In this document: piece by piece, positions 1-64,000 of the stretch
How positions within the stretch are numbered: the first letter of the stretch is position 1
Layout: each line of letters opens with the position of its first letter
NCBI GenBank assembly: GCA_044229975.1
Contig: JBGARZ010000003.1
Span: forward strand, 288,001 to 352,000
DNA from: Polyangiales bacterium
Lineage (GTDB): Bacteria; Myxococcota_A; Polyangia; Polyangiales; Ga0077539
DNA length: 64,000 nucleotides
Direction: 5' to 3'
Translations under genes and position numbers: made by a program
Notes under the pieces: generated by a model
The model's database searches: none
What the model saw: the letters and a program-made list of their open reading frames with translations, nothing else
Told to the model about the DNA's origin: nothing

Positions 1-142
1 GAGTGCCCGTGACGCGAGCGGTGCAGGTGATCCTCGGCGACGGTGTGTCGATCTGGGTGACGCCCGATGCGGACGGGTGGGTTCGGGTTCGCGACGACGC
101 GCCGGGCGCGCTCCGGGTCGCCGAAGGCAGCGAGGAGAACTC

Positions 143-2425
143 CTAGGGCCCGAGCGCGAGGAGCGTCCTCGCGAGGTCGCGGCGATCCATCACGGCGCGG
201 TGCCGCTCGACGACCGCACGCATCTCGCGCGCCATCTCGACGTCGCCGACCTGCGCCGCGATCGCCATCCGCAGCGCCGCCGCCCGCCACGTCCGCGTGA
301 TCGAGCCCGGGTCCATCCACACATCCTCGGTGCGCAGCCAGCGCCTCGCCTCTTCGCGATCGACCACGCCGAACACCACGCCCGCGAGCACGGCCCGCCG
401 CCCCGCCCGCGGCACGACCCCCGGCTGCCGACGCAGCCAGCCCATCAGCATGTCGCCGCGGCGCTCCGTCAGCGCCTCCCGCGCGTCGCGCGCGTCGATG
501 GAGTGCAGCGCCACGTAGGCGAGACCCGCGACGTCCCGATCGGCCCAGCGCCGAACCGCCAGTGGGACCATCGCCTCGGGTGCCCGCTCCCCAACCCCGT
601 CGAGCTCGCCGAGCGCAGCGTCCACCGCGTCGTGATCGCCCGAGGCGGCCGCGATCCATGCCTGTGCGTGGAGCAGCTCTCGCCGCGTCGACGCTGTGAC
701 CGACCCGGAGTGATCGTTGGCCCAACGGATCGTCTCCAGCGCTCCGATGAAGTTGCCGCTCGCCGCCAACGCACGAGCCTCCGAGATCGCGAGGCGCGCC
801 GCGTCGGCCTCCAGCCCCGGCGTGAGCGCGGGCATCGCGCGGTATCGCCGCAGCAGGTCGGCCTCGTACGGGCGCACCGCCAACACCCCGTCGAGGGAGA
901 GCGCGTCGAACCCCTCACCGGACGGTCGCGCGCAGCGACCGCTCGGCTCCGCGCAGTCTCGGAGCGAGCGAAAGGCCGCGTACTCGTGGCGCTCCGCCCA
1001 GTCCAACGACGGTCGCGGGTACCACTCGCCATCGCCGTCGCCCGCGGCCAGCCACGACGCCGCCGACTCACCGCGCGCGATCGCCACCTCCGCGCGCAGC
1101 GATCGACACGCCGCCGACTCGCGCTGACCCAACCGCAGCTCCAGCCGACGAAGCGCCTCGTCGTCCCCTGCCCTCGCACCCGACGCATCCGCGAAGCACC
1201 ACATCGCCTGCACGTACGCGTCCTCGTCGTGCTGTCCACGCCGCCCGGCCGCGCTCTCCGCCGCCCGCCGCGCGGTCGCCGCCGCGTCCGACCAGCGCCC
1301 CGCCATCGCGTGCACCGTCACGGCCCGATGCAGCTCTGACTCCGTCCGCAGCCCCGCGGCCCCCGCCCGCAGCGCATCGCTCGCCAGCGCAAACTCCCCG
1401 AGGCCCGCGCGAATCCACGCCGCGCGCACCTTCGGCTCTGCCCCGTCACACGTCATGAGCACGTCGGCCGCCCCACGGTGGTCGCCCATCTCCTCCATCG
1501 CGTAGGCCCGCTCGACACGCGGCGCTCCCCGCAACCGCAGCGCCGCGTCGAGCCACTCCTTCGCCCGCACGTCGCGCCGACGCGCACACCGCGTCGTCAA
1601 CGCCACCGCGTCGAGCGCATCCCGCCGATGCAGCGGCGACGCCGACGCCAGCACCGCGCGGCCCATGCCCGTTCCGTCGCACCACGCCCGCGTCGTGCCG
1701 ACCTCCACCGGGCCCCGCATCGCCGCGGCCGACCGCATCGCCACCGCCGCGCCCGCGGTCATCACCATCGCGCCCAGCATCGCCAGCGCCGCCGCGCCCG
1801 CCGCCCGCTGTCCTCGCGTGCCGACCCCTCCAGAGACCACCTCCGCCGCGACGCGCACCCGACCGTGGGCGCCCGCCACCATGCGCCACGTCGGCGCGGC
1901 CCCGCGGTACCCCGACACCGCCGCGGCCTCCGCCGTCGCCGGCTCCAGCACGCCCTCGACGCGCACCGCCTCGCCCGCCCGCAGCGCCGTGCGCCCGACC
2001 ACCCTCGCACCGTCGCCCGACACCGCCGTCGCGACAGCGTGTGCCGCTCCGACGATCACCTCGGGCTCACCCGCGATGCGAATCACGCCGCTGCGCGTCT
2101 CCAGCGTGAGCGTCCCGGTCACCCCGGTCCGCGGCGGGCTGATGGTCCCATCGGGCAGCGGCGCGTACCGCTCGGTCACCACCACCACGCCCTCCGCGGC
2201 GTCCGTCGAGCGCAGCGTCCCACGCAGCACCGCCGCGACCCCTTCCCCCGCCGGAACCTCCTCGCGCACCACGCCGAGCGAGGCCAGCATCCGCCGATGT
2301 GACGCCCCGCGCAGCCGCCGCCACACGCCCGGCGCGACCCACGCCCCCAGCAGCGCGAGGCACGCGACCATGAGAGCGAAGAGCTCGGGCCCGTGGGCCA
2401 ACCACAGCATCCAGCGCGGGTTCAT
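143..2425 (-). CDS. Hypothetical membrane protein (N-terminal TM, beta-rich region with GYRG motif, second TM, long Ala-rich helical/TPR-like region)
   Basis: 760-aa ORF with ATG start, two hydrophobic segments (FALMVACLALLGAWV; AALAMLGAMVMTAGAAVA) and helical-repeat-like C-terminal half. Confidence 0.65.
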   Translation of the reverse strand: MNPRWMLWLAHGPELFALMVACLALLGAWVAPGVWRRLRGASHRRMLASLGVVREEVPAGEGVAAVLRGTLRSTDAAEGVVVVTERYAPLPDGTISPPRTGVTGTLTLETRSGVIRIAGEPEVIVGAAHAVATAVSGDGARVVGRTALRAGEAVRVEGVLEPATAEAAAVSGYRGAAPTWRMVAGAHGRVRVAAEVVSGGVGTRGQRAAGAAALAMLGAMVMTAGAAVAMRSAAAMRGPVEVGTTRAWCDGTGMGRAVLASASPLHRRDALDAVALTTRCARRRDVRAKEWLDAALRLRGAPRVERAYAMEEMGDHRGAADVLMTCDGAEPKVRAAWIRAGLGEFALASDALRAGAAGLRTESELHRAVTVHAMAGRWSDAAATARRAAESAAGRRGQHDEDAYVQAMWCFADASGARAGDDEALRRLELRLGQRESAACRSLRAEVAIARGESAASWLAAGDGDGEWYPRPSLDWAERHEYAAFRSLRDCAEPSGRCARPSGEGFDALSLDGVLAVRPYEADLLRRYRAMPALTPGLEADAARLAISEARALAASGNFIGALETIRWANDHSGSVTASTRRELLHAQAWIAAASGDHDAVDAALGELDGVGERAPEAMVPLAVRRWADRDVAGLAYVALHSIDARDAREALTERRGDMLMGWLRRQPGVVPRAGRRAVLAGVVFGVVDREEARRWLRTEDVWMDPGSITRTWRAAALRMAIAAQVGDVEMAREMRAVVERHRAVMDRRDLARTLLALGP

Positions 2426-2482
2426 TGTGGAAGAGAGCCTACCCAGCAGGACGCCGGGGCGACAGCGGCGGGCGGGCGGACG

Positions 2483-3337
2483 TCAGAACAGTTCGAGGTA
2501 CATCGCCCACGAGAGGGCCGCGAAGGTCGCGTAGCCGACGCCCGTGTGGATGGTGCGAAAGGCCCGACTCGCGTCCGCGTCGGTGATCCGCGCGCCGACC
2601 ACGCCGAGGATGGGCATCAGGATCATCCCGATGCCGTGTACCCACGCGAGCGTCTTGTGCAGGCGTAGCGTGCTCGACGCGCGGTCGGTGCCCACCGAGG
2701 CGTTGTCGGGGTCGGGCGCGGCGATCGCGAGGATGCCTGCCGTCGTGTAGAGCCCCGTCGTGAGGAAGCTCGACCCGAGGTGCAGCGCCCCGAGCAGGCC
2801 CGACCCGCAACCGAAGGCGCTCGGGTCGCTCACGCACGCGCCGTCGCCAAACCAGGTCGGGCGGTTGATGGCCAGCATCGTCCCGAGCACCTCCGTCACG
2901 AGCAACGACCCCCACGCCGCGATGCCAAAGGCCCGGTGCGTGCGAAGAAGCGAAGCCCGTCGGCGCAGGACGTAACGCGCTTGCCGATCGGACTCGCGGC
3001 AGGTCTCGCAGTCGATGTCGCAGCTCTCACACGCCGCGGGCTCGGCGGCCGTCGAGCTCGTCGCGGGCGTCTCCGTCGCGGCGGCCGTCACCGCGGCGCT
3101 GGCAGCCGCGGGCGTCGCGTCGGTGGCGCGCGTGGCGGCCTGGGCGAGCCAGCGGTTGCGGAGCGCGGTGCCGCCGTCGAGGCCGAAGCTGCGAACCCGC
3201 AGCCCGACGTCCATGGTCCAGACCGACGGCGCGGCGGCCTCACCTTGAAGCGTCAACGTGGATGGCAACGCCTCGATGGTGCGCAACTGCGCGGCACCCG
3301 ACATCGCGACCAGAAACAACGCGGCTGAACCGATCAT
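2483..3337 (-). CDS. Hypothetical protein with signal peptide and 4-TM C-terminal domain (His-bearing helices)
   Basis: 284-aa ORF, strong purine-rich SD (GAGGAGAGAGG) upstream, four hydrophobic helices. Confidence 0.75.
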   Translation of the reverse strand: MIGSAALFLVAMSGAAQLRTIEALPSTLTLQGEAAAPSVWTMDVGLRVRSFGLDGGTALRNRWLAQAATRATDATPAAASAAVTAAATETPATSSTAAEPAACESCDIDCETCRESDRQARYVLRRRASLLRTHRAFGIAAWGSLLVTEVLGTMLAINRPTWFGDGACVSDPSAFGCGSGLLGALHLGSSFLTTGLYTTAGILAIAAPDPDNASVGTDRASSTLRLHKTLAWVHGIGMILMPILGVVGARITDADASRAFRTIHTGVGYATFAALSWAMYLELF

Positions 3338-3423
3338 CGGGCCTCTCTCCTCTCGTGACGAACCGTCACGAAGAAGGCCACAGCCCCGCCGCGTCGCTCA
3401 AGGGAAATGCCCGTCGATGCGTC

Positions 3424-4350
3424 CTAACGACGCAGGGCGCGGACGCCCGCCTTGTGCACCTTGCCGGGCAGCTCGCGGCCCACTACGGCCGAGGCAACAC
3501 GGCCCGCCTCGATGAGCTTGTCGAGGTCGATGCCGGTCTTGATGCCCATGCCGTGCAGCGTGAAGACGAGGTCTTCGGTCGCGAGGTTGCCCGCCGCGCC
3601 CGGCGCGTAGGGGCAGCCGCCGAGGCCGCCCACCGAGGCGTCGAAGGTGCGCACGCCCAGCTCCAGCCCGACCAGCACGTTGGCCAGCGCGGTGCCGCGC
3701 GTGTCGTGGAAATGCAGCGCCAGCTGCTGCGCCGGAAACTCCCGCAAGAACATCTCGACGATGCGCTTGGTCTGCACCGGCGTGCCGATGCCGATGGTGT
3801 CGCCGAGGGACACCTCGTAGCAGCCCATCTCCAGGAGCGCGCGCGTGATGGCGAGGCCCTTCTCCGGGTCGACCGTTCCCTCGTAGGGGCAGCCCCACAG
3901 CGTCGACAGGTAGCCCCTCACGCGACGCCCCGCCGAGAGCGCCTTTGGAACCATCTCGCGAAACACGTCGAGGGTCTCGGCGACGGTCTTGTTCACGTTC
4001 TTGCGGTTGTGGGTCTCGCTCACCGAGAGGAAGACCGCGACCTCGCCGAGGTCGGTGACGAGCGCACGGTCGAGGCCCTGCTGGTTGGGGCAGAGCGCCG
4101 AGTAGCTCACGCCCTCCGGGCGCTTCAACAACCGGCACAGCTCCACCGCGTCGGCGAGCTGCGGAACCCACTTGGGCGACACGAAGCTGGTCACCTCCAG
4201 GCGCCTCAACCCTGCCGCGACGAGGGCCTCGATGAGCCGCACCTTCGCGGGCGTCGGGACGGTCACGGCCTCGTTCTGCAACCCGTCGCGCGCGGAGACC
4301 TCGTAGACCGAGACGTCATCGGGCAGCGACTCAAACAGCGTGGTTTTCAT
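3424..4350 (-). CDS. Hydroxymethylglutaryl-CoA lyase
   Basis: Motifs EVSARDGLQNE, TSFVSPKWVPQLAD, SLGDTIG, LHFHDTRG, GGLGGCPYAPGAAGNLATED; start set at ATG 4350 with GGAG SD. Confidence 0.93.
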   Translation of the reverse strand: MKTTLFESLPDDVSVYEVSARDGLQNEAVTVPTPAKVRLIEALVAAGLRRLEVTSFVSPKWVPQLADAVELCRLLKRPEGVSYSALCPNQQGLDRALVTDLGEVAVFLSVSETHNRKNVNKTVAETLDVFREMVPKALSAGRRVRGYLSTLWGCPYEGTVDPEKGLAITRALLEMGCYEVSLGDTIGIGTPVQTKRIVEMFLREFPAQQLALHFHDTRGTALANVLVGLELGVRTFDASVGGLGGCPYAPGAAGNLATEDLVFTLHGMGIKTGIDLDKLIEAGRVASAVVGRELPGKVHKAGVRALRR

Positions 4351-4397
4351 GGCGACTCCGCGGAGCCTACCGCATCTCGCGGGCATCGCCCTCGCGC

Positions 4398-4425
4398 TTG
4401 ACGCACGGCATCGTGCGCGTACACC
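4398..4425 (+). promoter_or_regulatory. Candidate sigma70-type promoter of thrS (TTGACG-N16-TACACC)
   Basis: Near-consensus -35 and a -10 that recurs upstream of the tRNA gene. Confidence 0.5.
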
Positions 4426-4480
4426 GTGCGTCGCCCGCCGCGGGGAACAGGCCCCACGTCGGCGCAAAGGTCAGCAGGTC

Positions 4481-6478
4481 ATGAAGGTCACCGCAGGACA
4501 GCTCCTCAAGGATCGCAATCGTCTCCCACCGAACGCGGTCGCCGCGCTCATCGACGGTCGCACCGTCGATCTGCACACGCCGGTGGAGGCGACCGAGACT
4601 ACCGAGGCCAAGCCCATCCTCGCGGACGATCCGCGCGCGCTGCCCGTCATCCGTCACTCGACGGCGCACGTCATGGCCGACGCGGTGCAACGCCTCTTCC
4701 CGGGGACGAAGGTCACCATCGGGCCGAGCATCGACAGCGGCTTCTACTACGACTTCGACCGCCGCGACGGGCGCTTCACCGAGGACGACCTCGCGCGCAT
4801 CGAGGTGAAGATGAAGGAGATCGCGGCGGCCGATACGCCCTTCGTCCGCGGCGTCATGACCCGCGAAGAGGCGCGCGAGAAGCTCACGAAGATGGGCGAG
4901 ACCTACAAGATCGAGATCCTCGACGGCATCCCCGCGGGCGAGGACATCTCGTTCTATCAGCACGGCGACTGGATCGACCTGTGCGAGGGCCCTCATGTGC
5001 CGAGCACGAAGTTCCTCTCGGCGGTGAAGCTCACCTCCGTGGCGGGCGCGTACTGGCGCGGCGACGAGCGGCGGCCGATGTTGCAGCGCATCTACGGCAC
5101 CGCCTTCCCGACGCAGAAGGCGCTCGACGCCAACATGAAGCAGCTGGAAGAGGCGAAGGCGCGCGACCACCGCAAGCTGGGCAAGGAGCTCAAGCTGTTC
5201 ATGTTCCACGAGCTGGCGCCGGCGTCGCCGTTCTTCCAGCCGCGTGGTGCCCACCTCTACAACGGGCTCATCGCGTACATGCGCGACCAGTACGCGCGGC
5301 GCGGGTACTCCGAAGTCATCACGCCGCAGATCTTCGACAAGGGCCTGTGGGAGACCTCGGGGCACTGGGAGAACTACCGGGACAACATGTTCCTGGCGCT
5401 GGGCACCGACTCGCTGGAGCCGACCCGCGAGGGCCACGGCACCCCGATGAACCAGGTGTTCACGCTCGACGAGAAGGTCACCGAGGCGCTCGGCTCGGTG
5501 AGCGCGGGCTACATGTGCGGCTGCAAGGCGATGAACTGCCCGTCGCACTGCCTCATGTTCGGCGCCGATCGGAAGTCGTACCGCGACCTTCCCCTGCGCA
5601 TGGCCGACTTCGGGCGACTGCACCGTTACGAGCGCTCGGGCGTGACGCACGGGCTGTCGCGCGTTCGCACCTTCTCGCAGGACGACGCGCACATCTTCTG
5701 CACCGAAGAGCAGATGCCCGCCGAGATCGGTGGCTTCTTCGACCTCCTCGACGAGGTCTACGCCGACCTCGGGATGAACGAGGTCAAGATCTTCCTCGCG
5801 ACGCGCCCCGACAGCGGCTACCTCGGCACCATCGAGTCGTGGGATCGCGCCGAGAAGATCCTCGGCGACGCGGTGCTCGCGAAGGGTCGCACCTTCGAGA
5901 TCGCCAAGGGCGAAGGGGCGTTCTACGGGCCGAAGCTGGAGTTCCACATCACCGACGCCATCGGGCGTTCGTGGCAGCTCGGCACGCTCCAGGTCGACCC
6001 CAACCTCCCCGAGCGCTTCGACCTCTCGTACATTGGCGCCGACAACACCGCGCACCGGCCGGTGATGCTGCACCGCGCCGTGCTCGGCTCCCTGGAGCGC
6101 TTCCTGTCGCTCTACATCGAGCACACGGCGGGATGGTTCCCGGCGTGGCTCGCGCCCGAGCAGATCGTGCTCGTCACGGTCTCGGACAAGCACCTCGACT
6201 TCGCGCAATCACTCGCAGCGCGACTGCGCGCGGCGGGCCTGCGCGTCGACGTCGACCCGAGCAACGAGAAGCTCACCGCCAAGATCCGCAACGCGTCGCT
6301 GATGCGCCCGCCGTACATCGGGGTCATCGGCGACAAGGAGCTGGAGAACGACGGCGCGACGCTCCGCAAGGGGCGCACCGACCTCGGGTTCATGTCCACC
6401 GTCGACCTCATCGCGAAGCTGAAGGCGGAGTCCGTGGCTCCCTCTCGCGCTGCTGCTGCGGCCGCCGTCAGCGGCTGA
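4481..6478 (+). CDS. thrS: Threonine--tRNA ligase
   Basis: RHSTAHVMA, GFYYDF, DLCEGPH, GAYWRGD, RDHRKLG, MNCPSH, RYERSG, GAFYGPK, MLHRAVLGSLERF. Confidence 0.98.
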   Translation: MKVTAGQLLKDRNRLPPNAVAALIDGRTVDLHTPVEATETTEAKPILADDPRALPVIRHSTAHVMADAVQRLFPGTKVTIGPSIDSGFYYDFDRRDGRFTEDDLARIEVKMKEIAAADTPFVRGVMTREEAREKLTKMGETYKIEILDGIPAGEDISFYQHGDWIDLCEGPHVPSTKFLSAVKLTSVAGAYWRGDERRPMLQRIYGTAFPTQKALDANMKQLEEAKARDHRKLGKELKLFMFHELAPASPFFQPRGAHLYNGLIAYMRDQYARRGYSEVITPQIFDKGLWETSGHWENYRDNMFLALGTDSLEPTREGHGTPMNQVFTLDEKVTEALGSVSAGYMCGCKAMNCPSHCLMFGADRKSYRDLPLRMADFGRLHRYERSGVTHGLSRVRTFSQDDAHIFCTEEQMPAEIGGFFDLLDEVYADLGMNEVKIFLATRPDSGYLGTIESWDRAEKILGDAVLAKGRTFEIAKGEGAFYGPKLEFHITDAIGRSWQLGTLQVDPNLPERFDLSYIGADNTAHRPVMLHRAVLGSLERFLSLYIEHTAGWFPAWLAPEQIVLVTVSDKHLDFAQSLAARLRAAGLRVDVDPSNEKLTAKIRNASLMRPPYIGVIGDKELENDGATLRKGRTDLGFMSTVDLIAKLKAESVAPSRAAAAAAVSG

Positions 6479-6496
6479 GCCGCTCCCCCCTCCCAA

Positions 6497-7801
6497 CTAC
6501 CTCTCGCAGCTCGTGACGCCCCGGCAGTCGGGGTCGGCGCAGTCCATCAGCCCGTCGCCATCGTCGTCGGTCGCGTCGGCGCACGCGGTCTCGTAGGCGA
6601 CCCCGAGCGGGCGGCTGTCGAGGCGCCACGATGCGGGCGGTGTCGCGCCGAGAAAGCGCATCACCGTGGGATGCACATCCATGTGCGAGACGAACCCGTC
6701 GGGCAGGTGGGGATTGACCGTGGGCCCCGCGACGAACAGCGGGATGTCGCGGTTGTCGCGGTCGAGCGCACCGTGACTGGTCCCCGCGCCGCCGTGGTCG
6801 GTGCACACGACGACGAGCCAGCGCTCGTTGGCGATGCCGGGTCGCGCGACGATGGCGTCGAAGAGCGGGCGAACCAGCGCGTCGACGCCTTCGAGCGCGG
6901 CGCGATAGGCGGGGTTGGAGAGCGCGAAGCCCGTGTCGTGGCCCGCGTGATCGACGTCGTCGAAGTGGGTGAAGTGGACGTCGTAGTTGGACGAGGCGAT
7001 CCAGCGGACCATGGTCGACGAGACCGTCGGGCCGAGGCCCCAGGTGCGGACGTCCATGGCGCGCGTCTCGACGATGCCGCCGACGATGTCGGGCCACTGC
7101 GCCGCCACGGCGACGCGGAGGTGCAGGTCGTCGTGGGCGCGCGCGAGGAAGGTCGGCCACGCGAGGTCACGGTCGGCGTACTCGCCGTTGGCGACGACGC
7201 GGTGGTGATCGGGCCCGACGCCGGTGAGGATGGAGGTCCAGCCGGGAGCGGAGGTGGTGGGGCCCGTGAGCTGGGTGCTGACGTGGAAGCTCGCGGCGGC
7301 GTGCGAGAGCAGCGAGCGGAGGTTGGGCAGCGTCGCGCCTTCCATCGCATCACCGCGCACGCCGTCGATGCCGATCACCAGCACCTTGGGCGCGGCGTCG
7401 GGACGGGACGAGCCGAGCGCGCGGAGTTCGACGTCGGCGAAGGTGAGCACCCGCCCCGCCGCATCACGCACCCGCACCCTCCCCCGATGAACGCCCCCCG
7501 GAACCATCGCGCCGACGAGCTCGACCCGGAGCTGCGACGTCGAGACGAGCGAGCCGCGGAGCCACGGGACGTCCGCGTCGACGACGACGTCACCGCACGG
7601 CGCGCCCTCCCACGCGAGCGCCTGCGTCACCGTCTCGCTCTCCTGCCCCACCCAGAAGAACGACGGCGCCGCGCCCTCCATGCGCACGGCGGAAGGACAC
7701 GCCATCGCGTCGGTCGACCCCGCGTCTGCGGGGGTGATGGGCGCTGCGGAGCAGGCCGCGGACAGCGTTGCGAGAGCGAGGAGGCGGTGGAGGGTTCGCA
7801 C
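6497..7801 (-). CDS. Alkaline phosphatase/nucleotide pyrophosphatase superfamily lipoprotein with Ig-like (BACON-like) N-terminal domain
   Basis: Lipobox LSAAC; IGIDGVRGD, TTSAPGWTSILTG, FDDVDHAGH, TDHGG metal-binding motifs; C-terminal CADATDDDGDGLMDCADPDC motif; start GTG uncertain. Confidence 0.85.
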   Translation of the reverse strand: MRTLHRLLALATLSAACSAAPITPADAGSTDAMACPSAVRMEGAAPSFFWVGQESETVTQALAWEGAPCGDVVVDADVPWLRGSLVSTSQLRVELVGAMVPGGVHRGRVRVRDAAGRVLTFADVELRALGSSRPDAAPKVLVIGIDGVRGDAMEGATLPNLRSLLSHAAASFHVSTQLTGPTTSAPGWTSILTGVGPDHHRVVANGEYADRDLAWPTFLARAHDDLHLRVAVAAQWPDIVGGIVETRAMDVRTWGLGPTVSSTMVRWIASSNYDVHFTHFDDVDHAGHDTGFALSNPAYRAALEGVDALVRPLFDAIVARPGIANERWLVVVCTDHGGAGTSHGALDRDNRDIPLFVAGPTVNPHLPDGFVSHMDVHPTVMRFLGATPPASWRLDSRPLGVAYETACADATDDDGDGLMDCADPDCRGVTSCER

Positions 7802-7854
7802 GGCGGGAGTCTCGGCCCGTCGTACGGCGCGGCACAAGCCGCGAGGTGATTCGG

Positions 7855-8280
7855 TCAGGTGTTGTCGGGCAGGTACGCGATGGCGTGCACGAGGGCCACG
7901 AGGCGCTCGCGCTGCTCGGGGTCGAGGTTGGTGAACTGCACCCCGAAGCCGGGGTTGAGGTTCTCCCCATCCGGGCGGAAGGGGTTGATCCAGGCCACGG
8001 TGCCTTCGAGGTCGAGCGGCTCTTCACCGGGGGCCGCGAAGCGCAGGCGCAGCGGGCGGTCGAGGTCCGGCGGCGACTGGCTGTGGATGAAGATCCCCAT
8101 CTCGGAGATGTTGGTGATGTACGAGTAGAGGAAGTTCTCCCCGTCGTTGCAGTCGACCTCCCAGTTGGCCACGTCGACGCGGAGAAACGAGCGTCGCTCC
8201 GGGCCACCCGCGGGAGGCATGGAGGGACGTCCCAGACGCTCCGAAGGGGCGCCGTCGTCGTTGTTCTTGTCGCCGCTCAT
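7855..8280 (-). CDS. PilZ domain protein (Myxococcus paralogous TIGR02266-like)
   Basis: ERRSFLR (RxxxR), NISEMGIFI, GTVAWIN, PGFGVQF. Confidence 0.88.
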   Translation of the reverse strand: MSGDKNNDDGAPSERLGRPSMPPAGGPERRSFLRVDVANWEVDCNDGENFLYSYITNISEMGIFIHSQSPPDLDRPLRLRFAAPGEEPLDLEGTVAWINPFRPDGENLNPGFGVQFTNLDPEQRERLVALVHAIAYLPDNT

Positions 8281-8287
8281 CGTTGCC

Positions 8288-10840
8288 TCACCGCACGTTG
8301 ACCCTGGCGACGACGACCCGGTTGTCGCGGTCGTGATCGCCGCCCTCCAACCGCATCCGATCGCCGCCGTCGAAGAGACCCATGAAGACCGTGTACGCGC
8401 CGGGGCGGTACGTCAGGGGGACGTTGATCGTGATCTGGTCGTTGATGTAGTCGCCCGCCTGCCAGTAGCGCGTCGGGTACTTGCCGTTGACGCCCTCGTG
8501 GTCGCCGTTGATGCGCGGCCCCTGCCCGTCGGTGTGCACGAAGAGCTGCCAGTTGCGGGTCGAGTCGGCGATCACGTGGAAGTGGAACGTCACCTTGAAC
8601 GACCCACCGAGCGGGACGTAGCCGCGCCCGTTCATGTCGACGTCGGCGCCGATGTATTCGAAGGCGTTCTCGAAGACCGACGGCTGCCGCGCCGGGCGCT
8701 GCATGGTGGGCCGCGTGGACTGCACCCACGGCTCCAGCGGGTTGCGGTTGGGGCGCCCCTCCAGGTCGTTCATCGCGACGAAGAGGTTGCTGTTGGTCGC
8801 GTCGACGATGGGGATGTTCTGGTGCCGCTCGCGCCGGTACGCCCGGTTGAGCGACGGGAACACATCGCTCCCCAGCACCATGAAGCTGCGGCGACCGCCG
8901 GTGAGCCAGCGCACCGCCTGATCTTCGCTGGTGAGGGTCTCGGGCAGCGCCTGCGTGTAGTACCGCGTAGCCGGGTCGTCGCTCGGGCCACCGAAGCGCG
9001 CGACCGGCTCCTCGGCGTGGCGCAGCGAGCGGATGACCGCCCAGACGCCGCGCGGGGACATGTGCTCGGACAGCGCGGGGATGAAGCCCTGCGTGTAGAT
9101 GAGCGCCACCGCGAGGGCGGCCACGGGCACCCACGCGACGCGCGACCCGACTACCCTGTTGATGGGGTTTTCGTCGCGGCCGAGCCAGGCGAAGAGGTTC
9201 CAGATGAGGATGAAGCCGAGGACCGCGGCGATCGCACCGACGGGCGCGAGCGCGAGCGCCGTCATGCCGTCGCGCAGCGGCGTCGTGATGCCAGTCACCC
9301 CACGAACGCTCAAGCCGATCACGATGCAGGCGCCGGCCGCGAAGGCCAGGATCATCCGCAGGTGCGAGAGCAGGAAGGTGCCGATGGCCGCGCGCCCCAT
9401 CTCGGCGGACTCCGCCTTCATGGTGTTGCGGGCGTCCTCCTCGACGTCGAGCATCCAGTCGTAGGGGCGACGCACGGCGAAGGGCTCGACGCGCCCGGTG
9501 CCCTGGAAGAGCACCAGCACCGAGAGCCCGAGGAAGAGGGCCGTCTCGATGAGGTGGAAGCCCTCGGCGGGCATCGGCGGCGTCTCACCCCCGGCGGCCC
9601 GCGCCGCGCGGACGTTGGACAGCCACGCGCTGAACTTCATCGCGAAGCCCTCCGGGAAGGTGGGCCCACCGTCGGGCAACCCCAGGGCCGCGTAGGCCGC
9701 CTTCGGAAACTGGAGGAAGTCGCGGAGCATGAGCAGCGTGAGGAGCGCACCCGCGATGGCGACGGTGCGCCACGGCGACCGCTCGCGCTCGGCGTCGCGG
9801 AGCAGCACCGCGAGCCCGAGGGCGATGGGCGCGACCACCACGAAGGCGCTCATGCCGAAGAGTTGCATGTGGAAGGTCTGGAGCGCGAAGCCCAGCGCGA
9901 TGGCGAGGAAGGCCGTGAGCCGCATGCCGGCCTCGCGCCACGCGTCGGCCTCGCGCGCCTCGTCCTCGGGCAGCGTCGGGTCGACCTCACCCGCGGCCAC
10001 CGGCGACGGCGGGCTCACGAGGCGCAGCAGTCCGAACGGAACCAGCCCCGTCCACGGGAAGGAGCCGTGCGCGATCTGCTCGAAGTACGCCTCGAAGGTC
10101 TGCCACTGCGTGGGAGACGGCGACTGCGGCGAGGCACCCACCCAGAACGAATACCCGGACGGCGGCTTGGACGCGACGCTGAGGCACACGATGGCGAGCG
10201 CTGCCGCGGCAAGGAACGAGACCGCGCTGGTGAGCCGTGTGAGCCGCGACTCGGCGCCGAAGCGCAGGAGCCCCGCGAGGCCCACGGCACCGACCACCGG
10301 CACCACGCCGAGCATCACCCCGGAGGCGCGCGAGCCCAGCAGCAGACCCAGCGCGGCGATGACGGCGCCGCCGATCTGCCAGCGCTGCGTGCGGCCCCAC
10401 AGGAGCAGCACGAAGCCCGCGAGCGCCAGCGTCGACGCGCTCTGCGCCACGCCGCCACCGAACATCTGCCGCGCGTTCATGAAGACGAGCGGAATGGTCG
10501 CGTAGGTGATGCCGACGTACGCGGCGAGGCGACGGTCGCCCGCTCCGCGCGCCGCGGCCATGAGGGCGCACACCGACGCAAACGCGAGGAGCGCCGTGGG
10601 CAGTCGACCACCGACCTCGGACACGCCGAAGCGGAAGCCCAGCGCGACCGCCGCGACCTGCCCGGGCGGGCGGTCGAAGTTGACCGTGCGACCGGCGAGG
10701 AGGTCACGCGCCATGTCGGCGACGTGGATCTCCGCGGGCTGCCAGATGCCGAAGCGCTGGAGGCCGAAGAGGAGGACGAGCACCGCGGCGGTGATCGAGA
10801 CGAGGTAGGTGACCCAGCGATCGCTGGCGGTGTTCTTCAT
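8288..10840 (-). CDS. GT-C fold (ArnT/PMT-like) membrane glycosyltransferase with C-terminal extracytoplasmic Ig-like domain
   Basis: GIWQPAE..VADMAR first loop, SEVGGRLPTA, FPWTGLVP, many TM helices, C-terminal FVHTD...GDH...YPTRYWQAGD domain. Confidence 0.78.
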   Translation of the reverse strand: MKNTASDRWVTYLVSITAAVLVLLFGLQRFGIWQPAEIHVADMARDLLAGRTVNFDRPPGQVAAVALGFRFGVSEVGGRLPTALLAFASVCALMAAARGAGDRRLAAYVGITYATIPLVFMNARQMFGGGVAQSASTLALAGFVLLLWGRTQRWQIGGAVIAALGLLLGSRASGVMLGVVPVVGAVGLAGLLRFGAESRLTRLTSAVSFLAAAALAIVCLSVASKPPSGYSFWVGASPQSPSPTQWQTFEAYFEQIAHGSFPWTGLVPFGLLRLVSPPSPVAAGEVDPTLPEDEAREADAWREAGMRLTAFLAIALGFALQTFHMQLFGMSAFVVVAPIALGLAVLLRDAERERSPWRTVAIAGALLTLLMLRDFLQFPKAAYAALGLPDGGPTFPEGFAMKFSAWLSNVRAARAAGGETPPMPAEGFHLIETALFLGLSVLVLFQGTGRVEPFAVRRPYDWMLDVEEDARNTMKAESAEMGRAAIGTFLLSHLRMILAFAAGACIVIGLSVRGVTGITTPLRDGMTALALAPVGAIAAVLGFILIWNLFAWLGRDENPINRVVGSRVAWVPVAALAVALIYTQGFIPALSEHMSPRGVWAVIRSLRHAEEPVARFGGPSDDPATRYYTQALPETLTSEDQAVRWLTGGRRSFMVLGSDVFPSLNRAYRRERHQNIPIVDATNSNLFVAMNDLEGRPNRNPLEPWVQSTRPTMQRPARQPSVFENAFEYIGADVDMNGRGYVPLGGSFKVTFHFHVIADSTRNWQLFVHTDGQGPRINGDHEGVNGKYPTRYWQAGDYINDQITINVPLTYRPGAYTVFMGLFDGGDRMRLEGGDHDRDNRVVVARVNVR

Positions 10841-10950
10841 GGGGCCTCTAAGGGTCGAAAGCGCGCGGAGACTAGATCACCCCCGACGGCGAACACAACC
10901 GCCGCAGTGGCGCCGCGCAGCGCACCGCGGTGGTAGCGTCACGCGCCCTC

Positions 10951-13194
10951 ATGGCAGGCACCAACCGCACGCGCGCGATCTTCTCGCTCCTCGTCCTGAT
11001 GCTGCTGTCGGTGGCGCGCTCGGCCTTCGGACAACCGGTCGCCATCCCGCGCGGCCACGAGGAGGAGATCGCCGTCATGCTCGGGCGCGGCGAGTCCCTC
11101 GCCGGTGGATGCCGATGGGCGGGCGCCGAGATCGGCCCCTCCGCGGTGCGCGCGCGATACACCTGCGGGTCGGGACCAGCCGTCGCCCTGCGCCTGTCGC
11201 TCCCGGGCACCGGGCCCGCTGGAGCAGTGGCCGCGGGCCGCTTCGACGTCTCGGTCGACGACCCGGCCCACACCGCTCTCCGCGACGCGGTGGCCGCGCG
11301 CGTTCGCGGTGGCGGCTCTCAGCCGATGGTGGTTCGGGTGTCCACGCGCGCCTCCACCCATCACATCGGTCCCTTCGAGCTCGGTCGCGCCCACGTCGGC
11401 GACGACCTCGTGCGCCCGCTCTGGCTCGACCTCCCGCTCGCGCTGCTCGTCGTCCTGCTCCTTGCGCGCGCGCTGCGACCGGCAGGCACTCGGAGCGACA
11501 TCCTGTGTACGGCCCTCGCCGTCGGCGCGCTGCTCGCCATCGCGCACTACCTCGGTCGAGGCGTGCCCGCACACACCGACGTGCTGCGCGACCTCCTCTA
11601 TGCGCGCGACTGCGTCGAGAGGAGCCGCTGCCACGCGCTCGGTCCCGAATCGAGCGTCAACTTCGTTCGCCACGGCACCACCTGGCTGCGCCTGCCCGAG
11701 TGGGTCCTCCGCCTCGGCGGAACCGAACGCGCCCTCCGCATCGTGGTCGAGCTCTGCCACGCCCTCGCCCTCGTCATCATCGTGCTGGGCGCCCGGCGCC
11801 ACGGCGCCTACCGCACGGCACCCATCGCGGCGCTCGCGGCTGGCGTCGCGTCCCTGTGGGTCACCTCCCACCCGCTCCTGTGGCACCCATCCATCCTGCC
11901 CCTCTGCGCCGCGCTCTACGCGATGCTGCTCCTCGACGCGATCCACGCCCCGTCGCCCCTCGCATGGATCGTGTCCGGTGCGGCGCTGGGTCTGCTGCTC
12001 GACGCCCACCCGTCCTCCATCGCGCTCGTGCCGGGCTTCGCGTTCGTCGCCTGGGCCCGCGCGCCTCGCCCCGGGCTGAGCGCGCCCCTTGGACTGCTCG
12101 CGATGCTCGGTGCGCTCGCGGTGCCTTCACCGCTGCTGCTCATGGCGCGCATCGCGGCCGCCGCAGGCGATCGTCGCGCCACGCTGCTCGTCCTCGGCAT
12201 CATCGCGGTGATGGTCGCGGGCTATGCCGTGCGCCGACGCGCGGGCTCGCTCGACGTCCGCGTCGCGACCCTCCTCGGTGCGTTGATGCACATCGCGACC
12301 CTCGCCCTGCTGGCGATCGTTTCGAAGCGCACGGAGGTCCGCTACCTCACGACGGCGATCCCCTTTGCCGCCTACCTGCTGGCCTTGTGGGTCCCGCCGA
12401 TCCCCGCCGCGCTCGCGGGCCTGGTGGCCGCGGTGCTGGGCGTGTCCATGGGCCGCAGGCTCTACACCGCGGGAGGCGCCGTGTGGTCCATCGACGAGGC
12501 GCGCGCCGTGTCGGTCTCGGCGCCCCTGCGCGGCCGCTCCTGGGTCGACCTCGCGGGGCGCCTCCAGTACGTCGAAGGCGACGGCATCCGCGCGGCGCTC
12601 GGCCTCTTCGCGCCGCAAGTGCGCCCCGGCGACGCCCTCGGTCCCGACGTCATCCTCGTCCTGCGCCTCCGCCGCATCGAACTACCCCGACATCCACCCC
12701 CCACGTGGACCCTCGTGCCGCTCCTGTTTGGCGACGTCGCGGTGGTGCGCGCGCTTCGCTCGTACATTCCCCTCGGCGTCACTCGCGCTTGCGTCGAAGA
12801 GACCTGCCAGGACGTCGACCTCGGGGCATCGCCGTCCGTCGGCCCGGCGATGCACTTCGGACCGCGCGCCTACTTCGCCTCGCCCGCGCTCGAAGCGCTC
12901 ACCCGCCGGGCCCACGAGGGTCACCGCGTGCGGTTGTCCTTCGCCATCTCGGTCCCCGCGGGGGGCCGCGATCACCGCGTGTCCGTCGGCCGACGGGAGG
13001 TCTGGCGCATCGACGGCCTCACCGGCGACGTCGTCGGAACGCCGCAACCCGACGGCTCCATGATCATCGATGGCTCCCGCGCGGGCACCGGAACCCTCCT
13101 GGTCTCGACGACCGTCCGTGGCAGCGCCACGCCCCCACTCATCGAGACCGCGACCGACGAGACCGAGCTCACCGCGCTCATCCGCGGACGCTGA
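10951..13194 (+). CDS. Polytopic membrane protein, possibly divergent GT-C family
   Basis: Signal peptide, soluble N-domain, ~11 TM helices with HTDVLRDLLYARDC..LGPESS loop and EVRYL motif, soluble C-domain. Confidence 0.65.
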   Translation: MAGTNRTRAIFSLLVLMLLSVARSAFGQPVAIPRGHEEEIAVMLGRGESLAGGCRWAGAEIGPSAVRARYTCGSGPAVALRLSLPGTGPAGAVAAGRFDVSVDDPAHTALRDAVAARVRGGGSQPMVVRVSTRASTHHIGPFELGRAHVGDDLVRPLWLDLPLALLVVLLLARALRPAGTRSDILCTALAVGALLAIAHYLGRGVPAHTDVLRDLLYARDCVERSRCHALGPESSVNFVRHGTTWLRLPEWVLRLGGTERALRIVVELCHALALVIIVLGARRHGAYRTAPIAALAAGVASLWVTSHPLLWHPSILPLCAALYAMLLLDAIHAPSPLAWIVSGAALGLLLDAHPSSIALVPGFAFVAWARAPRPGLSAPLGLLAMLGALAVPSPLLLMARIAAAAGDRRATLLVLGIIAVMVAGYAVRRRAGSLDVRVATLLGALMHIATLALLAIVSKRTEVRYLTTAIPFAAYLLALWVPPIPAALAGLVAAVLGVSMGRRLYTAGGAVWSIDEARAVSVSAPLRGRSWVDLAGRLQYVEGDGIRAALGLFAPQVRPGDALGPDVILVLRLRRIELPRHPPPTWTLVPLLFGDVAVVRALRSYIPLGVTRACVEETCQDVDLGASPSVGPAMHFGPRAYFASPALEALTRRAHEGHRVRLSFAISVPAGGRDHRVSVGRREVWRIDGLTGDVVGTPQPDGSMIIDGSRAGTGTLLVSTTVRGSATPPLIETATDETELTALIRGR

Positions 13195-13200
13195 CCCCGA

Positions 13201-14574
13201 TCAGCACTCGATGATGTTCACCGCGAGACCGCCGCGCGCGGTCTCCTTGTACTTGGTGCTCATGTCGGCGCCCGTCTGGCGCATCGTCGCGATGACCTTG
13301 TCGAGCGACACCTTGTGCTTGCCGTCGCCCGCCATCGCGAGCCGCGCGGCGTTGATCGCCTTCACGCTGCCCATCGCGTTGCGCTCGATGCATGGCACCT
13401 GAACCAGGCCCCCGATGGGGTCGCAGGTGAGCCCGAGGTTGTGCTCCATCCCGATCTCCGCGGCGTTTTCCACCTGCTCGGGGGTGCCGCCCATCACCTC
13501 CGCGAGCGCGCCCGCCGCCATGGAGCAGGCGACCCCGACCTCCCCCTGGCAGCCGACCTCGGCCCCCGAGATGGACGCGTTCTTCTTGTAGAGAATCCCG
13601 ATGGCCCCCGCGGTGAGCAGAAACCTCACCACGCCGTCGTCGTCCGCGTTGGGAATGAACCGCCGATAGTAGTGCAGCACCGCCGGGATGATCCCCGCCG
13701 CCCCGTTGGTGGGCGCCGTCACCACGCGACCCCCGCCCGCGTTCTCCTCGTTGACCGCGAGCGCGAAGAGGTTGACCCAGTCCATCGCGATGAGCGGATC
13801 ACTGGCGCCACCCGCAGCGCAACGCAGCCGCCGGTACAGCGCAGGCGCGCGTCGCCGCACCTTCAACCCGCCAGGGAGAATCCCCTCGTGGTCGCACCCT
13901 CGCTGCACGCAGCCCGCCATCACCGCCCAGATCTCCAACAGCCTGCTGCGAACCTCCTCGGCAGGTCGCCACGCGCACTCGTTCTGGAACATCACCGTGC
14001 TCACGGACAATCCCCGGGCGTGGCAGATCTCCAGCAGCGCCTGCCCCGTCTCGAAGGGGTGCGGCATCGCGGCGCGATCGGCCGCGAGGCCCTCGGCGAC
14101 ACCGTCCTGGTTCACCACGAAGCCGCCGCCCACCGAGTAGAACACCCGCGACGCGAGGGTCGCTCCATCCGCCCCAACCGCGGTGAAGCGCATCCCGTTG
14201 GAGTGCAGCGGCAGCGTCTCGCGCCGATGAAACACCAGGTCTCGCTCGGGCTTGAACGCCACCTCATGGCGCCCCAGCAGGCTCAGCCGCCCCGCAGCGC
14301 GCACGGCCTCGACCCTCGCCCCCACGGCCTCCGGATCGACCGCCTCGGGTCTCTCTCCGAGCAGCCCCACGACGACGGCCACGTCGCTGCCGTGCCCCTT
14401 CCCCGTGTGCCCCAGCGAGCCGAAGAGCTCGACCTTCAGACCCGCCACGCGCTCGATCAGCGCGGCGGCGTGGAGCCCTTCGGCGAAGCGCAGCGCGGCT
14501 CGCATCGGTCCGACCGTGTGTGAGCTCGACGGACCGATCCCGATGCTGAACATGTCGAACACGCTGATGGTCAC
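13201..14574 (-). CDS. sdaA: L-serine ammonia-lyase (Fe-S dependent, single chain)
   Basis: [75 protein letters not shown]. Confidence 0.97.
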
Positions 14575-14625
14575 CGGCCGAGCATAGCCCCCTGCGACGG
14601 CGCTCGTCGGTATATGGTCGGGCCC
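14575..14625. promoter_or_regulatory. Bidirectional promoter region of sdaA/nikR with two outward-facing TAnnnT -10 elements
   Basis: TATGCT (minus, 14586-14581) 6 nt before sdaA GTG; TATGGT (plus, 14613-14618) 7 nt before nikR ATG. Confidence 0.55.
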
Positions 14626-15078
14626 ATGGCTGGAGATCTGGTTCGATTCGGGGTCGCGATGGATGGTGACCTCCTGCAACGCTTCGACGAGCACATCGGG
14701 GCCAAGGGCTACGCCAACCGCTCCGAGGCGCTGCGCGACCTCGTGCGCGCCGACCTGGTCAACGCCCACCTCAAGCGCGACGGGCTCGCGGTCGCCACGC
14801 TGACCCTGGTCTATGACCATCACGTCCGCGAGCTCTCCGAGAAGCTCACCGACATGCAGCACGACCTCGGCGAGCACGTCGTCTCGACCCTGCACGTCCA
14901 CCTCGATCACGACCACTGCCTGGAGGTCATCGTGCTGCGCGGCCCGGCGGCCCTCATCCAGTCGGCGGCCAACCGCCTGCTCGCCACCAAGGGGGTCGAG
15001 CACGGGCAGCTCGTCGCGACGGCCCTCCCCGAGCACACGCACCAGCACGCCGACGACCAGCACCACGGCACGCGCTGA
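14626..15078 (+). CDS. nikR: Nickel-responsive transcriptional regulator NikR
   Basis: RHH N-terminus [13 protein letters not shown]...[31 protein letters not shown]. Confidence 0.95.
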
Positions 15079-15208
15079 CGCGTCGACCCTCGGCGCCGAC
15101 ACACAGTGGCACGGCCCCGACGTGTCGGCCGTCGCGCGTCTCGGTCACGCATCGCCCATCGCCACGAGGACGGTGCATGGCACACGCCTTGAGAGCACCA
15201 TCGGGTTC

Positions 15209-18058
15209 ATGAGCTCCTTGCGATCGCCCCACCTCGCGTCCCTGACCGCTTCCGCGCTGTCGGGTCTGCTGTTCGTCGGCTGCGGCGATCCGATGCCTGC
15301 GGCGCCTCCCTCCGATGCGGGCCTCGGAGACGTCCCCGTCGATCGGCCGGTGGAGGTCGACTTCGCCGATCACACCGTCCCTCGCCTCGCTTCGGCGGCG
15401 GAGTTCCAGGCGATCGCGGCCGAGGAGTTTGGCCTGTCGACGGTGAAGTTCATCATCACGGCCTTCAACGACCCCACGGCTCGCAACGGCCGCTTCTACG
15501 ACAGCACGTTCTTCACCCTGCACGACCAGTGGTACTGGTTTCGCCTGCTCAACGGGGCGCGCATCCCCGGCGACTTCGTCGAGCCCGTGCAGGGCCTTCG
15601 CTTCGACACCATCGCGGACATCAACCGCTGGGCCGCGACGCAGCCGGTGCTCCCGCTCGACCTCGCGTTCTACGGCGACCGCCTCTACTCCCCGCGCTTC
15701 TACGACTACGCCTTCGGGGCCACCCGCCGCTTCGGCCTCGCGACCGTCGTCCGCGTCCCGCCCCGCGCGTCCAACCCCGAGCGCTGGGCCTTCGAGCTGG
15801 AGTACAGCGACTCGGTCTCGCACGCCGAGCTGACCATCTTCTTCGACGCGCTGCGTGCCCGCCTCCCCGCCGCCATCGCGAGCGAGCTGCGCTTCCTCAT
15901 CCGCTCGCCCGAGCAGGAGTCCCTGGGTCAGCGCATGGAGGCCGACCACCTCGCCAACTGGGACCGCCTGCTGCGCTACGGCGACATCGTCGTTCCGGGC
16001 GCGCGCGAGGTGTACAGCGAGGGCATCGCCGCGGGCCGACTCCGAACCATCCGCCGCGGAGAGTCCTTCGACACCGTCAACAACAACGACGTGGTGGTGA
16101 TGGAGGCGATCCCTGACGTGCTCCCCGACCTCGCCGCGCTCGTCACGGCGGTGCCGCAGACGCCGCTCGCGCACATCAACCTGCTGGCCCGCAACCGCGC
16201 CATCCCCAACGTCCACGTCGCGGGCATCCTCGAAGACCCGACCATCAACTCACTGGAGCACGGCTACGCGCCGGTGCTGGTCTTCGCCGAGGCGCCCGAC
16301 CGCGTGGTGCTGTCACCCATCACCGAGGCGCAGTACGGGCGTTACCGCGCCCTCGTCGACCTCCCGGCGCGCGTGGTCACGACGCCGCCGGTCGAGACGA
16401 TGCCGTACCTCATCGACCTCACCGCGCGCGACCCCGCCGAGATCGCGACGCTCGCCTCGACCATCGGCGGCAAGTCGTCGGGGATGATCGCCCTCCTGCA
16501 CGCGCCCGACCTCGACCTGCCCGACGCGCCGCACAGCATCACGGTGCGCGCCTACGTCGAGCACTTCGCGCCGATGCGCGCACGCGTCACCGCCGCCCTC
16601 GCCGACGAGGCCCTCGGCAGCGACGCACGCGCCCGACGACTGGTGCTGGAGGGCATGGCCGCCTTCCGTGCGCGCACCGCGGCGGCGGCCGACCTCGCCT
16701 ACGCCAACGCCTTCGTCGCGGCCCGTCCCGCAGGCAACGCGGCGGGCGACTTCGCGCGCGGCAATGGCGTCCGCGGCCTGGTGGAGTCGACGCCCATCGC
16801 CCCTGCAACCCTCGCGGAGATCGACCGCGTGCTCCGCGCGGCCTACGCGACGCTGGCTCCGACGCAGGGCATCCGCTTCCGCTCGTCGTCCAACGTGGAG
16901 GACATCGAGGGCTTCAACGGCGCGGGCCTGTACGAGTCGTACACGGGCTTCCTCGACCCGGTCTTGCAGCCGCGCGCGTCCGACCGCGACAAGACCATCC
17001 AGCGCGCCATCCAGCGCGTGTGGGGATCATACTGGGGCGTCGAGGCCTTCGAAGAGCGCCGCGCCGGCCGCATCGATCACCTCTCAGCCGCGATGGCGGT
17101 CATGGTGCACCCGCGCTTCGACGACGAGCTCGAGCGCGCGACCGGCGTGTGCACCTTCACGCAGCTCCCGCCCAACACCGCGGACGCCGAGGAGCTGGAG
17201 ATCAACACCCAGCCCGGCGCCGAGAGCGTGGCCAACCCCAACCCGGCCCTGCTGCCCGAAGTCGTGCGCGTCTCTCGCACCCGCGGCTCCGACACGCTGC
17301 GCATCACACGCGTTCGCCGCGCGACGCTCTCGCCCGACCGCGACCTCTTCACCGACGACGTCCTTCGCGCGCTCTTCGCAGACACCGCCGCCGTCACGCA
17401 CCGCTGGCTCGAACGCGAGAACACCCCACGCCCCGCCGCCCGGCGCTCGCGCACGCTCACGCTCGACTTCGAGTTTCACGACATGCTGGGCGGCTGGCCC
17501 GCCGTCCGCACGGGACCCGTTCGCCCTGCGCGACTCGTGCTCAAGCAGGCGCGCACCCTCGAACCCGCGCCTCGCGTGACGTCGACCGAGTCGCAGGCGT
17601 GGCCGGTACCGCGCGACATCCTGTCCCGCGCTCGCCGCGTCACGACCCAGACCTGCACCGGCGATGTCACCGCGGGCGTGACCCTCACGGCGACCCTGCT
17701 GCGCGTGCAGACCGACGCCTCGCTCACCCCCGACGTCGGCTTCGCCGCCAACCCCTTCGACGCCTCCCTCACCCTCACCGCCCGCGGCGTCGTCGCGGCC
17801 CTCGGCTGGTCTGCCGACGCCACCTATGCGGCCGACCACACGGCGTTCACCACCACCCGCGACGGAACCTCCCGCGTCTTCGACGTCGCCACCGCATCGC
17901 CCGCGCGGACGGGCCTCGACCGCGCCCGTCTCGACGCCGACGGCACGCTCACCGTCACCCGCGGCGCGCGCACCGTCACAGCCCGCCTGACGTGCACCGA
18001 CGAGCTCCTCTTCGCGACGCCGCGCGACTTCCTGCTCGGCCTCGTGCCGCCGCGGTAG
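15209..18058 (+). CDS. Lipoprotein with phospho-histidine swivel domain and PEP/pyruvate-binding (PPDK-type ATP-grasp) domain
   Basis: Lipobox LLFVGC; PQTPLAHINLLARNRAIPN; IGGKSSGM; RFRSSSNVEDIEGFNGAGLYES; AIQRVWGSYW; MAVMVHP; LDFEF; VLKQAR. Confidence 0.85.
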   Translation: MSSLRSPHLASLTASALSGLLFVGCGDPMPAAPPSDAGLGDVPVDRPVEVDFADHTVPRLASAAEFQAIAAEEFGLSTVKFIITAFNDPTARNGRFYDSTFFTLHDQWYWFRLLNGARIPGDFVEPVQGLRFDTIADINRWAATQPVLPLDLAFYGDRLYSPRFYDYAFGATRRFGLATVVRVPPRASNPERWAFELEYSDSVSHAELTIFFDALRARLPAAIASELRFLIRSPEQESLGQRMEADHLANWDRLLRYGDIVVPGAREVYSEGIAAGRLRTIRRGESFDTVNNNDVVVMEAIPDVLPDLAALVTAVPQTPLAHINLLARNRAIPNVHVAGILEDPTINSLEHGYAPVLVFAEAPDRVVLSPITEAQYGRYRALVDLPARVVTTPPVETMPYLIDLTARDPAEIATLASTIGGKSSGMIALLHAPDLDLPDAPHSITVRAYVEHFAPMRARVTAALADEALGSDARARRLVLEGMAAFRARTAAAADLAYANAFVAARPAGNAAGDFARGNGVRGLVESTPIAPATLAEIDRVLRAAYATLAPTQGIRFRSSSNVEDIEGFNGAGLYESYTGFLDPVLQPRASDRDKTIQRAIQRVWGSYWGVEAFEERRAGRIDHLSAAMAVMVHPRFDDELERATGVCTFTQLPPNTADAEELEINTQPGAESVANPNPALLPEVVRVSRTRGSDTLRITRVRRATLSPDRDLFTDDVLRALFADTAAVTHRWLERENTPRPAARRSRTLTLDFEFHDMLGGWPAVRTGPVRPARLVLKQARTLEPAPRVTSTESQAWPVPRDILSRARRVTTQTCTGDVTAGVTLTATLLRVQTDASLTPDVGFAANPFDASLTLTARGVVAALGWSADATYAADHTAFTTTRDGTSRVFDVATASPARTGLDRARLDADGTLTVTRGARTVTARLTCTDELLFATPRDFLLGLVPPR

Positions 18059-18067
18059 AGCCCCCGC

Positions 18068-19171
18068 TCAGCCGCCCGAGAGCGCCGCGTCCATGGCCCG
18101 CGCGCAACCCCGCGGCGTGGCCCCCGGCGCGCGTCCCAACACCACGAACCCATCGCCGTCCTCATCGACCCGCCCGAGGTCGCTGGTCTGGATGGCGATG
18201 GCGCTCCCGAGGTTCATCAGGTCGACGACGCGGACGAGCCCGACCCGCCCGCGTGGCACTTCACGCAGCGTCTCCGGGTCGACCATCGTGACCCGCATCC
18301 AGGGCGGAACCCGATAGCTCGCCCTGCCCTCGCGACGCGCTTCGTATCCCTGCGAGCTCAGCTCCGTCATGCCGTACTCACCGAGGATGCCCGCCGGCGG
18401 GAGACCGAAGGTCGCCGCGATCATCCCGCGCAGCACCTCGGGGTCGACCTCACGCGACCGCCCCTTGAAGCCCCCGGTGGGCATCGCGACGCTCCCGTTC
18501 GGGAGCCGCCACTGCTTCGCGCCGACGGCATCGAGCAGATGCACGAAGCCGAAGCTCGTCCCCAGCAACGCGACCGGCACGCCATCACCCATCGAGCGAT
18601 CGAAGGCCGCGGCCACCGCCGCGACATCGAGCGCCGCGTCGCGAACCGTCCATGCGTCGTCGAGACGCGCCGTGCCCCGCCTCGCATCCCAGGTCTCGGC
18701 GAAGCGCGCCAACATGAACGACAGCGACGACGCGGGCGCCCCCGACTCCGACTCCGCGAGCAGCACGAAGCGGTACTCGGCTTCGGGCAACAGCCACCGA
18801 CGAGCCGACGCGATCGCGGCCGCCTCGTAGAGATCAGTGCTCGCGAAGGGATGCCGTCCGCGGACCTCCTGGGTGGTCCCGCTCGTCTCGAACACCCGCA
18901 CCGTCTCACGCTCCGGGAAACAGGCGACCCGAACGGTCTTGAATACGTCGGTCGGTAAAGCCGGAACCTCCGCCAACGCCTCGGGCGCCCTCTCGCCAAG
19001 CGTCCGGGCGGCGATGCGCGCGACGACCGGGTTGTGCGCTCGCTGCCACGCGAAGACCGCGAGCCCGAGCGCCTCGACGGCGTCGTCGGTAATCGCCCCC
19101 ATCGGCGTCGTGGCGAGCGAGCGCAGGCGCTCGTGGAGCGCGGTCCCTTCGCGGTCGAGCCACCCGGTCAC
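18068..19171 (-). CDS. LuxE-like acyl-protein synthetase family protein
   Basis: VFAWQRAHNP, PALPTDVFK, FETSGTT, SSLSFM, MPTGGFKGR, EYGMTELSSQGY, AIQTSDLG, LGRAPGATPRGC; GTG overlaps upstream TGA. Confidence 0.87.
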   Translation of the reverse strand: MTGWLDREGTALHERLRSLATTPMGAITDDAVEALGLAVFAWQRAHNPVVARIAARTLGERAPEALAEVPALPTDVFKTVRVACFPERETVRVFETSGTTQEVRGRHPFASTDLYEAAAIASARRWLLPEAEYRFVLLAESESGAPASSLSFMLARFAETWDARRGTARLDDAWTVRDAALDVAAVAAAFDRSMGDGVPVALLGTSFGFVHLLDAVGAKQWRLPNGSVAMPTGGFKGRSREVDPEVLRGMIAATFGLPPAGILGEYGMTELSSQGYEARREGRASYRVPPWMRVTMVDPETLREVPRGRVGLVRVVDLMNLGSAIAIQTSDLGRVDEDGDGFVVLGRAPGATPRGCARAMDAALSGG

Positions 19172-20520
19172 GCGGGCACCTCGATTGCGAGCACGTCGGC
19201 CAGGGTCGTCGCAAAACCCTCGATCTGAGCGTCTGTCATGCACGCAGGCGGCGTGAGCGTCAGAACATCCCCGTCGACGCCGCCCGTGAGCATCACGTAG
19301 CCGCGCTCCAACATGCGGCGGCAGACTGCGAGCGCGCGACGGAGGCCACCCTCCACGGTGATTCCGATCAGCATGCCCGCAAAGGTAAGCCGACGAACGC
19401 CCCCGCCCTGTCGCGCGAGCGCCACCCGCAGCGAGCCCTCCAACGCGGCGGCGCATCTCGCGATCATCGCGCTCGTCTCGGGTCGCTCGAGCACATCCAG
19501 CGACGCCAACGCTGCCGCGCAGGACAGCGGGTTGCCGAGGAAGGTCGACGTGTGAATCGCCTCTCCCACCGACGCGCCCCAGGCAAGCGCAGACTCCTCG
19601 CGAACGATCGCCGCACTCACCGGAACGCCCCCACCCAGCGCCTTCCCGACCACGACGACGTCGGGCTCGCAGCCCATCGCGAGCGACTGGAGCCACGGGC
19701 CGGTGCGCCCGAGCCCGGTGTAGATCTCATCAACGATGAGCAGCGCGCCGCGCTCCTTCGCCACCGCTCCGAGCGCCGAGAGCGCGCCCGCGGCGACCGG
19801 CTCGACGCCACCGCGCCCGAGGATGGGCTCGATCAACACGGCGCCGACGACTCCATCGGCCAGCGCGAGACGGGCGGCCTCCACGGAGCGCTCCAGGTCC
19901 GCGTTCGAGGGATATGGAGCGAAGCGCACGTTGGGATTCAGCTGCCCGGCGAAAGGCTCACGAAAGGCCGACTTGTAGCCGCACTCGGCGAGCGCTCCGT
20001 AGCTGAGCCCGTGGTAACCGCCCTCAAACGCGAGAACACCCGGTCGTCCGGTCGCGAGCCTCGCCGTCTTGAGCGCAGCCTCGACCGAGTCCGCCCCCGA
20101 GATCCCGAGAATCACCCGCGAAGGCCACGGCACCATCGCCGCAAGGCGCGCCTCGACCGCGATCTTCGCCGAAGACGGGTACACGTCTCCGAGGGCGTGG
20201 AGCAGCTTCCCGGCCTGCCGCTGCACCGCCTCGACGACCTCGGGGTGCCCATGACCGAGCAGCGCGACGCCAAAGCCCCCGGTCAGGTCGACGTACCGAT
20301 TGCCATCGGCGTCGATGACGTTGGCGCCCCTTGCCCGCACCCACACGATCGGATCGTGCGAGGCGCCGGTCAGCTCCTCGCGCCGACGGCGACGAGCGGT
20401 GAGCCCAGGGCACTCGACCGCGGCAAGTTTGTCGACGAGCGAGCGCGTGACCTCACCACCTGGTTCGCCGGAGCGAAGCAGCGGAGGGAGGTCACCGTTG
20501 AAAGGGAGGGAGTCGGACAT
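19168..20520 (-). CDS. Class III (PLP) aminotransferase
   Basis: DADGNRYVDLTGGFGVALLGHGHP, SGADSVEAALK, FEGGYHG, IEPILGRGG, DEIYTGLGRTG, PDVVVVGKALGGG, HTSTFLGNP. Confidence 0.93.
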   Translation of the reverse strand: MSDSLPFNGDLPPLLRSGEPGGEVTRSLVDKLAAVECPGLTARRRRREELTGASHDPIVWVRARGANVIDADGNRYVDLTGGFGVALLGHGHPEVVEAVQRQAGKLLHALGDVYPSSAKIAVEARLAAMVPWPSRVILGISGADSVEAALKTARLATGRPGVLAFEGGYHGLSYGALAECGYKSAFREPFAGQLNPNVRFAPYPSNADLERSVEAARLALADGVVGAVLIEPILGRGGVEPVAAGALSALGAVAKERGALLIVDEIYTGLGRTGPWLQSLAMGCEPDVVVVGKALGGGVPVSAAIVREESALAWGASVGEAIHTSTFLGNPLSCAAALASLDVLERPETSAMIARCAAALEGSLRVALARQGGGVRRLTFAGMLIGITVEGGLRRALAVCRRMLERGYVMLTGGVDGDVLTLTPPACMTDAQIEGFATTLADVLAIEVPA

Positions 20521-20566
20521 GGCGAACCTCCACCGGCGCGCGGTGGAGGGGTCCGCGGAGGGGCGA

Positions 20567-21118
20567 TCAGCCCGTGGTGGAAGGCTCTTCGGCCGAGCGC
20601 GAGCGGGGGGCTTCGGCGCGGACGGCCTCGGTCACCGGGCTCACGGTCACGGCGGTCTTCGCGCCGACCTTCGGATCGCGAACGACGAGTTCAATGAGGC
20701 ACATCTCGGCGTTGTCGCCGCGACGGTTGCGGGTCTTGAGGATGCGCGTGTAGCCACCCTTCCGACCGATGAAGCGCGGGGCGATCTCGCGGAAGAGGTG
20801 CTCGATCACGTCGATGCGCTCGACCTGGCCTTCCACGATGCGCGAGCCGATGCGCGGCAGGAAGGAGCCGATGTCGCGCTTGAGCGCGAGGCGGGCGGCG
20901 GCGACCTTCGGGTCGCTGACGTTGGCGGCGCTCGCGTCGGCGCCGAGGCGGGCGACGCGTGTGATGAGCTTCTCGGCGATGCCGCGCAGCTCCTTGGCCT
21001 TGGGCACCGTGGTCTCGATGCGCTCGTGGGCGAAGAGGTTCGCCGCGAGGTTCCGAAACATCGCGTCGCGGCTGGAGCCGTCGCGATCGAACTTCCGACC
21101 CGAATTCTGGTGACGCAT
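20567..21118 (-). CDS. rplQ: 50S ribosomal protein L17
   Basis: MRHQNSGRKFDR, HERIETTVPKAKELR, GGYTRILK...RRGDNAEM. Confidence 0.97.
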   Translation of the reverse strand: MRHQNSGRKFDRDGSSRDAMFRNLAANLFAHERIETTVPKAKELRGIAEKLITRVARLGADASAANVSDPKVAAARLALKRDIGSFLPRIGSRIVEGQVERIDVIEHLFREIAPRFIGRKGGYTRILKTRNRRGDNAEMCLIELVVRDPKVGAKTAVTVSPVTEAVRAEAPRSRSAEEPSTTG

Positions 21119-21158
21119 GGGGATGGTTCCTGGGGTTCTATCTCGGTATCAGGTGATC

Positions 21159-22190
21159 TCAGCCGTGCTCGGCCTTCCAGCGCTCGAGCAGACCCGGCCA
21201 GTTTTCGATGTGCGTGCCCAGCTGGAGGTTGAGCTCGTTGAGCTTGTCCTTGATCTCCTTCAGGGACTTGCGGCCGAAGTTCTTGGTCTTCAGCAGGTCG
21301 GCCTCGGTCTTCTGCACCAGTTCGCCGATGTAGGAAATGTTGGCGTTCTGCAGGCAGTTGGCGCTGCGGACCGAGAGCTCGAACTCCTCGACGGACTTGA
21401 AGAGCGCGTCGTTGATCGGCTCCTCGCGGGTCGCCGACGGCATCGAGACGACCTCGTCCTGCTCCTGGAAGTTGATGAAGATCTGGAGCTGCTCCTTGAG
21501 GATCTTCGCCGCGTAGGCGACGGCGTCCCGCGGGCGCACGGCGCCGTTGGTCCACACTTCCAGCGTGAGCTTGTCGTAGTCGGTCATCTGGCCGACGCGC
21601 GCGTTGGTGACCGTGTAGTTCACCTTGCGGACGGGCGAGAAGAGCGAGTCGATGGGCACCCAGCCGATGGCCAGGTTGGGGTCCTTGTTGCGCTCGGCCG
21701 GGACGTACCCGCGACCCATGCCGACGATGAGCTCCATGGACAGCTTGCCGCCCTTGGAGACCGTCGCGATGTGCTGGTTCGGGTTGAGCACCTTGATGCC
21801 CGTCATCGCCTCGGTCTTGATGTCCCCCGCGGTGACCGCGCCGGGGCCTTCCTTCACCAGGCTCAGCGTGTAGCGCTTGGCTTCGGCGGCGTGGAACACG
21901 ACCTCCTTGAGGTTGAGCACGATGTCGGTGACGTCTTCCTTGACGTCATCGATGGTCGTGAACTCGTGGAGGGCTCCGTCGAGGCGGACGGCCGTGATGG
22001 CCGCGCCCTGGAGCGACGAGAGCAGCACGCGCCGGAGCGAGTTGCCGATGGTGATGCCGAAGCCGCGCTCCAACGGCTCGCACACGAACTTGCCGTACGA
22101 CTCGGAGTGAGTGTCCCGATCCTCCTCAAGGAGCGCCTTGGGGCGGATGAGGTCTCGCCAGTTACGGGCCTGCGTGGACGACTGCGTCAT
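21159..22190 (-). CDS. rpoA: DNA-directed RNA polymerase subunit alpha
   Basis: [53 protein letters not shown]. Confidence 0.99.
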
Positions 22191-22343
22191 GGAAACCCTT
22201 TCCCTTCGAACACCACACAGCGCGAGGCCCCACCCGGACATAGCCGAAGGAGCCATAACTCGCGCGGATTCTTCAAACCTACGAAGCCTCTTCGCGAACC
22301 GTCGGGGCCGCTGCCGCCGCGAAGGCGGGCGTCCCCTACCACA

Positions 22344-22766
22344 TCAGACGCGGCGCCGCTTGGGCGGTCGGCATCCGTTGTGCGGGATCGGGGTGACGTC
22401 ACGGATGAGCGTCACGCGGAAGCCCGCGGTGGACAGGGCGCGAAGCGCGCTCTCGCGGCCGGCCCCCGGACCCTTGATGAACACGGCGATCTCACGCATC
22501 CCGTGCTCGGAAGCCTTGCGGACGGCGTCCTCGGCCGCGACCTGGGCGGCGAAGGGGGTGCTCTTGCGAGAGCCCTTGAAGCCGCGCGATCCGGCCGACG
22601 ACCAGGCAATCGTGTTGCCGTAGATGTCCGCGATCGTGACGATCGTGTTGTTGAACGTCGCCTGGATGTGGCAGACGCCCTTCGGCACGTTCTTACGAAC
22701 CCTCTTCTTGCCCTTGAGCCCGGCCTTGGCCGTGCTCGCTCCGCTCGTCGCTTGCGCCTTCGCCAT
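22344..22766 (-). CDS. rpsK: 30S ribosomal protein S11
   Basis: [45 protein letters not shown]. Confidence 0.99.
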
Positions 22767-22806
22767 CGAAGTCCTCTTGTGCTCTCTACGGTCGGTCTGG
22801 AGACGG

Positions 22807-23190
22807 TTACTTCTTCACCGGAGCCGCGCGCGAGACCGCGAGACCCTTCCGCGGGCCCTTGCGGGTGCGGGCGTTGGTGTGCGTGCGCTGCCCGTTGACG
22901 GGCAGGCTCTTGCGGTGACGGAGGCCGCGGTAGCAACCGAGGTCCATCAGGCGCTTGATGTTCATCTGCACCTCGCGGCGCAGGTCGCCCTCGACCTTGT
23001 AGTCGCCCTCGAGCACCTCGCGCACGCGACGAAGCTCGGCCTCATTGAGGTCCTGGGTCTTCTTGTCGGGCGCGATGTCTGCCTTCTTGCAGATCTGGAG
23101 CGCGGTCGTAGCGCCGATGCCGTAGAGGTACCGGAGCGAAATCGAGATGTGCTTGCGACCCGGAAGGTCGACGCCTGCAATGCGTGCCAT
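22807..23190 (-). CDS. rpsM: 30S ribosomal protein S13
   Basis: [38 protein letters not shown]. Confidence 0.99.
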
Positions 23191-23193
23191 GTC

Positions 23194-23307
23194 TCAGCCC
23201 TGCCGCTGCTTGTGTCGGGGGTTCTCACAAATGATCCGCACCACCCCACGGCGGCGGATCACCTTGCACTTGTCACAGATCTTCTTAACGGACGGTCGGA
23301 CCTTCAT
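23194..23307 (-). CDS. rpmJ: 50S ribosomal protein L36 (Zn-binding type; below ORF-track length cutoff)
   Basis: Manual translation [37 protein letters not shown]. Confidence 0.97.
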
Positions 23308-23316
23308 CGCTCCATC

Positions 23317-23571
23317 TCACTTGTGTCGGTACGTGATACGGCCTTTGGAAAGATCGTAGGGGCTGACCTCGACGCTCACCTTATCGCCCGGGAGGATGCG
23401 GATGTAGAACTGCCGCATCCGGCCGGAGATGGTGGCGAGCACGTCGAGCCCGTTGTCACACTTCACGCGAAACATCGCGTTGGGGAGTGCCTCAAGGACG
23501 GCGCCCTCGAATTCAAGCTTGTCCGCCTTGGCTTCGCGCGGCTCGGTGGGACGGTTTCTGTTGCGTGCCAT
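23317..23571 (-). CDS. infA: Translation initiation factor IF-1
   Basis: [45 protein letters not shown]. Confidence 0.98.
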
Positions 23572-23577
23572 GCGGCT

Positions 23578-24222
23578 CTATCGCGCTCCGATCGCCCGGA
23601 AGATGGACTGGGTGACATCATCGACCGCACCCACGCCATCCACACGCCGAAGGAGACCCTTGTTGCCGTACCAGGCAACCAGAGGCGCCGTCTGCGCTGC
23701 GTAGTTTGCGAGTCGCGGGCGGACCACCTCTTCGCGATCATCGTCGCGAACCAGCAGCCGCTCACCACCCTCACCGCGGTCCGGCGAGGGGGGCGGATCA
23801 TACTGACGGTGATAGATCCGTCCAGTGGTTTCGCCCACGAGGCGTCCAGTAATCCGCTCGATGATGAGCGTGTCGGGCACCTCGAGGAGCACGACATGGG
23901 CGATCGCCCGGCCGCGCTTCGCGAGGATCTTCTCGAGGTTTTCCGCCTGCGGAACCGTGCGAGGGAAGCCGTCGAGCACGAATCCGCCGACCGCGTCGGG
24001 CTCACGGAGACGCTCATCGACCAGGCCGATCACGACCTCGTCAGGGACCAGAGCTCCGAGCGCCATGAACTCATCGGCCTTGCGCCCGAGCTCGGTGCCG
24101 GCCTTGCGAGCCGCACGCAGCATGTCGCCGGTCGCGATCTGCGGCACGCCCAGCTTCGAGCAGAGGCGCTGCGCCTGCGTGCCCTTGCCAGCTCCCGGCG
24201 GTCCGATGAAGACCACGTCCAT
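23578..24222 (-). CDS. adk: Adenylate kinase
   Basis: GPPGAGKGTQA, ATGDMLR, LVPDEV, LDGFPRT, RDDD. Confidence 0.98.
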   Translation of the reverse strand: MDVVFIGPPGAGKGTQAQRLCSKLGVPQIATGDMLRAARKAGTELGRKADEFMALGALVPDEVVIGLVDERLREPDAVGGFVLDGFPRTVPQAENLEKILAKRGRAIAHVVLLEVPDTLIIERITGRLVGETTGRIYHRQYDPPPSPDRGEGGERLLVRDDDREEVVRPRLANYAAQTAPLVAWYGNKGLLRRVDGVGAVDDVTQSIFRAIGAR

Positions 24223-24224
24223 GA

Positions 24225-25547
24225 CTAGGCGGCCCTCCGACCCTGGATGCGCGGACCACCGGGACCCGCGAAGCCTTCGAGGTGGCGCGAGATCAGGTAC
24301 GACTCGATCTGGTTCACCGTGTCGAGCGCGACGCCCACCACGATCATGATGGAGGTGCCACCGAACGGTGAGGTCACGCGCAGGTACTGCTGCATGAGGC
24401 CAGGCAGGATGCAGATGAGGGCCACGTACATCGCGCCGCCGAAGGTGATACGCATGAGCACCTTCTCGATGTAGTCGGCGGTCTCCTTGCCGGGGCGGAT
24501 CATGGGGATGAACGCGCCCTGCTTCTTCAGGTTATCCGCCAGGTCCACCGGGGGGAACGTGACCGACGTGTAGAAGTAGCAAAAGAAGACCGTGAGCAGC
24601 ACGAACAGCGTGTTGTAGACCCAGTCGCCACGCTGCACGACCTCGCTGGCCCCCTGCATATAGGGGATCTTGAGGTTGGCGAGGGTCGACGGGAGCATGA
24701 GCACCGTCGAGGCGAAGATCGGGGGAATCACGCCAGAAGAGTTCACGCGCAGCGGCAGGTGCGTGCGCTGTCCCCCGTACATCTTCCGGCCGATGATGCG
24801 CCGCGAGTACTCGATTGGGATGCGACGCTGACCGCGCTCGAAGAAGACAATGGTGGCGACCGACCCGAGGATGAGCACCGCGGCGATGAGCAGCGACACG
24901 GGCGTGATCTGCCCGGTGCTGGTGAACTGCCACGTCTGCGCAAGGGCCTGCGGAAAGTCGGCGACGATGCCGGCGAAGATGATCAGCGAGATGCCATTGC
25001 CGATGCCGCGCTCCGTGATCTGCTCACCCAGCCACATGATGAACGCGGTGCCCGTCGCGAGGCTCAGCATGGTCATCAGCCGGAAGCCCCAGCCTGGGTC
25101 GCGCACCACCGACACGAGGTCGACGGTCTGCTTGCTCTCCAGGTAGAGCGCGATGCTGAAGCCTTGCACCATGGCGAGGACGATCGTCGCGTAGCGGGTG
25201 TACTGGTTGATCTTGCGCTGGCCGAGCTCGCCTTCCTTCCGCAGCTCTTCGAGCGGCTTGAAGATCGAACTGAGCAACTGGAAGATGATGGAGGCGGAGA
25301 CGTAGGGGGCGACGCCGAGCGCAAAGATGCTTACCTGCTCCAGCGCGCCGCCAGAGAAGAGGTTGAGCATACCCAGGAGCGAGCCGTTGTTGCTCTGCCC
25401 CATGAACTCCTGCATGGCCTGACGGTCGGCACCGGGGACGGTCACGTAGACGCCCACCCGATACACCGCGAGCATGCCGAGGCTGAACAGGAGCCGCCGT
25501 CGAAGCTCCGGGATCTTCGCGATGTTGCTGAGCGCGCCGAGTGCCAT
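24225..25547 (-). CDS. secY: Preprotein translocase subunit SecY
   Basis: FSGGAL, SIFALG..PY, WLGEQITERGIGNGISLIIF, GVIPPIFAS, IRPG, FGGTS. Confidence 0.99.
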   Translation of the reverse strand: MALGALSNIAKIPELRRRLLFSLGMLAVYRVGVYVTVPGADRQAMQEFMGQSNNGSLLGMLNLFSGGALEQVSIFALGVAPYVSASIIFQLLSSIFKPLEELRKEGELGQRKINQYTRYATIVLAMVQGFSIALYLESKQTVDLVSVVRDPGWGFRLMTMLSLATGTAFIMWLGEQITERGIGNGISLIIFAGIVADFPQALAQTWQFTSTGQITPVSLLIAAVLILGSVATIVFFERGQRRIPIEYSRRIIGRKMYGGQRTHLPLRVNSSGVIPPIFASTVLMLPSTLANLKIPYMQGASEVVQRGDWVYNTLFVLLTVFFCYFYTSVTFPPVDLADNLKKQGAFIPMIRPGKETADYIEKVLMRITFGGAMYVALICILPGLMQQYLRVTSPFGGTSIMIVVGVALDTVNQIESYLISRHLEGFAGPGGPRIQGRRAA

Positions 25548-25658
25548 TTACAGGTGTTCCTTGCGAAGGTTTCGGGGACGCGGCGATGAGGACGAAACCC
25601 TTCGGTCCCGATCCTCACCGCCGAACGCCGACGATCGGCGCGCGTCTATAACCCGAGA

Positions 25659-26153
25659 TCAGCCCTTCGCGCTTCCCTCTGCCGGAGCCGCCGTGGTCGA
25701 AAGCAGCTCGATGGTTCCACCGAGCGCTTCGATCTTGGCCCGGGCGCCCGCCGAGATGCCGTGCACCTTCAGCGTGAGCTTGCGGGTCAGGTCGCCGTCG
25801 CCGAGGATCTTCACGCGCTCAGCGCGCTTCTCGACGAGACCGACCGTCGCGAGGGCCGCGAGGTCGACGGTGGCGCCTGCATCGAAGAACTTCTCGAGCG
25901 CACCCACGTTCACCGCGGAGATTTCCGTGGCGAAGAGGGTGTTGCGGAAGCCGCGCTTCGGCAGACGCCGCTGCATCGGGGTCTGCCCGCCCTGGAAGCC
26001 CATCTTGCTGAAGTTGCCGGGGTGCCGGGCCTTCTGGCCCTTCTGTCCCTTGCCCGAGGTCTTACCCAGGCCCGAGCCGACACCGCGACCACGACGGGTG
26101 CGCTTGCGCACCGCCCCAACCGGGGGGTGCAGATTGCTGAGAACGTTAGCCAT
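25659..26153 (-). CDS. rplO: 50S ribosomal protein L15
   Basis: RRGRGVGSGLGKTSGKGQKGQKAR, GFQGGQTPMQRRLPKRGF, KILGDG. Confidence 0.98.
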   Translation of the reverse strand: MANVLSNLHPPVGAVRKRTRRGRGVGSGLGKTSGKGQKGQKARHPGNFSKMGFQGGQTPMQRRLPKRGFRNTLFATEISAVNVGALEKFFDAGATVDLAALATVGLVEKRAERVKILGDGDLTRKLTLKVHGISAGARAKIEALGGTIELLSTTAAPAEGSAKG

Positions 26154-26346
26154 CGATCTCCTCCACCGTGACAAGGTGGATCACCTTCTTGATCGCACCA
26201 CGAAAGGACGGGGTGTTCGCCACCACGACCTCAGTGTTCGGCCCGCGGAGCCCGAGACCATTCAAGGTCGTCTCGAACTGGTACCGCTCGCCGATCGTCG
26301 ACTTGGTCTGCTTCACTCGCAGCTTCGCCTTGGACATGTCCGCCAC
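26146..26346 (-). CDS. rpmD: 50S ribosomal protein L30
   Basis: VKQTKSTIG...TLNGLGLR...GAIKKVIHLV; position between rpsE and rplO; start could be ATG 26337. Confidence 0.93.
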   Translation of the reverse strand: MADMSKAKLRVKQTKSTIGERYQFETTLNGLGLRGPNTEVVVANTPSFRGAIKKVIHLVTVEEIDG

Positions 26347-26859
26347 CTACGCCGTCTTCTCGGAAAGGTCTTCCGCGGTCTTGCCGCGGCGAGCCGCCGT
26401 CGCGCCGATGTCGCGCAGCTGCTTGAGCGCCGCGATGGTCGCCTTCACCGCGTTGTGCGGGTTGCGGCTACCGAGGCTCTTCGAGAGGATGTCGCGAATG
26501 CCCGCGCTCTCGACCACCGCGCGAACCGCGCCGCCGGCGATGACGCCCGTACCCGCCGAGGCGGGACGGAGCAGCACCTCACCGGCGCCGAAGTGACCCA
26601 CCACGTCGTGGGGGATGGTCGCGCCGACGCGCGGCACGGAGAACAGGTTCTTTCGAGCCTGCTCGTTGCCCTTGCGAATCGCCTCGGGGACCTCGTTGGC
26701 CTTACCCAGGCCGACGCCCACGCGGCCATTGCCGTCACCCACCACAATGAGCGCCGAGAAGGAGAAGCGACGACCGCCCTTCACCACCTTGGCGACGCGG
26801 TTGATGTTGACCACCCGCTCCTTGAGCTCCGCGCCCTCGTCGTTATCTGCCATCGACAT
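26347..26859 (-). CDS. rpsE: 30S ribosomal protein S5
   Basis: [41 protein letters not shown]. Confidence 0.99.
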
Positions 26860-26883
26860 CGATGCGTCTCCCTCTTCCGAGCC

Positions 26884-27246
26884 TTAGAAGCTCAGGCCCG
26901 CCTTGCGGGCGCCATCGGCGAGCGCGCCGACACGGTTGTTCGCCTGGTAGACATACCCGTTGCGGTCGAAGACCACCTTCGCGATGCCCTTCTCAAGGCA
27001 CAGCTTGGCGACGGCCTCGCCGACCTTACGGGCGGCGTCGAGCTTCCGGTCTTCCTTCACCGAGTCGCGCACCGACGGGGACAGCGTCCCCACGGCGACG
27101 AGGGTGTTGCCGAGCACGTCGTCGATCACCTGGGCGAAGATGTTCTTCGATGAGCGGAACACCGTCAGCCGCGGACGCTCCGCGGTACCGGTGACCCTGC
27201 CTCGAATACGCGCCTTGCGCCGGAGCCTCTGTTCTTCGTTCTTCAT
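26884..27246 (-). CDS. rplR: 50S ribosomal protein L18
   Basis: [36 protein letters not shown]. Confidence 0.98.
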
Positions 27247-27300
27247 CGTATTTCCAACCTTGTACGGCCCTCTCGTCGGAGAGAACCGGCTACGGTCTAG

Positions 27301-27900
27301 TTACTTGCCGCCCTTGCCGCCCTTGCCAGCCTTGCCCGCCTTCTGGCGGATCTTGACCAGCACGGGGCTCGCCGTCGGCGAGCCGTCGACCATCAGTCGC
27401 ACGCCCTTGCCCTTGTAGGGCTCCGGGGGACGGAACGACTGGATCTGGGCCACCGACTTGCCGAGCAGGTCACGGTCGACCGTCTCGAGAATCAGCACGG
27501 TGTTCTTGCTGTCACCCGGGATCTGCACCGAGAGCCCCTTGGGGACCTCGAAGACCACCGGGTGGGACAGGCCGAGGGACAGCGTGAGCGTCGAGCCCTT
27601 GAGCTCGGCCTTGTAGCCGGTGCCCTCCAGGCGAATGCCCTTCTTGTACCCAGCCGACACGCCGGTGACGGCGTTGTTGAGGTGCGAGCGGAACGTGCCG
27701 CTCATACGAGACCCCAGCTCCTCGGCCACGCCTGCCTTCGGGGCGACGGTGGCCTGGCCATCCTTCGTGACGATCTCCACATCGGAGCTCATCGCGCGGC
27801 GGACGGTGCCCTTGGGGCCCTTTACCTCGAAGAAGTCCGCGCCCGTCGTAACGGTCACGCCCTTCGGGAGAGCTACTGGACGCTTGCCAATCCTGGACAT
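27301..27900 (-). CDS. rplF: 50S ribosomal protein L6
   Basis: MSRIGKRPV, VKGPKG, LGLSHPV, RPPEPYKGKGVR. Confidence 0.98.
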   Translation of the reverse strand: MSRIGKRPVALPKGVTVTTGADFFEVKGPKGTVRRAMSSDVEIVTKDGQATVAPKAGVAEELGSRMSGTFRSHLNNAVTGVSAGYKKGIRLEGTGYKAELKGSTLTLSLGLSHPVVFEVPKGLSVQIPGDSKNTVLILETVDRDLLGKSVAQIQSFRPPEPYKGKGVRLMVDGSPTASPVLVKIRQKAGKAGKGGKGGK

Positions 27901-27904
27901 GGCC

Positions 27905-28303
27905 TCACCAAACCTCGCAGAGGAGTTCGCCGCCGACGCCGAGGCTGCGAGCCTGGCGATCGCTCAACACGCCGCGGGAGGTGCTGAGCACCGAGATCCC
28001 GAGGCCGCTACGGACCTTGGCGATCTTGTCGACGCCCACGTACACCCGGCGGCCCGGCCGCGAGACGCGGCGGATGCCCTCGATCGCCGGCTGGCGGTCG
28101 CGGCCGTACTTGAGGACGAGCACGATCGTGCCGCGCCCCTCCTCGCCGACGTCGTCCGCCACCGAGGCCACGTAGCCCTCGGAGACCAGGATCTCGGCCA
28201 CCGCACGCTTCAACTTGGAAGCGGGCATCACCGCGCGCTCGTGGCGCGCCATCACCGCATTGCGAACGCGGGTCAGCATGTCTGAAATCGGATCGGTCAA
28301 CAT
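27905..28303 (-). CDS. rpsH: 30S ribosomal protein S8
   Basis: [45 protein letters not shown]. Confidence 0.99.
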   Translation of the reverse strand: MLTDPISDMLTRVRNAVMARHERAVMPASKLKRAVAEILVSEGYVASVADDVGEEGRGTIVLVLKYGRDRQPAIEGIRRVSRPGRRVYVGVDKIAKVRSGLGISVLSTSRGVLSDRQARSLGVGGELLCEVW

Positions 28304-28313
28304 GGTCGCCCTC

Positions 28314-28499
28314 TCACCAGCTCGCCTTGGTCACGCCGGGCAGATCGCCCTTCAGTGCCAGGTTGCGGAGGCACACGCGGCAGAGCTCGAACTTCCGGTA
28401 GTAGGCGCGCGCACGCCCACAGACCTTGCACCGGTTGCGGTGGCGCACCGCGAACTTCGGGGCTTCTTGCAGCTTCGCAAACGAACAGGCACGTGCCAC
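28314..28499 (-). CDS. rpsN: 30S ribosomal protein S14 (61-aa Zn-binding type Z)
   Basis: RNRCKVCGR...LCRVCLR...GDLPGVTKASW. Confidence 0.97.
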   Translation of the reverse strand: MARACSFAKLQEAPKFAVRHRNRCKVCGRARAYYRKFELCRVCLRNLALKGDLPGVTKASW

Positions 28500-28530
28500 G
28501 GTTTCTCTCCCGTCTTCTCTTCAGTGAATC

Positions 28531-29220
28531 CTAGTGACGAAACGGCATCCCGAGGTGTTGGAGGAGGGCGCGGCCCTCTTCATCGTTCACCGCGGTGGTG
28601 GTGATGCAGATGTTGAGTCCCTTCACCTTCTCCACCGTGTCGTAGTTGATCTCCGGGAAGATGATCTGCTCGCGCAGGCCGAGGGTGTAGTTGCCCTTCC
28701 CGTCGAACGCCTTCGGGCTGACACCCTTGAAGTCGCGGACGCGCGGCAGCGCGAAGGTGACCAGGCGATCAAGGAACTCCCACATCCGCTCGCGGCGCAG
28801 CGTCACCATGGCCCCGATGGGCACGCCGGTGCGCAGCTTGAACGTCGCGATGCTCTTGCGGGCGCGGGTCACGACCGGCTTCTGGCCCGTGATCGCGGTG
28901 ATCTGCTCGACGCCCATGTCGATGATCTTCGCGTTACCCACGGCTTCGCCGAGGCCCATGTTGATGGTGATCTTCACCAGCCGCGGCACCTGCATCGGGT
29001 TGGAGTACCCGAACTGCTTGAGCAGCGTGGGGACCACCTCGCCACGGTACTTGTCGCGCATGCGCGGGGGGATCTTCTCCTCCGGGCCGCGGGGAGCCGC
29101 GTCAGCCGCAGGGGCCGCCGGCTTCTTCTTGGTCGCCGTGCCGGCCTTGGCCTTCGCCGGGGACACCGGCTTGGCTCCGCCCTTCGCCGCTTCGGGCTTC
29201 TTCTTCTTATCGTCCGCCAT
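28531..29220 (-). CDS. rplE: 50S ribosomal protein L5 (with long N-terminal Lys/Ala/Pro extension)
   Basis: [47 protein letters not shown]. Confidence 0.98.
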
Positions 29221-29315
29221 CGTCTCTTCCTCTTCGGCTTCGCGTTTCCGTCAGCGCTCTACTGGCGCCCTGCAACGGGTCTCGCGCCCGGTTATCTCTT
29301 CAGCGAGCCCGGTAT

Positions 29316-29648
29316 TCAGACCGTCTCGGCCTTGATTTCCTTGCCACTCTTCACACCGACGCGGGTCTTGGACCCGTCCGCCGCGACCGCCGTGCGGACG
29401 CGCGTGCCCTTGCCCGTCTCCGGGTCGACCGGCATCACCTTCGAGAGGTGGATCGGGCGCTCGGCCTCGATGATCCCACCCTCGCGGTTGCGCGGCGTCG
29501 GGCGCGTGTGGCGCTTCACCTTGTTGATCCCCTCGACCAGCACTCGCTGGTGCTCGGGGAACACGGTCAGCACCTTACCAGTGCTGCCCTTCTCATCACC
29601 GGAGATCACCACCACGGTGTCTCCCTTGCGGATTCTCGCGAGGCTCAT
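29316..29648 (-). CDS. rplX: 50S ribosomal protein L24
   Basis: [39 protein letters not shown]. Confidence 0.97.
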
Positions 29649-29649
29649 G

Positions 29650-30018
29650 TCAGATGACCTCCGGCGCCAGGGAAATGATCTTGCTGAACTTCTTGGCGCG
29701 CAGCTCACGGGCGACCGGTCCAAAGATGCGGGTCCCGATGGGCTCGTCTTCCTTGTCGATCAGCACCGCGCTGTTCGTGTCGAACTTCACGTAGGAGCCG
29801 TCGGGTCGCGAGTACTCGCGCACGGTGCGAACGACCACCGCGCGTGCGGTCTGGCCCTTCTTCACCTTCATGTTGGGGAGCGCTTCCTTCACGCTCACCA
29901 CGATGATGTCCCCGAGGCCCGCGTACTTGCGCCGCGAACCGCCGAGCACCTTCACACACTGGACGCGACGCGCACCGGAGTTGTCCGCGACGTCCAGGAT
30001 TGTCCGCATCTGGATCAT
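29650..30018 (-). CDS. rplN: 50S ribosomal protein L14
   Basis: [27 protein letters not shown]. Confidence 0.99.
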
Positions 30019-30044
30019 TGGTCTCTACCGCCTCTTCCGAACGC

Positions 30045-30335
30045 TCAGGACTGTTCCGGCCGCTCGACCAGACGGATGACCGTCCAGCGCTTCTCACGGG
30101 AGATGGCCCGGTGCTCCCGGATCTCCACCACGTCGCCAGCCTTGAACTGCTGCTGCTCGTCGTGGGCCTTGTACCGCTTACGCTGGCGGATGTACTTGCC
30201 GTACGTCGCGTGACGCACCGAGCGCACCACCTCGACCACCACCGTCTTCTGCATCTTCGCGCTCGTGACCTTGCCGATCAGCGTTCGCTTGCGGCCGTGG
30301 GCCTCGGCCTCCACCGCGGTTGCTTCCGTCGTCAT
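30045..30335 (-). CDS. rpsQ: 30S ribosomal protein S17
   Basis: GKVTSAKMQKTVVV, HATYGK, YKAHDE, GDVVEIREHRAISREKRW. Confidence 0.97.
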   Translation of the reverse strand: MTTEATAVEAEAHGRKRTLIGKVTSAKMQKTVVVEVVRSVRHATYGKYIRQRKRYKAHDEQQQFKAGDVVEIREHRAISREKRWTVIRLVERPEQS

Positions 30336-30339
30336 CGAA

Positions 30340-30549
30340 TCACCCCTTCGCCTTCGCGCGGCCCGAGCGCACCGTCAGGGCGCGGGCGAGGTCGTGCCGG
30401 AGCTTGCTGATCCGGCTCGTGTCATCCAACAGGTTCGCGTGGTTGCGAAACCGGGTATCCAGGAGGCCCTTGGTCGTCTCGTCGATGTAGGCGTTGAGCT
30501 CCACATCGGACTTCGCGACCAGGTCTTTTGCAGTCGTTCCCTTGGCCAT
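30340..30549 (-). CDS. rpmC: 50S ribosomal protein L29
   Basis: Position between rplP and rpsQ; ..RFR...LLDDTSRISKLRHDLARALT. Confidence 0.9.
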   Translation of the reverse strand: MAKGTTAKDLVAKSDVELNAYIDETTKGLLDTRFRNHANLLDDTSRISKLRHDLARALTVRSGRAKAKG

Positions 30550-30560
30550 CGTCGTCTCCC

Positions 30561-30974
30561 TCAGCCGATCGCGCGGGTGATGACCCGAGCCTCGAGCGGC
30601 AGCTTGTGCGCGGCGAGACGGAAGGCCTCGCGGGCCACGTCCTCCGGGATGCCGCCGAGCTCGTAGATCACGCGCCCGCGCAGCACCACCGCAACCCAGC
30701 CCTCAACAGCGCCCTTGCCGTGACCCATGCGGGTCTCCAGGGGCTTCTTCGTGATCGGCTTGTCCGGGAACACCCGGATCCACAGCTTGCCCGCGCGCTT
30801 CACGTGGCGGGTGATTGCCATACGGGCGGCTTCGATCTGGCGGGCGCTGATGTGCCCGGACTCCACGATCTGCATCCCGAAGTCACCGAAGGACACGTCG
30901 GACCCGCTCTGCGCGGTGCCCTTCAGGTTGCCCTTCATCTGCTTGCGGTGCTTGACCTTCTTCGGCGAAAGCAT
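30561..30974 (-). CDS. rplP: 50S ribosomal protein L16
   Basis: [40 protein letters not shown]. Confidence 0.99.
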
Positions 30975-30995
30975 TGCTTCTTCTCCGGCGCTCGC

Positions 30996-31697
30996 TCAGC
31001 GGGTTCCCGGGCGGCGCTTCTTCTGCGGAAGCACCTCACCCTTGAACAACCAGACCTTGACCCCGATGGAGCCGTACGTGGTGTGCGCCTCCGCGGTGCC
31101 GAACTCGATGTCCGCGCGGAGCGTGTGCAGCGGCACCCGGCCCTCGCGGTAGCTCTCCACGCGCGCCATCTCCGAGCCGCCGAGGCGACCCGCGCAGCGG
31201 ATGCGGATACCGCGAGCGCCCAGCTTCATGGCGGCGCCGACGGCCTTCTTCATCGCACGGCGGAAGGACACGCGGCGCTCGAGCTGCGTCGCGACGGTCT
31301 CCGACACGAGCTGCGCGTTGGTGTCCGCCTTGCGGATCTCCTGCACGTCGATGACGACGTCGTCGGCGTTGGCATTGGTGTAGTGGAGGAGACCGGGGAA
31401 CGGCGCCGCGCCCTTGCGCTCGGCCGGCTTGCCCTTCTTCAACTCCTCAACGCCCTTGCCGCCCTTGCCGATCACGATGCCGGGGCGCGCGGTGTAGATG
31501 ATGACCTTCACCTTGGCGGCCGCACGCTCGATCTCGACCGCGGAGATACCCGCGTTGAGGAGCTGCTCCTTCACAACACGCTTCAGCGTGATGTCTTCAT
31601 GGAGCCAGGCAGCGTAGTTGCGCTGCTCGAACCACTTCGAGTTCCAGGTCTTGATGACCCCGAGGCGGAACCCATACGGATGAACCTTCTGTCCCAT
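30996..31697 (-). CDS. rpsC: 30S ribosomal protein S3
   Basis: [49 protein letters not shown]. Confidence 0.99.
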
Positions 31698-31704
31698 TGG
31701 TCGC

Positions 31705-32127
31705 CTATCCCTGCGTCGCGGTCTCGGTGGTGGCCTCGGCCTGCTCGCCGGACCGGATCTTCTTGGTCGCCTTCTTCGGGGGCGGCGGCCGGTCGGTCAG
31801 CGTGATCGCGATGTGGCTGACGCCCTTCGTGATCTGCGTCGCGCGACCCATCGCCCGCGGCCGCCAGCGGCGGAGGTGCGAGTTGGGGCCCTTGTCGACC
31901 GAGCCGATGGACACGTACAGCCCGTCGACGTCGACCGAGGGGTTGAGCACGCGCGCATTGGCCAGCGCGGACTCGATCACCTTGCGGACGACCGGTGCCG
32001 CAGCCTTGCGGGTGTACAGCAACATGTTGATCGCCTCGGCCACCTTCTGGCCGCGGACCAGGTTCACGACAGTCCGCGCCTTCCGGGGCGCGACACGCGC
32101 GAACCGCGCAATCGCCTTGCTCTCCAT
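31705..32127 (-). CDS. rplV: 50S ribosomal protein L22
   Basis: [34 protein letters not shown]. Confidence 0.98.
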
Positions 32128-32281
32128 CGTCGTTGCTTCCGTTTCACCAGCGCGGTGGCTCTCGCCGGACCTGCTGGGCTCCCATCGACGCGTCCACCCG
32201 GGAATTGGGTGCAGCCGCCGACATAGAAGGTTTCGCCCCTTGGAGCAGCCCGTTGAGGCCGTTCTGTCAGGGAGGGCGCGG

Positions 32282-32311
32282 CATGTACCACCCGCTTTGA
32301 AACGCCGTCAA
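32282..32311 (-). promoter_or_regulatory. Candidate sigma70-type promoter of the rplV-led operon (TTGACG-N18-TACATG, with TG extension)
   Basis: Minus strand reads TTGACGgcgtttcaaagcgggTGgTACATG, ~150 nt upstream of rplV. Confidence 0.55.
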
Positions 32312-32366
32312 GGGGCGTTTGCAAACTCTCTCGCCCCCCGTCAGAGCTCCCCTTGAAACAAGGCAC

Positions 32367-32396
32367 TTGAGAGATTCACGGGGGCGATGTTACACC
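32367..32396 (+). promoter_or_regulatory. Candidate promoter of tRNA-Leu (TTGAGA-N18-TACACC, with TG extension)
   Basis: Same arrangement as the divergent rplV promoter; ends 14 nt before the tRNA. Confidence 0.45.
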
Positions 32397-32410
32397 GCGG
32401 TCGTTCCACT

Positions 32411-32494
32411 GCCGGAGTGGCGGAATGGCAGACGCAGCGGATTCAAAATCCGCCGAGGTATCCCCTCGTACCGGTTCAAGCCCGGTCTCCGGTA
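32411..32494 (+). tRNA. tRNA-Leu (anticodon CAA), 3' CCA not encoded
   Basis: Acceptor GCCGGAG/CTCCGGT, D-arm TGGCGGAATGGCAGACGC, anticodon stem GCGGA-TTCAAAA-TCCGC, long variable arm CGAGG..CCTCG, T-loop GGTTCAAG. Confidence 0.96.
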
Positions 32495-32572
32495 CCCATC
32501 GCGCGGGAAGCTCGTCGACGACCTCGTCCGACCCACGCCGCTCCCGTCGCGTCCGCGTAGGATTCGCGCCCC

Positions 32573-34831
32573 ATGACGCGCGCCCCCCGATGGCTCCCGC
32601 TGTTGCTGTCCGCGGTGCTCGGCTGCGCGCACTCCCCGGCGTCTACGACGCCTCGACGACGGAGCCCGATGCGACATCACCAAGACCGAGTGAGCCCGCC
32701 GACCGCCCACGCCGAGCCGCTGCTCGAGCAGTACGCCCAGACCTGGCGCTTTCGCCTCGGCGCGCCGGAGTCCGTCCGCGTCACCCCCGACGGGCGCGAG
32801 GTGCTCTTCCTCCGATCGGGCGCGAGAGACTTCGTACGCGACCTCTTCGCGTTCGACGTGGCGACCGGGGTCGAGCGTCGGCTCCTCACGGCGTCGGAGC
32901 TGCTCGGCGGCGCCGAAGAGTCGCTGACCACGGAGGAGCGCGCGCGTCGTCAACGACAACGCGTCGCCGCGCGCGGCATCGCAGCGTTTCAGCTCTCGTC
33001 CGACGGTAGCCGCATCCTCTTCCCGCTCTCAGGGAAGCTCTACGTCTACGACCGATCGTCGCGACGCGTGCGCGTGATCGCCGAGCAGGGCGGCGCACCG
33101 GTCGACCCGCGCTGGTCACCCGATGGGCGCATGGTGTCGTGCGTTCGCGACGGCGAGCTCCACGTCATCGACGCCGAGAGCGGCGTGCAGCGGGCGCTCA
33201 CGTCGGGGGCGACGGCGGGCATCACGCACGGGACCGCCGAGTTCGTCGCGCAGGAGGAGATGGACCGCATGGCGGGCTACTGGTGGTCGCCGGACTCCGC
33301 GACGCTCGCCTACCAGGAGACCGACGAGCGCGAGGTGGAGCGCTTCCAGATCGCCGACCCGATGCACCCCGAGCGGGCGCCCGACGCGTTCGCCTATCCG
33401 CGCGCGGGCCGACGCAACGCCGTGGTGCGCCTCGGGCTTGTCTCCGTCCACGGCGGCGCGACGACCTGGGTGCAGTGGGATCGCGACGCGTTCCCTTACC
33501 TCGCGAGCGTGAACTGGGAGGCGGGCGCGCCGCTCACGATCCTCGTGCAGAACCGGGCGCAGACGGAAGAGCGACTGCTCGCCGTCGCACCCGATGGGAG
33601 CACGCGAGAGCTGCTGCGCGAGACGGACGCCGCCTGGGTGAACATCGACTCCTCAGCGCCGCGGTGGCTCCCGAACGGAGAGGGTTTCCTCTGGTCGACC
33701 GAACGCGGCGGCCGATGGCAGCTCGAGCTGCGTCGGACCGATGGCTCACTCGACCGGGTGATCGTCGCGCCAGAGGTCGGCTACCGGAAGCTCATCCACG
33801 TCGACAGCGTGCGTCGGGTAGTGCGCGTGCTCGCGAGCGATGAGCCAACAGAGCAGCACGTCGTTCGCGTCTCGCTGGACGCTCCGTCGACCGCGGTGCG
33901 AGAGACGACCCAGCCGGGCGAGCACGATGCGCTCATCGGCAGCGGCGGCGTTCGGGTGGTGCATCGCAACGCCCTCATCGGGGCCTCCTCGTGGATGGTG
34001 CTGCGCGATGACGCCGTGGTCGGCACGCTCGCGTCCAACATCGAAGAGCCTGTGGTCCCGCCGCGGGTCGAGCTGGTGCAGGTCGGCGACGACCATCTGC
34101 GCGCGGCCATCGTGCGACCGTCCGACTTCCGTGACGGTGGGCGCTACCCGGTGCTGCTGATGGTCTACGGCGGGCCGCATGCGCAGATGGTCGGCAGCGC
34201 TCGCGGACGCTTCGTGCTCGCGCAGTTCTTCGCCGAGCAGGGCTTCGTCGTCGTGTCCCTCGACGGACGCGGAACACCCCATCGCGGACGCGACTGGGAA
34301 CGCGCCATCCATCAGGCCTTTGGGGATGTTCCGCTCGATGATCAGGTGCGCGGGCTCCACGCCCTTGGCGCGCGCTACCCCGAGCTCGACCTCGGGCGCG
34401 TCGGCGTCTACGGGTGGTCCTTCGGCGGCTATCTCGCGGCGCTCGCCATGCTGCGGCGCTCGGACGTCTTTCGCGCCGGCATCGCGGGCGCACCGGTCGC
34501 CGACTGGCGCGACTACGACACCCACTACACCGAGCGGTACCTGGGCGTTCCGACCGGCGATGACGACGAGACGTACCGACGCAGTTCGCTGCTCACCTGG
34601 GCCGACGGGCTGCGCCATCCGCTGCTCGTGCTGCACGGAACGGCCGACGACAACGTGTACTTCCTCCACGGCGTTCGGCTCTCGGACGCGCTCTTCCGGG
34701 CGGGCCGCACGCATGAGTTCATCCCGCTCGCGGGCTCGACGCACAGCGTGGCCGACCCGGTGGTGGCGACGGCCCTCTACCGCCACATGGCAGCGTTTCT
34801 ACGCCGCAACGTCAGCGAGGCCGCTCGATGA
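32573..34831 (+). CDS. S9 family dipeptidyl peptidase IV-like lipoprotein
   Basis: Lipobox VLGC; AEFVAQEEM, YWWSPD, YGGPH, GWSFGG nucleophile, YDTHYTERY, HGTADDNV. Confidence 0.95.
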   Translation: MTRAPRWLPLLLSAVLGCAHSPASTTPRRRSPMRHHQDRVSPPTAHAEPLLEQYAQTWRFRLGAPESVRVTPDGREVLFLRSGARDFVRDLFAFDVATGVERRLLTASELLGGAEESLTTEERARRQRQRVAARGIAAFQLSSDGSRILFPLSGKLYVYDRSSRRVRVIAEQGGAPVDPRWSPDGRMVSCVRDGELHVIDAESGVQRALTSGATAGITHGTAEFVAQEEMDRMAGYWWSPDSATLAYQETDEREVERFQIADPMHPERAPDAFAYPRAGRRNAVVRLGLVSVHGGATTWVQWDRDAFPYLASVNWEAGAPLTILVQNRAQTEERLLAVAPDGSTRELLRETDAAWVNIDSSAPRWLPNGEGFLWSTERGGRWQLELRRTDGSLDRVIVAPEVGYRKLIHVDSVRRVVRVLASDEPTEQHVVRVSLDAPSTAVRETTQPGEHDALIGSGGVRVVHRNALIGASSWMVLRDDAVVGTLASNIEEPVVPPRVELVQVGDDHLRAAIVRPSDFRDGGRYPVLLMVYGGPHAQMVGSARGRFVLAQFFAEQGFVVVSLDGRGTPHRGRDWERAIHQAFGDVPLDDQVRGLHALGARYPELDLGRVGVYGWSFGGYLAALAMLRRSDVFRAGIAGAPVADWRDYDTHYTERYLGVPTGDDDETYRRSSLLTWADGLRHPLLVLHGTADDNVYFLHGVRLSDALFRAGRTHEFIPLAGSTHSVADPVVATALYRHMAAFLRRNVSEAAR

Positions 34832-36215
34832 TCGCGACGTCGTAGAGCGCCGGGGTCACGTAGCGCTCGCGGACGAAGCGCGCGCGCACCCTCCCCGTGG
34901 CCCCGTACGCCCCCCTCACCTCGCTGGTCACGAGCACCGTGTCCGTCGTCGCGTGACGGATGCGATCGACGTCGGATCCATCGAGCACGTCCACGATGTG
35001 ATGGCGCGGAGCGAGAGGGCGGAGCCACGGACCGAGCTGCGCGGTCGCGATGACAATGTGGTCCGGATCGGCGTGCGCGATGAGCCACTGCGCGACGGCG
35101 ACGGTGGGCGGGGCTTGATCGTGTTGCAAGCCGGAGAGGCGCAGGGACTCGACGGTCAGGGAAGCCAGGGCGAGCGCCAGCGTGAGGGGGACCGCACGGG
35201 GCCAGCGACTCGACAGGACGGATGCGCCGTGCGCGCAGGCGAAGGCCATCAGCGGCACCAGTGGGAGGAGGTGGCGCGGTGACCAGAGGATGTTCTGACC
35301 GAGGAAGACCCAGGCGAGGTAGAGACCAGTGCTGGCTGCGACGACGCGGGCGCCCAGTGACAGCGGATGACTCGCGACGACTCCCGCAACGCTGGCAAAG
35401 AAGACGACCGCGCCGCTGACGAAGAGGTGCGTGGGGCGGTCGCTCCAGCCACCACCGAGGACATGCGTCCAGAGGGTCCAGAGCAGGGCTCGGACGCGCG
35501 CGACGAGGTCGGGTTGAGTCACGACGCTGCCGCCGAAGCGCTCGAAGTGACCGGTCGCGTGATTGGTGAGGAGCGCGACGAAACGCGCGGGCCCGGTCGA
35601 AGCGACCACGGGCGCGTAGCCGACCGCGACGAGGGCGGCGAAGAGCGCGACTGCGGCGGGTGCGCGGCGACGGTCACGCACGAGCACGAACGCGAACGCA
35701 GGGAGGCACAGCGCGACCGTCGAGAGGCGCACGAGGGCGACGAGCGCGCAGAGCGCGGCGACGCGACGCGCATCGGGTCGCGGGCGGGTGGCGGCGTAGA
35801 GGGCGCACCACGCGAGCGCGGCGCCGAGCATGTCGGAGAGCGGGCGCGCCGAGAGCATCGTGGTGAGCGGGACGACGCAGAGCAACACGGTGGCGAGGAC
35901 GGTCGGGAGTGTGCCCACCCGCGGTGTGCTCCAGCGGGCGAAGACCGCGACGAGCGCACCGAGCGAGAGCGCGGAGACCAGCGAGAGGGCAAGCGCGGGT
36001 GGCGCGCCGAGGTGATGCAGGAGGGCTCCGAGCGCCATGAAGAGGGGATAGCCGGGCGGATGCGGATGACCCTGGGCGAGGTCGAAGCGGAGCAGTCCGC
36101 GGGCGAAGCGGGAGCCGTCGGGATCCTGCGCGATGGTCGCGCAGTACGGGACACGGGACGCGACCGCGAGCGCCGCGAGGAGCCACGGGAGGTGTGCGCG
36201 GAGACGCCGGATCAG
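34812..36215 (-). CDS. GT-C-like polytopic membrane protein; start codon non-canonical or uncertain
   Basis: DPDGSRFARGLLRFDLAQGHPHPPGYPLF loop, LSDML, PRHLLPL, ~10 TM; CTG at 36215 overlaps upstream TGA. Confidence 0.72.
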   Translation of the reverse strand: MIRRLRAHLPWLLAALAVASRVPYCATIAQDPDGSRFARGLLRFDLAQGHPHPPGYPLFMALGALLHHLGAPPALALSLVSALSLGALVAVFARWSTPRVGTLPTVLATVLLCVVPLTTMLSARPLSDMLGAALAWCALYAATRPRPDARRVAALCALVALVRLSTVALCLPAFAFVLVRDRRRAPAAVALFAALVAVGYAPVVASTGPARFVALLTNHATGHFERFGGSVVTQPDLVARVRALLWTLWTHVLGGGWSDRPTHLFVSGAVVFFASVAGVVASHPLSLGARVVAASTGLYLAWVFLGQNILWSPRHLLPLVPLMAFACAHGASVLSSRWPRAVPLTLALALASLTVESLRLSGLQHDQAPPTVAVAQWLIAHADPDHIVIATAQLGPWLRPLAPRHHIVDVLDGSDVDRIRHATTDTVLVTSEVRGAYGATGRVRARFVRERYVTPALYDVAIIERPR

Positions 36216-36517
36216 CGGGCGCCCGCGTCGGCGGTGTTGCCGGTGCCGGTTCCGCTCATGTACGGGGTCGACAGTGGTGAGCCGAGGTTGGGCAGCAGGC
36301 CCGGCGTGCAGCGGCAGACACCGTAGTCCGCAGCGCCCGAAGCCTCCGCGCAGGTGCGGTAGCCGTAGAGAGCGCCACCGTCGGTGCCGCCGGTGTCGGA
36401 GCAGCGACACTGGACCTGATCGCCAGCGAGGCACTTCGGCGCCACGTTGTTGCCGCAGCCCGCGAGGGCCGTGAACGCGACGAAGAAGAAGCCGACGACG
36501 AGGCGGGGAGCAGGCAC
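36212..36517 (-). CDS. Small Cys-rich lipoprotein (101 aa)
   Basis: C-terminal part of track ORF 36212..38125: GTG start, signal LVVGFFFVAFTALAGC, C.AGDQVQCRC...RTC...YGVCRC. Confidence 0.75.
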   Translation of the reverse strand: MPAPRLVVGFFFVAFTALAGCGNNVAPKCLAGDQVQCRCSDTGGTDGGALYGYRTCAEASGAADYGVCRCTPGLLPNLGSPLSTPYMSGTGTGNTADAGAR

Positions 36518-36524
36518 GGCGGCG

Positions 36525-36552
36525 ACCGTAGTCGGGTGAGATCGGGAGTCAA
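36525..36552 (-). promoter_or_regulatory. Candidate promoter TTGACT-N16-TACGGT, 7 nt before the lipoprotein GTG
   Basis: Near-consensus -35/-10 on the minus strand. Confidence 0.55.
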
Positions 36553-36595
36553 GATTGACTTGCCGGGGTTTGGGCAGCGGGGGTAAGCGCCACGG

Positions 36596-37996
<1,401 letters not shown>

Positions 37997-38061
37997 ATCG
38001 GTGATTGCGGCCCGGTCGCGCAAACCCCTACGCTCGCGGCGGATCCCATCGGAGGTGCGCG

Positions 38062-41000
38062 ATGCGTCGAGGAGTTTCGTGTCGGGCGGTCGTCCTGGTC
38101 GGCCTCCTTGTCGCCGCGACGTCAATCGGCTGTTCGGGCGGTGCCACGGGCACGGTCGCTGACGACGTCTCGGGGTTCACGGAAGACGCCACCGCAACGG
38201 CTCTCGATGCGGCGAGGGCCGACGACCGGCTGGCCGTGAAGCCGGTCGACGCTTCCACCATGGACGCCCCGACCCTGGATGCATCCACGACGGACGTGAC
38301 GGCCCCGACGGTCGACGTGGTGACGATCGATGCCGTGGTGTCCGAGGTGTTCTCCGGCTGTCGATCGAACGCCGACTGTCGGGAGAGCGAGTTCGGGTTC
38401 TACACCTGCGACATGGCCTCGGCGCGCTGCGGCGGGTGTAGCCCCGCGAGCGATGCGTGCCCGGCCGGACAGTACTGCGACCCCGCGCGCCTGACGTGCA
38501 CCCGCGGCTGTCGCACCGATGAGTCGTGTCGCGGCGCCGGCGGCGGGACTCCGCGGTGTGACCCCACCACGCGGCTCTGCGTGCAGTGTGCGACCGACGA
38601 TCAGTGCACTGACGGTCGACGCTGCATGGGCAACACCTGCGTCTCGGCCTGCGAGGGCGGCACGCGATGCCCGGGCACGCAGGCGTGTTGCAGCGGCGGG
38701 TGCGTCGACCCGCAGTCCAACGCCGCGCATTGCGGCGGGTGCGGGACGCGGTGCACCGTCGCCAACGGCGAGGGCGCCTGTGTGATGGGGCGGTGCGCGG
38801 TGGGCACCTGCGCGGGGGCCTATCGCGACTGCAACCTCATGGCCGCCGACGGGTGCGAGACCAACACCACGAGCGACCGCATGAACTGCGGCGGCTGCGG
38901 GCGCTTCTGCCCGACGCCTCCGCACTCCACGCCCACCTGCGCATCGGGCCGCTGCGGCTCGACGTGCGAGACCGGCTGGGCCGACTGCAACGGTGACGCG
39001 AGCGACGGCTGCGAGACCGACGTCACGCGTGACCCGGCCCACTGTGGGAGCTGCGCCGTCGCGTGCCCCAGCGCGGGCGCGAGCGCGACGTGCAGCATGG
39101 GGCGCTGCGGCCTCGGTCCGTGCCTCGCGGGCTACGCCAACTGCGACGGCAACCCGGCCAACGGTTGTGAGACCGAGCTCGCCTCGTCGCCCCTGCACTG
39201 CGGCGTGTGCGGGCGGCGCTGCCCGACCGCGGCCCACGCGAGCGCTTCGTGCGGCGCGGGGACGTGCGCGCTGCGCTGCGACGCGGGATGGGGCGACTGC
39301 AACGGCGACCCCATCGACGGCTGCGAGGCCAACCTCGCGACCACCCGCGAGCACTGCGGCGTGTGCGGGCGGCGCTGCGTCGTCACGGGCGGGACGGGCG
39401 TCTGCAACGCGGGGCGCTGCGACGTCGCGCGCTGCGAGGACGGCCTCGGCAACTGCGACGGCGACGCGGCCAACGGATGCGAGACCAACGTGCTGTCGAC
39501 GCCGACCCACTGCGGGGCCTGCGGTCGGGGCTGCGCCATCGCGAACGGCTCGGGAGCGTGCGCGGGCGGGCGCTGCGCAGTGGCGTCGTGCGCGACGGGC
39601 TACGCGGACTGCAACGGCGACGCGACGGACGGGTGCGAGACCGACCTTCGGACGACGCTCTCCAGCTGCGGTGCTTGCGGCACGGTCTGCCGCGCGGCCA
39701 ACGGGACGCCCGCGTGCACGGCCGGGCGGTGCGTGATCGGCGCGTGCGCGGCGGACTGGGCCAACTGCGACGGCGACGCGACCAACGGCTGCGAGGCCAA
39801 CATCCAGAACGAGCGATTCAACTGCGGCGGCTGCGGGCGGCCGTGCAGCCTCGCCAACGGGTCGGGCGGGTGCGCGATGGGCAGGTGCGTCGTCGCGAGC
39901 TGCGCGCCGGGCTTCGCGGACTGCAACGGCCTGGCCGCGGACGGCTGCGAGACGGCGGTGTACGGCGACACGGACAACTGCGGCGTGTGCGGGCGGCGGT
40001 GCCCCGCGGGCGAGGGCGGCGCGCTCGCGTCGTGCCGCGCCGGGGTGTGCGGCTTGAGCGCGTGCCCGTCGGGCGTCGATGACTGCGACGGGTCGTCGGC
40101 CAACGGCTGCGAGACCACGACGGCGACGGACGTCTCCAACTGCGGCGCGTGCGGGCGGCGGTGCCCCGCGCTCCCCAACGCGACGCCGCGGTGCTTCGGC
40201 GGCGCGTGCGGGCTCTCGTCGTGCGACGCGGGCTACGCCGACTGCGACGGCGCGACGCCCAACGGCTGCGAGGTGAACACCGGGACGAGCACCCTGCACT
40301 GCGGCGGCTGCGGGCGCATGTGCTCGCTCCCCAACGCGACGGCGGCGTGCCTGGCGGGGACCTGCGCGGTGGGCTCGTGCAACGCGGGCTTCGCGGACTG
40401 CAACGGCCTCGCGGCGGACGGCTGCGAGGTGGACACGCGCAACGACGCCGGCCACTGCGGCCGCTGCGAGGTGAGCTGCGCGTCACCGGGTGGCGGCTCG
40501 GCGCGGTGCAGCGCCGGGGCGTGCGTGAGCGCCTGCCCGTCGGGGCAGTCGGTGTGCGGCGGCGCGTGCCAAAGCGTCGGGAGCGCGTGCGTCTCTGGCG
40601 GGAGCGGCGGCTGCGAAGAGCGCGGGGTGCTCGCGTGCGTGGCGGGCTCGGTGCGGTGCAGCGCCACGCCGCGCACGAGCGGGAGCTGCATCGCGCCGGC
40701 GAGCGGGGTGTGCGGCAGCGGCGGGGCGTGCGCGTGCGCCACGGGGAGCGCCGAGTGCAGCGGCGTGTGCCGCAACGTGGCAGCGGACCCCGCGAACTGC
40801 GGCGCGTGCGGGGCGGTGTGCCCGACGCCGAGCGGCGGCGTGGCGACGTGCGTCGGGGGACGGTGCGGCAGCACATGCCCGACGGGACAGACGGACTGCG
40901 GCGGCGCTTGTCGCAGCACGGGCGCCGGGTGCACGGTGGGCTCCGGGGGATGCGAGGCGACGGGCACGGTGACCTGCTCGGGCAGCGCGACGGCGTGCAG

Positions 41001-41547
41001 CGCGGTGCCGCGCACGAGCGGCGCGTGCTCGGGTCTCACGGGCGGGAGCTGCAACAGCGCGGGTGCCTGTGCATGCACGGCAGGAATGCAGGCGTGCAGC
41101 GGGGTGTGCGTCGACCTCGACGGCGACGCGGCCAACTGCGGCGTGTGTGGGCGCGCGTGCGGCCCGGGGCGGGCGTGCTCGGCGGGCGTCTGCGTAGGGA
41201 CGGGCCCGCTGCGCTTCACGCTGACCTGGGATGTGCCCGGGGACATGGACCTCCACGTGACGCCGCCGTGCGGTTCGCTCATCTACTGGGCGACGGCCGG
41301 GCGCCTGGTGTGCGACGGGCTGCTCGACCGCGACGACACCTCGGGCTCCGGACCAGAGAACGTCTTCTGGGCGTCGACCCCGACGCGCGGCACGTACACG
41401 GTCTGCGCGGCGCCCTACGGCATCCGCGCGGAGACCCGCTGGACCATCGAGGTGTTTCACGGCGCGGTGCTGGTCGACACCTTCTCCGGCGTCTCGACCG
41501 TGAGCACCGGCAACACCTGCGGCGTGTCGTTTACGCACACCTATTGA
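38062..41547 (+). CDS. Large cysteine-rich repeat lipoprotein with C-terminal YfaP/DUF2135-like domain
   Basis: SD GGAGGT; lipobox TSIGC; 11 DCNG..DGCE repeats; C-terminal LRFTLTWD..GDMDLHV...LDRDD..GSGPENVFW. Confidence 0.85.
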   Translation: MRRGVSCRAVVLVGLLVAATSIGCSGGATGTVADDVSGFTEDATATALDAARADDRLAVKPVDASTMDAPTLDASTTDVTAPTVDVVTIDAVVSEVFSGCRSNADCRESEFGFYTCDMASARCGGCSPASDACPAGQYCDPARLTCTRGCRTDESCRGAGGGTPRCDPTTRLCVQCATDDQCTDGRRCMGNTCVSACEGGTRCPGTQACCSGGCVDPQSNAAHCGGCGTRCTVANGEGACVMGRCAVGTCAGAYRDCNLMAADGCETNTTSDRMNCGGCGRFCPTPPHSTPTCASGRCGSTCETGWADCNGDASDGCETDVTRDPAHCGSCAVACPSAGASATCSMGRCGLGPCLAGYANCDGNPANGCETELASSPLHCGVCGRRCPTAAHASASCGAGTCALRCDAGWGDCNGDPIDGCEANLATTREHCGVCGRRCVVTGGTGVCNAGRCDVARCEDGLGNCDGDAANGCETNVLSTPTHCGACGRGCAIANGSGACAGGRCAVASCATGYADCNGDATDGCETDLRTTLSSCGACGTVCRAANGTPACTAGRCVIGACAADWANCDGDATNGCEANIQNERFNCGGCGRPCSLANGSGGCAMGRCVVASCAPGFADCNGLAADGCETAVYGDTDNCGVCGRRCPAGEGGALASCRAGVCGLSACPSGVDDCDGSSANGCETTTATDVSNCGACGRRCPALPNATPRCFGGACGLSSCDAGYADCDGATPNGCEVNTGTSTLHCGGCGRMCSLPNATAACLAGTCAVGSCNAGFADCNGLAADGCEVDTRNDAGHCGRCEVSCASPGGGSARCSAGACVSACPSGQSVCGGACQSVGSACVSGGSGGCEERGVLACVAGSVRCSATPRTSGSCIAPASGVCGSGGACACATGSAECSGVCRNVAADPANCGACGAVCPTPSGGVATCVGGRCGSTCPTGQTDCGGACRSTGAGCTVGSGGCEATGTVTCSGSATACSAVPRTSGACSGLTGGSCNSAGACACTAGMQACSGVCVDLDGDAANCGVCGRACGPGRACSAGVCVGTGPLRFTLTWDVPGDMDLHVTPPCGSLIYWATAGRLVCDGLLDRDDTSGSGPENVFWASTPTRGTYTVCAAPYGIRAETRWTIEVFHGAVLVDTFSGVSTVSTGNTCGVSFTHTY
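38821..40460 (+). repeat. 11 degenerate intragenic tandem repeats (~50 aa each; x[DN]C[ND]GxxxxGCE...[HN]CGxCGxxC)
   Basis: Counted directly in the translation. Confidence 0.85.
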
Positions 41548-41593
41548 CAGAGCGCCGCGCGACCGCCGACGTCCTCGGTCACCGCTGAACGCC

Positions 41594-43741
41594 ATGGCAC
41601 GACGACCGACTCGCAATCAGGGTTCCCGCGGATGGAAGACCGTCGCGGCCACGCCACCGGCCCAGCGACCCGCTGCGTCGTCTCCTCCTCCCCCGACCGC
41701 GCCCGATGAGCCCGAGGCCGCGCCTGCGTTTGGCGAGCGCGCGTGGGAGCAGCACCTGGTCGTGGCCCTGCTCACGCTGGTCGTGCAGGCCGCGCAGTAC
41801 CACTGGCTCGCGACCGACCCGTCGGTCACGGGGCCCATCATCGACGGCCGCGAGTACCACGCCGAGGCCCTCCGCATCGCCCAGTCGGGCGCCGCGCCGC
41901 CGCTCCCGCACTGGCAGTCGCCGCTCTTCGCGTGGGCGCTCTCCCTCGCCTACCGCCTCGTCGACGCGAAGCCCGTGGTCGGTCTCCTCGCGCAGGCCGT
42001 GTTCGTCCTCGCCATCACGCAGACGCTGGTGGCCGTTGCGCGGACGGTGCTCCCGCCGCGCGCGGTCATCGCCGTCGGCGTCGCGGCCGCCTTCTACGGC
42101 CCGCTGCTCTTCTTCTCGTCGCAGCTCATCGCCGCGCCCCTCGACGCCGCGACGGCGCTGCTCGCCCTGTTGATCGCGGTGCGCTCCTCGCCCACGAGCG
42201 CGCCCTGGGTGCACCTCGCGCAGGGCCTCGCGCTGGGCGTCGCCGTGGCCGCCCGCGGAACCGTCGCTCCCTTCGTGCTCTTCCTCGCGTGGCGGGTCTT
42301 CCAGGCGCGCGCGACGCTCTCCACCCGCGGCGTGGCCTCGCGGCTCGGCGCGCTCGTGGTGGGCATCGTCGGTGGGCTGCTTCCGGTCGGCGTGTCCACC
42401 TGGCAGCGGTACGGAACCTTCCGTCTCTCCACGGCCAACGCGGGGATCAACCTCTTCGTCGGCAACAACAGCGACGTCGCCGCGACCACCGCCATCCGAC
42501 CCGGCTGGCGATGGGACGACCTCTCGTTCGAGCCCGCGCGCCACGGGGTCTTCGAACCCTTCGCACAGTCGGCGTTTTTCACCGATCGGGCCGTGTCGTG
42601 GGCGCTGCATCACCCGTACGCCTTCACCCGCGCGCTGGCGATGAAGCTCGTCGACACCTTCAACGGCGCCGAGATCGCCCGCAACCTCGACCCCTACGGC
42701 ACGCTCGGCCGCACGCCCCTCACCGCAGCGCTCCTGTGGCAGCACGGGCTGCGCTTTCCCTTCGGGCTCGTTCTGCCGCTTGCCGCGGTCGGTGCGCTCT
42801 CCGCCCTTCGCGCGCCCCCAGAACCCGATGAGCGTCGCGCGGCGTGGCAGACCGTCGTCGCCTTCGTGGCCCTCAACGCGCTGGGCATCGCGCTCTTCTT
42901 CCCGTCGGGTCGCTACCGACTCGCCATCGCCCTGGCGCTGCTCGTGCCCGCGGTCGAAGGCGTTCGGGTGATCGCGGCGTGGTGGCGGGAGCGCTCGCTC
43001 GATCGTCGCGTCGCGGTCGCGGGCGTGGCGCTGCTCGTCGCGGTCAACCTCGTCCCGGCCGTGACGGGCCCCGACCTCCACGACGAGGCCGCGCTCCAGC
43101 TCGGGTGGGCGCACCTGTCCGCCGGGCGCGTCAACGAAGCGGTCACCGTGCTCACCGCCGAGAGCCTGCGGCGACCCGACCAGGCCGACGTGTGGCGCAC
43201 CCTCGGCGAGGCCCGCGACCGTGCGGGTGACCAGGCCGGCGCCATCACCGCGCTCGAACAAGCCGTCGCCATCGCCCCCCGCAGCGCCCATGCGCGGCAC
43301 CACCTTGGGGCGATCCTCTTCACCAGCGGGCGCGCGGCCGAGGCGCGACCCCACCTCGAATCCGCGACGCGTCTGTGGCCCGCGCACCCCCTCGCCTGGG
43401 CCGATCTCGCGGGCGCTTGTCTCGACGTCGGTGATCCGCAGGCCGCACGACGCGCCGCCGATGTGTCCGTCGCGCGCAGCCCCAACCACGGCTACGGCTG
43501 GTACTACCGGGGCCTCGCCCGGCAGCGCACGGGCGACCCGAGCGGCGCCATCGCCGACCTCACCCGCGCGGCGGCGCTGCTGCCGACCACGCCCGACGTG
43601 CGGCTCGCCCTCGTCGAGGCCATCGACGCCACGGGCCGACGGGCCGACGCGCTCGCCGCGCTGCGCGAGGGGCTCCGCGTGAGCCCGCGCAACCGTCGCA
43701 TGCGCGCGCTCCTGCGGCAGTGGGAAGCACCCGCCCGCTGA
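41594..43741 (+). CDS. GT-C (ArnT/PMT-like) membrane glycosyltransferase fused to C-terminal TPR repeats
   Basis: PIIDGREYHAEA..IA loop, YGPLLFF, NAGINLFVGN, RYRL; several TPR units after the last TM. Confidence 0.85.
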   Translation: MARRPTRNQGSRGWKTVAATPPAQRPAASSPPPPTAPDEPEAAPAFGERAWEQHLVVALLTLVVQAAQYHWLATDPSVTGPIIDGREYHAEALRIAQSGAAPPLPHWQSPLFAWALSLAYRLVDAKPVVGLLAQAVFVLAITQTLVAVARTVLPPRAVIAVGVAAAFYGPLLFFSSQLIAAPLDAATALLALLIAVRSSPTSAPWVHLAQGLALGVAVAARGTVAPFVLFLAWRVFQARATLSTRGVASRLGALVVGIVGGLLPVGVSTWQRYGTFRLSTANAGINLFVGNNSDVAATTAIRPGWRWDDLSFEPARHGVFEPFAQSAFFTDRAVSWALHHPYAFTRALAMKLVDTFNGAEIARNLDPYGTLGRTPLTAALLWQHGLRFPFGLVLPLAAVGALSALRAPPEPDERRAAWQTVVAFVALNALGIALFFPSGRYRLAIALALLVPAVEGVRVIAAWWRERSLDRRVAVAGVALLVAVNLVPAVTGPDLHDEAALQLGWAHLSAGRVNEAVTVLTAESLRRPDQADVWRTLGEARDRAGDQAGAITALEQAVAIAPRSAHARHHLGAILFTSGRAAEARPHLESATRLWPAHPLAWADLAGACLDVGDPQAARRAADVSVARSPNHGYGWYYRGLARQRTGDPSGAIADLTRAAALLPTTPDVRLALVEAIDATGRRADALAALREGLRVSPRNRRMRALLRQWEAPAR

Positions 43742-43765
43742 TCGTGCGGTGAGCCGGACGGGTGT

Positions 43766-43794
43766 TTGCGACTCGCAGAGTCGGGGGGTAGCGT
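43766..43794 (+). promoter_or_regulatory. Candidate promoter TTGCGA-N17-TAGCGT, 6 nt before ATG 43801
   Basis: Canonical 17-nt spacing; no SD between -10 and ATG. Confidence 0.5.
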
Positions 43795-43800
43795 CCGCCC

Positions 43801-44352
43801 ATGCGCGACGTCGCGTTGGGCCAATGGATCTATTTCGCGTGGCATCTGCCCACGATGTTGCTGTGTGGGGCGACGGCGGCGCTCGCCGTGGTGATGGCGC
43901 GTTCGCTCTGGCGTGATGACCTCGACGCCTCCGAGCGCCGACTGCGCTTCGCCATCCTGGGATGGAGCGCGGTGCTCTCCTCGGTGCTCTCGGTCGTCGT
44001 GTGGCCCTACCTCTCGGCCTTCGCGTCGGTCGAGGTGGCCCGCGACGGAACGTGGTCGCTCCGCAACTACCTCGGTGTCCCGGTCGCCGTGGTTCGCGCC
44101 GACGAGGTGCGACGCCTCCAGGGCGAAGACCTCGGCGGGCTCAACCTCGGGTCGGGGCGCATCCGGGTCCTCCGTGCGGATGGCTCGGCGGTGGAGTCGG
44201 TGCGCGTCTCGGGCCTCGGCTTCGGCCGCGCGTGCGAAGCGCTCGGCTACCCCGCGGAGGCGCTCTTCCCCTCGCGCGGCAGCGTCGTCACGGGGCTACA
44301 CACCTACGGGCCGGGCGGCCCCGTTCCATCGGCCGAGATCGCCTCACGCTGA
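43801..44352 (+). CDS. Hypothetical membrane protein (2 TM + beta-rich domain)
   Basis: 183-aa ORF with two TM segments and a candidate promoter. Confidence 0.7.
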
Positions 44353-44823
44353 CGCGAGCGCGTCGAAGGCCGCGACGACGGCCGCGGGCGCCTGCACCAG
44401 CTCGACGAGCACCCCCTCCGCGCCGCGCGGGAAGTCGGCGTTGCCCTTCGGGTGGATGAAGCACACGTCGAAGCCCGCCGCCCCGCGACGAATACCGCCC
44501 GGAGTAAACCGAACGCCCTGCGCCGTGAGCCAGGCCACGGCGGCGGGGAGGTCGTCGATCCAGAGGCCGATGTGGTTGAGCGCCGGGTCGTGCACCCGCG
44601 GGCTGCGGGCCGGGTCGACGGGCTGCATCAGGTCGAGCTCGACGCGCGCGAGGCCCCGGCCGACGCTGGTGATGTCCTCGTCGACGTTCTCGCGCTCGCT
44701 GCGATAGGAGCCCTCGGGGGTCGCGCCGAGGAGGTCGACCCAGAAGGCACGCAGCGCGCCCTTGTCGGGGCCTCCCACCGCGATCTGTTGCACGCCCAGC
44801 ACCCGAAACGGTCGTTGGTTCAT
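44344..44823 (-). CDS. VOC (glyoxalase/methylmalonyl-CoA epimerase-like) family protein
   Basis: [47 protein letters not shown]. Confidence 0.9.
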
Positions 44824-44835
44824 TGGGTCTCCTCG

Positions 44836-46554
44836 TCAGCGCGGAAGCGGGTTTTCACGGTGGGCGCGGCGCACCTCTTCGGCGAGCTCTTCGGCGCGCA
44901 TCGGTCGCGCAGGGGTGTCGTCGGCCTCGCGCGAGGCGTGCCAGCTGCGCCCCTGATCGTCGCTCCAGCGCACCACCGTGGCGTCGCCCGACATGAACAA
45001 AAGCAGCCGCGAGCCGCTCGTGAACATCCACGCCGCGCGCACCGCGAGGCCCCCGTGGCGGGTGTCGTCGGAGAGCACCACCACCTCGTCGCGCGCGTCG
45101 GAGTCGGGCGTCGCGAGCGGTCGACGGAGCACCCGCGGCGCGTCGTGCTCGCCCACCGCCCGAACCATCACCAGCGTGTCGCCCGCGCGAGCGAGCGCCC
45201 GCAGCCCCGGCACCGTGACGGGCGCCGTGCACCCCGACGGCAGCGCGCACGACTGAAACGAGGTCTCGCCGACGAGCGTCACTCCCGCGCCATCGCACGA
45301 GAGCCGCAGCGAGCGCCCGAGCACGCCGACGGACCCGAGCTCGCGCGGACCCTGGGCGTCGATGACCAGCACCCGCGTGGCCGCGGCGTCGGCGACCGCC
45401 ACGTACGCGAGACCGCCCGCATGGCAGGTGCTCAGGCGCGCGGCGGGGGACTGGAGCGGCGCAGGGGAGCGCCATGCGGACTGGGTGCCGAGACCGCGGA
45501 AGTCGAGGGCGAGGCCACCGGGGGTCGCCGTGCTGGTGACCCACCACACGGTCGACGGATCGCCCGCGGCGACCAGCGCCGACTCACGATCGAGCCCGAC
45601 CTCCGGGCCCAGGGGCACCACGGCCCCGGGGACGGCGCGCACCACCTGCTCGAACTGCGCGCGGCCCCCACGCTGGGTGACGGCGAAGACCACGTCGCGG
45701 CGCACCCTCAACGGCAGGCTCGTCAGCGGAACACCCCGCAGCCCGAAGAGCGGCGACCACGGGTCATCGGCCGACGCGATGGCGTAGGAGCTCGCCCCCT
45801 GGTCGACGAGCACCAGCGCCTCGGCGCGGTCGCTCGCGAGGAGGGCCAGCACCCCGCCGGTCGGGCCGGGCGCGGGGAAGCGGCGGCACTTCACCGTTCC
45901 GCCGCCGTCGCGGCTGCGACAGAAGATGCGCTCGCGGCTGCGGTCGACCCACATCACCGAGAGCACCCCGTCGCCGAGGCTTACGCCCACCGGGGTGGCG
46001 CTCTCCGAGAGGGACACCGGGAGGTCGTCGCCGACCTCGACGGCCCGCGGTCGTGGGGCGTCGGCCAGCGAGGGCTCCCGCAGCGCGACCCCAGCGGTGG
46101 TGAGCCGGTCGGATACCTCGGCGCGCAGGGCGTCCCAGGCCGGGCGCCACGCTCCGAGCTCGGCGGACGAGCCGTCGCGTCGAAGGGTCGCCACGAGCGC
46201 ATCGTCGGCGCGCAGGGCCGTGCGAAGCGTGTCGAGCCTCGGCGAGGATGGGCGGTTGGCGGCGAGCGGCTCGATGCAGCGCGACGGCCAGGCGCGCGCC
46301 GTGTCAGGGCCGAGCGCGACCCGACGAAGGTGACGCGGAAACTCCCCCGCGCGGGCCGACGGCGGCTCGGTGCCGAAGAGGCAGCCCTCGACGCGCGCCA
46401 TCGGGTCGACCCAGGCGAGCGCTTCGCGCGTGGCTTCGCGCTTCTGCGTGGCGCGGTGCTGCCACAGGAGCAGGGCCCCCGCACCGCCTCCGAGCACCAC
46501 CACCGCACCCACCGCCATGGCCCGTCGGCCCGAGGCGCCTCGTCTCCGTCTCAC
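44836..46554 (-). CDS. Hypothetical membrane-anchored protein with beta-propeller/BNR-like C-terminal region
   Basis: N-terminal TM, CRSRDGGGT and WSDDQGRSW Asp-box-like motifs; start uncertain. Confidence 0.62.
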   Translation of the reverse strand: MRRRRGASGRRAMAVGAVVVLGGGAGALLLWQHRATQKREATREALAWVDPMARVEGCLFGTEPPSARAGEFPRHLRRVALGPDTARAWPSRCIEPLAANRPSSPRLDTLRTALRADDALVATLRRDGSSAELGAWRPAWDALRAEVSDRLTTAGVALREPSLADAPRPRAVEVGDDLPVSLSESATPVGVSLGDGVLSVMWVDRSRERIFCRSRDGGGTVKCRRFPAPGPTGGVLALLASDRAEALVLVDQGASSYAIASADDPWSPLFGLRGVPLTSLPLRVRRDVVFAVTQRGGRAQFEQVVRAVPGAVVPLGPEVGLDRESALVAAGDPSTVWWVTSTATPGGLALDFRGLGTQSAWRSPAPLQSPAARLSTCHAGGLAYVAVADAAATRVLVIDAQGPRELGSVGVLGRSLRLSCDGAGVTLVGETSFQSCALPSGCTAPVTVPGLRALARAGDTLVMVRAVGEHDAPRVLRRPLATPDSDARDEVVVLSDDTRHGGLAVRAAWMFTSGSRLLLFMSGDATVVRWSDDQGRSWHASREADDTPARPMRAEELAEEVRRAHRENPLPR

Positions 46555-46609
46555 GTGTCGTTCGCCTCTCGCATCGCCGGGCGCAAGTGTACCGTCGGAC
46601 CTTACACCA

Positions 46610-48517
46610 ATGACCTTCGACGCCAACCAAAGCACCACCGACGACTTCTCCTGGGAGCCGCGGCCCCGCTACCGCGCGCTCCTGCTGGCGCTGCGCGAAG
46701 TGGTGGCCGCCGCGAACTCGCTGCGCGCCCTGCTGGTCAACGCCAGCGACCTGCTGCACGCGCTGCTCGACGCCGAGCGCATCACGGTGTTTGCCCTCGA
46801 CGAGCGCGCCTCGACGCTCTACTCCATCGCCCGCAGCGGAACCTCGTCGGAGGCGGTGCGCGTTCCGTGCGACGGCCGCACCATCGCGGGCTTCGTCGCG
46901 GTGAGCCGTCGCTCGGTGATGCTCCGTGACGCGCAGGACGCCGAGCAGCTCCGCGCGCTGCACCCCAACCTCGCGGTCGGAGCGATCGGCGACGGCGACG
47001 TCCGCACGGTGCTCGCGGCGCCCATCCTCGGGCCGACCCGCGCGGTGGGTGTGCTGGAGTTCGTCAACTCGCTCGATGGCGACGCATTTCGCGGCGACGA
47101 CATGCGGCTCGCCGAGGCCATCGGTCGACTGCTCGCGCCCAAGCTCGAAGCGCTCAACGCCGAGGCGGCGGCGCCGAAGATGGCCTCGCGCTTCCCCTCG
47201 CTCAACCGCCGCGAGGATCGCAACGAGCCGCTCGGCCAGCTCCTTATCGAAGCCGCGAAGATTCGAGGGACGGAGGCCGAGCGCGAGGCCGAGGCGCGAG
47301 AGAACGAGGACCGTGACTCCGACTCGCTCGCGGCGCGGGTGGTGCGGCGCATCGTGCTCGACGCCCAGGCGCGCGGCGCGTCGGACGTGCACTTCGAGCC
47401 CGCGCCAGGGAGGGACGGGATGCGTGTACGGCTGCGCGTCGATGGTGACTGCGTCGACCACGCGCTCATCCCCGCCAGCTTTCGCGCGAGCGTGGTGCAG
47501 CGCATGAAGGTGCTCGCCGACCTCGACCTCGCCGAGCGGCGGCGGCCGCAGGACGGGCGCTTCCGGGTGCAGCACGGCGACGTGGCCGTGGACGTCCGCA
47601 TGGCGACGCTGCCCACCATCGGCGACAACGAGGACGTCACCATCCGACTGCTCTCGGCGTGGAAGCCACGGCCGCTCGACCAGATGGAGTTCTCGGACGT
47701 GAACCTGGAGCGGTTCCGCTCGATCATCGGTGCGCCGTACGGCATCGCGCTGGTGGTGGGGCCCACCGGGTCCGGCAAGACCACGACGCTGCACTCCGCG
47801 GTGGGCGCGCTCAACAGCGTCGACCGCAAGGTGGTCACCGTCGAAGACCCGGTGGAGATCGTTCAGCCGGGCCTACGGCAGGTGCAGGCCAACGCGCGCA
47901 TCGGGCTCGGCTTCCCGGAGGTGCTGCGGGCGTTTCTGCGGTCCGACCCGGACGTCATCATGGTCGGCGAGATGCGCGACCGCATCACGGCGGGCGTCGC
48001 GGTGGAGGCCTCGCTCACCGGGCACCTCGTGCTCTCGACCCTGCAGGCCAACAGCGCGGCGGAGACCGTTCCTCGTCTGCTCGGGATGGACATCGACCCG
48101 TACGCCTTCGCCGACGCGCTCCGCGGCGTGCTCGCGCAGCGCCTCGTGAAGCGGCTCTGCACCCAGTGCCGCATTCCGTACGCGCCGACGCCGACGGAGT
48201 GGGAGGAGGTCTCCAACGCCTACGGTCACGAAGCCTTCGAGGCGAAGACCGAGCGAACGTCCATGGAGTTCATGCTCCACCGCGCCGTCGGGTGTCCGAA
48301 GTGCGGCGGCACCGGCTACCACGGGCGCGTCGCCCTGCATGAGATCCTGCCGGGGAGCGCGGCCGTCGCCGAGCTCATTCGCCGACGCGCGACCATCATC
48401 GAGCTGCGCGAGGCGGCCGATCGCGAGGGCATGACGACGGTGCGCCAGGACGGCATCGAGAAGGCCCTCGCGGGCATCACCGATCTCAGCCAGGTGCGGG
48501 CGGCGTGCCTGTTCTGA
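46610..48517 (+). CDS. GspE/PilB family secretion ATPase with N-terminal GAF domain
   Basis: GAF (TIAGFVA, VLAAPI, VGVLEFVN, F.GDD); ASDVHFEP, PQDGRF, GPTGSGKTTTL, EDPVE, DPDVIMVGEMRD, GHLVLSTL, CxxC pairs. Confidence 0.92.
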   Translation: MTFDANQSTTDDFSWEPRPRYRALLLALREVVAAANSLRALLVNASDLLHALLDAERITVFALDERASTLYSIARSGTSSEAVRVPCDGRTIAGFVAVSRRSVMLRDAQDAEQLRALHPNLAVGAIGDGDVRTVLAAPILGPTRAVGVLEFVNSLDGDAFRGDDMRLAEAIGRLLAPKLEALNAEAAAPKMASRFPSLNRREDRNEPLGQLLIEAAKIRGTEAEREAEARENEDRDSDSLAARVVRRIVLDAQARGASDVHFEPAPGRDGMRVRLRVDGDCVDHALIPASFRASVVQRMKVLADLDLAERRRPQDGRFRVQHGDVAVDVRMATLPTIGDNEDVTIRLLSAWKPRPLDQMEFSDVNLERFRSIIGAPYGIALVVGPTGSGKTTTLHSAVGALNSVDRKVVTVEDPVEIVQPGLRQVQANARIGLGFPEVLRAFLRSDPDVIMVGEMRDRITAGVAVEASLTGHLVLSTLQANSAAETVPRLLGMDIDPYAFADALRGVLAQRLVKRLCTQCRIPYAPTPTEWEEVSNAYGHEAFEAKTERTSMEFMLHRAVGCPKCGGTGYHGRVALHEILPGSAAVAELIRRRATIIELREAADREGMTTVRQDGIEKALAGITDLSQVRAACLF

Positions 48518-49307
48518 AGGCCCGCCACGCCAGCACGGTGTAGGTCACCGCGAAGGCGATGCACTGCGCCGCGGCCATCCCCTCGTCGGCGCGCCACGGC
48601 ACACACAGCCACAGAGACAGCGAGCACCACAGAAGCGCGAGCACGCCCATCGCGCGGGCCCTCGTACGCGGGAGCAGCGGCGTGCGGCGCGAGCGCACCC
48701 AGGTGACGACGGCGTAGGCGAGCGAGAGCACGACCGTGACGGAGCGCACCGCGCGCATGAGCTGATTGACGTGGCGGCGGGCTGGGGTCTCCCAGGAGGT
48801 GTCTCCGCGGATGGAGGCGAGCGCGGCGCGGTGCAGCGCGCGGGCGTCGCGGGCGCGGTGCGCGGGGGCGAGCAGCACGACGAGCACGGCGTCGTCTTCG
48901 AGCGGGACGGCCGTGGCCCAGCGGACGACGGTGACGCCACCTGCGAGCGTCGCGGTGCCTGCGAGGGTCTCCACGGGGAAGCCGAAGACGCGGTCGTGCT
49001 CGACGCGGTCGGTGAACTCGAAAGCGTCGGCGCGGCGGAGCTCGGCGCGCTCGCGGGGGACCAGCGCGCGCTGCGGGACGATCGCGTCGAGGTGCAACAC
49101 CTGCAACACCATGGGCCCCTCGCCCGGCAGGTCGCCCGTTCGTTGGAAGACGTCGAGGAGGTCGGCGCGGGCGTCGTCGAGGGGGACGCGCTCGAAGCGA
49201 TCGGGCGCGGTGAGGGTGAACCGCGGACGCTCGTGACGCGCGACGGGGTTGGCCGTCACCGGCGCGGCGACGAGGACGAGCGCGAGCAGGAGCGCGGGTC
49301 GACGCAC
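48486..49307 (-). CDS. Hypothetical exported/membrane protein (signal peptide, 3 C-terminal TM)
   Basis: 273-aa ORF; hydrophobic segments. Confidence 0.6.
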   Translation of the reverse strand: MRRPALLLALVLVAAPVTANPVARHERPRFTLTAPDRFERVPLDDARADLLDVFQRTGDLPGEGPMVLQVLHLDAIVPQRALVPRERAELRRADAFEFTDRVEHDRVFGFPVETLAGTATLAGGVTVVRWATAVPLEDDAVLVVLLAPAHRARDARALHRAALASIRGDTSWETPARRHVNQLMRAVRSVTVVLSLAYAVVTWVRSRRTPLLPRTRARAMGVLALLWCSLSLWLCVPWRADEGMAAAQCIAFAVTYTVLAWRAFRTGTPPAPG

Positions 49308-49319
49308 CCTGACGACCGA

Positions 49320-49985
49320 TCAGCGCGCGGGGTAGCGGGTGAGATCGAACGCGAAGCCGTCACCGCCGGGCGCGCCTTCGGGCAGGGCGAGGTCGGCGAG
49401 GCGCTCGGCCTCCACGACGGCCTCGTAGCGCACGCGATTGGCGGGGCCGAGGACGCGCAATCGCACCCGCGGGGCGTTGGCTTCGACGACGAAGGACTGC
49501 ACCCGCCGCGCGTCGGCCGAGCCGCCGAGGAAGGTGGGCGTGCCCGCGTTGACGTTGCCGCGCATGACGGCTTCGACGGTGACGCGGTCGACGGGACAGG
49601 GCTCGCGATCGTCGTCGGGGTTGGTGGTGCGACAGCTCGGGAGCAGCGCCCAGAGGCGGCGACCCTGACCGAGCGCACCGAGTCCGTAGGCCGTGGCGCC
49701 GGGCGGGGCGATGAACAAGAACACCCGCATCCGACGGAGCATCCCATCGACGGCGGACACGGGCACCGGGATGACCTCGTTGAGGTCGAGGGTGGTGCGC
49801 GGCGCGGGCGTCGGCTCGGTGGTCGCGGTGGTGGGCGGCGCGACCGCGACGGGCCCGCCCGGTGGGGCCGAGGTGGACGGAGCGGGAGCGCGTCGCCGAG
49901 AGCGTCGGTGCTGCGCCGAGGCGGAAGCAGGGAGGAGCGCGAGCGCGGCCACGAGGGCCGACACGATCGGGGTGCGGATGAGCAT
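49320..49985 (-). CDS. Hypothetical secreted protein with Pro/Thr-rich linker
   Basis: SD GGAGG, signal peptide ..ALLPASASA, PT-rich linker. Confidence 0.7.
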   Translation of the reverse strand: MLIRTPIVSALVAALALLPASASAQHRRSRRRAPAPSTSAPPGGPVAVAPPTTATTEPTPAPRTTLDLNEVIPVPVSAVDGMLRRMRVFLFIAPPGATAYGLGALGQGRRLWALLPSCRTTNPDDDREPCPVDRVTVEAVMRGNVNAGTPTFLGGSADARRVQSFVVEANAPRVRLRVLGPANRVRYEAVVEAERLADLALPEGAPGGDGFAFDLTRYPAR

Positions 49986-50017
49986 GGCGAAGACCTCCGG
50001 CGCGATGATCGCCGATG

Positions 50018-52267
50018 CTACTCCACAGGCGCCGCGGGCGTCGCATTCCGGCCGCGAGCGACCGCAACCACCGCGGCGAGCAGAACGACCAGGGCCGCGG
50101 CGCTCACCCCGGCCCCGCGACGCAGGGAGCGGGGACGAAACTCGAAGGCCACCCGGTGCCTGCCCGCGGGCACGGCGACCGCCTTCTGGTTGATGTTGGC
50201 GCGCACGATGGGCGCCTCGCGGCCGTCGACGGTGGCGACCCAGCCCGGGTACCAGCTCTCGGCGACGATGAGCCACCCGGCGGTGGGCGCGTCGATGGTG
50301 GCGACGATGGCATCGGTGCCGCGGCGCTCGTAGGCGGGCGCGATGAGCGTCGCGGGACCGGTCGTCGGCGCGATGGGGAGCGCCCCCTCGGGCTGGTCGT
50401 GGAGCAGAGCTTCGCGGCGCGGGGAGAAGCGCTCGGAGAACATCCACGCGGCGGCGTGGCGGTCGCTGGTGACGTGCACGGCGTGACCGACGAAGAACAC
50501 GAGCGGCAGCGGATCGCGGACGCGGTAGAGGCGCGGCCATGATCCGCTGGGGATGGCGTCGAGGCGCTGCGACTGCACCTCGACGGGGGCGAGCAGGTGG
50601 GTCACGTGGTTCATCGCGAGGTAGCGGATGAGCGCGCCGTGCGGGACGATGTGGTCACCCTCGACGCGGTAGTTGGCGCGTACGAGGCCGTCGTGGTTGG
50701 GGGCGGTGGGACCCCACGCGCTGTCCATGTACTGCGTCGGAAGCCCGACGTAGCCGTCGGCCGAGGCCATCGACCACAGGAGGTTGGCGTCGGGCTGGAT
50801 GAGGTCGCGGGCGAAAGCGTAGGGGCGCAGATCGCGCCAACCGTGCGCGAGCGAGAAGGAGCGGTCGTGGATGGTCGACGACTCCATCGTGTAGAAGCGC
50901 TCGACGCCGTCGCGGCGCATGGCGAGGGCGGTAGGCGGCGGAGAGAGCCACGCGCGGGCATCGGCGAGCGGGTTCTGCCGGGGCTGGGTGAGCGCGAGGT
51001 CGACGGCCGTGAGCGCGACGAGGACCGCGCCGAGCATCGTCGGAGAGAGGCGCGTGGCGCGGAGCGAAGGGCGCTCGGACCACCACTGCTGGGCGCGCGT
51101 GAGGCCGAGGCCGGCGAGCACCGCGAGGGCGCCGCACGCCACGAAGAGCATCCGCTGCGGCAGACGGAAGCTCGACATCCCCGGCAGCAGCGTGAAGGCC
51201 ACGCGATAGAGCGGCGTGGCCGGACCGAGGGTGAAGAGCAACGCGAGCAGGGCGATGACGCCGAGGGTCTTCACGGCGCGGCGACGGTCGGCCGCGAGGG
51301 CGACGATCGCGAGCGGGACGGCGCACAGCCCGAGGTAGCCGTGCGACTCCCAGAAGACGCCGGTGCCGCGGTAGGTTCCCTCCCCGATGTCGCCGAAGGG
51401 GTACGGCACGATCAACCCCAGCAGGTTGGGCGGCCAGAACACCCACGACGTGGCGAACTCCCATGTGACGCCACCATGGCGACCGGACGTCCCGCCGAGC
51501 TCGGCCATCGGGAGGAGCTGCACCGCCCCGAGCGCGATGCCCACCATACAGGCTACGGTAAAGCGGCCGAGCGCGATGGCCCGCGCGCGGCGCCCGGCGT
51601 GGGCAGACCAGGCGCGCACCACCGCCCAGAGCCCGTAGCCGAGCAGGCAGTAGTAGAGCGACTGCGGAAACGCCGCCAGCACCTGCAATCCGAGCATCGC
51701 GGCGAAGGCGACGAGGGCGCGGTCGCGACGAGGCCCGGCGTCGACGGGGGCGAGCGCGTCTTCGACGAGCGAGAGGCCGAGGGGAAACCAGGCGATGGTC
51801 CCGAGCACGCCCATGTGGCGCCACTGCGAGACGAGCACGCCGCCGTGGGCCCACACGAGACCCGCCAGCACGGCGCCCGACCGCGACGCGCCGAGCACGC
51901 GCGCAAGCCGGGCGGCGCCGAAGCCGGCGATGGCGAGCATCAGCAGCAGGAAGGCGTCGTAGGCCGCGGCGGGTGGGAGCAGCGTGAAGAGAACGGCCCC
52001 GATGGGGTCGAGGGCGCCGCCGCCCGCGAAGAGGGGATAGCCGGAGTAGAGGTTGGGCTCCCAGAGCGGGAGGTGGCCCGAGCGGAGGGCGCGGCCGACG
52101 GCGGCGTGGATGGGGAGCTCGGCGCCCATGAGGTCGGCGACGAAGATGTCGTCGGCGAGGTTGACCGCGCGGAAGGTCAGCAGCCGCGGGTACGGCAGCA
52201 CCAGCAGCGCCGCGAGCAGCGCCCACGGCGACCAGCGGGCGAGGCGACCCTCGGGCGGGGCGGTCAT
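50018..52267 (-). CDS. YfhO-like GT-C membrane protein
   Basis: GHLPLWEPNLYSGYPL, GAVQLLP, WES..YLG, FRLPQR, C-terminal ESWYPGWVATVDG...RAN...AVAVPAGRHRV. Confidence 0.88.
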   Translation of the reverse strand: MTAPPEGRLARWSPWALLAALLVLPYPRLLTFRAVNLADDIFVADLMGAELPIHAAVGRALRSGHLPLWEPNLYSGYPLFAGGGALDPIGAVLFTLLPPAAAYDAFLLLMLAIAGFGAARLARVLGASRSGAVLAGLVWAHGGVLVSQWRHMGVLGTIAWFPLGLSLVEDALAPVDAGPRRDRALVAFAAMLGLQVLAAFPQSLYYCLLGYGLWAVVRAWSAHAGRRARAIALGRFTVACMVGIALGAVQLLPMAELGGTSGRHGGVTWEFATSWVFWPPNLLGLIVPYPFGDIGEGTYRGTGVFWESHGYLGLCAVPLAIVALAADRRRAVKTLGVIALLALLFTLGPATPLYRVAFTLLPGMSSFRLPQRMLFVACGALAVLAGLGLTRAQQWWSERPSLRATRLSPTMLGAVLVALTAVDLALTQPRQNPLADARAWLSPPPTALAMRRDGVERFYTMESSTIHDRSFSLAHGWRDLRPYAFARDLIQPDANLLWSMASADGYVGLPTQYMDSAWGPTAPNHDGLVRANYRVEGDHIVPHGALIRYLAMNHVTHLLAPVEVQSQRLDAIPSGSWPRLYRVRDPLPLVFFVGHAVHVTSDRHAAAWMFSERFSPRREALLHDQPEGALPIAPTTGPATLIAPAYERRGTDAIVATIDAPTAGWLIVAESWYPGWVATVDGREAPIVRANINQKAVAVPAGRHRVAFEFRPRSLRRGAGVSAAALVVLLAAVVAVARGRNATPAAPVE

Positions 52268-52272
52268 CGGGC

Positions 52273-52845
52273 TCAGTGCGGGGCGTTGGGCGTGGTGGCG
52301 CCCGCGGCGTTGACGCGCAGGCGCTCGGCGATGCGCTCGCGCACCGGGGCGTTTTCGCGGTCGAGCGACTCGCGGCGGCGGATGGCCTCCAGGCGGGCGC
52401 GCGGCACGGCGGCGCTGACCAGGTTGGCGTGCGCGTCGGCGAACTCGGCCACCACGCCCCAGGCCCCGATGGCTTCGCGCCAGAGCCCCTGGGCCTCGTT
52501 GAGTTCGGCGATGCCGACGAGGGCGCGCGCGCGGTCGGCGTCGGCGCTCGACTCGATGGCGAGGCGGAGCGCCTCGCGGTAGTTGCCGAGCGCGGTGGCG
52601 GCCTCGTTGCGGGCGCGGGAGACGGCGGCCATGCGCAGCCACGGAACGGGCGATCGCGGGTCACGCTGCACGGCCTCGCGGAAGGCCGTCATCGCACCGT
52701 CGTAGTCGTGCTGGAGGAAGGCCGTCGCCCCGCGGTGGAGGCTCTGCTCAAAGGGTGGCGGCGTACGCGGCGGCGTCTGCGCGAGCGCGGTGGCGGGGCC
52801 CACGGAGAGCAGTGCGAAGAGGGCGAGGACGGAGGGTCGCGGCAC
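52273..52845 (-). CDS. Secreted TPR protein
   Basis: Signal peptide ..PATALA, helical repeats (DYDGAMTAFREAVQRDP). Confidence 0.78.
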   Translation of the reverse strand: MPRPSVLALFALLSVGPATALAQTPPRTPPPFEQSLHRGATAFLQHDYDGAMTAFREAVQRDPRSPVPWLRMAAVSRARNEAATALGNYREALRLAIESSADADRARALVGIAELNEAQGLWREAIGAWGVVAEFADAHANLVSAAVPRARLEAIRRRESLDRENAPVRERIAERLRVNAAGATTPNAPH

Positions 52846-52866
52846 GGCGGCGACGATACACAACCG

Positions 52867-53541
52867 TCAGTGCGCGCGGTACTCGTAGTAGTAGCGGAGC
52901 ACCTGGCGGACGTAGTGCTGGGTCTCCTCGTACGGGGGCACCGCGCCGTAGCGGATGACCGCGCCGCTGCCGGCGTTGTAGGCCGCGAGGGTGAGCACGA
53001 GGTCGCCGTTGAAGGTGTTGGCGAGCACGCGCAGGTAGCGGGTGCCGCCGAGCACGCTCTGGCGCGGGTCGAAGGGGTCGGTGACGGTCATGCTCTGCGC
53101 GGTGGCGGGGAGCATCTGCATGAGGCCGAGGGCGCCCGACGAGGAGACGCTCCAGGCGTTGAAGTCGCTCTCCTGCTTGATGACCGCGCGGATGAGCGCC
53201 TCGGGGATCTGGTAGAGCTGCGCCGCCTCGCGGATGAACGGGTCGTAGCGGGTGTAGCGGCTCGTGTCGCCGCGGGCGGCGTCGTACTGCGCGCGCACCT
53301 CGGGGCCGATGGTCGGCATGTTGGGCGCGCTGATGACCTGGGACGGTGCGTCGGGCGGCGGCCGGTGGTCGGGCGTCGAGATGATGACCCGCGCGTTGGG
53401 CCGACGGTTGGCGGGGACGTTGGTGAAGTGCAGCGAGCCATCGGCGCCACGCGACATCCAGATCTGCGCCGACGCGGCGGGAGCCAGGGCGAGCAGGGCA
53501 GCAGCGAAGGACGTCAAGGCGGGCAGGCGCACGGTGGTCAC
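52867..53541 (-). CDS. Lytic transglycosylase (SLT domain) with N-terminal DUF4124-like segment
   Basis: DGSLHFTNVP; LIRAVIKQESDF, GALGLMQMLP, AAYNAG, VPPYEETQHYV. Confidence 0.93.
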   Translation of the reverse strand: MTTVRLPALTSFAAALLALAPAASAQIWMSRGADGSLHFTNVPANRRPNARVIISTPDHRPPPDAPSQVISAPNMPTIGPEVRAQYDAARGDTSRYTRYDPFIREAAQLYQIPEALIRAVIKQESDFNAWSVSSSGALGLMQMLPATAQSMTVTDPFDPRQSVLGGTRYLRVLANTFNGDLVLTLAAYNAGSGAVIRYGAVPPYEETQHYVRQVLRYYYEYRAH

Positions 53542-53613
53542 ACGATAGCCAACGACGGGGGTCGAGGGCTAGTTCCCGGAGAGGCGACGGGGGGGTATGG
53601 TGCGCGGACATCG

Positions 53614-55218
53614 ATGCGAGAGACCACGGACTTCCTCGTTCTCGGCAGCGGCATCGCCGGGCTCACCCTGGCACTTCGGGCGGCGGAGAAGGGCGACGTG
53701 CTCATCGTCACCAAGCGCGCCCGCGACGACGCCAACACCACCTACGCCCAGGGCGGCATCTCGGCGGTGCTCGACCCCAACGACAGCTTCGACGCCCACG
53801 TCGACGACACGCTCGTGGCCGGCGCCGGGCTCTGCAAGAAGGACATCGTCGAGATCTGCGTGAAGGAGGGCCCCGAGGCCATCGCCGACCTCGTGGCGCT
53901 CGGCACGCGCTTCAACCGCGTCGTGGGCGCCGACGGCAACAGCCACTTCGAGCTCGCGCGCGAGGGCGGCCACAGCGCGCGGCGGGTCATCCACTCGGGG
54001 GACATCACCGGGCGCGAGGTCGAGCGCGCACTGCTGGAAGCCGCCGAGGCGCACCCGCGCATCCGCTTCCTCGAACACCACATGGCCGTCGACCTCATCA
54101 CGCTGTCGAAGTTCGGCGGGCCTGATGTGTGCGCCGGGGCCTACGTGCTCGACACCCAGCGCGCGACGGTGCTCACCGTGCTGGCGCGGGCGACGGTGCT
54201 CGCGACGGGCGGCGCGGGGAAGGTCTACCTCTACACGTCCAACCCGGACGTCGCGACGGGCGACGGGGTCGCGATGGCCTACCGCGCGGGGGCCGAGGTC
54301 GCGAACATGGAGTTCTATCAATTCCATCCGACGGTGCTCTACCACCCGCAGGCCAAGAGCTTTCTCATCAGCGAGGCGCTGCGCGGAGAGGGCGGCGTGC
54401 TCCGCCTCGAAGACGGAACGGCCTTCATGAAGAAGCACCACGCGATGGCCGACCTCGCGCCGCGCGACGTGGTGGCCCGCGCCATCGACTACGAGATGAA
54501 GCGCTCGGGCGAAGACTGCGTGTGGCTCGACATGACGCACCACACGGCCGACTTCCTGCGGCAGCGCTTTCCCAACATCCACGCCGAGTGTCTTCGGTAC
54601 GGCGTCGACATGACCGAGCGGCCGATCCCGGTGGTTCCGGCGGCGCACTACTGCTGCGGCGGGGTGACGACCGACGCGTGGGGGCGCACGTCCATCCCAG
54701 GGCTGTGGGCGGTGGGTGAGGTCGCGTGCACGGGGCTGCACGGCGCCAACCGCCTCGCGAGCAACTCGCTGCTGGAGGGGCTCGTGTTCGGCAAGCGCGC
54801 GGCGGCGATTCTCCACGAGGAGGCGCGGAGTGAGCCGTGGCCGGAGGTTCCGGATTGGGACGCCGGGCAGGCGGCGCCGAGCGACGAGGCCGTGGTGGTC
54901 ACCCAGAACTGGGACGAGCTCCGTCGGCTCATGTGGAACTACGTCGGCATCGTTCGCTCCAACAAGCGCCTCCAGCGCGCGTCACGGCGCATCGCGCTGC
55001 TCCAGGAGGAGATCCGCGACTACTACTGGAACCACCTCGTCACTCGCGACATGTTGGAGCTGCGCAACATCGCGACGGTGGCCGAGCTCATCGTGGCGAG
55101 CGCCCTGTGCCGCAAGGAGTCGCGGGGTCTGCACTACACACTCGACCACCGCGACACCGACATGACGCAGGCACGAGACTCGGTCGTGAAGCGCGGCGTG
55201 GGCGCACACCTGCGTTGA
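53614..55218 (+). CDS. nadB: L-aspartate oxidase
   Basis: VLGSGIAGL, TTYAQGGI, REGGHSARRVIH, QFHPT, LISEALRGEG, LAPRDVVARAI, PAAHYCCGG, GLHGANRLASNSLLE, ESRGLH. Confidence 0.97.
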   Translation: MRETTDFLVLGSGIAGLTLALRAAEKGDVLIVTKRARDDANTTYAQGGISAVLDPNDSFDAHVDDTLVAGAGLCKKDIVEICVKEGPEAIADLVALGTRFNRVVGADGNSHFELAREGGHSARRVIHSGDITGREVERALLEAAEAHPRIRFLEHHMAVDLITLSKFGGPDVCAGAYVLDTQRATVLTVLARATVLATGGAGKVYLYTSNPDVATGDGVAMAYRAGAEVANMEFYQFHPTVLYHPQAKSFLISEALRGEGGVLRLEDGTAFMKKHHAMADLAPRDVVARAIDYEMKRSGEDCVWLDMTHHTADFLRQRFPNIHAECLRYGVDMTERPIPVVPAAHYCCGGVTTDAWGRTSIPGLWAVGEVACTGLHGANRLASNSLLEGLVFGKRAAAILHEEARSEPWPEVPDWDAGQAAPSDEAVVVTQNWDELRRLMWNYVGIVRSNKRLQRASRRIALLQEEIRDYYWNHLVTRDMLELRNIATVAELIVASALCRKESRGLHYTLDHRDTDMTQARDSVVKRGVGAHLR

Positions 55219-55279
55219 CACCACCGCGACCGCGACGGCAACGTCATCGACGGCACTGATCCGGTCGAGGTGATGGTTG

Positions 55280-56839
55280 ATGTCGAGGCGCGCGCGGAGC
55301 GGGTTGTGGTTGGCGGCGGTGGTCGGCGTGCTCAGCGGTTGCGGCGGCGACGGGGCCTGGGCGCCGTGGATGTTCATCGACAGCGGCAGCACCGACGACA
55401 CTGCGACGGCGGCGACGGACGTGGCCGCGAGCGACGTGGTCGATGCGGGCGACGTGATCGATGCGGGCGCGCGTGACGCGGACGGCGGCGATGCCTCCGA
55501 TGGTGGCGATGCCCCCGATGGTGACGACGCAACGGCGCTGGATGTGACGCTGGTCTTCGACGCAGCCGACGTGGGCGCCGCGCCGGACGCCGGGTTCGAC
55601 GCGGGCGGTACGACCGACGTCGGCGTCGCGATGGATGCGGGCGTCGATGTGCCCGTCGACCGGGGACAACCCGTCGACACGGGCTTCGATGTCCCCGTCG
55701 ACCGAGGGCAACCCGTCGACACCGGTGTCGATGTGCCCGTCGACCGGGGACAGCCCATCGACGCGGGCGTTGATGTCCCGGTCGATCGCGGGCCCACCGA
55801 CACGGGCGTCGACGTCCCCATCGATCGCGGTCCAGCAGATACCGGCGTTGACGTCCCCATCGATCGCGGACCCACCGACACGGGCGTCGACGTCCCCATC
55901 GATCGGGGCCCGACGGACACGGGCGTCGACGTCCCCATCGATCGGGGCCCGACGGACACGGGCGTTGATGTTCCGGTCGACGTCGGCAGCACCGCGGACA
56001 CGGGCGGCGTCCCGGCCCCCGACCCGGTCAGCTACACCGGGAGCTTCGCGGTGCGCACCGGGCGCTTCACCGCCAACCTCACGGTGCAGGGCGAGCGGCG
56101 CAGCATCGTGCTCGTCGTCCCCACCAACGCCGGGAGCAATCCCCCTCTCCTGCTGCTCTTCCATGGGACCAACGGAGACGGCGCGGGCGTGATGACCGAG
56201 GCCAACGCGCAGGCCCTCGCCAACAGCGCCGGGGTCATCGTCGCCGCGCCCTCCTCGCGCTGGATCGGTCACGGCGACTGGGACCACGCCACCGAAGAGA
56301 CCTACTGGGAGACCGCGCCCAACACGGACATCAACAACAACCAGGACATCGTCCTGACACGCGCCATCATGGTCGAGGCCCAGCGCGCGTACGGCGTCGA
56401 CCCCGCCCGCATCTACGCGATGGGTCACTCCAACGGTGCGTTCTTCGCGCAGTTCATCGCGGTGCTACTGCGCGACCGCATCGCGGCGTTTACCGAGAAC
56501 TCGGGCGGTCTCGTGCGCTGCGGCCGCACCACGGGGTGCACCTTCCGCGGCAGCGGCACGACGTGCTCCGTGCTCGCGACCCGCTCGGGCTACTGCGCGT
56601 GCACCGGCGCCGAGCTCGCGGTGCCAGTCCCCACGAGCGGGCGCATGCCCCCCGGCCTGCTCACCCACGGTACCGACGACCCCCTCGTCTCGGTCTATTA
56701 CACCTGCACCCTCGCCCAGCGCATGACGGCGAACGGCCACTACCAGGAGACCCAGCTCTTCAACGGGGAGGGACACGCCATCCCCTCCAACTGGGCGCAG
56801 CTCGTGTGGCCGTTCTTGTCGACGCGCCGCCTGTACTAG
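55280..56839 (+). CDS. Lipoprotein with Asp-rich repeat stalk and PHB depolymerase/LpqC-like alpha/beta-hydrolase domain
   Basis: Lipobox LSGC; PLLLLFHGT, VDPARIYAMGHSNGA, HGTDDPLV, GEGH. Confidence 0.85.
   Translation: MSRRARSGLWLAAVVGVLSGCGGDGAWAPWMFIDSGSTDDTATAATDVAASDVVDAGDVIDAGARDADGGDASDGGDAPDGDDATALDVTLVFDAADVGAAPDAGFDAGGTTDVGVAMDAGVDVPVDRGQPVDTGFDVPVDRGQPVDTGVDVPVDRGQPIDAGVDVPVDRGPTDTGVDVPIDRGPADTGVDVPIDRGPTDTGVDVPIDRGPTDTGVDVPIDRGPTDTGVDVPVDVGSTADTGGVPAPDPVSYTGSFAVRTGRFTANLTVQGERRSIVLVVPTNAGSNPPLLLLFHGTNGDGAGVMTEANAQALANSAGVIVAAPSSRWIGHGDWDHATEETYWETAPNTDINNNQDIVLTRAIMVEAQRAYGVDPARIYAMGHSNGAFFAQFIAVLLRDRIAAFTENSGGLVRCGRTTGCTFRGSGTTCSVLATRSGYCACTGAELAVPVPTSGRMPPGLLTHGTDDPLVSVYYTCTLAQRMTANGHYQETQLFNGEGHAIPSNWAQLVWPFLSTRRLY
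55634..55981 (+). repeat. Intragenic tandem repeats: 3 x 42 bp + 5 x 39 bp + partial unit (DTGVDVP[IV]DRG[PQ]x)
   Basis: Direct DNA repeats such as gacacgggcgtcgacgtccccatcgatcg. Confidence 0.9.
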
Positions 56840-57147
56840 CAGCCCTCGTCGACGACGCCGTTGCAGTTGTCGTCACAGCCGTTGCACACCTCGGCCGAGC
56901 CCTGCACGCACCCGCCGCACGCCCGCTGATAGACGGGAGGGGGCTGCTGGTACACCGGCTGCGCCGGCTGCTGATAGACGGGCTGCTGCTGGTAGACGGG
57001 CTGCTGCTGCTGCACCACCACGCTGCCGCGCGCCCCGTAGTACACGGGCTGCGGTCGCGCCCTCACGACGCATCCGCCGAGCGCGAGCGCGCCCACCACT
57101 GCCACCGCCGCCGAGACCGCCCAACGAGCCTTGTTCGTGTTGATCAC
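56836..57147 (-). CDS. Small lipoprotein with QQQPVY repeats and a C-terminal E.CNG.DDNCNG.VDE putative metal-binding motif
   Basis: Lipobox LGGC; Gln-rich repeats; MopE-type Cys/Asp motif. Confidence 0.78.
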   Translation of the reverse strand: MINTNKARWAVSAAVAVVGALALGGCVVRARPQPVYYGARGSVVVQQQQPVYQQQPVYQQPAQPVYQQPPPVYQRACGGCVQGSAEVCNGCDDNCNGVVDEGC

Positions 57148-57271
57148 CGATGTACCTCTTTGCCCTGATGATGGAAGACCCGCGGGCTCTCCGACCGCGT
57201 GCGGGCGCAGGGTAGCGCATCCGCCGCGCGGGGTTGCCGTCCGCGATGCGCTTCGGCTACGGTCCGCCGCG

Positions 57272-58156
57272 ATGTCAGGCCTCCGTCCCCTCTCCGCTGC
57301 GTTTGTGCTGGCTTTTCTGGCTCCGGCTTGCGCGTCCTCCCAGAGCGCGCGCGCCGCCGTGCACTACCAGGACGAGGCCCGCGAGGCCTACGAGCAGGCC
57401 ATGCAGCGCTTCCGCGACGAGGAGTGGCCCGAGGCGATGGAGGCGTTTCGCACCGTCCACCACGACTACTCCACCTCGCGCTGGGGCTCGCTCGCCGAGC
57501 TCCGCATGGCCGATGTGCAGTTCAAGCAGGAGCAGTTCACCGAGGCCCTCGCGGCCTACCGCGCCTGGCTCCGCTACCACGCCTCGTCGAGCGAGTCCGT
57601 GCACGCGCACTTCATGATCGCGCGCTGCTACGTGTCCCAGATGCCGGACGACTGGTTCCTGGTTCCGCCGAGCTTCGAGCGTGACCTGAGCGCCGTGCAC
57701 GACGCGCAGGGCGCCCTCTCGCGCTTCATCCGCGACTACCCCGAGGCCACGCAGCTCACCGAGGCGCGCACCCTCCTGCGCGACGTGCGCCTCGTGCTCG
57801 CCCGCCACGAGCTCTACGTCGCGGAGTTCTACGTCACCCGCGAGCGCTATCCCGCCGCCATCAACCGCCTGCTCGGCGTCGTGGGCAACTACGAGGGCAC
57901 CGGCCTCGAAGCGCAGTCGCTCCTCCAGCTCGGCGAGCTGTACCTCCGCACCGACCAGCAGCCCCAGGCCCGCGGCGCCTTCGAATCCATCATCGAGACG
58001 TACCCCCGTTCGCCCCAGGTCGAGGCCGCGCGGCGCTACCTCGCGCGCGTCGGCCCCGGCCCGACGGTCGCGCTCGACACCTCGGCGGCCATCATCTCCA
58101 CGTCCTCGTCCTCCTCGTCGTCGTCCTCGTCCCGCCCGTCGCGGGCCGTCCAGTAG
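57272..58156 (+). CDS. bamD: Outer membrane protein assembly factor BamD
   Basis: Lipobox LAPAC; TPR-like helices, ..ERDLS..., LARHELYVAEFY..RERY.AAINR. Confidence 0.85.
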   Translation: MSGLRPLSAAFVLAFLAPACASSQSARAAVHYQDEAREAYEQAMQRFRDEEWPEAMEAFRTVHHDYSTSRWGSLAELRMADVQFKQEQFTEALAAYRAWLRYHASSSESVHAHFMIARCYVSQMPDDWFLVPPSFERDLSAVHDAQGALSRFIRDYPEATQLTEARTLLRDVRLVLARHELYVAEFYVTRERYPAAINRLLGVVGNYEGTGLEAQSLLQLGELYLRTDQQPQARGAFESIIETYPRSPQVEAARRYLARVGPGPTVALDTSAAIISTSSSSSSSSSSRPSRAVQ

Positions 58157-58184
58157 TCGTTCGCCTCGAAGGAGCCGCGCACCG

Positions 58185-58967
58185 ATGAGCGAGTCGTACA
58201 AGCACCACCTCGCCCTCGGCCGCGAGCTCTACCAGCGCGAAGACTTCCGCGCCTCCGAGGCCCAGCTCCGCATGGTGCTCGCGGTGCGCGACGACCTGCC
58301 CGACGTGCACCACATGCTCGGCGTCATCCACCACGACCGACGCGACCTCGACGAGGCCCGCCTCTGCTTCGAGCGCGCGCTGCTCCTCAACCCCGACTAC
58401 ACCGAGGCCGCGCTCAACCTCTCCATCGTCTGCAACGAGCTCGGCGCGTACACCGCCGCCCGCGAGGTGGTCGGATCGATCTCCGAACGCGCCCGCCACG
58501 GCCAGCGCATCGACCCCTACGCCCGCGGCAAGATCGCCAACCTCCACGGCGACGTCGCCCGCGCCTACGAAGAGCTCGGCATGTGGTCCGAGGCCATCGA
58601 GGAGTACCGCCGCGGCCTCAACCTCTGCCCCGACTACTCCGACCTGCGAACGCGACTCGCCATGTGTCTGCGCTCCGACGGCGACGTCGACGAGGCCCGC
58701 AAGGAGCTCGAAATCGCCGTCACCATCAATCCCCAGTTCGTCCCCGCGCGGGTCGCCCTCGGCGTGATGTACATGACCCAGGGGCGCCACGACGAGGCCG
58801 CCCTCGCCTGGCGCGAGTGCCTCAAGATCGACCCCGCGCATCGCCCTGCGCGCGTGTACCTGCGGCTGCTCGACGAGCCCGAGGTGCGACCGTCGAAGTT
58901 TCCTCCGCCCGAGGCCATCGGCCCCGACGACGACCTCACCTTCGAGCTGCTCACCGACACGAAGTAG
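58185..58967 (+). CDS. Cytoplasmic TPR protein
   Basis: PDVHHMLGV, LNPDYTEAALNL, KIANLH, INPQFVPARVALG TPR units. Confidence 0.88.
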   Translation: MSESYKHHLALGRELYQREDFRASEAQLRMVLAVRDDLPDVHHMLGVIHHDRRDLDEARLCFERALLLNPDYTEAALNLSIVCNELGAYTAAREVVGSISERARHGQRIDPYARGKIANLHGDVARAYEELGMWSEAIEEYRRGLNLCPDYSDLRTRLAMCLRSDGDVDEARKELEIAVTINPQFVPARVALGVMYMTQGRHDEAALAWRECLKIDPAHRPARVYLRLLDEPEVRPSKFPPPEAIGPDDDLTFELLTDTK

Positions 58968-58971
58968 CGAG

Positions 58972-60636
58972 CTAGCGGCGTAGCCCGAGCGCGCGCCACC
59001 AGTCGGCGATGACGTGGGTCGCACCGCCGATGAGCGCCGCCGCCAGCAGCGCGACGCCCACCCACGGGAAGCGCCCCGAGGCGATGACGGCCGAGCCCCC
59101 CACGACCAGCGCCGCGACGACCAGACCCGCGTAGAGGCGACGGCCGAGGCGATCGAGGGACTGCGGCGCCTGCGCGTCGGTGGTCTTGAGCGTGAGGTGA
59201 CCCTGGCGGAGGTCTTCGAGGATCTCCGACACCTGCTCGGGCATCTGCCCCGCCATGCCGGTCATCCGCATCGCCGTGCGCACGAGGTCGCCGGTGAGCT
59301 TGTCGGGCGAGTACCGCTGCGCCACCAGCCGGATGAGGTGGGGCCGGGCCTCCGAGAACACGTCGAGGTCGGGCGCGATCTGCCGCGCCGTGCCTTCGAG
59401 CGTCATGAGCGCGCGGCCCACGAGCATGAAGTCCGGCGGCATGTCGATGCCGTGCTTCACCGCGCCCCAGATGAGGTCGCGCACCACGGCGGCGATCTCG
59501 ATCTCGCCGAGCGCGCGGCCGACGTACTTGCGACCGCGCATCTCCACGTCGGCGCGAAACGCGGCCATGTCGACCTTGCGCGTGGGGCGCCCGAGGGCGA
59601 GCAGCGCGTCGGCCACGGAGCCGTAGTCCTCGCGGGCGGCGGCGACCATGAGGTCGAGCGCACGATCGCGAACGGCCCCGGAGAGGTGACCGACGAGGCC
59701 GAGGTCGAGCAGACCCACCACGGGCGCGTCGTTGGCGCCCAGCACGAGGAGGTTTCCGGGGTGCGGGTCGGCGTGGAAGAAGCCGTCCTCGAAGATCATC
59801 TTGATGACGACGTCGACGCTCGCGCTCGCGAGCTTGCGGCCCTCCAGGCCCTGCGCGAGCGCGTCGTTGAGCTTGCGCCCATCGAGGAACTCCAGCGTCA
59901 GCACGCGCTTGCCCGAGTGCGATCGGTAGACCTTCGGGAAGCGCACGCGGGGGTCGCCCTCGAAGTTCTTGGCGAAGCGCTCGGCGTGGTCGGCTTCGAG
60001 GAGGAAGTCGAGCTCGGCCTTGATGCTGCGATCGAACTCCGACACCAGCGCGACCGGCGAGTAGCGCCGCGACTCGGGCACCGCCCGCTCCAGCGCCCGC
60101 GCGAACCAGTAGAGCAGGTCGACGTCCCGCGCGACGGTCTCCTGGATGCCCGGTCGCTGCACCTTGAGCGCGACCTCGCGCGGGGGTTGTCCCTCCACGT
60201 CGGAGGCGAGGCGTCCGCGGTGCACCTGCGCGATGGAGGCGCTCGCGAGGGGCTTCTCGTCGACGGACACGAAGAGGTCGGCGATGGGCCCACCGAGCTC
60301 GGCCTCGATCTCCTGGCGGACGGCCTCCCAGGAGATGGGCTTCACGTCGTCCTGCAACACCTTGAGCTCGGTGATGACCTCCGGCGGCAGCAGGTCGGCG
60401 CGGGTCGAGGCGATCTGCCCGAGCTTCACGAACGACGGCCCGAGGTCTTGCAGCACGAAGCGCACGCGCTGCGCGAGCGAGTGCGATCGCAGGTCCGTGG
60501 CCTCGGCGCTCCGGGTGACGAGCAGCGAGTCGAGGCCGAGCCGCTGCACCACCTCGCCGAAGCCGTGGCGCCAGAGCACCGCGACGATTTCCCTCAGCCG
60601 GTCGAGATCGCGAAACGCCGTGATGACCGAGGGCAT
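58972..60636 (-). CDS. ABC1/UbiB family atypical kinase
   Basis: LGPSFVKLGQ, LQDDV, PLASASIAQVH, VALKVQRP, ELDF, DGFFHADPHPGN, LDLG, C-terminal TMs. Confidence 0.93.
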   Translation of the reverse strand: MPSVITAFRDLDRLREIVAVLWRHGFGEVVQRLGLDSLLVTRSAEATDLRSHSLAQRVRFVLQDLGPSFVKLGQIASTRADLLPPEVITELKVLQDDVKPISWEAVRQEIEAELGGPIADLFVSVDEKPLASASIAQVHRGRLASDVEGQPPREVALKVQRPGIQETVARDVDLLYWFARALERAVPESRRYSPVALVSEFDRSIKAELDFLLEADHAERFAKNFEGDPRVRFPKVYRSHSGKRVLTLEFLDGRKLNDALAQGLEGRKLASASVDVVIKMIFEDGFFHADPHPGNLLVLGANDAPVVGLLDLGLVGHLSGAVRDRALDLMVAAAREDYGSVADALLALGRPTRKVDMAAFRADVEMRGRKYVGRALGEIEIAAVVRDLIWGAVKHGIDMPPDFMLVGRALMTLEGTARQIAPDLDVFSEARPHLIRLVAQRYSPDKLTGDLVRTAMRMTGMAGQMPEQVSEILEDLRQGHLTLKTTDAQAPQSLDRLGRRLYAGLVVAALVVGGSAVIASGRFPWVGVALLAAALIGGATHVIADWWRALGLRR

Positions 60637-60643
60637 CGCCGAC

Positions 60644-61162
60644 TCAGTCGCGCGGGCAGAGCCCGAAGCCCTGGAGGCGCACGCCCTCGACCTGGAGCTG
60701 GCAGACGCTGCCGTAGGTCATCCCGTCGCAGCCGCAGACCATGTCAGAGGCGCCCGCGTCGACCATCGGGCACGAGCCGGCCGCGCGGCGCGGCGTGCAG
60801 AACCCGCGGGTCGCGCAGCCCGCGCCGTTGCAATAGAGGTCGGGCGAAGGGCAGTCGGAGTTGGCGCTGCACCCGAGCACCGACGACTCGATGGTGACGT
60901 CGCGCAGGCCGGTGTCCGTGCGGCTCGTCGCGTCGCTGTACGCGTCGGGCACGTCGCGACCGCCGTCCATCGAAGCGTCCATGTCGCCGCCGTCGAGGCC
61001 CGCGTCCATCGACCCGTCGCGGTTGTCGCCGAGGTCGCCCGTGCGCGCGACGTCCTCCGTGACGAAGCGCCGACCCTCATCGCTACAACCGAGCGAGAGC
61101 CCCACCACCACGATCACGCAAACCCGGCCGCGCGCCGCGCGGACCCAACGCCTCATGTCCAT
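60644..61162 (-). CDS. Lipoprotein with Asp-rich linker and Kazal-like domain
   Basis: Lipobox LSLGC; VCGCDGMTYGSVC Kazal-like motif. Confidence 0.78.
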   Translation of the reverse strand: MDMRRWVRAARGRVCVIVVVGLSLGCSDEGRRFVTEDVARTGDLGDNRDGSMDAGLDGGDMDASMDGGRDVPDAYSDATSRTDTGLRDVTIESSVLGCSANSDCPSPDLYCNGAGCATRGFCTPRRAAGSCPMVDAGASDMVCGCDGMTYGSVCQLQVEGVRLQGFGLCPRD

Positions 61163-61211
61163 CGCGCGGACGATGACACAGCCGGGCGCGAAAACCCACA
61201 CGCCCCGACGC

Positions 61212-62498
61212 TCAGCCGCGCGCCTCGACGAAGGCCGCTTCCGCCGCCGCGAGCGTCGCAGCGACCACCGCCTCGTCGTGCGTCACCGAGTGGAACGCTG
61301 CCTCCCACTGTGACGGCGGCAGGTACACCCCGCGCTTGAGCATCCCCTGGTGCCAGCGCGCAAAGGCCTTGGTGTCGCAGCCCTTCGCCTCGTCCCACGA
61401 GCGCACCGGCGCGTCGGTGAAGAACACCGTCCACATCGCCCCCGCGCGCTGCACGGTGACCGTCGCCCCGGCCCGCGCCGCGGCCTCACGCAGACCCGCT
61501 TCGAGGCGGGCGCCGATCGCCTCCAGCGTCGCGTAGAGCTCAGGCGTGAGCAGCGACAGCGTCGCGAGCCCGGCCGCCGTGGCGACGGGGTTTCCGCTGA
61601 GCGTTCCGGCCTGGTAGACGGGGCCGAGCGGGGCGAGGCGGTCCATGATCTCGGCGCGACCGCCGAAGGCCGCGAGGGGGAGTCCGCCGCCGACGATCTT
61701 GCCCAGCGTCGTGAGGTCGGGCGTCACGCCGTACACCGACTGGGCGCCCGCTCGCGCGAGGCGGAAGCCGGTCATCACCTCGTCGAGCACCAGCAGCGCA
61801 CCATGCTCGGTGCACAACGATCGCAAGCCCTGGAGGAAGCCCTCCGCCGGAGGGACGCAGCCCATGTTGCCGACCACCGGCTCGACGATGACCGCCGCGA
61901 TGTCGGCACCGTGCTCGGCGAAGAGCGCGCGCACCGCGTCGAGGTCGTTGAAGCGCGCGGTGAGCGTGTTGCGCGCCGCCGCCTCGGGAACACCCGCGCT
62001 GTCGGGCACGCCGAAGGTCGCCGCGCCGCTGCCCGCCTTCACGAGGAGGAAGTCGGCGTGGCCGTGGTAGCAGCCCTCGAACTTCAACACCTTGTCGCGG
62101 CCCGTGAACCCGCGGGCGAGGCGCAGGGCGCTCATGCAGGCTTCGGTTCCGCTGGAGCAGAGGCGCACCTTGTCCATGGAGGGGACGGCCTCGCAGAGCG
62201 CCTCGGCGAAGAGCACCTCGCGCTCGGTGGGCGCGCCGTAGCTCGTGCCCATCGCCGCGGCCTCGCCGATGGCCTTGATGATCGCGGGCTGCGCGTGGCC
62301 CAGCACCATCGGACCCCACGACCCGACGTAGTCGATGTAGCGCGTGCCGTCGGCGCCCCAGAGGTAGGGGCCCTCCGCGCGGGACACGTACACGGGCTCT
62401 CCGCCGACGGCGCGAAACGCGCGCACGGGGGAGTTCACGCCACCAGGGATGCGCCGGAGGGCGCGCTCATGCAGCGCGCGCGAGATGGGGTCGGACAT
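61212..62498 (-). CDS. hemL: Glutamate-1-semialdehyde 2,1-aminomutase
   Basis: IPGGVNSPVRAF, YIDYVGSWGP, SSGTEA, FEGCYHGH, DEVMTGFR, LGKIVGGGLP, YQAGTLSGNP, PSQWEA. Confidence 0.97.
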   Translation of the reverse strand: MSDPISRALHERALRRIPGGVNSPVRAFRAVGGEPVYVSRAEGPYLWGADGTRYIDYVGSWGPMVLGHAQPAIIKAIGEAAAMGTSYGAPTEREVLFAEALCEAVPSMDKVRLCSSGTEACMSALRLARGFTGRDKVLKFEGCYHGHADFLLVKAGSGAATFGVPDSAGVPEAAARNTLTARFNDLDAVRALFAEHGADIAAVIVEPVVGNMGCVPPAEGFLQGLRSLCTEHGALLVLDEVMTGFRLARAGAQSVYGVTPDLTTLGKIVGGGLPLAAFGGRAEIMDRLAPLGPVYQAGTLSGNPVATAAGLATLSLLTPELYATLEAIGARLEAGLREAAARAGATVTVQRAGAMWTVFFTDAPVRSWDEAKGCDTKAFARWHQGMLKRGVYLPPSQWEAAFHSVTHDEAVVAATLAAAEAAFVEARG

Positions 62499-62532
62499 GG
62501 GGCGAGCGATAGCCCCGAGGGCGCGGTGGTGT

Positions 62533-63432
62533 CTAGTAGCGAGGGGCGCCGGAGCGCATCACTTCGCCGTAGAGCACGAACTCGATGCCGTGCGTCGCGT
62601 CGGGCATCGAGCCCCGCACCACCATCGGCTCCGGGACGGACTTGTGCTCGTCCGCATCGAGCCGCTCGCCCTGCGGGAAGGCGTAGCCCGACAAGCCCGT
62701 CGGCTCGCCGTCGGTGCGCGTGCGGATCTCCAGCGCGCGAAGCACATACGGCGCGCAGGTGCCCGTCGGGCAGGGGTTGTGCACGTTCGCGGTCACGGAG
62801 AGGAAGCCCGCGTCGCTCGCGGCCGGAGGGGTGCTCACGGAGGGCCGCACATCGACCTCGAGCGACGCGACGGCCCCGGTATTTCCGACGCTGGTGAAGG
62901 ACACCGTGCCGTGCCACACGGGGTCACCCGCGACGACGGAAGGGTCGGAGCGGAGCTGCGCCAGCGGGCTCGGGGACGGAGGAAGCGTGAGCGAGATGGC
63001 GGCCGTGGCGCCGTCGCCCAGCATCACCCGCGTCGACGATGACCACGGGGCGACGAAGGACGAGCCGCGCACCTCGTAGATGCCCGGGGCGAGCGCGTCG
63101 AGCAGCTGGGTGGCGTTGCGATCCCAGCGCAGCACACGCTCGAAGCCATCGCCGCCCGCGCAGCGCACCATCAACCAGACCTCGGGCGCGCGCATCGTCA
63201 GGCCGGGGTCGAGACCCAGCGAGACGCGCAGGCGACTGGTTCCGGTCGCGGCGCAGGGCGCGGGGGTCACCCGGTCGGGCACGAGCCCGGCGGAGGTGTC
63301 GGCGGACGCGGTGTCGGAGGCACGAGACCCGCCATCGACGACGGCGTCGGAGGGCGGAGGGGTGGCGCCACACCCTGCCGTTGCGAGGAGGTAGATCCAC
63401 GGCGAGAGACGCCGCAGCGAAAGGAAGTTCAT
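62533..63432 (-). CDS. Hypothetical lipoprotein
   Basis: Lipobox ATAGC followed by Asp/Ser/Thr linker; beta-rich body. Confidence 0.72.
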   Translation of the reverse strand: MNFLSLRRLSPWIYLLATAGCGATPPPSDAVVDGGSRASDTASADTSAGLVPDRVTPAPCAATGTSRLRVSLGLDPGLTMRAPEVWLMVRCAGGDGFERVLRWDRNATQLLDALAPGIYEVRGSSFVAPWSSSTRVMLGDGATAAISLTLPPSPSPLAQLRSDPSVVAGDPVWHGTVSFTSVGNTGAVASLEVDVRPSVSTPPAASDAGFLSVTANVHNPCPTGTCAPYVLRALEIRTRTDGEPTGLSGYAFPQGERLDADEHKSVPEPMVVRGSMPDATHGIEFVLYGEVMRSGAPRY

Positions 63433-63490
63433 TGCGGACAGGTATAGCAACGGTCGGGGGACGGGCGAAACGACCAGCGACGAGCGTCAG

Positions 63491-64000
63491 CTATGGCGCA
63501 GGAGTCGCGGTCTGCCTCGCGTTGGTGCGGACCACCTCGCGCACGACGTCCACGCGCACGAGGGCGTCGCCCTGCACCCGCCAGGTCTCGCGACGGATCT
63601 CCCGCCCCGCGGGTTGCCCGGCGAGCCCGCCGTGCAGTGGACGCTGCTCCACGTAGAGGTCGCGCGGGAGGGGCAGCTCCTCCAGGAGGTCCCATCGTCC
63701 CTGCGTCGCCGCACCCGTCGCCGCATCGAACGAGCCTAAGCCCACAGAGCCCTCGTACCACCGCAGCGACCCGTCGTCGGCGAGCCGCGCCACCCGCAGC
63801 ACGCGCCCCGTCTCGTCGTCGCCATCATCGCTCGCGGCCTCGGTCTCGGCCACCATCTCGCGAGCGTCCGCGCTCGTGAGCGACACGGCGGTCACCTGCG
63901 CCACCGACCGTACGCAGTGCCCCGGGCGGGCCTCGTCCACCATCGCGAGGTGCCCCACCGGGCGCCACGCTCCGTCGCGCCACGCGAGACCCACCAGGGC
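63491..64000 (-). CDS. Hypothetical protein, 5' end beyond window
   Basis: Minus-strand ORF reaching the window edge, ending 58 nt upstream of the next minus-strand gene. Confidence 0.55.
   Translation of the reverse strand, partial: ALVGLAWRDGAWRPVGHLAMVDEARPGHCVRSVAQVTAVSLTSADAREMVAETEAASDDGDDETGRVLRVARLADDGSLRWYEGSVGLGSFDAATGAATQGRWDLLEELPLPRDLYVEQRPLHGGLAGQPAGREIRRETWRVQGDALVRVDVVREVVRTNARQTATPAP

Follow-up and report, generated by a model that had tools for sequence, protein, structure and literature searches.

The gene P0001, in a 64-kb stretch of DNA that was analysed as a whole (the window), belongs to a stand-alone, tailed subfamily, found in Myxococcota and Acidimicrobiia, of a large exported family. 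Because a lipoprotein signal is combined with an intact ATP-grasp and an invariant swivel histidine, its product is likely a membrane-anchored extracytoplasmic enzyme. The reading that we put forward, with about even confidence, is an exported phosphotransferase that would relay phosphate through His322 to a glycan of the envelope, or with lower probability to a protein there, and would probably be fed by the VTC/DUF4956 module. To our knowledge, characterised dikinases reside in compartments that contain ATP, either the cytoplasm or the plastid. The family carries a new acceptor domain on a predicted exported His-relay dikinase. A literature search of non-subscription journals and main texts found no paper describing an exported dikinase. 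The features of the gene are as follows.

15209..18058, + strand: predicted exported dikinase-type lipoprotein gene P0001, 949 aa (translation, AlphaFold model, motif positions)
15209..15283, + strand: predicted lipoprotein signal peptide ending at Cys25, codon 15281-15283 (lipobox conservation, homolog N-termini)
15284..15361, + strand: disordered Pro/Asp/Gly linker, residues 26-51 (low pLDDT, variable among homologs)
15362..15997, + strand: novel alpha/beta N-domain, residues 52-263, putative acceptor site (model, fold search, conservation)
15998..16360, + strand: phosphohistidine swivel domain, residues 264-384, with His322 (structural match, His conservation)
16397..17566, + strand: water-dikinase-type ATP-grasp, residues 397-786, with K422, R558, S577, E755, Q780 and R782 (Pfam, structure, conservation)
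17606..18055, + strand: subfamily-specific beta-rich tail, residues 800-949 (Cys conservation, structural matches)

Gene call, export signal and catalytic domains

Translation of 15209-18058 (+) gave 949 residues with zero internal stops, and third-position GC was 0.93 in this frame compared to 0.71 and 0.53 in the shifted frames. A 1081-aa ORF starting at 14813, which overlaps nikR, was rejected as a wrong gene call since homologs begin at or near 15209. The AlphaFold model of P0001 (pLDDT 91.4) placed the N-domain (52-263) first, followed by the swivel His domain (264-384), the ATP-grasp (397-786) and the beta-rich tail, which is the order of substrate, His and ATP domains that the initial annotation had proposed. 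Every motif named there was recovered at its position: LLFVG-C at residues 20-25, the swivel His within PQTPLAHINLLARN (residues 316-329; His codon CAC at 16172-16174), GGKS at 420-423, VWGS at 604-607, DFEF at 753-756 and KQAR at 779-782; RSSSNVEDIEGFNGAGLYES occupies residues 558-577. The Pfam scan returned PPDK_N alone (418-670, E 3e-11) and the model was all-beta past residue 800, in agreement with the claimed absence of a pyruvate-binding TIM barrel and the claimed beta-rich tail after the ATP-grasp. A PDB sequence search with P0001 as the sole query yielded nothing significant.

The proposed export signal is conserved among homologs. The lipobox Cys was present in 116 of the 117 aligned homologs having a residue at that position, and a crude hydrophobicity/lipobox script called an export signal in 112 of 121 subfamily proteins versus 2/117 cytoplasmic bacterial PWD-like controls, with a lipoprotein-type signal in 110 of the 121; no Tat motif was found in the 121 proteins. 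Residues 21-45, which run into the linker, had pLDDT <50 in the model. The wider family comprises 880 50%-identity clusters, counted at E<=1e-30 against one paralog. Its members mostly bear the annotation PEP synthase or hypothetical, and an export signal was detected in about nine-tenths of those examined. The long members scanned (49 proteins) were fused to extracellular-type domains such as LTD, fn3, Calx-beta, CarboxypepD_reg and a T9SS tail. Judged by sequence, P0001 is very probably lipidated and located outside the cytoplasm.

The swivel His, described earlier as intact, was invariant (121/121 subfamily proteins) and aligned with the SH/CH motif of PPS; the domain around it matched enzyme I (2wqd, Z 10.5) and the PPDK carrier domain (2fm4, Z 8.1). 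The ATP-grasp superimposed on rifampin phosphotransferase (RPH) with Z 27.7 and rmsd 2.5 over 289 residues, and on HpeI with Z 20.4. Residues K422, R558, S577 and R782 were likewise invariant (121/121), and the first three align to K22, R117 and T136 of RPH, mutants of which lost function according to the accessible text of PMC4844700. The nucleotide-binding domain read as PPDK-type thus keeps the RPH catalytic residues, and P0001 has the features of the dikinase superfamily, with Lys/Arg/Thr-Ser triphosphate ligands and a swivel domain bearing a conserved His. Its sequence predicts with high confidence a catalytically active enzyme. That the protein is not exported or is dead, either as a scaffold or as a mis-called cytoplasmic PEP-synthase relative, is extremely improbable: calling of the signal relied on motif and a home-made script rather than on SignalP, and Pfam and the sources label P0001 as PEP/pyruvate-binding, but the lipobox counts in homologs and controls, the invariant catalytic residues with no barrel and a normal PEP synthase encoded elsewhere in the genome argue against it.

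In the tail, Cys816 and Cys929 were each conserved in 120/120 proteins and may form a disulfide, in keeping with export; structural matches reached up to Z 8.7 only. Descent of the tail from the partner lipoprotein of the paralog operon by gene fusion was considered and rejected (probability 0.8%).

Comparison with known dikinases

PWD, GWD1 and cytoplasmic bacterial PWD-like proteins resemble P0001 in having an acceptor domain, then a His swivel, then a C-terminal ATP-grasp. The PWD-like proteins and the P0001 family have in common the LSH/LAH and RSS.N.ED..G..GAGLY.S motifs and a collinear His-linker-ATP-grasp; the RSS..ED segment is displaced in GWD1-like proteins and not in the P0001 family. 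The family profile aligned to a CBM20-bearing PWD-like protein over a single His-to-ATP stretch with 150 bits, compared to 106 bits for this genome's own PEP synthase. Weak matches to GWD1_pHisD at E<=0.05 were obtained for 14/72 family members versus 1/72 PEP-utilizers; P0001 gave no match to this profile (PF22973), and its paralogs stayed below the cut-off of 27 bits, at 16 and 15. A lead to a GWD1_pHisD cluster (Atlas, score 0.77) was ruled out by profile comparison. The catalytic His of potato GWD is His992 (PMC12892837, accessible part).

Gene neighbourhoods and phylogeny had been named as checks by the initial annotation. The tree separated PPS plus RPH-like proteins from exported plus PWD-like proteins (support 95/91), and the exported family formed a clade apart from the PWD-like proteins (100/99); the first tree was built after removal of seven rows that lacked motifs, and GWD1-like rows were absent from both trees. 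The subfamily gene had no conserved neighbours, and the recurring ones that were scanned were generic (Ser/Thr kinases at 19 loci, histidine kinases at 14). Next to P0001 lie nikR and genes for a serine dehydratase, a LuxE-like protein and an aminotransferase, which did not recur as a cluster. Promoters and terminators yielded no consensus.

The N-terminal domain sets P0001 apart. It was modelled with pLDDT 95.5, and fold searches gave a best Z of 4.1 and no Foldseek match at E<=0.001, which is not proof of a new fold. Compared to 104 PWD-like pre-His regions (mostly bacterial), hhalign probabilities were 1.1% and 0.1%. The domain had been described as unknown; its size was revised from about 250 to about 212 aa following a 26-residue linker. 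Since no fold was matched by the N-domain and the acceptor region of PWD shows no relation to it, P0001 is, judging by sequence and model, not a GWD or PWD. It also differs from them in its lipoprotein signal and separate clade, and a Pfam scan found no CBM20 or CBM45 in it. The likeness to GWD/PWD drawn earlier therefore stands for the order and sequence of the His and ATP-grasp module and fails for the acceptor domain. The arrangement is also relevant to how starch dikinases came to have their His domain ahead of the ATP-grasp.

RPH is a cytoplasmic enzyme. RPH (PDB 5hv1, 5fbs) and HpeI (9goj) have an ATP-grasp fold like that of P0001 and no PEP barrel. RPH differs in order, with the ATP-grasp first, then the substrate (RIF-binding) domain and a C-terminal His, and dikinases readily exchange acceptor domains, as described in the part of PMC4844700 available. 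RPH was not among the structural matches listed for the N-domain, none of which exceeded Z 4.1. PEP synthase (TIGR01418; PDB 2ols, 8a8e) and PPDK have the ATP-grasp and swivel His domains in common with P0001; they differ in their reversed domain order and PEP/pyruvate barrel, and P0001 has an export signal. The PEP synthase NCBIfam equivalog scored 30.3 bits on P0001 against a cut-off of 739.75, and the source genome also encodes a normal PEP synthase (contig C17). We regard as very unlikely an RPH-like detoxifying phosphotransferase acting at the cell surface on a diffusible small molecule, such as an antibiotic or aromatic compound. Such an enzyme would fit the nearest solved ATP-grasp domains (RPH and HpeI) and the ready exchange of acceptor domains; the terminal His domain of RPH, a separate RPH-like protein encoded in the source genome (contig C38) and the surface-display domains fused to family members speak against it, and it leaves the DUF4956 link described below unexplained.

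Association with VTC and DUF4956

Among 301 sampled genomes, 41 carried the subfamily; DUF4956 was present in 41/41 and VTC in 40/41, and GH18, an unrelated control, in 26/41. For the wider family, DUF4956 was found in 108/128 carriers, and so missing in 20, compared to 44/173 non-carriers. The raw counts are inflated by lineage and genome size, as an overall association of GH18 (OR 5.0) shows. Within families, the odds ratio was 15 for DUF4956 (p 6e-7) versus 1.5 for GH18 (p 0.73), based on 17 families with known totals. In Acidimicrobiia/Actinomycetes, DUF4956 occurred in 8/9 carriers tested against a base rate of 15/151. The source genome has VTC and DUF4956 on contig C32, not within the window, and the paralog P0123 sits within that operon. 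Physical linkage was also seen at one subfamily locus (L208), where the gene lies downstream of VTC-DUF4956 on the same strand; subfamily loci with DUF4956 or VTC numbered 0/80 (L008-L087) and 1/20 (L208-L227). Loci L066 and L087 belong to Enhygromyxa salina, a cultured carrier. DUF4956 shared a locus with a family gene in 23/80 metagenome loci, a set that includes Bacteroidota-like ones, and only 1/23 also had VTC within the locus. The data suggest that a functional link of the P0001 subfamily to VTC/DUF4956 is fairly probable.

Nor is the link an obligatory one: a sister clade of five genomes, among the closest relatives (G304, G456, G457, G481 and G482; 67-69% identity), gave no DUF4956 match. 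These genomes, whose completeness is not given, retain both a P0001-type gene and a P0122-type paralog, and VTC was found in one of the five as a partial match. Of the 30 genomes reached via subfamily loci, three of which repeat genomes of the 301 sample, DUF4956 was detected in 25 and not found in 5.

The five relatives without detectable DUF4956 also leave some room for ATP derived from prey. Lysed prey, which had been named as an example of an ATP source, is disfavoured as the main one, since the subfamily also occurs in Acidimicrobiia and tracks the DUF4956/VTC pair; we know of no predators among Acidimicrobiia. More broadly, an exported dikinase might use scavenged ATP or polyphosphate from lysed prey or biofilm neighbours independently of VTC/DUF4956; the two would then co-occur owing to a common way of life in which envelope kinases abound. 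We consider this rather unlikely. P0001 is a stand-alone gene with all nucleotide-binding residues kept, two family genes persist in the five relatives, and CotH likewise co-occurs with the wider family (OR 11.5); the 41/41 co-occurrence in a random sample, a within-family signal absent for GH18, the repeated physical linkage across separate lineages and the presence of the subfamily in Acidimicrobiia weigh against it.

Gram-positive pel loci carry CotH with VTC and DUF4956, likewise an exported phosphotransferase beside the same families (10.1101/768473; 10.1101/2024.04.20.589940), and the dikinase family co-occurs with all three. The exported enzyme here is a predicted His-relay dikinase, of which the accessible parts of these two reports make no mention, and P0001, unlike the pel accessory genes, lies outside the VTC/DUF4956 operon. 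No pel link was found in the neighbour clusters scanned. For S. intermedius, the available portion of 10.1101/2024.04.20.589940 suggests that polyphosphate may stay cytoplasmic and states that Pel was kept in the knockouts, both of which weigh against the reading put forward here.

Candidate donors and acceptors

In the proposed phosphotransferase, by analogy with RPH/PPS/GWD chemistry, His322 would receive the beta-phosphate, and AMP and Pi would be released. The His domain would then swivel to the N-domain and place the phosphate on a hydroxyl of a bound envelope glycan, with R173, E196 and K80 possibly taking the role of Arg666, Glu667 and Lys670 of RPH. Phosphoanhydride energy would be delivered by the VTC/DUF4956 module; whether as polyphosphate itself or as ATP regenerated or exported there, we judge the chances about equal. 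We tentatively favour a glycan as the acceptor, at somewhat below even confidence; a protein is conceivable though doubtful, and a small molecule is rather unlikely.

Conserved N-domain residues across the family were K80, H105, Y165, R173, E196 and D201. H105 was as conserved as H322 (127/129 in the wider family), which would suit an enzyme acting on phosphate polymers or nucleotides, one that extends or trims periplasmic polyphosphate or uses polyphosphate to regenerate ATP for kinases of the CotH/DUF2252 type; H105 would then serve as a further relay histidine. CotH in 100/108 genomes with the wider family and DUF4956, and DUF2252 and a phosphate-porin homolog near paralogs, are in line with this reading, as is a faint N-domain match to the PPK1 head domain; that match (Z 3.4) was at noise level and was discarded. 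We find such an enzyme distinctly unlikely, given a net acidic N-domain (22 K+R vs 27 D+E), an ATP-grasp motif of water-dikinase type, and no CotH found in the source genome (G000), G119 or G284. Reversal of the water-dikinase reaction also needs two anhydride bonds from one.

For the phosphotransferase reading, it is a speculative possibility, to which we give limited credence, that envelope kinases take polyphosphate exported by VTC/DUF4956 directly into the ATP-grasp and phosphorylate surface glycans via a phosphohistidine relay. If true, extracytoplasmic targets could in general be phosphorylated with no need for ATP, and the family would be a bacterial sister group to the starch dikinases. 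The family also offers a clean biochemical handle on what powers kinases such as CotH outside the cytoplasm. The phosphohistidine intermediate allows ATP and polyphosphate to be compared as donors independently of the acceptor.

Domain architecture and conservation of P0001

The P0001 gene encodes 949 residues with a strong coding bias (GC3 0.93), and the motifs described in the initial annotation were all found at the claimed positions, including the His codon at 16172-16174. The gene lies in the window as follows:

13201-15102, - strand, L-serine dehydratase, divergent from P0001
14614-15078, + strand, nikR, 130 bp upstream of P0001 on the same strand
15209-18058, + strand, P0001, predicted dikinase-type lipoprotein
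18068-20520, - strand, LuxE-like and class-III aminotransferase pair, convergent to P0001, just after a ribosomal protein operon

No conserved neighbors were found at loci of the P0001 subfamily (stand-alone, tailed proteins); nikR, L-serine dehydratase, and the LuxE-like/aminotransferase pair were not conserved beside the gene. PPDK_N was the sole Pfam domain detected in P0001, and the PEP synthase (PPS) model scored far under its cut-off. Relatives numbered 305 out of 7,992 scored candidates in a large protein set; the best 120 of the 305 shared 40-95% identity, nearly all across most of the length, and were Myxococcota/Deltaproteobacteria where named. A genome scan yielded 440 related stretches, the best 80 of which were mostly from Myxococcota and Acidimicrobiia.

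An AlphaFold model of P0001 was built from 113 sequences (pLDDT 91.4, pTM 0.78). Residues 264-384 formed a phosphohistidine swivel fold (Z 10.5 to enzyme I, Z 8.1 to the PPDK carrier), while residues 397-808 matched the ATP-grasp of rifampin phosphotransferase (RPH; Z 27.7, rmsd 2.5, 289 aligned), and Foldseek concurred. H322, K422, R558, S577, and R782 were invariant in 121 aligned proteins, so the proposed phospho-His, His322, was kept in every one; E755 was kept in 120/120 and Q780 in 120/121 proteins of the subfamily alignment. In the profile of the paralog clade, the GGK, RSS, and GAGLY.S motifs aligned to RPH K22, R117, and T136, with the tag offset worked out by us. Mutants of these three RPH residues lost activity or resistance, according to the available part of PMC4844700. 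On this basis, the enzyme looks intact.

The N-domain (52-263), modelled alone, reached a pLDDT of 95.5, and fold searches with this model gave no clear structural match. Conservation was scored in 31 subfamily and 129 wider-family proteins, respectively: K80 (31/31, 119/129), H105 (31/31, 127/129), Y165 (31/31, 126/129), R173 (as R/K in 29/31; 126/129), E196 (26/31, 108/129), and D201 (26/31, 116/129). These residues are proposed to mark an acceptor site, comparable to the Arg/Glu/Lys trio found in RPH (PMC4844700, available part). The beta-rich tail was restricted to the subfamily and carried two invariant Cys (120/120 each), a pair that would fit an oxidising compartment.

Relation to other dikinases and extent of the exported family

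To the initial annotation, P0001 resembled the plant-type starch water dikinases (GWD/PWD). The likeness held for the His-linker-ATP-grasp module, which in the family profile matched a CBM20-bearing PWD-like protein over one continuous stretch at 150 bits, compared to 106 bits for the PEP synthase and 80 bits for the RPH-like protein of the P0001 genome; it did not extend to the acceptor domain, which shares no homology with the part of PWD ahead of the His domain. Weak GWD1_pHisD matches were observed in 14/72 family members versus 1/72 PEP-utilizers. In ATP-grasp trees, which were unrooted with an outgroup of only two rows, one of them long, the exported family (100/99) and the PWD-like proteins (99/96) each formed a clade of their own, the two stood apart from PPS and RPH-like proteins together (95/91), and the P0001 subfamily was nested within the exported family. 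Taken together, P0001 is predicted to work like PWD but belongs to none of GWD/PWD, PPS, PPDK, or RPH.

A large bacterial PWD-like set without signal peptides was also recovered (P0306, P0311-P0429; 1,236 matches) from Nitrospirota, Deltaproteobacteria, and others, with a PF01261 TIM barrel fused in most of the matches listed.

The lipobox claim was borne out by Cys25, aligned with Cys in 116 of the 117 rows having a residue at that position. By a crude script that looked for either a hydrophobic stretch or a lipobox, in place of SignalP, 112/121 subfamily and 112/127 wider-family proteins were signal-bearing, versus 2/117 bacterial PWD-like proteins. The extra domains in 49 long family members scanned were of extracellular types (LTD, fn3, Calx-beta, CarboxypepD_reg, T9SS tail). 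The wider family was large, comprising 880 cluster representatives at E<=1e-30; the 5,060 at E<=0.001 included other dikinases. Of 301 genomes of this phylum, 128 carried the wider family and 41 carried the subfamily.

The dikinase module was seen in long fusion proteins (P0143, P0275, P0280, P0290, and P0295-P0304). One was a 3,227-aa fn3/Calx-beta protein with two module copies; others carried PF00553 and PF00457 (CBM2 and GH11), PF00884 (sulfatase), or, in Planctomycetes, FG-GAP/VCBS repeats. At one locus, the P0001-type gene was accompanied in tandem by a second, divergent exported-family member (L223:10236-12548, - strand).

The literature searched, which covered main texts outside paywalls, yielded no account of an exported dikinase. 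In the available parts of PMC12892837 and 10.64898/2026.09.25.754361, GWD/PWD are presented as starch enzymes of eukaryotes and an exported bacterial form is not mentioned; those of 10.1101/2024.08.28.610084 and PMC3578206 added nothing on the family. The P0001 locus contributes a tailed subfamily that stands alone, a co-occurrence test with a control, putative family-wide acceptor residues, and a clade breaking the link described below.

Co-occurrence with DUF4956 and VTC

A link to VTC (polyphosphate polymerase family) and its gene partner DUF4956 was formed as an idea first and then tested across the 301 genomes. DUF4956 was present in 108/128 family carriers versus 44/173 non-carriers; the family, DUF4956, and CotH occurred together in 100 genomes, and none of the three in 112. 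DUF4956 was present in every one of the 41 subfamily carriers, and VTC in 40 of them. The control GH18, an unrelated secreted family, was also associated overall (OR 5.0) and was present in 26/41 subfamily carriers. Within families, over the 17 whose totals were known, DUF4956 reached an odds ratio of 15 (p 6e-7) versus 1.5 for GH18 (p 0.73), p values that are overstated as kin are not independent. DUF4956 was rare in the class to which an Acidimicrobiia carrier belongs (15/151), yet present in 8/9 actinobacterial carriers tested.

Physical linkage of DUF4956 was observed in 6/40 paralog-type loci, 0/80 subfamily loci L008-L087, and 1/20 further sampled subfamily loci:

L208:6982-16206, - strand, VTC, DUF4956, HlyD-like/phytase-like gene, then P0001-type dikinase, all on one strand

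The N-part of the middle gene looks HlyD-like by eye, and its C-part resembles a phytase at a score slightly below the cut-off. In metagenome loci, DUF4956 was found in 23/80, only one of which also held VTC; those with DUF4956 were mostly low-GC and Flavobacteriales-like by our reading of neighbors, in about seven flanking contexts by eye. A CotH/VTC/DUF4956 trio lies beside Gram-positive pel loci, with function not assigned in the available parts of 10.1101/768473 and 10.1101/2024.04.20.589940.

Of 30 genomes reached via subfamily loci, 5 lacked a DUF4956 match. Three of these, plus two more checked with the own genome's DUF4956 protein, made up a set of five (G304, G456, G457, G481, G482) among the closest P0001 relatives (67-69% identity). 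All five keep the P0001-type gene and a P0122-type paralog; in these assemblies of unstated completeness, neither DUF4956 nor a close match to the operon paralog P0123 was found, and VTC gave a partial match in one. The five misses fall in one clade, which suggests that DUF4956 was really lost there, and the link is thus strong but not obligatory. P0001 running on scavenged ATP or polyP is a live rival, in favor of which these relatives keep dikinase genes without a DUF4956 match. For S. intermedius, the authors thought that polyP may remain cytoplasmic, and knockouts kept Pel (10.1101/2024.04.20.589940, available part); export of polyP by DUF4956 would follow the analogy of the yeast VTC complex.

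The chemistry, location, donor, and acceptor that we infer for P0001, beside the observed architecture, conservation, and co-occurrence of its family, would run as follows. P0001 would be Sec-exported and lipid-anchored; a phosphoanhydride donor bound in the ATP-grasp would yield phospho-His322, whose domain would swivel to the N-domain and pass the phosphate to a hydroxyl group of an envelope glycan or protein. VTC/DUF4956 would likely provide the donor in most carriers, as polyP or ATP derived from it. We give about an even chance to the whole reading, an exported His-relay phosphotransferase of envelope glycan or protein usually supplied by VTC/DUF4956.

Paralogs in the same genome

Two paralogs, P0123 and P0122, both with signals, were found in the P0001 genome and are listed with neighboring features:

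L006:5645-14462, contig C32, - strand, operon-like P0123 cluster, same-strand run of genes
L006:11955-12995, - strand, ~350-aa Cys-rich lipoprotein, no Pfam match, neighbor of P0123
L006:18158-19558, phosphate-porin O/P homolog near the P0123 cluster
L007:8717-10678, contig C33, + strand, P0122, third family member, 653 aa, lipobox, stand-alone, tail absent

The P0123 cluster contains VTC, DUF4956, the Cys-rich lipoprotein, a DUF1554-like lipoprotein, P0123, DUF2252 whose N-terminus resembles a signal, DUF2490, a small barrel-like protein, and an LTD protein. CotH was not found in this genome (93% complete). The P0122-type paralog was retained in the sister clade where DUF4956 gave no match. 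The Cys-rich lipoprotein, the most constant neighbor of the paralog clade, was present in 26/42 paralog-type loci (L006 and 25 among L088-L127), usually adjoining the dikinase, and is a candidate partner or substrate.

A gluconolactonase/strictosidine-synthase-like beta-propeller cluster was observed in 14/42 paralog-type loci (e.g., L107:7926-9344), often in the place held by the DUF1554-like gene in others; some of its members are alternative-frame ORF calls.
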